Source: Pseudomonas aeruginosa
GTDB taxonomy: Bacteria > Pseudomonadota > Gammaproteobacteria > Pseudomonadales > Pseudomonadaceae
DNA length: 32,000 bases
Assembly: GCF_001457615.1 (NCBI RefSeq)
Contig: NZ_LN831024.1
Location: 270,001-302,000 of the forward strand
Direction of reading: 5' to 3'
The notes under the pieces were generated by a model, which was given only the letters and a program-made list of their open reading frames with translations, was not told where the DNA came from and made no database searches. Made by a program: the position numbers and the translations under genes. Within the stretch, counting starts at the first letter, position 1. Each line of letters starts with the position of its first letter. Of this stretch, positions 1 to 32,000 are shown piece by piece.

Positions 1-704
1 TCGGTTTCCAGCGGAAAGTAGATCACCTCGGCGACCCACAGGTCGGCGCGCAACAGTTCCGCCGGCACCGGCATGCCGGGTAGCTTGGCCATGCCCACCG
101 GGGTGGTGTTGACCAATCCCTGGGCGTCGCCCAGGGCGCCGGCCAGGTCGCTGCCGGCGAGCGCTCGTGGCGCGCCGAAGTGCTGGTTGAGGTTGTCCGC
201 GAGGGCCTGGGCCCGCGCCGGGTCGACGTCGAACAGGACCAGCCGCTCGACGCCCTCGGCGAGCAGCGCATGGGCCACTGCCGCGCCGGCGCCGCCCGCG
301 CCCATCTGCACCACGCGCTGGCGCGGCGCGCCGGCCAGGCCGCGCCGAAAGCCCTCGGCGAAGCCCAGGCAGTCGGTGTTGTGGCCGATGCGCCGGCCAT
401 CGCGCAGCACCACGGTGTTCACCGCGCCGATGCCGCGTGCCTCGGCGGAGAGGTCGTCGAGCAGGGGGATGATCGCCTGCTTGCAGGGGAAGGTGACGTT
501 CAGCCCGGTGAAGCCGAGGTCGCTGGCGGCGGCGAGCAGGAACTCCAGGTCGTCCGCCGACTTGCCCAGCGGGTCGAGATCGATCAGCCGGTACAGATAG
601 CGGATGCCCTGGGCGTCGCCCTCGCGCTCGTGCAGGGCAGGGGTCCGCGACGCCTGGATGCCGGCACCGATCAGGCCGGCGAGAACCGATCGCGGCGCGC
701 TCAT
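1..704 (-). CDS. Shikimate/quinate 5-dehydrogenase family protein (AroE/YdiB-like); its C-terminus lies beyond the window start
   Basis: Absent from the ORF track because the window edge truncates it. Hand translation of the minus strand from ATG 704 gives [44 protein letters not shown]...[33 protein letters not shown]...[19 protein letters not shown]. These are the substrate-site (S-x-T-P-x-x-H, NVT-x-P-x-K) and GAGGA Rossmann motifs of shikimate dehydrogenases. The start overlaps the aroQ stop as ATGA (701-704). Confidence 0.85.
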
Positions 705-1147
705 GCGGCCGCCTCGAAACGCTCGGCGAAATGTTCCAGGGCCAGGCGGTAGCCGAGGCTGCCGAATCCGCAGATCACTCCCAGCGCCACCGGCGAGACG
801 TAGGAGTGGTGGCGGAACGCTTCGCGCTGGTGGACGTTGGACAGGTGCACTTCGACCACCGGCAGTTCCACCGCGGCCAGGGCGTCGCGCAGCGCCACCG
901 AGGTGTGGGTCCAGGCGGCGGGGTTGATGACGATGCCGGCGACCCGGCCGCGGGCCTGGTGGATCCAGTCGAGCAGTTGGCCTTCCTGGTTGGTCTGGCG
1001 GAAGTCCACGGCGAAGCCGCGCGTCTCGGCGAAGGCCGCGCATTCGTCGGCGATTTCGCCCAGGGTCCGCCGGCCGTAGGTCTGTGGCTCGCGGGTGCCG
1101 AGCAGATTCAGGTTGGGGCCGTTCAGGACCAGTACCGTGCGCGTCAT
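701..1147 (-). CDS. aroQ: Type II 3-dehydroquinate dehydratase
   Basis: 148-aa [28 protein letters not shown]...[16 protein letters not shown] is the hallmark type II dehydroquinase sequence. It is translationally coupled to the downstream shikimate dehydrogenase-like gene. Confidence 0.95.
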
Positions 1148-1263
1148 GGCGCAGCCTCCACAGCAATGATGTCATCGATGCCGGAAAAATGTACCGAACG
1201 GTTACTTTTGTAAACCGGACGCCGTCGCCGACGGGACGAAAGCGTTCGATTATCGGCGTCCGC

Positions 1264-2889
1264 TCACTCGCCTGCCGTCGGTTGCGTCGCGCCGCGGCCG
1301 CGCAGGGTCATGTCGGGCAGTGCCGAGGCCACCGCCAGGCCGAGCAGCGCCACCGCCGCGTTGACCAGGAAGAGCACCTTGAAGGCATCCGCGAGGACAT
1401 GCTGGAGGATCACCCGGGCCGGCCCGCTGGCGGCGTCCAGGCTGCTCAGCAGGGCGCTCTCGGAAAAGCCCTGGTCGAGCCCGCCGCCGATCCGCAGGTG
1501 CTTGAGCAGGGCCAGCAGGATCGCCGACATCAGCGCCACCCCGACCGCCCCGCCGAGGGAGCGGAACAACGTCGCGTTGCTGGTGGCGACGCCGATGTGG
1601 CGTTGCTCCACGGCGTTCTGCGCGGCCACCAGGCTGGTCGGGAACTGGGTACCGATGGCGATCCCGGTGAGCAGCATGCACAGCCCGGACAGCCAGTGGT
1701 CGCCGACCGGGACCAGGGCCAGGCCGGCGATGCCGCAGGGCAACAGGACGGCGCCGAGCAGGATCAGCGGCTTGTAGCGTCCCAGGCTGGCGGTCAGCCG
1801 CCCGCAGCAGTACGCGCCCAGCGGCAGGCCCATGACCAGCGGCAGCAGATGCAGCGCGGCGCTGTCGGCGCCGGCGCCGGTAACGCTCTGGTAGCGCAGC
1901 GGTACCAGCACGGTCAGCGAGATGGCCTGGAAGCTGGCGAAGAACGCAACCAGCCAACTGAGGGTGGCGGCGCGGACGGCGAACAGTTGCATCGGCACCA
2001 GCGGTTCGCGGAAGCGCCGCTCCTGGGCGACGAACAGCAGCAGGGCGAGCGCCGCCAGGGCGAACAGGCCGAGCAGCGCAGGGTCGCTCCAGGCTGCGCC
2101 CTGGCCGATCTGGGTGATGGCCAGGAGCAGCGCGGTGAGGCCCACCACCATCAGCACGATGCCCAGGTAGTCGATCATCGGTTGCCGGCGCGGCACCGGC
2201 AGGCCGACCAGGGTTCGCCGCGAGATGGCCAGCGCGAGAAGGCCGATCGGCAGGTTGATCCAGAATACCCAGCGCCACGACAGGTACTCGGTGAGCAGGC
2301 CCCCGAGCACCGGGCCGGCGACGCTGGCGATGGCGTACATGCTGCTGAAGTAACCCTGGTAGCGGCCGCGCTCGCGCGGCGGGACGATGTCGCCGATGAT
2401 CGCCTGGCTCACCGCCATCAGCCCGCCCGCGCCGATCCCCTGCAGCACTCGCGCCAGCACCAGTTGGCCCATGCTCTGCGCGAGCCCGCAAAGCAGCGAG
2501 GCGGCGGTGAACACGACGATGGCGAAGAGCATCAGACGGCGGCGGCCGTAGAGGTCGCCGAGCTTGCCGTAGATCGGCATCGATACGGTCATCGCCACCA
2601 TGTAGGCCGAGATCACCCAGGCCAGCAGGTCGAGGTCGGCGTAGTCGGCCGAGATCGCCGGCAGGGAGACGGCGACGATGGTCTGGTCGAGGGCGCTGAG
2701 GAAGATCGACAGCATCAGGCCGGCGAGGACGGTACGGACGGCGGGCGGGTTCTGGGCGAGATCGGACAAGACGGCACCTGGGGCGGACGGAACGCGAAGG
2801 CAGCGGGCATCATACTGCGCCTGGGGTAGGACAGGTGCCGGGGAGAATCGATCCGTGGGCCGTCTTTCGTCGATATCCGCCTGCGCCAA
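1264..2889 (-). CDS. MFS transporter, 14-TMS DHA2 (EmrB/QacA-like) type
   Basis: Long, uniformly hydrophobic ORF with LSALDQTIVAVSLPAI and GKLGDLYGRRRL (MFS motif A). The start is uncertain. ATG 2889 adds ~50 non-hydrophobic residues, and an in-frame TTG at 2769 preceded by AGGTG is an alternative. Confidence 0.85.
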   Translation of the reverse strand: MAQADIDERRPTDRFSPAPVLPQAQYDARCLRVPSAPGAVLSDLAQNPPAVRTVLAGLMLSIFLSALDQTIVAVSLPAISADYADLDLLAWVISAYMVAMTVSMPIYGKLGDLYGRRRLMLFAIVVFTAASLLCGLAQSMGQLVLARVLQGIGAGGLMAVSQAIIGDIVPPRERGRYQGYFSSMYAIASVAGPVLGGLLTEYLSWRWVFWINLPIGLLALAISRRTLVGLPVPRRQPMIDYLGIVLMVVGLTALLLAITQIGQGAAWSDPALLGLFALAALALLLFVAQERRFREPLVPMQLFAVRAATLSWLVAFFASFQAISLTVLVPLRYQSVTGAGADSAALHLLPLVMGLPLGAYCCGRLTASLGRYKPLILLGAVLLPCGIAGLALVPVGDHWLSGLCMLLTGIAIGTQFPTSLVAAQNAVEQRHIGVATSNATLFRSLGGAVGVALMSAILLALLKHLRIGGGLDQGFSESALLSSLDAASGPARVILQHVLADAFKVLFLVNAAVALLGLAVASALPDMTLRGRGATQPTAGE

Positions 2890-2943
2890 CGTTGCGTCCC
2901 GCCTTGGGAAAGGTGCCCCGGCGTTGCGCCGGGGTGGCGCGGC

Positions 2944-4280
<1,337 letters not shown>

Positions 4281-4305
4281 TCGGCCATTTCGCTCGGAGG
4301 GCTCG

Positions 4306-5172
4306 ATGACGGATTCCATCCGCGACGTCCCGGTGTTCAAGCTCTACGGCGCTCCCCTCGAATGGCCGACCCCGGACCTGCTGCACTGCGAGTCGATCCC
4401 CGCCCGCAGTCGTCTGCACGACTGGGAGATCAAGCCGCACCGGCACGCCGATCTCGCTCAGTTGCTCTACGTGCGCAAGGGCTGGGCGCAGCTCCAGGTC
4501 GAGGGCGAGCCGACTCGCGTCGAGCAGCCTTCCATCCAGTTCGTACCGCCGTTGTGCATCCATGGCTTCCAGTTCTCCGAGCGCATCGACGGCTACGTGC
4601 TGACGCTCGCCGCACCGTTGCTGGCGCGCTTGCAGGCGCACCTCGGCGCGCAGCGCCAGGCGCTGGAGGCGCCGGGGTTGTACCCGGTGGGCGCGGACCG
4701 GCGCTATATCGACACGCTGTTCGACGCCATAGACGGTGAGTATGCTGGCGCAGCGCCAGCGCGCGAGCTGTTGTTGCAGTCGCTGATCGGCGTGCTGGCG
4801 GTATGGCTGGGGCGGCAGGTGATGGTCCGGCGGGCGGAGGCACGGCCGGGTCGTGGTCAGGAATACCTATCGGCCTTTTCGCAACTGGTCGAGCGGCATT
4901 TCCGCGAGCACCTGGGAATCGACGAGTACGCGCGTCGCCTGGGCATCTCCCCGGCACACCTGAACAGCGTGGCGCGCCGCCTCAGCGGGCAGACCGCACT
5001 GGGCATCGTGCACCAGCGCCTGCTGCTGGAGGCCAAGCGCGACCTGGTCTACACGGCGATGACGGTGAACGAGATCGCCGACCGCCTCGGCTTCAGCGAG
5101 CCGGCCTACTTCACCCGTTTCTTCAAGCGCCTGAGCGGCGTCTCGCCGAGCGCTTTCCGCAAGGGCGACTAG
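4306..5172 (+). CDS. pobR: AraC-family transcriptional activator of pobA
   Basis: 288 aa. The N-terminal half is cupin-like and the C-terminus is an AraC double HTH (...EYARRLGISPAHLNSVARRLSGQTALGIVHQRLLLEAKRDLVYTAMTVNEIADRLGFSEPAYFTRFFKRLSGVSPSAFR). GGAGG lies 5 nt before the ATG. The gene is divergent from pobA. Confidence 0.9.
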   Translation: MTDSIRDVPVFKLYGAPLEWPTPDLLHCESIPARSRLHDWEIKPHRHADLAQLLYVRKGWAQLQVEGEPTRVEQPSIQFVPPLCIHGFQFSERIDGYVLTLAAPLLARLQAHLGAQRQALEAPGLYPVGADRRYIDTLFDAIDGEYAGAAPARELLLQSLIGVLAVWLGRQVMVRRAEARPGRGQEYLSAFSQLVERHFREHLGIDEYARRLGISPAHLNSVARRLSGQTALGIVHQRLLLEAKRDLVYTAMTVNEIADRLGFSEPAYFTRFFKRLSGVSPSAFRKGD

Positions 5173-5615
5173 TGTTCGCGGCGCAACTGGACGATCTCCA
5201 GCGCGCGTCCCTCGTCATCACGCGGGCGTCGGCCGCTCTCGACGAAGCCGCAGCGCGCGTAGAACCCCAGCGCCTCGCGGTTGGCGGCGTAGACCTCGAC
5301 TTCCAGCGCGCCCTTCAGGGTTGCCGCGTGCTCCACCAGTTGCCGGCCGATCCCGCGCCCGTGGGCCGTCGGGGCGACGAACAGGCCGCCGATGAAGGCA
5401 TCGAGCAGGCCGATGAAGCCCAGCGGCGTATCGCCGTCCAGCGCCAGCCAGGTTTCCGAGGCATCCAGATAATGATCGCGAACCAGTGCCTTCTGCTTCT
5501 GCAACTCGGCTTCGCCGAGGAAACCGTGGCCGACGCGCGAGGCCTCCAGCCAGATGGCCAGGGTGGCATCGCGGTCGGCGGGAATGTAGCGGCGGATTTT
5601 CAGCGGAGAGGACAT
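5169..5615 (-). CDS. GNAT-family N-acetyltransferase
   Basis: The acetyl-CoA-binding-type segment LFVAPTAHGRGIGRQLVEHA and the overall ~150-aa size fit a GNAT. I prefer ATG 5615 (MSSPLKIRRY...) to the track's TTG at 5630. The stop overlaps the pobR stop (CTAG, 5169-5172). Confidence 0.8.
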   Translation of the reverse strand: MSSPLKIRRYIPADRDATLAIWLEASRVGHGFLGEAELQKQKALVRDHYLDASETWLALDGDTPLGFIGLLDAFIGGLFVAPTAHGRGIGRQLVEHAATLKGALEVEVYAANREALGFYARCGFVESGRRPRDDEGRALEIVQLRREH

Positions 5616-5692
5616 GGCGGCGGCTCGCAACGGGAACAGCCGCGGATTATCGCGTGAGCCGGCGGGAAAAGGGTAGGTCCGGCATGTACGCT

Positions 5693-6127
5693 TCAGTCGC
5701 CGCGGATGTACTGTTCCAGTTGCTGGATCAGCTCGGCCTGCTCGGCGATCGCCGCCTTGACCAGGTCGCCGATGGACAGCAGGCCGAGCAACTGGCCGTC
5801 TTCCACGACCGGCAGGTGGCGCAGGTGGCGATCGGTCATCAGGTTCATGCAGGTGTCGACGCTCTGCTTCGAGTCCACGCTGACCACCGGCGCGCTCATG
5901 ATCGCGCTGATCGGCGTACCGATGGACGAACGGCCCTTGAGGACCATCTTGCGCGCATAGTCGCGCTCGCTGACCACCCCTACCACCTCGCCATGGTTCA
6001 CCACCAGCAGCGCGCCGATGTTCTTTTCCGCCATCAGGCGCAGGGCGTCGAGCACCATCTCGTCCGCTCCGATGGTGTACACCTGCTGGTTCTGCTTGGC
6101 GTTCAACAGTTGTGCCACGGTTTTCAT
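5693..6127 (-). CDS. CBS-domain pair protein
   Basis: MKTVAQLLNAKQNQQVYTIGADEMVLDALRLMAEKNIGALLVVNHGEVVGVVSERDYARK... followed by a second ...MTDRHLRHLPVVEDGQLLGLLSIGDLVKA repeat gives two CBS motifs. GGAGG lies 8 nt upstream of ATG 6127. The track start at 6190 is unsupported. Confidence 0.85.
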   Translation of the reverse strand: MKTVAQLLNAKQNQQVYTIGADEMVLDALRLMAEKNIGALLVVNHGEVVGVVSERDYARKMVLKGRSSIGTPISAIMSAPVVSVDSKQSVDTCMNLMTDRHLRHLPVVEDGQLLGLLSIGDLVKAAIAEQAELIQQLEQYIRGD

Positions 6128-6281
6128 ACGCGCCCCTCCGGAGCCGTTCTCACGTCCAGCAAGAATCGTAGACGGCGAGCGGATCGGCAAGCGGGGAAAA
6201 CGGCATCGAACCGATTGAAAAACGTCATCATCGCTTTCCCGACGAAGGTAGGGCCCGCGCTATTAGTCTTTCCCTGCGGGG

Positions 6282-6923
6282 CTAGTGCAGCACCCGTGCG
6301 AGCCCTTCCGGCGACTGGCCGGTGACGTAGCAATGGCGGTGCCGGTCGAGGCTGAGCGGGTGGCCGGCGTCGGTCAGCAGCCTGGCGATGCCCTCGAGGT
6401 GTTCCTTGACGTTCACCTGGTATTCCTGCTCGGTCAACGGCACGACCCACAGCAGGTCGACCGGATGCGCCGACAGGGCGAAGCCGTCGAACAGGGAGGC
6501 ATCCTCCTCCAGCGGCGCCGGGAGGAGAAGGAAGTGCCGCAGCAGGCTCTGCTCGTAGAGCGGGAAGCCGAACGCCACCGCATGTCCATGTCCCAGGGCG
6601 AGGCGCTCGTGGAATGGCAGGCCGGCGAGCCATTGCAGGTGGCGCAGGTCATCGCCGCCCAGTTCGTCGAGATAGCAGATCAGCTCGGCGGACCAGCGCG
6701 CCTTGCCCATGTAGGGCGCGAAATGCATCGGTGCCTGGCTCATCCCGGCGGTGATCACCACATGGTGCGGCCGCCGGGTGCTTTCCAGGCGATAAGCGAA
6801 GACCGCCATTTCCGGCGCCGCTACGCAGTGTCTCCAGAAGTCCCGGCAATCCAGGGTCATGGCGGGCGCACAACCGAAATGGGCGTCGTATTTCTCGCGC
6901 AGCCGGGCGATGTAGTCGTTCAT
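6282..6923 (-). CDS. Suppressor-of-fused (SUFU)-like domain protein, possibly immunity-type
   Basis: 213 aa from ATG 6923 (GAGGA 6 nt upstream): MNDYIARLREKYDAHFG...HHVVITAGMSQAPMH...AELICYLDE...LAGLPFHE. This pattern recalls bacterial SUFU-like proteins. The family call is from memory only. Confidence 0.5.
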   Translation of the reverse strand: MNDYIARLREKYDAHFGCAPAMTLDCRDFWRHCVAAPEMAVFAYRLESTRRPHHVVITAGMSQAPMHFAPYMGKARWSAELICYLDELGGDDLRHLQWLAGLPFHERLALGHGHAVAFGFPLYEQSLLRHFLLLPAPLEEDASLFDGFALSAHPVDLLWVVPLTEQEYQVNVKEHLEGIARLLTDAGHPLSLDRHRHCYVTGQSPEGLARVLH

Positions 6924-7152
6924 CTTCGGTCCTCTGGACTTAGCGGGTGGGGCCGGACATGGGGCGCCGGGGGCGCGGCCGTTTCCATGCGAGGGCAGAC
7001 CAGTGATGGCTGATCCTGGTTGCCGTTGGGTGACCAATGGAATGCGAACGGCGACTGCCGAGAAATCGGCTCGTTCCGAGAGAGGCGAGAGGCTTTCCTT
7101 CTTGGTGCGTAGGAAAGCGCTGAGGGCAGCTGAGGGTATCTGTCGGGAACGG

Positions 7153-7175
7153 AAAAAAGCCCGTCGGGAACGGGC
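7153..7175 (-). terminator. Rho-independent terminator downstream of the lipoprotein gene
   Basis: The minus strand reads GCCCGT-tcccg-ACGGGC followed by TTTTTT, 13 nt after the stop at 7188. Confidence 0.6.
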
Positions 7176-7187
7176 GAAGAGGGAAGC

Positions 7188-7442
7188 TTACCAGGGCAGC
7201 GGGAAGTGGCCTTCCGCGCGCAGGTAGTCAGGATCGGGGGTGAACGGGTCGATCTTCTGCCGCTCGCTGCAACCCTGGCGTTCGCAGTCCCGCAGGCGCT
7301 GCAACGGCGAGCGGTCGTCGCGCTGGATGCGGATGCCTGTGACAGGCGCGCCTTCGGAAAGGCTGTAGCTGCGGCCGCTCTCGCAACCGGGCAGGGTCAG
7401 GCAAAGGCAGAGGAGCAGGGTGGTGTGCGGGTGTCGTGGCAT
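7188..7442 (-). CDS. Small putative lipoprotein
   Basis: From ATG 7442: MPRHPHTTLLLCLCLTLPGCESG..., a signal peptide with an L-x-G-C lipobox. 84 aa. The longer track ORF (start 7544) has no support. Confidence 0.55.
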   Translation of the reverse strand: MPRHPHTTLLLCLCLTLPGCESGRSYSLSEGAPVTGIRIQRDDRSPLQRLRDCERQGCSERQKIDPFTPDPDYLRAEGHFPLPW

Positions 7443-7566
7443 TGCAGGTCGAATGGGCTTGCGAAGGCCGCCCATGCTATCAATCGGCCAGCAAATAGGG
7501 GGCCGGATGGACAGTCCATGACCGGGATGAGAGTTGCTTCGCAAACCCGGAGATGCCCTCGAAAGG

Positions 7567-8031
7567 CTATTGCCTCACGCGGGAAAGCCCGTCGAAGGCC
7601 CGCAGCAACTTGCCCAGGACGAGGGTCAGCGCCTCTTCTTCCGGGCCGGAGCCGAGACCCGCCAGCAGCCTTTCGTCGAGCCCTGCGACCTGTGCCAGGG
7701 CCTGCTCGAACACCGCCTGTGCCGCGGGGCTGCGGCGCACCAGCACGGCGCGACCGTCGTCCGGGTCCGGCAGGCGGCTGACCCAGCCGCGCCGCACCAG
7801 CCGTTCGATGGTCCGGCCCAGCGCGGTGCGGTCGGTCTGCGAGTGCTCGATGAGCACGCTCATCGGCACGTCACCGTCGAAGGCGTGGATGATCCGCAAC
7901 GCACGCCATTCATGCAGCCCCAGTTCGAGAGGGGCAAGCAGGGCGGTGAGTTGCCGTTCGCGCTGGCGGACGATCTCCGTCATCAGGTACAGCGGGCCTT
8001 GGGGCAGCCCCAGTGCGTTCGTCTCGGTCAT
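7567..8031 (-). CDS. hudR: MarR-family transcriptional regulator
   Basis: 154 aa from ATG 8031 with a winged-HTH region (...LHEWRALRIIHAFDGDVPMSVLIEHSQTDRTALGRTIERLVRRGWVSRLPDPDDGRAVLV...). It lies immediately downstream of the UbiD-family gene, as in the P. aeruginosa hudAR locus (PA0253/PA0254, from memory). Confidence 0.8.
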   Translation of the reverse strand: MTETNALGLPQGPLYLMTEIVRQRERQLTALLAPLELGLHEWRALRIIHAFDGDVPMSVLIEHSQTDRTALGRTIERLVRRGWVSRLPDPDDGRAVLVRRSPAAQAVFEQALAQVAGLDERLLAGLGSGPEEEALTLVLGKLLRAFDGLSRVRQ

Positions 8032-8083
8032 TGGCCCGGTCACCTTCCTCGATCCTCTTTCGCCAGGGCGGGGATTGTAGCGC

Positions 8084-9574
8084 TCAGGCGTCGGCGAATC
8101 CGTAGTCGCTCCAGCGTTCTTCGACTCGCCTGCGCAGCGCCGTCGGATAGGCGTGGCGGAACGACGCCGTAGCGGCACGCATTTGCCCGGCGAACTGTTC
8201 CGGGTACAGGCAGTTGATCACCAGCCGACCGCCGCTGCCTCGTGCCTTGTCCTCGGCATCGAGGTAGGGAACCATCGGGAAGTCACGGATCTGCGGGAAG
8301 GCGAAATGGTCGTGCAGCGGATGCGCGCGGGTCGCCAGCGCCCATACCACCTGGTCGATCTCGGTGACGTCGATGTCGTTGCCGACCAGGATCAGCTTCG
8401 GCACCAGGTGCCCGGCATGCGAGCCGAAGACGGTCTCGGCGACCCGTGCGGCGAAGGCCGCGGCGTCGGTGCCCAGGGCCGCCAGGCGCTGCACGTCGAT
8501 CGACAGCACGGCCCAGCAGGTCGCCGCCTCGTAGGAGCACCAGACCATGTCCACCGGCAGTCCGGCGTTCTGCGCCACGTCCAGCAGTTGCGCGGAAATC
8601 ATGGTGCCCCAGATGGTGTGGTTTTCCTCCGGTGGCGTGCCGGCGACGCAGATCGGCAGGATCGGCTGGTCGCGGAAGCTCAGCGCATGGACGTGGAACA
8701 GCGGCTGCGGCTTGCCGGTGGGGAAGGAATAGCCGTGGTATTCGCCCATCGGGCCTTCCAGCGCGGTTTCGTCGAGGCTGATCTCGCCCTCCAGGACGAT
8801 CTCGGCATTGGCCGGAACCCACAGGCCGTTGGTCTGCGTGCGCACCACCTCCACCGGCTCGCCGACCAGGGCGCCCACGTAGCCGGCTTCGCTGACCCCC
8901 TCCGGCAACGGCATGCCGGCCGCCGCGAGTGCCGCTGGCGGTGCGCCGAGGGCCATCGCCCAGGGCGTTGGCTTGCCCTGGCGGCGCCACTGCTCGCGGA
9001 TGATGCCGATGTGCTGAGTGGGAATGGTCGGACCCGCCAGGGTGTTGCGGTCCACCAGCATCAGCCGGCCCACCGACCAACTGTCCCAACTGCCGTCCGG
9101 CGTCTGTACCACGTGGAAACCGTAGGTGCCGAAATAGCGCCCGCCGTCCTGCTCATGGAGCAAGGGAACCGGGAAGCGGGTCAGGTCCACCTGCTCGCCG
9201 AGCCAGACGTTTTCCTGCACCGGCCCGCGCTCCAGCCGGCGCGGCGCGATCGGTTCCGCGCGCATCGCGGCGCGCAGCATGGCCACGATGTCCCGCGGCC
9301 CGCTGTGTTCCGGCAGGCCGAAATGCAGCGCCAGGCGCGAATGGGCGCGGGCCCTGTCGGCGCGCAGGCCGGCCGGCGCGCCCAGTACCCGCGCGCCGGG
9401 CAGGCTGTCGCGGATGTTGTGGAACAGCGGGGCGGGTGCGCGGCGTTCGTAGACCCGGCGGGTGATGGCGCCGATCTCCAGGTTGGCGTCGACCTCGGTG
9501 TGCACGTCCACCAGGTCACCCTGGCGACGCAGGTGGTCGACGAAGTGGCGGAAATCCAGGGCGCTGCGGTTCAT
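8084..9574 (-). CDS. hudA: UbiD-family (prFMN-dependent) decarboxylase
   Basis: 496 aa from ATG 9574. MNRSALDFRHFVDHLRRQGDLVDVHTEVDANLEIGAITRRVYE... is a typical UbiD-family N-terminus, and length and context match HudA/PA0254. The track start at 9610 adds 12 residues. Confidence 0.9.
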   Translation of the reverse strand: MNRSALDFRHFVDHLRRQGDLVDVHTEVDANLEIGAITRRVYERRAPAPLFHNIRDSLPGARVLGAPAGLRADRARAHSRLALHFGLPEHSGPRDIVAMLRAAMRAEPIAPRRLERGPVQENVWLGEQVDLTRFPVPLLHEQDGGRYFGTYGFHVVQTPDGSWDSWSVGRLMLVDRNTLAGPTIPTQHIGIIREQWRRQGKPTPWAMALGAPPAALAAAGMPLPEGVSEAGYVGALVGEPVEVVRTQTNGLWVPANAEIVLEGEISLDETALEGPMGEYHGYSFPTGKPQPLFHVHALSFRDQPILPICVAGTPPEENHTIWGTMISAQLLDVAQNAGLPVDMVWCSYEAATCWAVLSIDVQRLAALGTDAAAFAARVAETVFGSHAGHLVPKLILVGNDIDVTEIDQVVWALATRAHPLHDHFAFPQIRDFPMVPYLDAEDKARGSGGRLVINCLYPEQFAGQMRAATASFRHAYPTALRRRVEERWSDYGFADA

Positions 9575-9595
9575 CGGCTCGCCACTCCATATAAG

Positions 9596-9609
9596 TGCGT
9601 GTGCACGCA
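9596..9609. promoter_or_regulatory. Inverted repeat upstream of hudA (candidate MarR/HudR operator)
   Basis: TGCGTG-tg-CACGCA lies 22-35 nt upstream of the hudA start. MarR proteins bind short palindromes overlapping promoters. The assignment is inferred. Confidence 0.3.
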
Positions 9610-9707
9610 TCCTATTGAATGGTTCCAGGCGAGGTCAAGAAGTGCTGCGCTCCGTTCCGGGGATTCGTCGGGCCGTCGTGGCACGCGGCAAACCCCGCAG
9701 TGGCCGC

Positions 9708-10409
9708 TCAACGCACCATATAGTCCATCTGCCATGGCCGCGGAATCACCAGTGCCAGCAACGCGAGAAGAGCCGCCAGCGCTGCGCTCGCCGCCATCGC
9801 CGCGAGGCCCAGTTGCTGTTCCAGTAGGGCGCCGAGCACCGCGCCGACGCACATGCCGCTCCAGGGCACCAGTTGCACCCGCCAGCCGTTGCGCCGCTCG
9901 CCCAGCAGCCAGCGGCCGAGGCCGCGGCCGAAGCGGGAGAGGGCGCCGGTGACGTAGGTCAGGCCGATGGGCAGGCCGTTGACCTGCTCGACCACGGCGT
10001 TGAGCATGCCCATGGCGAGGATCGCGGCGACCAGCGCCGGCACGTTCCAGTCGAATGGCCAGACCGCCGACAACGCCAGCAGCATCGCGCAGCAGACCAG
10101 GATCGGCGCCGCCCGGCGCCCGCTGAAGCGCGCCAGTATCACTCCCAGCGCGTTGCCGACGACGAAACTGGCCAGGGCGACGCTCAGCCGCACCAGCCCG
10201 CCGAAGTCGCCCTCGCCCAGCGATACCGCCAGGCGCGTGGTGTTGCCGCTCATGAAGGAAACGAAGTCGCCGGTGGCAAGGAAACCGATGGCGTCGGTCA
10301 TGCCTGCCAGTACCGACAGCCCGGCCACCAGGCCGAGCCCGACACGCCCGCGCGTCCGCCGCAAACGAAGGCGCCGCGCGCTGCTACCCACCATGCTGTC
10401 TGGAAGCAT
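9708..10409 (-). CDS. DUF1275/YoaK-family inner-membrane protein
   Basis: Hydrophobic 233-aa ORF with GMTDAIGFLATGDFVSFMSGNTTRL, the family signature as I remember it. The start could be ATG 10409 or ATG 10394. Confidence 0.75.
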   Translation of the reverse strand: MLPDSMVGSSARRLRLRRTRGRVGLGLVAGLSVLAGMTDAIGFLATGDFVSFMSGNTTRLAVSLGEGDFGGLVRLSVALASFVVGNALGVILARFSGRRAAPILVCCAMLLALSAVWPFDWNVPALVAAILAMGMLNAVVEQVNGLPIGLTYVTGALSRFGRGLGRWLLGERRNGWRVQLVPWSGMCVGAVLGALLEQQLGLAAMAASAALAALLALLALVIPRPWQMDYMVR

Positions 10410-10557
10410 CCGGAGAAACCACCCGCAGGAAGAGAAGGTCCGCCCCAGTGCGGACTCCCGATCTTAAGGCTCTCCCCAGGGAAAAGGCCAGGGGCGAGGC
10501 GGAGCGTCTGGGGCCGAAGATCCTGGGCAATCGGCAATGACAGTGCGGGGCGGGGCC

Positions 10558-11490
10558 TCAGATATCGAATACCGGTACCTGGTTTCCACCCAGTACCTCG
10601 ATCTTGTCGGTCCGGTAGACCACCATCGCCTTGCTGCAGGTCACCGTGGAACGACCCTCTTTGCTGGCATTGAGATACACCGTGCCCTTGCCGGCGTAGA
10701 CCGCTCTCGCGTTGGCGGCGATGCGCAGCTCGAGGGCCGCCGCTTCTCCGTCCTCGTCCCCGGCGAAGTCGCACCCGTAGAGGGCGATGGCCAGTTCCTT
10801 GCCGAACAGTTCGAGAAGGGTCGCACCAAAGGCCTGGGGCTCGACGAACTGCTTGCCCTGGACACGCCGGGCCATGACGTCCGCGGTGCTCTCGCCGTGG
10901 GGGTTGCCCAGCCAGAGTTGGCCAGCCGTGCCGTGGGTGGCGATGAGGATCGTATCGATGAAGTACTGTTCGCCGCTCTCCGCGGCAACCTTGCCTAGAT
11001 CCCGAACCAACTGGGCGTAGTTGGTATCTGCCTTGATCGCGAAGGCCGGCTTGTAGAGCTTGTTCCGCGCATAGGCGACGACCGCCTCCGCGAAGGCGCT
11101 GCCGGAGTCGCCTCTCCGGATCTCCTGCTGGAAGTCGTGGTAGATGACCAGGACCGCCCCTTTCCTGACCGGGCCGCTGAGCCCTCCCTTGACGATGTCG
11201 AGGGCGAAACGGAAATTGGCGCTGAGCACCTGGGACGCATGGGTAGGAAAGGTATCCGTATCGGTCAGCAGTTCTACTTCGGTACCGACCAGCACCTCCT
11301 TTCGTTCGTCGCCCTCCGCCCAGGGCGTGTCGTCCACATCCGTTCCGTAGATCCTTGCGTCCAGGTCGACCTCGACGAGCGTACTCACTGTGAAGGGCAC
11401 CAGAAGCTCTTCCGGGCCGAGTCGATTCTTGACCACGGCGCCCTTGCCTTGCTTGGCGATTTTCGTGACTACGCCATGCCATGAGCGCAT
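10558..11490 (-). CDS. Hypothetical protein with a DUF4347/CHAT-like alpha/beta domain (HG ... YGC motifs)
   Basis: 310 aa from ATG 11490 (AGGAG 8 nt upstream). The C-terminal half carries ILIATHGTAGQLWLGN and IALYGCDFAGDEDGEAAALELRIAANARAVYA. These resemble the DUF4347 pattern (SHG-x-G-x-L-x-LG ... LYGC ... G) and the His/Cys dyad order of clan-CD peptidases. G+C looks slightly lower than in the core genes. Confidence 0.55.
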   Translation of the reverse strand: MRSWHGVVTKIAKQGKGAVVKNRLGPEELLVPFTVSTLVEVDLDARIYGTDVDDTPWAEGDERKEVLVGTEVELLTDTDTFPTHASQVLSANFRFALDIVKGGLSGPVRKGAVLVIYHDFQQEIRRGDSGSAFAEAVVAYARNKLYKPAFAIKADTNYAQLVRDLGKVAAESGEQYFIDTILIATHGTAGQLWLGNPHGESTADVMARRVQGKQFVEPQAFGATLLELFGKELAIALYGCDFAGDEDGEAAALELRIAANARAVYAGKGTVYLNASKEGRSTVTCSKAMVVYRTDKIEVLGGNQVPVFDI

Positions 11491-11710
11491 CCTGTTGCTC
11501 CTGTGGGAGTCCTGGTAGGAACGGCATCCGAGCATGCAGAACTATAGACGTGAAACGGCCAGCCCCGAGGAACTATCCGCCGATCGACCCTTCATCTGGC
11601 CCCGGCCTTGAGTGCCATTCCCGGCCGGACAGGATCGGTTGCTCTGGTCTCTGTGGCGAGGGACAGGCGCTGCTCGGCGGAGCGGGTGGCGGCGAGGCAG
11701 GTCTGAAAGC

Positions 11711-11734
11711 AAAAAGCCCGCACAAGGCGGGCTT
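11711..11734 (-). terminator. Orphan rho-independent terminator at the GC-rich side of the islet junction
   Basis: The minus strand reads AAGCCCGC-cttgt-GCGGGCTT followed by TTT. No minus-strand gene ends nearby; the nearest is the immunity gene ~820 nt upstream. Confidence 0.5.
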
Positions 11735-11808
11735 CTGGAACCCGGCGGGCCTCTAACCCGTTCTGTAACTAATTGAATTTATTTATATTTTTAATTTACA
11801 GAAAACGT

Positions 11809-11832
11809 TGGCATACAGGATGGCATACAAGC
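11809..11832. repeat. Tandem direct repeat TGGCATACA (12-bp period, 2 copies)
   Basis: TGGCATACAgga|TGGCATACAagc, read directly, just inside the left islet junction. Confidence 0.6.
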
Positions 11833-12558
11833 TGCCGGTTACTGGAAGGGATTTGATCATTTCTTGAGCTACCCGATAGGGGTAGGTATCAAAGACAGAC
11901 AACCCTGCAAAAACCACAGTTAGAGGGAAAACGCGAGTCTGCGTACCCGTATAGGGTGGGGGCCATCGGAAGGACCCAGGAAAGTGGAGGCTGGGTTAGA
12001 TCGGCAGCGGATCGACACGGAGCCGGGGCGGAGTTTCTCGCCGCTGAAGGCTTACCAACGCGGGGGAGAGGGGGCTAACTGATATCCCCTTTTTTTCGGT
12101 GTTATTGGTGTTCAAGGTGTTAGAAAAACGCTGGAGCCCAGTAATCACGAGGGCTCCTGCGATATAACACTTCAGAAAAATGACCAAACACCAAGTGTTA
12201 TGAACACCGCTGGGGTTATGAGGCGGGGGCTTGAGTCAACCAGGCTTCATGCTCTGAGCAGTTGTTCTACACCAATCCCGGAACTGATCTCAGCGAGGTG
12301 GCGCTCCCCAAGGTACTTTGCTCCACCTGGGGCCATCAGGGGGAGATTGAACTCGGATAACCCGGATGACCGAGTCGTAGGAACGCTGGCTAGTCACTCG
12401 CGTCGGCGGATAAATGTTATCGATATGATGGGCCGGAAGCCTGGCCTGACTGGTATTTCTGTACGGCCCAGGGCCAAAAACCAGGCTTTGTACCGGCGCA
12501 ACTCCCGCAGGGAGCAATATACATACCAATCTCTCTTGCTTGTATCGCAGCTTTACGT

Positions 12559-12987
12559 CTACTTTACTAGATAGACACTTGAGAGCTTGGACCTATAGAA
12601 AATAATCAGTAATAGAAGATGGGCAGTACACGAGGCGACCGAAAGCCAAGCGTAAGAGCTTTCAGAGACCGACAGTACAGAAAAGAAGAGAATTACCGCC
12701 GTCAAGAATAGTGCTGGCATAGTAAGCACAGCAGACAAGCCGGCAAATATATATCTAGAAAATAACGCATCAAACCTCAATACAAGTTTACCAATCAACA
12801 CGCCAACAACCAACGCAAGCATAGAAATACTACCAAACAAAGTTAAAAAACCAACAAACATAGATTCAACGGGAACACCCGTGGTGTCATCGGGGTTGAC
12901 GTTACCTTCCGAGAATCCAGAAAAGGATATTGCCGCACACAGGATAACCAGCAGAAATGTAAAAATCAGAAGAATGTCTTTTCTCAT
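12559..12987 (-). CDS. Four-TM membrane protein, probable pyocin-M (ColM-like) immunity protein (PmiA-type)
   Basis: 142 aa with four clear hydrophobic helices (about 5-25, 43-70, 79-107 and 113-131). It starts 55 nt downstream of the ColM-like bacteriocin on the same strand, with GAGGA before the ATG. Its role is assigned from context and from known polytopic immunity proteins of Pseudomonas ColM-like bacteriocins. Confidence 0.7.
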   Translation of the reverse strand: MRKDILLIFTFLLVILCAAISFSGFSEGNVNPDDTTGVPVESMFVGFLTLFGSISMLALVVGVLIGKLVLRFDALFSRYIFAGLSAVLTMPALFLTAVILFFSVLSVSESSYAWLSVASCTAHLLLLIIFYRSKLSSVYLVK

Positions 12988-13042
12988 GAAACCATCCTCT
13001 TATGGTAAGAAGCACCCACGAGGGGTGCCTCTTCTGTTAAAT

Positions 13043-13912
13043 TTAACCAGAAATATTAACAGGGATAGTACCCGGAATTCCAATGGGATAGGGAGTAGTG
13101 TCTTTAAATTTCTGACCCACTTCACGCCCTAAGCGAGTCATCCCTTCAGCCGTTTCGGTTCGATGATTTGAAGGATTAAAGTCATATACATCATCATATG
13201 CACGGATCTCTCCACGGAAGCTCCATTGGCCTGAGGTGGACTTAACAAGGGTGCCTGTCACTCGGAGCGTAATCTCTCCAACCGTGTTTCCAGCCACCCA
13301 ACTATCCTTAGCAGTAGCGTATGGCACATTGAAATCCACAGTGGTTTGCCCCATTGGACTGCTCGTCAGAATCCCAATGAACTGAGGCATAGCCTTTACA
13401 TTAGGTTTAATATTCAAACGTTCAATAGGGAAGTTCATTTTCTTACCTTTGCCCGTCAGGTAGTGAGCAAAAGCTGCCGCGGGCGTGTAGACCCCACCAT
13501 TGAACGTATCGATTTTTGGGCGATCCCAGTTGGGTTCATCGACACCTACAGGAGCACGATAGTTGTGATTCTGCGCGCGATTCATTGCAGTGATCCTATC
13601 GTCACCTAGAGAATACTGATTGTAGTCTGCCTGAGGTAGGTCAAAGATGTCCCATATAAACTCGAAATTGGGCTGAGGAAGGCTTGGGTATCCATAAAGA
13701 GTCGTACCCCAGTTCGCCCACTGAGTCCACAGAGAAAGCAGAGGTTTCTCCCAGTCGCCATTTACATAAGCGACGTTCCGCTGGCCTTTAGAGATATAAC
13801 CAATTTGTGCCGGATGGGGTGCAGGCCAGTTTGCGCCGTTATTCCCATAGTTGTAGGTGCCAAAACTGCCCTGACTAGCATATATTGTTGTGGTACCAAG
13901 ATCCATTGCCAT
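13043..13912 (-). CDS. paeM: Colicin M-like bacteriocin (pyocin M / PaeM type), lipid II phosphatase
   Basis: 289 aa, the published length of PaeM. The C-terminal domain carries the ColM catalytic signature D-x-Y-D-x5-H-R as DDVYDFNPSNHR (nt 13160-13195). AGGAG lies 6 nt before the ATG. Confidence 0.88.
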   Translation of the reverse strand: MAMDLGTTTIYASQGSFGTYNYGNNGANWPAPHPAQIGYISKGQRNVAYVNGDWEKPLLSLWTQWANWGTTLYGYPSLPQPNFEFIWDIFDLPQADYNQYSLGDDRITAMNRAQNHNYRAPVGVDEPNWDRPKIDTFNGGVYTPAAAFAHYLTGKGKKMNFPIERLNIKPNVKAMPQFIGILTSSPMGQTTVDFNVPYATAKDSWVAGNTVGEITLRVTGTLVKSTSGQWSFRGEIRAYDDVYDFNPSNHRTETAEGMTRLGREVGQKFKDTTPYPIGIPGTIPVNISG

Positions 13913-14159
13913 ATACAGCTCCTAGATTTTTGCTTTTAACCAATGGCTGAACTGTGGGGGAAGGCCCACGAGATCTAGATAACTAGCTATGAGTAGGTTA
14001 GGCAATCTCAAAATGGCAAAAGACTTAAATACACCCCCAAGGAACGGCAATATACAGTCTACGCACCAGATGACCCTTGATCCTCAAGCATTCTAATAGC
14101 CCTGTTTTCAAGAATTGTGTGATTTATATGGTCTTTTCATGGAGATGGACTACCCCTGG

Positions 14160-14506
14160 GTACGATAGACATTGCTGGTCGAGCGAACAGGCCTACCAAG
14201 TCGGCCTGGCGGCCAGTGCCGGCGTCCTGCTCATCGCCCTAGCGAGATCCTGGTCAGGCCAACAAGGCGGTCGATGAGCGGAGGTGGCGGTCACGCTGGC
14301 GAGCCACACAAACAAAAAATGGCCTGTGTCAAGCCCCTGGCGAAAATCGCCAGGAAGCCAAAAGCTTGAACGACACGGGGAGTTAGCTCTACTTCAGGCC
14401 GCTTTGCAGTGCTGCGACTTGTAGTGGTCTACTAATCCACAGCACCAACCCACTGGAGAGGCCGAACGCTGAGATCAAACGACGCACCGACGTGGTAGGG
14501 ATCTTC
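14160..14506 (+). pseudogene. Decayed 3' fragment of an IS256-family (Mutator-type) transposase gene
   Basis: Frame ending at 14506 reads ...LIHSTNPLERPNAEIKRRTDVVGIF (cf. the family end motif TTNxxExxNxExxRRT.VVGxFP). It runs straight into the IS407-like end, whose first bases supply the TGA. Weaker frame-shifted matches lie at the expected spacing upstream: RHCW ~270 nt upstream (cf. QRCWxH), then LPSRPGG and KPLAKIA. Confidence 0.5.
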
Positions 14507-15749
14507 TGACCTGCACCCCGATTTCAGTACCACGTCAAACTTAGTAGAGTCCGTTTTCCGAGCAGGAGACGGCAGTGAAAAAGCGTTTTACCGAAGAGCA
14601 GACTCTCGACCTCCTCAAGCAGGCGGAGGCCGGTGTGCCGGTGAAGGAACTGTGTCGCCGACACGGCTTCAGTGATGCCTCGTTCTACACCTGGCGGGCC
14701 AAGTTTGGCGGTATGACCGTGGCGGACGCCAAACGGTTGAAGGATCTTGAACTGGAAAACAGCCGATTGAAGAAGTTGCTCGCCGAGGCCCACCTCGACA
14801 TCGAGTCGCTAGTCGCTAAAAGTGGTCGCCCGGGGAAAAGGGTAAGCCCGACAGCACGGCGGGAGGCGGTGCAGGAGATGCAGGCGCGAACCGGCATCTC
14901 CGAGCGTCGTGCCTGTCAGTTGATCGGGCTGTTCCGCTCGGTGTTGCGCTACCAGCCGCGAGCCAGTGTGCAAAACACCGAGCTGCAAGCCCAACTGGTG
15001 GAACTGGCCCAAGAGCGCCGACGCTTTGGCTATCGCCGCCTGCACATCCTGCTGCGGCGTGCTGGCGTGCAGGTCAACCACAAGCGGATCTATCGCCTGT
15101 ACCGCGCTGCCGGCTTGATGGTGAAACGGCGGCGGCGCCGCCATGGCGTCGCGGTGGAGCGCGAACGTCTGAGTTTGCCGAGCGCACCAAACCAGGTTTG
15201 GTCGATGGACTTCGTCTTCGATGCACTGAGCACCGGGCGGCGGATCAAATGCCTGACGGTGGTCGATGACTTCACCAAGGAGTCGGTCGGCATCCTGGTG
15301 GAGCACGGTATCAGCGGCTTTCGCGTCACACGGGCGCTGGACGAGATGGCGCGGTTTCGCGGCTACCCGAAAGCGATCCGCACCGACCAAGGGCCCGAGC
15401 TCACCGGCAAGGCACTCGATCAATGGGCCTATCAGCGCGACATCAAGCTGAAGCTGATTCAGCCTGGTAAGCCCACGCAGAATGCCTTCATCGAGTCGTT
15501 CAACGGTAAGTTCCGGGACGAATGCCTCAATGAGCACTGGTTCTGTTCGCTGGCCGAAGCGAGAATCCGCATCGCGGCCTGGCGGCGGGATTACAACGAA
15601 CACCGACCGCACAGCGCGATTGGCAATCTCACCCCGGCAGAATTTGCTGCAAGTTGGCGAACTCGCCAGCAGCAGCTGAAGCAGGAAAAATTAATATCAA
15701 CCCCAGGGCCTGCTAACTAGGCAGCGGTACTAAAACTGGGGGCAGGTCA
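14507..15749 (+). mobile_element. Intact IS3-family, IS407-group insertion sequence (1,243 bp)
   Basis: Terminal inverted repeats TGACCTGCACCCCGATTTCAGTACC (14507-) and TGACCTGCCCCCAGTTTTAGTACC (complement of -15749) match at 21/25. TG...CA ends are typical of IS3. The flanking bases CTTC and ACAC show no target-site duplication. Confidence 0.85.
14575..15720 (+). CDS. IS3/IS407-group transposase, OrfA-OrfB read as one continuous 381-codon frame
   Basis: GTG start with GGAGA upstream. The N-terminus MKKRFTEEQTLDLLKQAEAGVPVKELCRRHGFSDASFYTWRAKFGGM plus a leucine zipper is typical OrfA. The C-terminal part has the DDE integrase core (...VWSMDFVFD...IRTDQGPELTG...NAFIESFNGKFRDECLN). Confidence 0.85.
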   Translation: MKKRFTEEQTLDLLKQAEAGVPVKELCRRHGFSDASFYTWRAKFGGMTVADAKRLKDLELENSRLKKLLAEAHLDIESLVAKSGRPGKRVSPTARREAVQEMQARTGISERRACQLIGLFRSVLRYQPRASVQNTELQAQLVELAQERRRFGYRRLHILLRRAGVQVNHKRIYRLYRAAGLMVKRRRRRHGVAVERERLSLPSAPNQVWSMDFVFDALSTGRRIKCLTVVDDFTKESVGILVEHGISGFRVTRALDEMARFRGYPKAIRTDQGPELTGKALDQWAYQRDIKLKLIQPGKPTQNAFIESFNGKFRDECLNEHWFCSLAEARIRIAAWRRDYNEHRPHSAIGNLTPAEFAASWRTRQQQLKQEKLISTPGPAN

Positions 15750-15769
15750 ACACTATGCTGGGAGAGTAG

Positions 15770-15805
15770 AAGGCAAGCCCGTAGTCTATCTCTCTGGCTT
15801 GCCTT
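15770..15805. terminator. Hairpin between the IS end and the Hsp70-like gene stop (possible bidirectional terminator)
   Basis: AAGGCAAGCC-16 nt-GGCTTGCCTT (10-bp stem), 16 nt after the minus-strand stop at 15822. It has an A-run on one side and a T-rich run on the other. Confidence 0.45.
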
Positions 15806-15821
15806 TTGTCTGCTCGGATTT

Positions 15822-18557
15822 TTATTCGCTCTCAATCTCCAGATTGATTTTGAAAGTTGAGAAAGAGTTACTGCCCTCCTTGAGCGATGAGGTAATTGCT
15901 GCCCCTAGTTTTGGGTTAAGTTCGGTTGCAGAGAACTCTGATTTCTTATTGCACGGTTTCACTATGGGGGAACCGGAGTTTTCTGTGGTTTTGTCGTACC
16001 AGAAGCACTCCATTCCACTCACGCTGTCAGTCGTTTCGAGCCAGAATATTAGTGGGAATAGCGGAAGAGCAAATTCGCTTTCGGTCTCAGTTAGGACTGC
16101 TAGTGTTCTTGGCTTCTGCTTGCTACTTTCAAAGGCATGTGATTTGGTAAACGGAGGGACGTCGTGGGCGACTTTGAAAACTCCAGTGAATTTGTCATCT
16201 TCAAATGGTTTTTGCTCCATGTCTGTCATGTAGCCGAATAGCTTTCCTCGCATTAGTTTTGTGCAGCAGCTGATCACTAAGGAAAGATGGCTATGGTAGT
16301 CGAACGCATTATCCTCAAGCTTTTCGTGCTTGTGATTGTTAAATTCAGATATCGCTCTTTCAAGTAAGGTGTCGTTCTTTTCTAGGAATGACCTTATTGG
16401 TTTTGAAAATTTTGCAGAGTTACCTAGGGCCTCTATTGACTGTTTTAGTACTGACTTAAGTGGCCCCATGGAGCGATGTTGGAAGTTTTTAAATATTCTT
16501 CCTGCTTTTTTATTGGAGTACAGCTCGGCCACTGTGACATAGGTCATGAATGCTAATGCGGCCTCAAATGCTTCACGTGCAACCGTAGCTGATGTGGTGG
16601 TGTTCTTCACATCAAGATACTTTCTCAGAGGATAGGCTACAGGGTATGGCAGATAGCTTATGGAGTCACTGAGGCTAGTCCACGTGGGGTCGTTTGAGCG
16701 TGCAGCAGTGATCTTAACTTGATCTTGTGTTAGAAGGCACAGAGAGGAGCAGCTTGTGCCAAAGTCGAATCCAATATAGTTCTTGGGTGATGATGTACTT
16801 GTAATGCCCGTTGTCATGTCTATGGCGAATGGCCTGCCTTCGACAGTGGCTCCTTCTACGCCATTTTCTTTGTTAGGCATCTTATATATGAAAGAAGGAT
16901 ATACGGTTCCATCTTCCTTTATTAGCAAGTCAACTGTTATGTATGAGTCAAACTGCTTGTTATCTCTGGTGTAAATAACTTGATTTTCGCTATTGTATAC
17001 TTCGTTATCTTCAGTTAGTCCTGAGTCGCTTGGCTTTGAGAATACATATGTTAGTTTGCTTTTTGGTGGCTTTGATAGGCGGATTTTCCATTGCAGGTGT
17101 TCGTTTATAAAGTTGTGGAGGGCTTGCGCGGAGGGCATTAAGTCTCCGGGTTTGACTCCATTCATATCTATCTTTTCGCCAACGGACGAGAAGTTTCTAG
17201 TCTGTTCTGATTCTTCTTCGTCTGGCTTCAGGGATAGCTTTAACGGGTTGTAGGTTACAGAGACAAATTCGCTTTCTTGTTCATAGAACCTTCTCGCGCA
17301 TTCAATTGCTAATCCATTTGCTACAACCTCTTGGAACGACTGAGATATAGGAACCGGAGTTGCGCCTTCAAGTTCGTCAGAAAAGTCACGGTCAAGAAAC
17401 TCCATTAACCATCGAATGTTGGAGGAACCTCCGGATATTAGTGTTACTGTTATTGATTTGCCATTTAGTTTCTCTTCAGCGGTCCTGAATACTCTCCCGA
17501 TCGTCCGCTTTAGATGATTTTCCCATACTTCATTTTCAAATATTTTTCTAAACTGGTGCGCAAAGAATTCATCATCGACCCATTTTGTAGCATCGTCAAA
17601 TGGGTTGATTGGTGTCTTGATAGCTGTTCGTTCGTAGGCTTCACTGTTAAGTGACCAGTTCTTTATTGTTGAGGTGAGATTGATTTTGTATTTTTCGACT
17701 TCTCGTTCTAATATTTTGAAGTTTTCTATGAACTTGGTTTTCTTTTCGCCGAGTGCGGAATAGTTTAGCTCTCCGTTTTTTACTCTTTTGTAGCTGCTGA
17801 TGCATTGGTCGGCTTCTTTTCTCTTTCCTCCCTCTAGATTCCTTTTTATTAGGTACTCGGCTATATGGAAGTTTATTTCAAATCCGCCTACTGCGCAGGA
17901 GTCAGCTGCCAATGGTTTAGAGTGTTTCCCGGTTAAACTTATGTCTCCTTGGCTAGTTGATTCAATTACGCAGGCGTCAAATGTTCCACCTCCGAAATCA
18001 AGAACAAGGGCTATGTGCTTGCTTTTATCTTGTAAATTCGGGATCCGCTGGCCGTAGCGGTAGTATTGATAGACTGCGAAAGGTTCAGGGAGGAAATCTA
18101 CTTCCTCATAGCGATTCAGTATGCGCCGAATGTTTTCTCGATAGTTCTGCATCCAAGTTTTTGTGTGCTTCTCCTCCTTGTTGGAGAAGCTTAGGGGTTC
18201 GGCAACAAGTATTTTGGCTGGGATCTTATGTTGCGCGGAAGTTTCATTTTTTATTTCTTCTTCTAGATCTTTTAGAATTGAGTTCATGAAGGTCTGTGAC
18301 AGGTCAAAGGCGCTTCTATCTTCACCATCATTTGAAGGGGCTAATTTTCCTTTTAATGTGCCTGGAGTATGTTCTCCTAGGTTTATTTTGAAATTGTCAT
18401 TGATTATAAGTCCTTCGCCTTTCTGTAAGGCGGAGTTGCCTATATGGTGAACTTCTGGGCTTTCATAGAAAATTGCAGTGGGGATGTAGCTTTCTTCGCC
18501 AACCGAATATGGCTGGATACTTGTAATCCAAAGATTTTTTGTTTGCGACTCTGCCAT
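15822..18557 (-). CDS. Orphan Hsp70/actin-fold (ASKHA) ATPase-like protein, ~911 aa, with a large uncharacterised C-terminal region
   Basis: ATG 18557 is preceded by AGGGAG at ~10 nt; ATG 18566 and the track's GTG 18623 are alternatives. Hsp70 signatures present are IPTAIFY, LVLDFGGGTFDACVIE (nt 17976-17999 for DFGGGTFD), TLISGGSSNIRW (17409-17441) and EVVANGLAIECA. A second phosphate-1-like IGFDFGTS lies at nt 16752-16775. The gene is AT-rich relative to its flanks. Confidence 0.75.
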   Translation of the reverse strand: MAESQTKNLWITSIQPYSVGEESYIPTAIFYESPEVHHIGNSALQKGEGLIINDNFKINLGEHTPGTLKGKLAPSNDGEDRSAFDLSQTFMNSILKDLEEEIKNETSAQHKIPAKILVAEPLSFSNKEEKHTKTWMQNYRENIRRILNRYEEVDFLPEPFAVYQYYRYGQRIPNLQDKSKHIALVLDFGGGTFDACVIESTSQGDISLTGKHSKPLAADSCAVGGFEINFHIAEYLIKRNLEGGKRKEADQCISSYKRVKNGELNYSALGEKKTKFIENFKILEREVEKYKINLTSTIKNWSLNSEAYERTAIKTPINPFDDATKWVDDEFFAHQFRKIFENEVWENHLKRTIGRVFRTAEEKLNGKSITVTLISGGSSNIRWLMEFLDRDFSDELEGATPVPISQSFQEVVANGLAIECARRFYEQESEFVSVTYNPLKLSLKPDEEESEQTRNFSSVGEKIDMNGVKPGDLMPSAQALHNFINEHLQWKIRLSKPPKSKLTYVFSKPSDSGLTEDNEVYNSENQVIYTRDNKQFDSYITVDLLIKEDGTVYPSFIYKMPNKENGVEGATVEGRPFAIDMTTGITSTSSPKNYIGFDFGTSCSSLCLLTQDQVKITAARSNDPTWTSLSDSISYLPYPVAYPLRKYLDVKNTTTSATVAREAFEAALAFMTYVTVAELYSNKKAGRIFKNFQHRSMGPLKSVLKQSIEALGNSAKFSKPIRSFLEKNDTLLERAISEFNNHKHEKLEDNAFDYHSHLSLVISCCTKLMRGKLFGYMTDMEQKPFEDDKFTGVFKVAHDVPPFTKSHAFESSKQKPRTLAVLTETESEFALPLFPLIFWLETTDSVSGMECFWYDKTTENSGSPIVKPCNKKSEFSATELNPKLGAAITSSLKEGSNSFSTFKINLEIESE

Positions 18558-18641
18558 AATAAGCATGCTCCCTGCTGTGTTAAGCCGGCTTGACTCAAGG
18601 GCCACTCGTTCTAGGCGAGGCACAGCCTAGAAGAAGGCCTG

Positions 18642-18670
18642 ATGTTATGTAGCCATAACATGTTGGCCAA
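18642..18670 (-). promoter_or_regulatory. Candidate sigma70 promoter with an overlapping perfect palindrome upstream of the Hsp70-like gene
   Basis: The minus strand reads TTGGCC-17 nt-TAACAT (-35 at 18665-18670, -10 at 18642-18647). The perfect inverted repeat ATGTTATG-tagc-CATAACAT (18642-18661) covers the spacer and the -10. Confidence 0.35.
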
Positions 18671-19217
18671 CCGCAAGGAGCGTGGGCGTGCACCTTTGAT
18701 TCATCGGAAGGCGTAAGGTGCGGCAGGTTTATAGATGGTGTGGGTTGGTGTGTGCTTAGGAATGAGGTAATTCAGAAGGCGGGGGATTGGAAGGGGAAGG
18801 AGGAATTGATCCTGCTAAGCGGCACTGTTGGCATATCTTGCCAGTCAGCGTAAAGGCTCAGTAGGTCTCATAGAGATGGCTAACGTAGGTCCCGCAGACT
18901 TTTCGGCCAATTTTGGCACTGGCCAACCTTGCCTCTTGTTCAGTTAGGCAGGATTTCGTGACGGTCGTCTCGGCTCGGGGGGGCTTTGCGGCAAATTGAG
19001 TTCTGTCGTGACGCGCACTTGCCGTCCGGTCTAGGATCGGTCAAGAAGATATGAACCTCTTCGGTGTCATTTCTCTTGCGCGCAAGCTATACATGATCGC
19101 CATCTAGGCCACCTTGCGAGTGAGACAGCTACAAGCCCTGGTCTCGCTGGTGCTGTCATCCTGCTGTCACGAGCTTGGGCTTCGCTAGGCGATTTCTCAC
19201 CAAAGCCGCATGAAATC

Positions 19218-19294
19218 TGGCGCATCCGGCGGGATTCGAACCCACGACCCCTGCCTTCGGAGGGCAGTACTCTATCCAGCTGAGCTACGGATGC
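19218..19294 (-). tRNA. tRNA-Arg (anticodon CCG)
   Basis: The minus strand reads GCATCCGTAGCTCAGCTGGATAGAGTACTGCCCTCCGAAGGCAGGGGTCGTGGGTTCGAATCCCGCCGGATGCGCCA. It has a 7-bp acceptor stem, D and T arms (GTTCGAATC), the anticodon loop CT-CCG-AA and an encoded CCA. Its 3' end faces the islet. Confidence 0.95.
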
Positions 19295-19923
19295 AGCGCC
19301 GCGGCTCGCGCGGCAGGCCGCAATCATACGCATCTCGTCGGCGGGAGTCCATTCCATGTGCGTACGTTCGTGATTTCGAACGGAAACGACCGTCCGTCGA
19401 GGATGTGCTCAGAAAAGCAGCAGAATATTCCGACTTTCGTTGATTTTATCGAACGGGGTATTGCCCTTTGTCAGTGGTGGCCCTAGGATTCGTTTGAGAT
19501 TTCAAACGCCCCCAAAGCCACAACAACAGGAGACCGGGGAATTGGCATCAGTTCAGCCGGCCGCGTGCCCCTGGAATGACCTCTTTCTGACCTGCCCGTC
19601 GCTCGTCCGGCCTTTCGCGCTGCCGGGCCGCCGTGGTGCCGGCGTGGCGTTTCGTCCGCAATCCCTTTCCCGCACGAGTCTTTCGTATCCTCCCCGACGC
19701 CTGTCGGCGGTCGCGTTCGTCCGCGTCCGCCCGTTGCGCACGGTGGCCGGCCGGTAACGGCGACGCCGCTGGCACAGGGCGCAGGAAATGGAACACCGGG
19801 GCGCTGGCCCTTTCGAATAACCAGCAGGCAACACTTTCCGGTTACAACCGAACCAGACAACCAGGCACGCGGGGTAGTCGAGGTAGACCCGCTGCTCACG
19901 GCATTCCTCGAAGGAGACAGGTC

Positions 19924-21375
19924 ATGCAACTCAAAGATGCCAAGCTGTTCCGTCAACAAGCCTACGTCGATGGCGCCTGGGTGGATGCCGACAACGGCCA
20001 GACCATCAAGGTGAACAACCCGGCCACCGGCGAGATCATCGGCAGCGTGCCGAAGATGGGCGCCGCCGAGACCCGCCGCGCCATCGAGGCTGCCGACAAG
20101 GCCCTGCCGGCCTGGCGCGCGCTGACCGCCAAGGAGCGCGCCAACAAGCTGCGCCGCTGGTTCGACCTGATGATCGAGAACCAGGACGACCTGGCCCGCC
20201 TGATGACCATCGAGCAGGGCAAGCCGCTGGCCGAGGCCAAGGGCGAGATCGCCTACGCCGCCTCCTTCCTCGAATGGTTCGGCGAAGAAGCCAAGCGCAT
20301 CTACGGCGACACCATTCCCGGCCACCAGCCGGACAAGCGCATCATCGTGATCAAGCAGCCGATCGGTGTGACCGCGGCCATCACGCCGTGGAACTTCCCC
20401 TCGGCGATGATCACCCGCAAGGCCGGCCCGGCCCTGGCCGCCGGCTGCACCATGGTGCTCAAGCCTGCTTCGCAGACCCCGTATTCCGCCCTGGCCCTGG
20501 CCGAGCTGGCAGAGCGCGCCGGCATTCCGAAGGGCGTGTTCAGCGTGGTCACCGGTAGCGCCGGCGAAGTCGGCGGCGAGCTGACCAGCAACCCGATCGT
20601 GCGCAAGCTGACCTTCACCGGTTCCACCGAAATCGGCCGCCAACTGATGGCCGAGTGCGCCCAGGACATCAAGAAGGTGTCCCTGGAGCTGGGTGGCAAC
20701 GCGCCGTTCATCGTGTTCGACGACGCCGACCTGGACGCCGCCGTCGAGGGCGCGCTGATTTCCAAGTACCGCAACAACGGCCAGACCTGCGTCTGCGCCA
20801 ACCGCCTGTACGTGCAGGACGGCGTGTACGACGCCTTCGTCGACAAGCTGAAGGCCGCCGTGGCCAAGCTGAACATCGGCAACGGCCTGGAAGCCGGCGT
20901 GACCACCGGTCCGCTGATCGACGCCAAGGCCGTGACCAAGGTCGAGGAACACATCGCCGACGCGGTCTCCAAGGGCGCCAAGGTGGTTTCCGGCGGCAAG
21001 CCGCACGCCCTCGGCGGCACCTTCTTCGAGCCGACCATCCTGGTCGACGTGCCGAAGAACGCCCTGGTGTCCAAGGACGAGACCTTCGGCCCGCTGGCGC
21101 CGGTGTTCCGCTTCAAGGACGAGGCCGAGGTCATCGCCATGTCCAACGATACCGAGTTCGGCCTGGCGTCCTACTTCTACGCCCGCGACCTGGCCCGCGT
21201 GTTCCGCGTCGCCGAGCAACTGGAGTACGGCATGGTCGGCATCAACACCGGCCTGATCTCCAACGAAGTGGCGCCGTTCGGCGGCATCAAGGCCTCGGGC
21301 CTGGGCCGCGAAGGCTCCAAGTACGGGATCGAGGACTACCTCGAGATCAAGTACCTCTGCCTGGGCGGTATCTGA
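19924..21375 (+). CDS. gabD: Succinate-semialdehyde dehydrogenase (NADP+)
   Basis: 483 aa from ATG 19924 (AAGGAGA upstream): MQLKDAKLFRQQAYVDGAWVDADNGQTIKVNNPATGE...VSLELGGNAP...NGQTCVCANR (ALDH catalytic Glu and Cys motifs). It is followed by gabT. The track's 580-aa version has an unsupported N-terminal extension. Confidence 0.95.
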   Translation: MQLKDAKLFRQQAYVDGAWVDADNGQTIKVNNPATGEIIGSVPKMGAAETRRAIEAADKALPAWRALTAKERANKLRRWFDLMIENQDDLARLMTIEQGKPLAEAKGEIAYAASFLEWFGEEAKRIYGDTIPGHQPDKRIIVIKQPIGVTAAITPWNFPSAMITRKAGPALAAGCTMVLKPASQTPYSALALAELAERAGIPKGVFSVVTGSAGEVGGELTSNPIVRKLTFTGSTEIGRQLMAECAQDIKKVSLELGGNAPFIVFDDADLDAAVEGALISKYRNNGQTCVCANRLYVQDGVYDAFVDKLKAAVAKLNIGNGLEAGVTTGPLIDAKAVTKVEEHIADAVSKGAKVVSGGKPHALGGTFFEPTILVDVPKNALVSKDETFGPLAPVFRFKDEAEVIAMSNDTEFGLASYFYARDLARVFRVAEQLEYGMVGINTGLISNEVAPFGGIKASGLGREGSKYGIEDYLEIKYLCLGGI

Positions 21376-21619
21376 GTCCGGCGAGAAACGCATCCGGAGG
21401 GGCCGGACGGCAGGCAAGAGCTGCGCCGTCCGGTGTCGACGTTGCCGGTGGTGGCACCGGACGAACCGGGAGTCGCGGTCGCCGATCGCGAAGCGGCTCC
21501 GAGCCCTGGCGGGCCTGCAAGTCCCGAGGCAGTCGATCATCGCATGCTGCCTTGGGGAGCTTCCTTCCCGCCTTCATCCTTTGACCCGGCCGACCCGATG
21601 AGCGGCCACTGAGGAAGCC

Positions 21620-22900
21620 ATGAGCAAGACCAACGAATCCCTGCTGAAGCGTCGCCAGGCCGCGGTACCCCGCGGCGTGGGCCAGATCCACCCGGTCGTC
21701 GCCGAGCGCGCCGAGAACTCCACCGTCTGGGACGTGGAAGGCCGCGAGTACATCGACTTCGCCGGCGGCATCGCCGTGCTGAACACCGGCCACCTGCATC
21801 CGAAGGTGATCGCCGCGGTCCAGGAGCAACTGGGCAAGCTGTCCCACACCTGCTTCCAGGTGCTGGCCTACGAACCCTACATCGAGCTGGCCGAGGAAAT
21901 CGCCAAGCGTGTGCCGGGCGACTTCCCGAAGAAGACCCTGCTGGTCACCTCCGGCTCCGAAGCCGTGGAGAACGCCGTCAAGATCGCCCGCGCCGCCACC
22001 GGCCGCGCTGGCGTGATCGCCTTCACCGGCGCCTACCACGGCCGCACCATGATGACCCTGGGCCTGACCGGCAAGGTGGTCCCGTACTCCGCCGGCATGG
22101 GCCTGATGCCGGGCGGCATCTTCCGCGCCCTGGCGCCCTGCGAGCTGCACGGCGTGAGCGAGGACGACTCCATCGCCAGCATCGAGCGCATCTTCAAGAA
22201 CGATGCCCAGCCCCAGGACATCGCCGCGATCATCATCGAGCCGGTGCAGGGCGAGGGTGGCTTCTACGTCAACTCCAAGTCCTTCATGCAGCGCCTGCGC
22301 GCCCTGTGCGACCAGCACGGCATCCTGCTGATCGCCGACGAAGTGCAGACCGGCGCCGGCCGTACCGGCACCTTCTTCGCTACCGAGCAACTGGGCATCG
22401 TTCCTGACCTGACCACCTTCGCCAAGTCGGTCGGCGGCGGCTTCCCGATCTCCGGCGTGGCCGGCAAGGCCGAGATCATGGACGCCATCGCGCCCGGCGG
22501 CCTGGGCGGCACCTATGCCGGCAGCCCGATCGCCTGCGCCGCGGCACTGGCCGTGCTGAAGGTGTTCGAGGAAGAGAAGCTGCTGGAACGTTCGCAAGCC
22601 GTCGGCGAGCGCCTCAAGGCCGGCCTGCGCGAGATCCAGGCCAAGCACAAGGTGATCGGCGACGTTCGTGGCCTGGGTTCGATGGTGGCCATCGAGCTGT
22701 TCGAGGGCGGCGATACCCACAAGCCGGCCGCCGAGCTGGTCAGCAAGATCGTCGTCCGTGCGCGCGAGAAGGGCCTGATCCTGCTCTCCTGCGGCACCTA
22801 CTACAACGTCATCCGCTTCCTCATGCCCGTCACCATCCCCGACGCGCAACTGGAGAAGGGCCTGGCCATCCTGGCCGAGTGCTTCGACGAACTCGCTTAA
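21620..22900 (+). CDS. gabT: 4-Aminobutyrate--2-oxoglutarate aminotransferase
   Basis: 426 aa. MSKTNESLLKRRQAAVPRGVGQIHPVVAERAENSTVWDVEGREYIDFAGGIAVLNTGH... is a class-III PLP aminotransferase with ...TFAKSVGGG (PLP lysine). GAGGAA precedes the ATG. Confidence 0.95.
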   Translation: MSKTNESLLKRRQAAVPRGVGQIHPVVAERAENSTVWDVEGREYIDFAGGIAVLNTGHLHPKVIAAVQEQLGKLSHTCFQVLAYEPYIELAEEIAKRVPGDFPKKTLLVTSGSEAVENAVKIARAATGRAGVIAFTGAYHGRTMMTLGLTGKVVPYSAGMGLMPGGIFRALAPCELHGVSEDDSIASIERIFKNDAQPQDIAAIIIEPVQGEGGFYVNSKSFMQRLRALCDQHGILLIADEVQTGAGRTGTFFATEQLGIVPDLTTFAKSVGGGFPISGVAGKAEIMDAIAPGGLGGTYAGSPIACAAALAVLKVFEEEKLLERSQAVGERLKAGLREIQAKHKVIGDVRGLGSMVAIELFEGGDTHKPAAELVSKIVVRAREKGLILLSCGTYYNVIRFLMPVTIPDAQLEKGLAILAECFDELA

Positions 22901-22925
22901 GCTTCACCGGCAAAGCGATACCCCG

Positions 22926-22955
22926 AGGCCCGCGCGTCCGCGCGGGCCTTTCTTT
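22926..22955 (+). terminator. Rho-independent terminator 1 after gabT
   Basis: AGGCCCGCGCG..CGCGCGGGCCT followed by TTTCTTT. Confidence 0.65.
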
Positions 22956-22956
22956 C

Positions 22957-22988
22957 AGAGGCTTCACGGAAACGGAAGCCTCTTTTTT
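22957..22988 (+). terminator. Rho-independent terminator 2 after gabT (tandem)
   Basis: AGAGGCTTC-acggaaacg-GAAGCCTCT followed by TTTTT. Confidence 0.7.
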
Positions 22989-23224
22989 CTGCCAGGGTTT
23001 TCCGCGAAACGCCCGACGAACGGTTTTCCCCTATTACCCTTGGGCGCCTGGCGCATACGAATCCTCCCGCATTCCTCCGGTCGTACCGTTCGAGGCGATT
23101 AGGACAGGTCCTAGAGGCGCACCGTGTTCGCCCGTCATACCCTTGTGTGCCCGCGGGCCGTGTCGTGCCCGCCTGTCATGCCTGGTGCGTCCCGCTCGGT
23201 TCGCCAGGTTCGAAGAGGAAAGCC

Positions 23225-24424
23225 ATGAGTGCCGCGAAAAAGGCCCCCGTCATCCTGATTGCCGATCCGGACCCCTGGAGTCGCGACCTGCTTGGCCAAC
23301 TGGTCCTCGGCGTGCGTTGCGATGCGCGGCTGGTCCTCTGCGGCGATGGCGGGGAAGCGCTGGCGCATTGCCGGCGCCGGCGCTTCGCGTTGATCCTGGC
23401 CGAGCTGAACCTGCCGCAAGTGGATGGCTTCGAGCTGCTGCGCGAAGCGCGCCTGCGCCGCTCGGTCGCCGAGCAGCCGTTCATCCTGATCAGCGACCGC
23501 GCCGACCAGGCCAGCGTGCGCGCCGCCGTGGCACTGGCGCCGACCGCCTACCTGGTGAAGCCGTTCCAGGCCGAGAACCTGATGCAACGCCTGCGAGGGT
23601 TGTTGCTGAAGGGCGACGAAGTGGTCGCCTGTCCGCTGCCGGAGCGGGACGCGGGCGAGAACCTGGAGGCTTTCCTCGAACGCGCGCGCGACTCCGCGGA
23701 GGGGGCGCCGTTGCTGGCCGACGTGCGTGCCGCCAGCGATCGTTGCCTGAGCGCCGAGGAGCATCCGCTGCGCGTGCTGGAGGATGAGTTCGGCCGCGAT
23801 CCGCAGATCACCGCTGGCCTGATCGCCGCCGCCAACAGCGCCGCCCGGCACGTCGGTCCGGCCTGCCAGACCCTGGGCCAGGCCCTGCGGCGGCTGGGAC
23901 TCGGGCACAGCCTGAACCTGGTGCTCGGTTTCAGCCTGCAGCGGGCCATCCAGCTCGGCGAGCCGCTGCTGGCCGAGCGCGCCATGCACTTCTGGGATCT
24001 TTCGCAACGTTGCGCGGACATCGCCTGGGAACTGGCCGACGCCCTCGGCGCGGACGTCGAGCGCTGCTATACCGCAGGGCTGCTGCATCGCCTGGGCGAC
24101 CTGGCGCTGCTGCGGACATTGCAGGATTGGTGCGATGGCGGCGGCGCGCTGGACGAGGCGCGCCTCGACGAGCTGCTGGGGCGTTTCGGCGCCAGCTTCG
24201 GCTCGGCCCTGCGGGCGCGTTGGCGGCTGCCGCTGGAGCTGCGCCGGCTGATCGCTGCGGCGTACCAGTTCGGTGGCGTGCTTTCCCGCGAAGAGCTGAT
24301 CCTCAGCCTGGCGACCCAGGCCGCCAGCCTGCCCGAGGACGACGCGGAGCAACTGGCCGAGAGCAAGGCTGCCCGCATGCTCGGCCTGGACGGCGAACGA
24401 CTGGCGAAACTGCTGCAGCCCTGA
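23225..24424 (+). CDS. Receiver-domain / HDOD-domain signalling protein with an atypical receiver
   Basis: 399 aa from ATG 23225. The N-terminal CheY-like fold has VILIADPDPW...ILAELNLPQVDGFELL...FILISDRAD...YLVKPF. The C-terminal ~250 aa has HDOD-like features (...HSLNLVLGFSL...CYTAGLLHRLGDLALL...). Glu (nt 23402-23404) occupies the phospho-acceptor position. Confidence 0.8.
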   Translation: MSAAKKAPVILIADPDPWSRDLLGQLVLGVRCDARLVLCGDGGEALAHCRRRRFALILAELNLPQVDGFELLREARLRRSVAEQPFILISDRADQASVRAAVALAPTAYLVKPFQAENLMQRLRGLLLKGDEVVACPLPERDAGENLEAFLERARDSAEGAPLLADVRAASDRCLSAEEHPLRVLEDEFGRDPQITAGLIAAANSAARHVGPACQTLGQALRRLGLGHSLNLVLGFSLQRAIQLGEPLLAERAMHFWDLSQRCADIAWELADALGADVERCYTAGLLHRLGDLALLRTLQDWCDGGGALDEARLDELLGRFGASFGSALRARWRLPLELRRLIAAAYQFGGVLSREELILSLATQAASLPEDDAEQLAESKAARMLGLDGERLAKLLQP

Positions 24425-24594
24425 GCCGTCCTCGCCGGGCTTTTGCAAGGGGCGGCGCCTCCCGTAGGGCGGATAACGCGACGCGTCATGCGCCGCTGGG
24501 CATGGGGCGCGGTTGCAATCGAGCCTCTGGCCGGGGAGATCGGCACCTACCTGCGCGCCGCCGAGTTGCCGGCCGTGGATGGGCGGAAGCGCGC

Positions 24595-26016
24595 CTAGCG
24601 CCGCAGCTCGGCGCGCAACAGGTCCAACGCCGGGTCGATGTCGTCCCGTTCGATGCAGCCGAAGCCGAAGAGGAAGCCGGCCTGTGCCGGGGTTTCCGCG
24701 TAGAAGGGCGGCAGGGTGCCGACCTCCAGGCCTTGCTGGCGCAAATGACGGGCGATGCGCAGCACATCCAGCGGTTCGCGACAGCGCGCCGCGAGGTGGA
24801 TCCCGGCCACCGCCGGCAGCGCTTCGAGCCAGGGGCTCAGGTCGCCGTGCAGGCGTTCCAGCAGGCGCCCGCGACGCTGGGCGTATTCGCGTTGCAGGCG
24901 GCGCGTATGGCGGGCGAAGTCGCCGCGCTGGATGAACAGCGCGAGGGCGCGCTGCTGCAAGGTCTCGCTGTGCCGGTCGACCAGCTTGCGCGCCGCCAGC
25001 ACCGCTTCGCGCAGGCTTGCCGGCGGCAGCAGGTAGCCGAGGCGCAGCTCGGGGAAGAGGGTCTTGGAAAAGGTCCCGAGGTAGGCCACCTGGCCGTTCC
25101 GGTCGAGGCTGCGCAGCGACTCCAGCGAACGCCCGTCGAAGCGGTACTCGCTGTCGTAGTCGTCCTCGATGATCAGCGCCCGGTGGCGCTGCGCCCAGTC
25201 CAGCAACTGCAGGCGCCGCTCCAGGCTCATCGGCATGCCCAGCGGGAACTGGTGCGACGGGGTGACGTAGACCAGCTTGGCGTTGTCCGGCAGCAGGTCG
25301 ACGCGCAGCCCCTCGGCGTCCACCGGCACTCCGCGCACCTCGGCGCCGGTGGCCAGCAGGCTGGCGCGGGCCGGCGGATAACCGGGTTCCTCGACCACCG
25401 CCAGGTCGCCGGGGTCGAGCATCACCCGGGCCAGCAGGTCGAGTCCCTGCTGGGCGCCCTGGGTGACCATCAGGGCGTTCCAGTCGCACTGCACGGCGCG
25501 GTTGATCGCCAGGTAGCGGGAGATCGCCAGGCGCAGCTCGGGGTCGCCTTCGGTTTCCTTGTAGAACGCCGGCGAGCGCTGTTGCAGGCGTAGCGCCTGG
25601 AGCACGCAGGTACGCCAGGTATCGAAGGGAAAGCGGCGCTTGTCGGTCGTGCCGCCGGCGAAGCTGTAGCGGAGCGGTGCTCGCTGGTCCATCAGACCGG
25701 ACTGCGGTTCGATGCGTGCCCAGCGCGCGGCCGGCCGCAACGGACCGTCGGCGCGCTGCAGCGGCGCTTCCCCGGCGGGCCCGCGGGCGACGAAGGTGCC
25801 GCTGCCGACCCGTCCTTCGAGGAAGCCCTCGCTGGCGAGGCGCTCGTAGGCTTCGCTGACGGTCTTGCGCGACACTTCCAGGCGTTCGGCGAGGTAGCGC
25901 GTGGCTGGCAGGCGATCGCCGGTGGCCAGGCGACCATGGAGGATCGCGTCGCGCAGCTGGCGATAGAGCTGGCCGACCAGGTCGTGGCGGCCGTCGAGGA
26001 TCAGTTGCAGTTCCAT
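24595..26016 (-). CDS. MocR/GabR-type regulator (GntR wHTH fused to an aminotransferase-like PLP domain)
   Basis: 473 aa. The N-terminus has LPATRYLAERLEVSRKTVSEAYERLASEGFLEGRVGSGTFVA (GntR HTH). The rest is a class-I aminotransferase fold (...YVTPSHQFPLGMPMS..., ...YLGTFSKTLFPELRLGYL...). Confidence 0.9.
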   Translation of the reverse strand: MELQLILDGRHDLVGQLYRQLRDAILHGRLATGDRLPATRYLAERLEVSRKTVSEAYERLASEGFLEGRVGSGTFVARGPAGEAPLQRADGPLRPAARWARIEPQSGLMDQRAPLRYSFAGGTTDKRRFPFDTWRTCVLQALRLQQRSPAFYKETEGDPELRLAISRYLAINRAVQCDWNALMVTQGAQQGLDLLARVMLDPGDLAVVEEPGYPPARASLLATGAEVRGVPVDAEGLRVDLLPDNAKLVYVTPSHQFPLGMPMSLERRLQLLDWAQRHRALIIEDDYDSEYRFDGRSLESLRSLDRNGQVAYLGTFSKTLFPELRLGYLLPPASLREAVLAARKLVDRHSETLQQRALALFIQRGDFARHTRRLQREYAQRRGRLLERLHGDLSPWLEALPAVAGIHLAARCREPLDVLRIARHLRQQGLEVGTLPPFYAETPAQAGFLFGFGCIERDDIDPALDLLRAELRR

Positions 26017-26021
26017 GGCGA

Positions 26022-26068
26022 AATTGGCTACCTGGTATTTCTGGTAATTGGCTCTTCGTGGAAGCCAA
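26022..26068. promoter_or_regulatory. Candidate MocR operator: AATTGGCT direct repeats plus an inverted half-site
   Basis: AATTGGCT occurs at 26022-26029 and 26046-26053, spaced 24 bp. The inverted AGCCAA lies at 26063-26068. All sit in the 126-bp divergent region between the MocR gene and the AhpD-like operon. Confidence 0.35.
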
Positions 26069-26142
26069 AGGCAGGCTTAGTGTTACCCCATGCCGCGCCG
26101 CTTTCCACTCTCGCGGCTGCCAATCAGCCAAGGAGATTCGCC

Positions 26143-26580
26143 ATGACCACCCGCCTCGAATGGGCCAAAGCCTCCCCCGACGCCTATGCCGCCATGCTCG
26201 GCCTGGAAAAGGCCCTGGCCAAGGCCGGCCTGGAGCGCCCGTTGATCGAACTGGTCTACCTGCGCACTTCGCAGATCAACGGTTGCGCCTACTGCGTGAA
26301 CATGCATGCCAACGACGCGCGCAAGGCCGGCGAGACCGAGCAGCGTCTGCAAGCGCTCTGCGTCTGGCAGGAAACCCCCTACTTCACCCCACGCGAGCGC
26401 GCTGCCCTGGCCTGGACCGAGCAACTCGCCCGCCTCAGCCAGGGGGCGTTGCCGCACGGCCTGCTCGACGAACTGCGCGAGCACTTCGACGACAAGGAGA
26501 TCGCCGAACTGACCCTGGCGGTCTCGGCCATCAACGCCTGGAACCGCTTCGGCGTCGGCATGGGCATGCAACCGGAATGA
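26143..26580 (+). CDS. AhpD-like carboxymuconolactone decarboxylase-family protein
   Basis: 145 aa from ATG 26143 (AAGGAG upstream). It carries SQINGCAYCVNMH (CxxC of the AhpD core) and the family's overall helical pattern. Confidence 0.85.
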   Translation: MTTRLEWAKASPDAYAAMLGLEKALAKAGLERPLIELVYLRTSQINGCAYCVNMHANDARKAGETEQRLQALCVWQETPYFTPRERAALAWTEQLARLSQGALPHGLLDELREHFDDKEIAELTLAVSAINAWNRFGVGMGMQPE

Positions 26581-26591
26581 GGTGGACGGCG

Positions 26592-26999
26592 ATGAAGGCC
26601 AATCGATCGATCGCCTGCCTGCTGCTCGCCGCGCTGCCGACGCTGGCCAGCGCCCATGTTGCGGAGAAGGTGGAAACCCTGCACGACCAGGCCCTGGCCG
26701 AGATTCCCGGCCATCGTGGGTTGATGCTGACGGTGTCGTTCAAGCCCGGCCAGGTCTCCGCGCCCCATGTGCATCCCGGCTCGGTGTTCGTCTACGTGCT
26801 CGAAGGCACCGTGCAGACGCAACTGGAAGGCGGCCCGGTGGAGACCTACACGGTGGGCCAGAGCTGGTACGAGCCGGCGAACGTGCCGCACCTGCTGGCA
26901 CGCAATCCCGATCCGATGAAGCCGGCCAAGTTGCTGGTCTGGGAGTTGCTCAAGGAGGGCGACCCGATCCTCAAGCCACTGGAGCGCGGCGCCCACTGA
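26592..26999 (+). CDS. Secreted cupin-domain protein
   Basis: MKANRSIACLLLAALPTLASA is a signal peptide. It is followed by cupin motifs (...GQVSAPHVHPGSVFVYVLEGTV...GQSWYEPANVPH). GAGGTGG precedes the ATG, and the start is 12 nt after the AhpD-like stop. Confidence 0.75.
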   Translation: MKANRSIACLLLAALPTLASAHVAEKVETLHDQALAEIPGHRGLMLTVSFKPGQVSAPHVHPGSVFVYVLEGTVQTQLEGGPVETYTVGQSWYEPANVPHLLARNPDPMKPAKLLVWELLKEGDPILKPLERGAH

Positions 27000-27032
27000 G
27001 GCGTCGCTCGTTCGCCCGGAGGAGCGTCCGTC

Positions 27033-27317
27033 ATGAGCGCCAGCCAGGTCATCCGTATTCGCGCGCGCAATGGTCAGTCGGAACGGCTTGGCCTGCGCCT
27101 GCAACAACTGGTCGAACCGGGGCTGGAGGCGCCGGGTTGCCTGGAGTACCAGGTGCGCAGGGACGCCCTCGAGCCGGATCTCTGGCTGGTGTGCAGCCAG
27201 TGGCGGGAAGCGCAGCAGATGTTCGACTACCTGGCCGGCGGCATCCAGCAGGTATTCGCCGAAGTGCTCTGGCGCTCCCTGGCGGCGAGCCTCGAAGTGC
27301 AGGATGACGCAGGCTAG
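27033..27317 (+). CDS. Small ABM/Dabb-fold (antibiotic biosynthesis monooxygenase-like) protein
   Basis: 94 aa with GGAGGAG upstream. The pattern ...GCLEYQVRRDALEPDLWLVCSQWREAQQMFDYL... is typical of ABM domains. The call is from motif recognition only. Confidence 0.55.
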   Translation: MSASQVIRIRARNGQSERLGLRLQQLVEPGLEAPGCLEYQVRRDALEPDLWLVCSQWREAQQMFDYLAGGIQQVFAEVLWRSLAASLEVQDDAG

Positions 27318-28246
27318 AGCAAACCCAGCTCGGCGCAGACGATCAGTACCTGCTCGCGCAGCCAGAGGTTCGCCGGGTCCTGGTCGGCGGCGCGGCTCCA
27401 TGACAGGTGCAGGGCGAACGGCGGCAGCCCGGGCGGTGCGAGGCAGGCGTGATGGCGGCCATCGTCGAGCAGTGCATGGATACGCCGTGGCAGCATCAGC
27501 ACGAAGTCGCTGCCCGACAGCAGTTGCAGGGCGGCGACGTAGCTGTTGGCGCGCGCGGCGACCTCGCGGCTGCGGCCCTGGCGTCGCAGCCACGTGTCCA
27601 CCAGGTTGGCGTTGCTGGCGTCGAGCGGGGTCGGGAAGACGAAGCGGCGCCTGCAGAACTCGTCCAGTTCCAGGCGCTCGTGGCGCGGCTGGGCACGATC
27701 CTGTACGCAGAGCAGCTCGTCGCTGAACAGGGCGAGCGCCTGTAGCTCCGGTGCCGGTCGGTGGTACTCGGGACCGAAGTCGAAGACCAGGTCGACCTGG
27801 CCGTCGAGCAATGCTTCGGTGGGCAGTTCGGGACCCAGGCGGCGGATGTCCAGGCCGATCCTCGGGCCGTTGGCGGCGAGCCGTCGCAGGAGTGCCGGAA
27901 GGATCAGCAGCTCGACGTATTCCGGCGCGCAGAGGGTAAAGGTCCGCGGCTCGCCACGCGGGTCGAAGCTACCCTGGGCGGCGTGACAGGCGTTGATGCG
28001 GGCGAGCATTTCCTCCACGTGGGGCAGCATGGCGCGACTCTTGTGGGTCGGCTGCATGCCGCCGCGGGTGGCGATGAACAGCTCGTCGTCGAAGGCCTGG
28101 CGCAGCTTCTTCAGGCAGTAGCTGACCGTCGACGGACTGAGGTTCAGGAGTTCGGCGACCTCGACGAGGTTCTGTCGTTGGTGGACCTGGAGGAAGACCA
28201 GCAGGTCCTGCATGTCGACCTTGCGCAGGCCGTTGGCGATCAGCAT
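27314..28246 (-). CDS. LysR-family transcriptional regulator
   Basis: 310 aa. The N-terminal wHTH reads DMQDLLVFLQVHQRQNLVEVAELLNLSPSTVSYCLKKLRQAFDDELF, followed by a periplasmic-binding-like effector domain. Confidence 0.9.
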   Translation of the reverse strand: MLIANGLRKVDMQDLLVFLQVHQRQNLVEVAELLNLSPSTVSYCLKKLRQAFDDELFIATRGGMQPTHKSRAMLPHVEEMLARINACHAAQGSFDPRGEPRTFTLCAPEYVELLILPALLRRLAANGPRIGLDIRRLGPELPTEALLDGQVDLVFDFGPEYHRPAPELQALALFSDELLCVQDRAQPRHERLELDEFCRRRFVFPTPLDASNANLVDTWLRRQGRSREVAARANSYVAALQLLSGSDFVLMLPRRIHALLDDGRHHACLAPPGLPPFALHLSWSRAADQDPANLWLREQVLIVCAELGLL

Positions 28247-28295
28247 CGGGGCGTCCTGACGGCGTCGGGAGCGCCATCAGAACCCGTCCCTTTCC

Positions 28296-29510
28296 TCAGC
28301 GCAAGCTTTCGGCGCCGACGCCTCGCGCCTGCCGCTCGGCGAACAGTGCCGCATAGCGCCGCGGGTCGAAGCGCAGGCCCAGTCCCAGCAGCAGCGCCGC
28401 CACCGTGGCCAGCCCGAGCCAGGCGCCGGTGAAGCTGCCGAGGCTGTCGCGCAGCAGCCCGGCGATCCATGGCGAGACCCCGGCGATCAGGTAGCCGGCG
28501 CCTTGTACCAGGGCAGCCAGTTGACCGGCGCGTTGCGGCGCGTCGAAGTGGTCGAGGCAGACGATCAAGCCCATGGGGAACAGCCCGCCGATGCCCAGTC
28601 CGAGACACAGCGCCCAGAGCAGCGGCAGGCTGGCCGGCGCCCAGGCGAGGCCGAGGAAGCCGGCCAGCATCAGCGCCGTTAGCCCGACCAGCACCGGGCG
28701 GCGATCCCGCGAGCGGCTGGCCAGGGCCGGCGCGAGCAACCCGGAGAGCACCTCCATGGCCGTCAGGAAACCGAGCAGCAGCCCGGATTCCTGGGCGCTC
28801 CAGCCCTGCTCCAGGTAATAGGGCGCGAGCCAGGCCAGCACGCAGGTGTAGCAGGCCGTGCCGAGGCCGAAGAACAGGACCAGCAGCCAGGTCCGCGGAT
28901 AGCGCAGGAGGCTCCTGCCCGGCTGCGCGTCAGGCAGGCGCAGGCGGGTGCCGGGTTGCAGCCACCAGGCCAGCAGCGCGAGCGCGGCGAGCGCCGCCCA
29001 GGCACCGAGGCCGAGCCGCCAGCCGGCGTGCTCCGCCAGGGTCGGCGCGGCGCTGGCGGACAGCGCCGCGCCAGCCATGATGGCGGTGACGTAGAGCCCC
29101 ATGCAGAGCGGCGTGCGCGCGCCGAAACGGGCCTTGATCAGGGCCGGCATCAGCGCCTGGATCAGGGCGATGCCGAGACCGGCGAGCATGGCGCTGCCGA
29201 GCAGGTCGGGCAGGCCTCGGCTGCCCAGGCGCAGGGCGCTGGCGGCGCCGATCAGCAGCAGGGCGAGGGCCACCGAACGCCACTCGCCGACGCGGCGGGC
29301 GATGCCCAGGCCGAAGAACATGCCGAGGCCGAGGGTCAGCACCGGCAGGGCGGTCAGCAGCGAGACGTCGCCGAAGCTGAGCGCGATCTCGCCGCGCATG
29401 GCGTTCAGCAGTGGGCCGACGGCGGCCATGGAGGGCCGCAGGTTGAGGCCGACCAGGACGATGGCGGCCATCAGCCAGAGGGTGCGGCAGGGTGGGTTGG
29501 CAGTGGGCAT
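28296..29510 (-). CDS. MFS transporter (CynX/NimT-like, 12 TMS)
   Basis: 404 aa from ATG 29510 (GGAG upstream). MPTANPPCRTLWLMAAIVLVGLNLRPSMAAVGPLL... is typical of the cyanate-permease-like MFS subfamily, and the ORF is hydrophobic throughout. Confidence 0.85.
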   Translation of the reverse strand: MPTANPPCRTLWLMAAIVLVGLNLRPSMAAVGPLLNAMRGEIALSFGDVSLLTALPVLTLGLGMFFGLGIARRVGEWRSVALALLLIGAASALRLGSRGLPDLLGSAMLAGLGIALIQALMPALIKARFGARTPLCMGLYVTAIMAGAALSASAAPTLAEHAGWRLGLGAWAALAALALLAWWLQPGTRLRLPDAQPGRSLLRYPRTWLLVLFFGLGTACYTCVLAWLAPYYLEQGWSAQESGLLLGFLTAMEVLSGLLAPALASRSRDRRPVLVGLTALMLAGFLGLAWAPASLPLLWALCLGLGIGGLFPMGLIVCLDHFDAPQRAGQLAALVQGAGYLIAGVSPWIAGLLRDSLGSFTGAWLGLATVAALLLGLGLRFDPRRYAALFAERQARGVGAESLR

Positions 29511-29672
29511 GGCGATCTCCTTTCGGGAGCACCATTGCGCCTGCGCCAGGGCGTGGCGGCAAATCAAAATCCGCAGGGCGGATTCGAAAAAATGCGCTGG
29601 CCAGGGAGTCGGGGCGGACGCTGGCGCAACGTGGCGAGTCGCGAGGTTATCCGCCCCGTGCGGCGCGTGGCC

Positions 29673-30443
29673 TCACTCCGCACTCAAGCGCATCAGGCTT
29701 TCGCTCAGGGCCCGCGCGTGGCGGTCGACGATGATCGGCGCCCAGGGCCTGCCGGAAGCGCTGACCAGCGCGCTGCTCTTGCTGTTCAGGTCGCGCAGGG
29801 CCTGGCTCAGGTACTCCCAGCGGTTCTCCAGTTTCTTCAGTCCCGCCGGGTTGGCGCTTTGCGCCACCAGCAGGGCGATGCGCCGGTCGATCAGCGGGAC
29901 CAGCACGCTCTCGTCCTGGCCGAGATAGTCCCGGGGCTGCTCGCGGGCAATCTCCAGCCCGCCCAGGTAGGCGCGCGCCAGGTATTGCAGGGACAGGTAC
30001 TCGACCCGCACCGGCAACTGCCAGAGCGGCAGGGGTTGGCCTGGCGGGGGCGGCGGCACCTGGCGTTCCACCAGGTTGAGGAAGTCACGCAGGGCGCGGC
30101 TCAGTTGCTGCGGGTAGCGCCAGGGCAGGTCCTCTTCGCGGGGGCCGTAGGCCGCGCCTTCACGGATGCGCGCCACCAGCGTCTTTTCGCCTTGCCGCAG
30201 GAGCACCCCCTCGGGGGCGGCGGCGAGCGCGCGGTCGAGGCTGGCGAGGTCCTTCTCCAGTTGCGCCGCGTGCTGTTCCTGGAAACCCTCGCCGCGCAGC
30301 AACAACAGGCTGCCCACCGCGCGACAGGCCTGGACCTGCAGTTGTTGCAGGGCGCGTTGCTGGTCGTCTAGGGCGGCGCGCGCCGGCAGCGCCAGCAACA
30401 GGCAGCAAAGACAGAGGACAGCGAAAAGGGCAGGACGGAGCAT
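29673..30443 (-). CDS. Secreted hypothetical protein
   Basis: 256-aa ORF with the signal peptide MLRPALFAVLCLCCLLLALPARA. Composition is sensible and helical-looking. I recognise no family. Confidence 0.55.
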   Translation of the reverse strand: MLRPALFAVLCLCCLLLALPARAALDDQQRALQQLQVQACRAVGSLLLLRGEGFQEQHAAQLEKDLASLDRALAAAPEGVLLRQGEKTLVARIREGAAYGPREEDLPWRYPQQLSRALRDFLNLVERQVPPPPPGQPLPLWQLPVRVEYLSLQYLARAYLGGLEIAREQPRDYLGQDESVLVPLIDRRIALLVAQSANPAGLKKLENRWEYLSQALRDLNSKSSALVSASGRPWAPIIVDRHARALSESLMRLSAE

Positions 30444-30551
30444 GGGGAGATCCTGTTGTTGTCGTTATGGATATCCGCACCGAGGGCAGGTGCCCTGCAC
30501 ACGGTAGCCGGCCATGGCGCGCCTGCAAGCGTTCGAAAGTGTGATTCGCGC

Positions 30552-31238
30552 TCAGCCGTGGGTGGCCGCGCGCAGGCCGGCGAGGTCGAGAATCTCGATG
30601 CCGCCGTAGCTGAGCTGGAGGATGCCCTGGGCTTCGAGGTCCTTGAGGATCTGGTTGGTGGTCTGCCGCGACAACGACAGCATCAATGCCAACTGCTCCT
30701 GCGGCAGGTGCAGGACCTGCCGGCTGCGGCTGTTGTCGTAGCCCTCGGCGAGCATCAGCAGGCGCCGCGCCAGGCGTTGTGCGGCCGGCAGCAGGGCCAT
30801 CTCTTCCAGGGCGATGAATGCCAGGCGCAGCTTGTGGCTCATCAGCAGGGCCACGTCGCGCCAGTAGTGCGGCTCGCGGCGAAGCAGTTCGAGCAGCGCC
30901 GCCTGCGGTACCTGGAGTAGCTGGGTGTGGCCTTCGGCGTAGGCATCGTGGGTGCGCGCCTGGCCGTCGAACAGGGCGATCTCGCCGAACCAGTGCGGCG
31001 CTTCCACCAGGATCAGCAGCGCCTCCTTGCCGTTCTCGCTGACCGCGCTGATACGGATCGCGCCCTCGACCACGCAGTACAGTCCGCAGGGCGCGTCGCC
31101 GCGGGCGAACAGGCGCTGGCCCGGCGGCAACTGGCGCGGTTGGGCGAGTGCCAGCAGGTGCGTCTGCAAGGCCTCCGGCAAACCCTGGAACCAGCGGCCG
31201 GCCTGGAGTTGCGAACGGTAGTCGGTACGCTCGTTCAT
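30552..31238 (-). CDS. Crp/Fnr-family transcriptional regulator
   Basis: 228 aa with a cNMP-binding beta-barrel (...LFARGDAPCGLYCVVEGAIRISAVSENGKEALL...) and a C-terminal HTH (...QEQLALMLSLSRQTTNQILKDLEAQGIL). Confidence 0.9.
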   Translation of the reverse strand: MNERTDYRSQLQAGRWFQGLPEALQTHLLALAQPRQLPPGQRLFARGDAPCGLYCVVEGAIRISAVSENGKEALLILVEAPHWFGEIALFDGQARTHDAYAEGHTQLLQVPQAALLELLRREPHYWRDVALLMSHKLRLAFIALEEMALLPAAQRLARRLLMLAEGYDNSRSRQVLHLPQEQLALMLSLSRQTTNQILKDLEAQGILQLSYGGIEILDLAGLRAATHG

Positions 31239-31313
31239 GTTTGTCGTCTAGCTGACAGAGTGGAAAACCGGGGCGGCGCGATGATGCGAGAACCCTGGCG
31301 TGAGACCACAACA

Positions 31314-31829
31314 ATGAAAACCCTAGTCGATCACCTTGCGCAATACGCCGCCTACCACCGCGACCGGCGCAACATCTTCAGCCATTTCATCGGCATTCCG
31401 ATGATCGTCCTCTCCATCGCCGTGTTGCTGGCGCGGCCGGCGCTGGGGTTCGGCCTGTCTCCGGCGCTGCTGCTGGCGCTCGCCGCGGCGCTGTTCTACC
31501 TGCGCCTGGACCTGCGCTTCGGCGTGGCCATGACGGCGCTGCTGGCGCTGACGGTGTGGGGCGCTGCGCAATTGGCGGCGGGGACTACCGCGGCCTGGCT
31601 GGGCTGGGGCGTCGGCCTGTTCGTGGTCGGCTGGATCATCCAGTTCGTCGGTCATTACTACGAAGGGCGCAAGCCGGCCTTCGTCGACGATCTCAGCGGG
31701 TTGATCGTCGGTCCGCTCTTCGTGCTGGCGGAACTGGCCTTTCTGCTGGGGCTGCGCGGCGACGTGCAGCGCGAGGTCGAGGAGCGCGCCGGCCCGACCT
31801 GCATTCGCGAGCACAAGCGGGCGGCGTGA
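31314..31829 (+). CDS. DUF962 (Mpo1/YGL010w-like) membrane protein
   Basis: 171 aa from ATG 31314. MKTLVDHLAQYAAYHRDRRNIFSHFIGIPMIV... and ...GWIIQFVGHYYEGRKPAF match the family's His-rich signature as I remember it. ATG 31281 is an alternative start. Confidence 0.7.
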   Translation: MKTLVDHLAQYAAYHRDRRNIFSHFIGIPMIVLSIAVLLARPALGFGLSPALLLALAAALFYLRLDLRFGVAMTALLALTVWGAAQLAAGTTAAWLGWGVGLFVVGWIIQFVGHYYEGRKPAFVDDLSGLIVGPLFVLAELAFLLGLRGDVQREVEERAGPTCIREHKRAA

Positions 31830-31831
31830 GG

Positions 31832-31855
31832 CGGTCTCCCGCGAGCGCGGGAGAC
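31832..31855. terminator. GC-rich hairpin between convergent genes
   Basis: GGTCTCCCGCG-ag-CGCGGGAGACC is a perfect palindrome. There is no clear U-tract. Confidence 0.45.
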
Positions 31856-31868
31856 CGGGGTGGGAGCG

Positions 31869-32000
31869 TTACTTGCGATCCGCAGCGATGCGCTGGCGGA
31901 TGTGATCGGCGCGGGCCTGGGAGCCCGGGTGCGAATCGAACATGCTGCTGTCGCCGCCGCCCAGCTTGGCCAGCTTCTCGAAGGCGGTGACCAAGCCCTG
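31869..32000 (-). CDS. C-terminal 43 codons of a gene running off the window end (possibly an M48-type Zn-peptidase-like protein)
   Basis: Absent from the ORF track. Hand translation of the minus strand gives QGLVTAFEKLAKLGGGDSSMFDSHPGSQARADHIRQRIAADRK*. The S-H-P-x-x-x-x-R motif near the end resembles M48 peptidase C-termini. That it is coding is likely; the family call is weak. Confidence 0.45.
   Translation of the reverse strand, partial: QGLVTAFEKLAKLGGGDSSMFDSHPGSQARADHIRQRIAADRK

What the first reader, a model, noticed from the sequence alone, without database searches (positions are those of the whole stretch)
15822..18670. Orphan 911-aa Hsp70/actin-fold ATPase in the AT-rich islet next to tRNA-Arg: candidate undescribed single-gene conflict or defence system
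Seen: one 2.7-kb minus-strand gene has its own candidate promoter and a terminator hairpin. It is bounded by an IS end (15749) and a tRNA gene (19218). The DNA is visibly AT-rich: my hand counts of single 60-nt lines give about 37-43% G+C, against about 75% for a gabD line. The N-terminal ~430 aa carry Hsp70 nucleotide-binding-domain signatures: IPTAIFY (cf. DnaK TPSIIAY), LVLDFGGGTFDACVIE, TLISGGSSNIRW and EVVANGLAIECA. About 160 beta-rich residues follow, then ~310 residues I cannot assign. Knowledge: I can recall no named anti-phage or toxin system built on an Hsp70-like ATPase. Large NTPase-plus-unknown-domain proteins in tRNA-linked, IS-littered islets beside bacteriocin modules are the classic setting of defence or abortive-infection genes. 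Inference: this may be a stand-alone sensor-effector that uses an Hsp70-type clamp.
Basis: partly seen in the sequence, partly recalled or inferred. Interest (0 to 1): 0.8.

Follow-up and report, generated by a model that had tools for sequence, protein, structure and literature searches.

The report
Orphan Hsp70-derived candidate defence gene
A horizontally acquired 911-residue Pseudomonas aeruginosa protein is a rearranged Hsp70-type ATPase fused to a domain with no known structural relative. Its relatives sit beside known anti-phage systems in most genomes examined, so it is a strong but untested candidate for a new single-gene immune system.

Summary
An intact 911-aa gene (15822-18557, minus strand) lies in a 40-44% G+C islet between an IS3-family element and tRNA-Arg in a ~67% G+C P. 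aeruginosa genome.

AlphaFold plus Foldseek show that aa 1-590 are an Hsp70 nucleotide-binding domain, linker and beta-sandwich. The ATPase residues that could be mapped are invariant. The phosphate-1 hairpin is missing from the N-terminus and reappears, invariant, at aa 593-610, after the beta-sandwich.

The last ~300 aa fold confidently (pTM 0.92) but match nothing in PDB or BFVD, and occur only in this family (159 clusters among 1.84 billion representatives).

The gene is always a singleton with no conserved partner. In 10 of 14 independent contexts a known defence system lies within 10 kb (BREX twice, Type I and Type III RM, CBASS, Azaca, DUF4297-HerA, a DISARM-like pair, MzaA). One further copy is Tn7-like cargo.

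A sister clade keeps the same rearranged core but ends in a SoFic-like Fic domain.

There are no PADLOC hits, and I found no paper on the family.

Best reading: a stand-alone ATP-gated defence or conflict protein with an Hsp70-type switch and a swappable C-terminal output. Function and mechanism are untested.

The parts
15822..18557 (-). Complete gene, 911 aa plus stop. GGAG lies 10 nt upstream of the ATG at 18557.
   Evidence: ORF list. The start is supported by the aligned N-termini of 63 homologues. The product is 100% identical to P0001, a 'hypothetical protein' of P. aeruginosa.
17274..18557 (-). Hsp70-type nucleotide-binding domain (aa 1-428). It lacks the N-terminal phosphate-1 hairpin. 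Invariant K57, E158, D187, T192, D194 and G376/G377 correspond to DnaK K70, E171, D194, T199, D201 and G341/G342.
   Evidence: AF2 pLDDT 84. Foldseek against DnaK, BiP and Hsc70, E to 3.6e-17. hhalign A1 against E. coli DnaK: aa 156-395 align to DnaK 169-360. Invariant columns. The K57 mapping is by eye, from my own knowledge of DnaK.
17976..17999 (-). Phosphate-2 motif DFGGGTFD (aa 187-194).
   Evidence: Translation. Invariant in 63 sequences. Aligns to DnaK DLGGGTFD.
17418..17438 (-). Adenosine motif ISGGSSN (aa 374-380).
   Evidence: Translation. S375, G376, G377, S378 and N380 are invariant. Aligns to DnaK LVGGQTR.
16803..17273 (-). Hsp70-like interdomain linker (SEFVSVTYNP; E430, F431, T435, Y436 and N437 invariant) and an SBD-beta-like sandwich (aa 429-585).
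   Evidence: Foldseek's best hits are Hsp70 chains that include SBD-beta, with about 600 aligned columns. Beta-strands 440-573 in the AF2 model. Invariant columns.
16722..16790 (-). Relocated phosphate-1 hairpin (aa 590-612, SPKNYIGFDFGTSCSSLCLLTQD). G596, D598 and G600 are invariant. I infer that it completes the ATP site of the N-terminal domain.
   Evidence: Translation. Invariant columns. hhalign A3 against E. coli DnaK puts aa 593-626 on DnaK 3-36 (E 5e-4, prob 31%). phmmer aligns aa 590-607 to the phosphate-1 motif of actin-like 8r2n. The same post-sandwich motif occurs in the sister clade, whose N-termini start about 13 aa before the (I/V)PT motif. Hairpin pLDDT is ~87 in the full-length model and ~70 when the C-terminus is modelled alone.
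16248..16721 (-). Helical subdomain of the family-specific C-terminal module (aa 613-770). Conserved LPYPVA, AREAFEA (E665), QHRSMGPLK (R695, G698, P699) and KHxK (K743, H744).
   Evidence: AF2 of aa 590-911: pLDDT 94.3, pTM 0.92. No significant Foldseek match in PDB or BFVD. No Pfam, NCBIfam or PDB-profile match.
15825..16247 (-). Beta-rich C-terminal subdomain (aa 771-911). This is the fastest-evolving part, with 29% mean pairwise identity against 49% for the NBD. Conserved FGY774-776, P835, C851, D855 and K867.
15764..15815 (-). Stable GC-rich hairpin 7 nt after the stop codon. It is a possible terminator but has no U-tract.
   Evidence: RNA fold -23.8 kcal/mol, z -2.67. Not called by the terminator scan.
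18558..18670 (-). 5' region. It holds a doubtful sigma-70-like site (18556-18583, overlapping the ATG) and a perfect 8-bp palindrome, ATGTTATG-GCTA-CATAACAT (18642-18661), which could be an operator.
   Evidence: No function shown.
14507..15749 (+). IS3-family insertion sequence that bounds the gene. It is adjacent to the gene in every P. aeruginosa contig examined.
   Evidence: 18-nt inverted repeats. Transposase Pfam domains and repeated context.
19218..19294 (-). tRNA-Arg(CCG). Its 3' end faces the low-GC islet.
   Evidence: ARAGORN. Rfam tRNA, 65 bits.

Best explanation
The gene encodes a stand-alone, horizontally mobile conflict or defence protein built on a rearranged Hsp70.

Shown here:
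- aa 1-590 are an Hsp70 nucleotide-binding domain, linker and SBD-beta-like sandwich, with the mapped ATPase residues invariant.
- The phosphate-1 hairpin that every actin/Hsp70-fold ATPase needs is absent from the N-terminus. It reappears, invariant, directly after the sandwich, at the junction with the C-terminal module.
- The C-terminal ~300 aa form a confident helical-plus-beta fold with no detectable relative.
- The family is rare, patchy, a singleton, and mostly embedded in defence islands or mobile elements.
- A sister clade has the same rearranged core fused to a SoFic-like Fic domain.

Inferred:
- The Hsp70-type core is an ATP-driven switch or sensor.
- A phage-derived or infection-induced protein, peptide or other ligand engages the sandwich or the variable C-terminal beta domain.
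- The nucleotide state is transmitted through the relocated hairpin, which physically ties the ATP pocket to the C-terminal module.
- The C-terminal module then acts as the output: a toxic effector or target-binding domain that arrests infection, probably by abortive infection.
- In the sister clade the Fic domain fills that output position.
For: Fold:
- AF2 pLDDT 84.1. Foldseek against DnaK lacking its lid, BiP and Hsc70, E to 3.6e-17.
- hhalign against real E. coli DnaK.
- Invariant K57, E158, D187, G189-T192, D194, G376/G377, G596, D598 and G600.

C-terminal module:
- pTM 0.92, with nothing significant in PDB or BFVD.
- Found only in 159 clusters at 50% identity among 1.84 billion representatives, always at about aa 585-900 or as fragments.

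Defence context:
- DUF4297 plus HerA directly upstream in Marinobacter.
- DrmD-like helicase, GmrSD-like enzyme, Type III RM, GajB-like helicase and DrmC-like nuclease in Geobacter.
- CBASS (SMODS, ThiF, JAB, SAVED) in Bradyrhizobium.
- Azaca ZacABC on a conjugative Bradyrhizobium plasmid.
- A DISARM-like drmD plus methylase beside an IS-broken copy.
- Type I RM hsdMSR 21 nt upstream (L107), and BREX PglZ-BrxD-BrxHI (L111) and PglZ-BrxL (L116) directly upstream.
- An MzaA-like gene 4.5 kb away.
- RM and McrC-like cargo in the same P. aeruginosa islet in another strain.
- Tn7-like cargo in Dechloromonas.

Modularity:
- The L009 protein aligns over aa 22-613 (prob 99.9, E 1e-35). It then carries Pfam Fic (3.6e-15) and matches PADLOC SoFic (1e-22).
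- About 12 of the listed sister-clade proteins carry both Hsp70 and Fic Pfam domains.

Foreign origin:
- 40-44% G+C in a ~67% G+C host.
- Found on about 80 P. aeruginosa contigs only. Copies at >=90% identity also occur in P. citronellolis and Pseudomonas sp. RW407.
Against: - There is no experimental phenotype.
- The context survey covers only 14 loci, with no formal background control.
- Three contexts show no defence genes (P. viridiflava, Stutzerimonas, Pseudomonas sp. PAMC 25886).
- No catalytic or toxic activity can be assigned to the C-terminal module. It could be a sensor, a lid or a client-binding domain rather than an effector.
Two covariation attempts were uninformative.
- The family is absent from phage and viral collections. 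This fits a host defence gene but gives no hint of a trigger.
Confidence: 0.55

Rival explanations
1. It is a mobile-element conflict or addiction factor rather than an anti-phage system. Examples would be an anti-plasmid or inter-MGE competition protein, or a selfish toxic ATPase that stabilises islands and travels with defence cargo.
For: Copies occur on conjugative plasmids, as Tn7-like cargo, next to IS elements and next to toxin-antitoxin genes. In P. aeruginosa it sits beside a pyocin M module. No copy is found in phages.
Against: The tightest, same-strand adjacency is to BREX, Type I RM and DUF4297-HerA operons, which is the classic signature of anti-phage genes. No cognate antitoxin-like partner is conserved.
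Confidence: 0.2
2. It is a specialised protein-folding chaperone, like HscC or YegD, that serves some accessory cargo protein. It would then have no immune role.
For: It has a full Hsp70 core with an intact linker and SBD-beta-like domain. Its best NCBIfam hit is the YegD-like model PRK11678. Some databases label relatives 'molecular chaperone'.
Against: NCBIfam and Pfam scores are far below their cut-offs (19.5 against 331; 14.8 against 20.6). No J-domain or GrpE partner and no conserved client gene appears in any context. The lid is replaced by an unrelated module. The distribution is rare and patchy. The sister clade is fused to a toxin-type Fic domain.
Confidence: 0.08
3. It is an actin-like polymerising ATPase, like ParM or BeeR, used for segregation or as a cytoskeletal element of a mobile element.
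For: Weak sequence hits to BeeR (NF053558, E 7.5e-4) and to PDB 8r2n (E 0.05).
Against: Fold matches are to Hsp70 with SBD-beta, not to actin or ParM. An Hsp70-type linker is present. No ParR- or centromere-like partner is seen. Most copies are chromosomal singletons inside defence operons.
Confidence: 0.04

Closest known systems
Canonical Hsp70 (DnaK, BiP, Hsc70; Pfam PF00012)
   Same: It has an actin/Hsp70-fold nucleotide-binding domain with phosphate-2 and adenosine motifs, a catalytic Lys and Glu, a hydrophobic linker and an SBD-beta-like sandwich. Foldseek E reaches 3.6e-17. hhalign aligns aa 156-395 to DnaK 169-360.
   Different: The phosphate-1 hairpin is moved from the N-terminus to after the sandwich. 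The helical lid is replaced by a ~300-aa module of unknown fold. The Pfam score is below the gathering score. No DnaJ or GrpE partner is present. The gene is a rare accessory gene in defence islands.
Sister clade: the same core fused to a SoFic-like Fic domain (e.g. L009 9977-13102, 1041 aa)
   Same: It is homologous over aa 22-613, including the relocated phosphate-1 hairpin (hhalign prob 99.9, E 1e-35). It is a singleton gene in regions rich in toxin-antitoxin, IS and prophage genes.
   Different: Its C-terminus is Pfam Fic and PADLOC SoFic / PDC-S04 instead of the helical-plus-beta module. Identity in the core is about 25%. It occurs in different phyla (Planctomycetota, Acidobacteriota, Syntrophorhabdaceae).
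CnuD / CnuCD of type III CoCoNuT systems (PMC11090510)
   Same: [quoted passage not shown] The paper reports degenerate 'Walker A-like' motifs.
   Different: CnuD is one component of a multi-gene McrBC-like operon (CnuB GTPase, CnuC with DUF2357, HEPN). Here the gene is a singleton, and no McrB or DUF2357 gene is operonic with it. The only McrC-like gene seen lies about 8 kb away, across an IS, in one strain. The sequence relationship to CnuD was not tested because no CnuD sequence was at hand.
DnaK-like lidless domain fused to EACC1-protease modules (PMC12642450)
   Same: An Hsp70-type domain without the lid is joined to a defence effector module in one polypeptide.
   Different: That domain is reported as about 50% identical to canonical DnaK. 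This family is barely recognisable by sequence, and its effector module is different.
Single-protein NTPase sensor-effectors (Avs/STAND NTPases; SoFic)
   Same: The logic I infer is the same: one polypeptide, an NTP-driven switch, swappable terminal modules, and location in defence islands.
   Different: The switch is an Hsp70/actin-fold ATPase, not a P-loop STAND NTPase. There is no homology.
YegD / HscC-type atypical bacterial Hsp70s
   Same: The best NCBIfam hit is the YegD-like model PRK11678 (E 3.7e-4).
   Different: The score is 19.5 against a cut-off of 331. The length, C-terminal module, permuted motif order and genomic behaviour all differ.

Membership tests
Hsp70 (PF00012) in the strict sense | Whole-protein score above the Pfam gathering score | tested here: not met
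   14.8 bits against a cut-off of 20.6, matching only aa 177-208.
Hsp70 (PF00012) in the strict sense | NBD fold plus linker plus SBD-beta | tested here: met
   Foldseek E 3.6e-17 to DnaK lacking SBD-alpha, about 600 aligned columns. Linker SEFVxVTYNP is invariant.
Hsp70 (PF00012) in the strict sense | Motif order along the chain: phosphate-1, then phosphate-2, then adenosine | tested here: not met
   All 63 N-termini lack phosphate-1. The phosphate-1-type motif lies at aa 594-602, after the sandwich. hhalign puts aa 593-626 on DnaK 3-36 and aa 156-395 on DnaK 169-360.
Hsp70 (PF00012) in the strict sense | SBD-alpha helical lid and co-chaperone partners (DnaJ, GrpE) | tested here: not met
   The C-terminal model has no significant match to any PDB chain, Hsp70 lids included. 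No J-domain or GrpE gene appears in any neighbourhood.
Housekeeping atypical Hsp70 (YegD, HscC, HscA, DnaK NCBIfam equivalogs) | Score above the NCBIfam cut-off, and a conserved locus | tested here: not met
   The best hit, PRK11678, scores 19.5 against 331. Loci differ in every genome.
Any known or candidate defence system in PADLOC-DB v2.0.0 | A match to a system's HMM | tested here: not met
   0 families at E <= 1. Newer DefenseFinder or PADLOC releases could not be queried.
CoCoNuT CnuD | Encoded in an operon with a CnuB (McrB-like NxD GTPase) and a CnuC (DUF2357) | tested here: not met
   No such neighbours in 13 of 14 contexts. In L098 a DUF2357+PDDEXK_7 gene lies about 8 kb away, across an IS, on the opposite strand.
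CoCoNuT CnuD | Sequence or profile homology to CnuD beyond the generic Hsp70 fold | not tested
SoFic / Fic-domain defence proteins | A Fic domain with the HPFx[D/E]GNGR motif | tested here: not met
   There is no Fic hit in the window protein. The motif and domain occur only in the sister clade.
Defence-island gene family (guilt by association) | A majority of family members lie near known defence genes | tested here: met
   10 of 14 independent contexts. The sample is small and has no background control.
Anti-phage defence system (functional definition) | Protects against phage when expressed in a sensitive host | not testable with these tools
   This needs an experiment.

The most novel reading that the evidence does not exclude
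This is a previously undescribed class of single-protein immune sensor in which an Hsp70-type clamp is the infection detector. Its ATP pocket would be split: the catalytic phosphate-1 hairpin is supplied by the segment that leads into the output module. ATP binding and hydrolysis would then be mechanically coupled to release or activation of a new-fold effector, or of a Fic toxin in the sister clade. That would be a new allosteric design for the Hsp70/actin fold and a new branch of prokaryotic immunity.
Probability: 0.3. Interest if true: 0.9.

Novelty: new variant of a known kind. Interest (0 to 1): 0.74.

Why it matters
- If validated, it adds an Hsp70/actin-fold ATPase to the switches that bacteria use as stand-alone immune proteins. 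Those described so far are mostly P-loop NTPases.
- It provides a new effector or sensor fold to characterise.
- It offers a natural example of an Hsp70 whose catalytic hairpin has been moved about 590 residues along the chain. That bears on how Hsp70 allostery can be rewired.
- The Hsp70-Fic sister clade echoes the FICD-BiP relationship in animals (my own knowledge) and may show how Fic toxins are gated.
- In practice, the family is invisible to PADLOC v2 and is annotated only as 'hypothetical' or 'chaperone'. It is probably missed in defence-system censuses of P. aeruginosa and in phage-therapy host-range work.

Tried and rejected
- The genome-contig scan with the full-length alignment was mostly wasted. 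Only L007, L008 and the out-group L009 were useful.
- A profile search of the C-terminus against PDB sequences gave nothing.
- Mean-field DCA and MI-APC on 205 sequences were meant to test whether the relocated hairpin contacts the NBD. Gap artefacts and clade-level signal dominated both, so the result is inconclusive.
- I compared the KHxK / HKHEK stretch by eye with the HEPN (Rx4-6H) and PLD (HxKx4D) motifs. The spacing does not fit and Foldseek found no such fold, so I rejected both.
- Short 'stand-alone C-terminal' proteins that start at MDMTF looked like a split architecture. The one I checked (P0129, L092) is a fragment of a gene broken by a transposase insertion, and a Bradyrhizobium plasmid remnant (L091) is likewise truncated by an IS.
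- The Macro-domain neighbour in L009 shows only weak similarity to aa 620-690 (hhalign prob 23%). I did not rely on it.
- No small partner ORF or Rfam element lies in the 660-bp gap between the gene and the tRNA.


Full report
**1. Observation**

The window is Pseudomonas aeruginosa: the product is 100% identical to hypothetical proteins of that species. A single long ORF occupies 15822-18623 on the minus strand. The ATG at 18557 gives 911 aa and matches the N-termini of 63 aligned homologues.

G+C is 0.40-0.44 across 16001-18500, against 0.64-0.74 in the core flanks. tRNA-Arg(CCG) lies at 19218-19294 with its 3' end facing the islet. An IS3-family element with 18-nt inverted repeats spans 14507-15749.

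The promoter and terminator calls are weak. The only good sigma-70-like site overlaps the start codon. The post-stop hairpin is stable (-23.8 kcal/mol, z -2.67) but has no U-tract.

**2. What the protein is: N-terminal 590 aa**

Sequence libraries barely see the protein:
- Pfam HSP70 gives E 0.008, below the gathering score.
- NCBIfam gives YegD-like and BeeR hits far below their cut-offs.
- PADLOC gives nothing.
- PDB phmmer gives E 0.05 to an actin-like protein.

An AlphaFold2 model built on a 63-sequence alignment is good (pLDDT 84.1, pTM 0.68). Foldseek places it firmly with Hsp70s that include the beta-sandwich substrate-binding domain. The hits include DnaK lacking its lid (E 3.6e-17, about 600 aligned columns), BiP, Hsc70 and Sse1.

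Profile comparison with real E. coli DnaK aligns aa 156-395 to DnaK 169-360. Invariant columns include the following residues.

| Family residue | Context in the family | DnaK equivalent |
|---|---|---|
| K57 | NFKxxLG | K70 (mapped by eye) |
| E158 | PEPFAV | E171 |
| D187, T192, D194 | DFGGGTFD | D194, T199, D201 |
| G376, G377 | SGGSS | G341, G342 |

A linker, SEFVxVTYNP, resembles the DnaK linker VLLLDVTPLS. By these residues the protein looks like an active ATPase that keeps the Hsp70 interdomain linker.

**3. A rearranged ATP site**

Every family member starts at KTLWVTS..P..I.G..YIPTA. This corresponds to DnaK from about strand 2 or 3 onward, so the phosphate-1 hairpin (DnaK IGIDLGTTNS) is missing from the N-terminus.

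An invariant phosphate-1-type motif, Y(I/V)GFDFGTS (G596, D598, G600), sits at aa 594-602, directly after the sandwich. Two comparisons tie it to phosphate-1:
- hhalign of the C-terminal alignment against DnaK picks DnaK residues 3-36 as its best match for aa 593-626 (E 5e-4, prob 31% because the stretch is short).
- phmmer aligns aa 590-607 to the phosphate-1 motif of the actin-like protein 8r2n.

The motif order is therefore permuted relative to all Hsp70s I know of (own knowledge).

The hairpin's pLDDT is about 87 in the full-length model and about 70 when the C-terminal part is modelled alone. That fits a hairpin that packs against the N-terminal domain. I could not inspect coordinates, and two covariation analyses were uninformative. 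Docking into the ATP site is thus a strong inference, not an observation.

**4. The C-terminal module**

Residues 590-911 modelled alone give pLDDT 94.3 and pTM 0.92. The model has the hairpin, a seven-helix bundle (aa 611-769) and a beta-rich domain (aa 772-906).

Foldseek finds nothing significant in PDB (best E 0.037, prob 0.30) or in BFVD viral models. A PDB profile search is also empty.

phmmer against 1.84 billion cluster representatives finds only 159 clusters. Every hit is either a ~900-aa protein with the module at about aa 585-900 or a fragment. The short proteins that start at MDMTF looked like a split form; the one I checked is an IS-broken pseudogene, and a truncated plasmid copy is likewise IS-broken.

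Conserved polar residues include R620, R645, R661, E665, E678, R695, K743, H744, K746 and D855. They suggest a functional site, but I cannot assign an activity. This module evolves faster than the core: 35% (helical) and 29% (beta) mean pairwise identity, against 49% for the NBD.

**5. Genomic behaviour**

The family has 378 clusters at 90% identity. It is spread patchily over Gamma-, Beta-, Alpha- and Deltaproteobacteria and cyanobacteria, and its members are almost all ~900 aa.

In P. aeruginosa the gene is on only about 80 contigs. Copies at >=90% identity also occur in P. citronellolis and Pseudomonas sp. RW407. It is always a singleton with no conserved neighbour.

| Context | Locus | Neighbours within 10 kb |
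|---|---|---|
| Marinobacter | L006 | DUF4297 (1e-162) and HerA (3e-280) directly upstream |
| Geobacter | L087 | DrmD-like SNF2 helicase, GmrSD-like enzyme and DUF2130 on one side; Type III RM, GajB-like helicase and DrmC-like PLD nuclease on the other |
| Bradyrhizobium chromosome | L088 | CBASS (SMODS, ThiF, JAB, SAVED) adjacent |
| Bradyrhizobium conjugative plasmid | L095 | Azaca ZacABC 1.3 kb downstream |
| B. japonicum plasmid (IS-broken remnant) | L091 | drmD plus methylase |
| Metagenome contig | L107 | 21 nt after a Type I RM hsdR |
| Metagenome contig | L111 | Directly after BREX PglZ-BrxD-BrxHI |
| Metagenome contig | L116 | Directly after BREX PglZ-BrxL |
| Metagenome contig | L113 | MzaA-like gene 4.5 kb away |
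| A second P. aeruginosa strain, same tRNA-Arg/gabD islet | L098 | Large methyltransferase, Type III REase fragment and McrC-like gene in place of the pyocin M module |
| Dechloromonas | L007 | First cargo gene beside TnsA/TnsB/TniB/TniQ; no known defence system |
| P. viridiflava | L003 | No defence genes |
| Stutzerimonas | L005 | No defence genes |
| Pseudomonas sp. PAMC 25886 | L090 | No defence genes |

That is 10 of 14 independent contexts with a known defence system within 10 kb. The sample is small and has no control, but the proportion is of the order used to nominate defence families by guilt by association (own knowledge). No relative occurs in 50,697 phage genomes or in IMG/VR viral contigs. 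Only three plasmids carry one.

**6. The sister clade**

The closest out-group is L009, a Syntrophorhabdaceae MAG protein of 1041 aa. It aligns to the family over aa 22-613: NBD, sandwich and relocated hairpin (FLGIDFGSSNS) (hhalign prob 99.9, E 1e-35). The alignment stops exactly where the C-terminal modules begin.

Its C-terminus is a Fic domain (Pfam E 3.6e-15) that matches PADLOC SoFic (1e-22) and PDC-S04. A search with its core finds about 40 closer relatives, about 12 of which carry both Hsp70 and Fic Pfam domains, before reaching our family at 24-27% identity. The intact N-termini examined start only about 13 residues before the (I/V)PT motif, so they have no N-terminal strands 1-3 at all. 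One member is split into a core gene and an overlapping Fic gene next to a Gp49/HTH toxin-antitoxin pair.

Three points follow:
- The permutation is ancestral to both clades.
- The relocated hairpin is the only available phosphate-1 element.
- The core behaves as a module that is combined with different C-terminal outputs, one of them related to a known single-gene defence system.

**7. Mechanism**

My best-supported reading is an ATP-gated, single-polypeptide defence or conflict protein.

Shown:
- An Hsp70-type core that looks catalytically competent.
- A permuted phosphate-1 element at the junction with the C-terminal module.
- Swappable C-terminal modules.
- Residence in defence islands and mobile elements.

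Inferred:
- The core works as a ligand-responsive clamp or switch.
- Its nucleotide cycle is coupled through the relocated hairpin to the C-terminal module.
- That module executes or targets the response, probably growth arrest or abortive infection.

| Claim | My probability |
|---|---|
| A defence or conflict role in general | about 0.65-0.7 |
| This specific mechanism | about 0.3 |

The rival readings are an MGE addiction or competition factor, a dedicated chaperone, and an actin-like filament. They are scored separately in this report.

**8. Comparison with what is known**

The protein is a derivative of Hsp70 by fold. It fails strict membership on three counts: it scores below the Pfam and NCBIfam cut-offs, its motif order is permuted, and it has no lid and no co-chaperones.

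It is not in PADLOC v2. Six full-text searches found no paper on it.

Hsp70-like modules have been predicted in defence before:
- CnuD in CoCoNuT systems (PMC11090510).
- HSP70 components of GTPase-centred systems (PMC7159879).
- DnaK-like lidless domains fused to EACC1-protease modules (PMC12642450).

The idea of an Hsp70 in immunity is therefore not new. This stand-alone family, its split ATP site and its C-terminal fold appear to be undescribed.

**9. Verdict**

This is a real and well-supported candidate. I classify it as a new variant of a known kind (a single-protein, NTPase-gated defence gene). About 30% of my probability is on it representing a genuinely new mechanistic class. Interest: 0.74.

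Noticed in passing
window 12559-13912 (-): A pyocin M-type bacteriocin gene (Pfam Colicin_M, 289 aa, 13043-13912) is followed by a 142-aa hydrophobic, immunity-like ORF (12559-12987). Both lie in the same low-GC islet.
   Followed up: partly
L098 12838-22736 (another P. aeruginosa strain, same tRNA-Arg/gabD islet): Beyond the same IS, this strain carries different cargo in place of the pyocin M module: a 1369-aa methyltransferase (PADLOC MTase_II / PglX-like), a Type III REase fragment, a DUF2357+PDDEXK_7 McrC-like gene and an MTaX1-domain protein. The islet is a variable cargo hotspot.
   Followed up: partly
window 18642-18661: A perfect 8-bp palindrome with a 4-nt spacer (ATGTTATG-GCTA-CATAACAT) lies about 85-105 nt upstream of the start codon. 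It could be an operator or a regulator-binding site.
   Followed up: no
window 14507-15749: A 1243-bp IS3-family element (381-aa transposase with HTH_Tnp_1 and rve domains, 18-nt inverted repeats) lies 72 nt from the gene's stop. It is adjacent to the gene in every P. aeruginosa contig examined, so the pair may move or persist together.
   Followed up: partly
L009 14090-15805 (-): A 571-aa Macro-domain protein lies next to the sister-clade Hsp70-Fic gene. Its helical C-terminus (LPLPIAF...MRKAFSIFLRYLA) weakly resembles aa 620-690 of the window protein (hhalign prob 23%, E 9e-4). It may be a shared helical adaptor domain, or the match may be chance.
   Followed up: partly
L091 7800-8950 and L092 794-4218: Two family copies are disrupted by insertion sequences: IS21-type in a B. 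japonicum plasmid, and Transposase_mut in a metagenome contig. Gene callers then report stand-alone C-terminal 'proteins' that begin at the conserved Met of IDMTT.
   Followed up: yes
L007 2858-12718: In Dechloromonas hankyongensis the homologue is the first gene next to a divergent Tn7-like transposition module (TnsA, TnsB, TniB, TniQ). It is therefore probably transposon cargo.
   Followed up: partly
L093 8001-11111: A sister-clade member is split into a 651-aa Hsp70-like core gene and an overlapping 157-aa Fic gene, followed by a 237-aa ORF. A Gp49/HTH toxin-antitoxin-like pair precedes it. This is either a frameshifted fusion or a genuine two-gene version.
   Followed up: no
window 10558-11535 (-): A 325-aa ORF at the edge of the islet (G+C about 0.62-0.64) has only a sub-threshold Pfam DUF4347 hit and no PADLOC match. 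Its function is unknown.
   Followed up: partly
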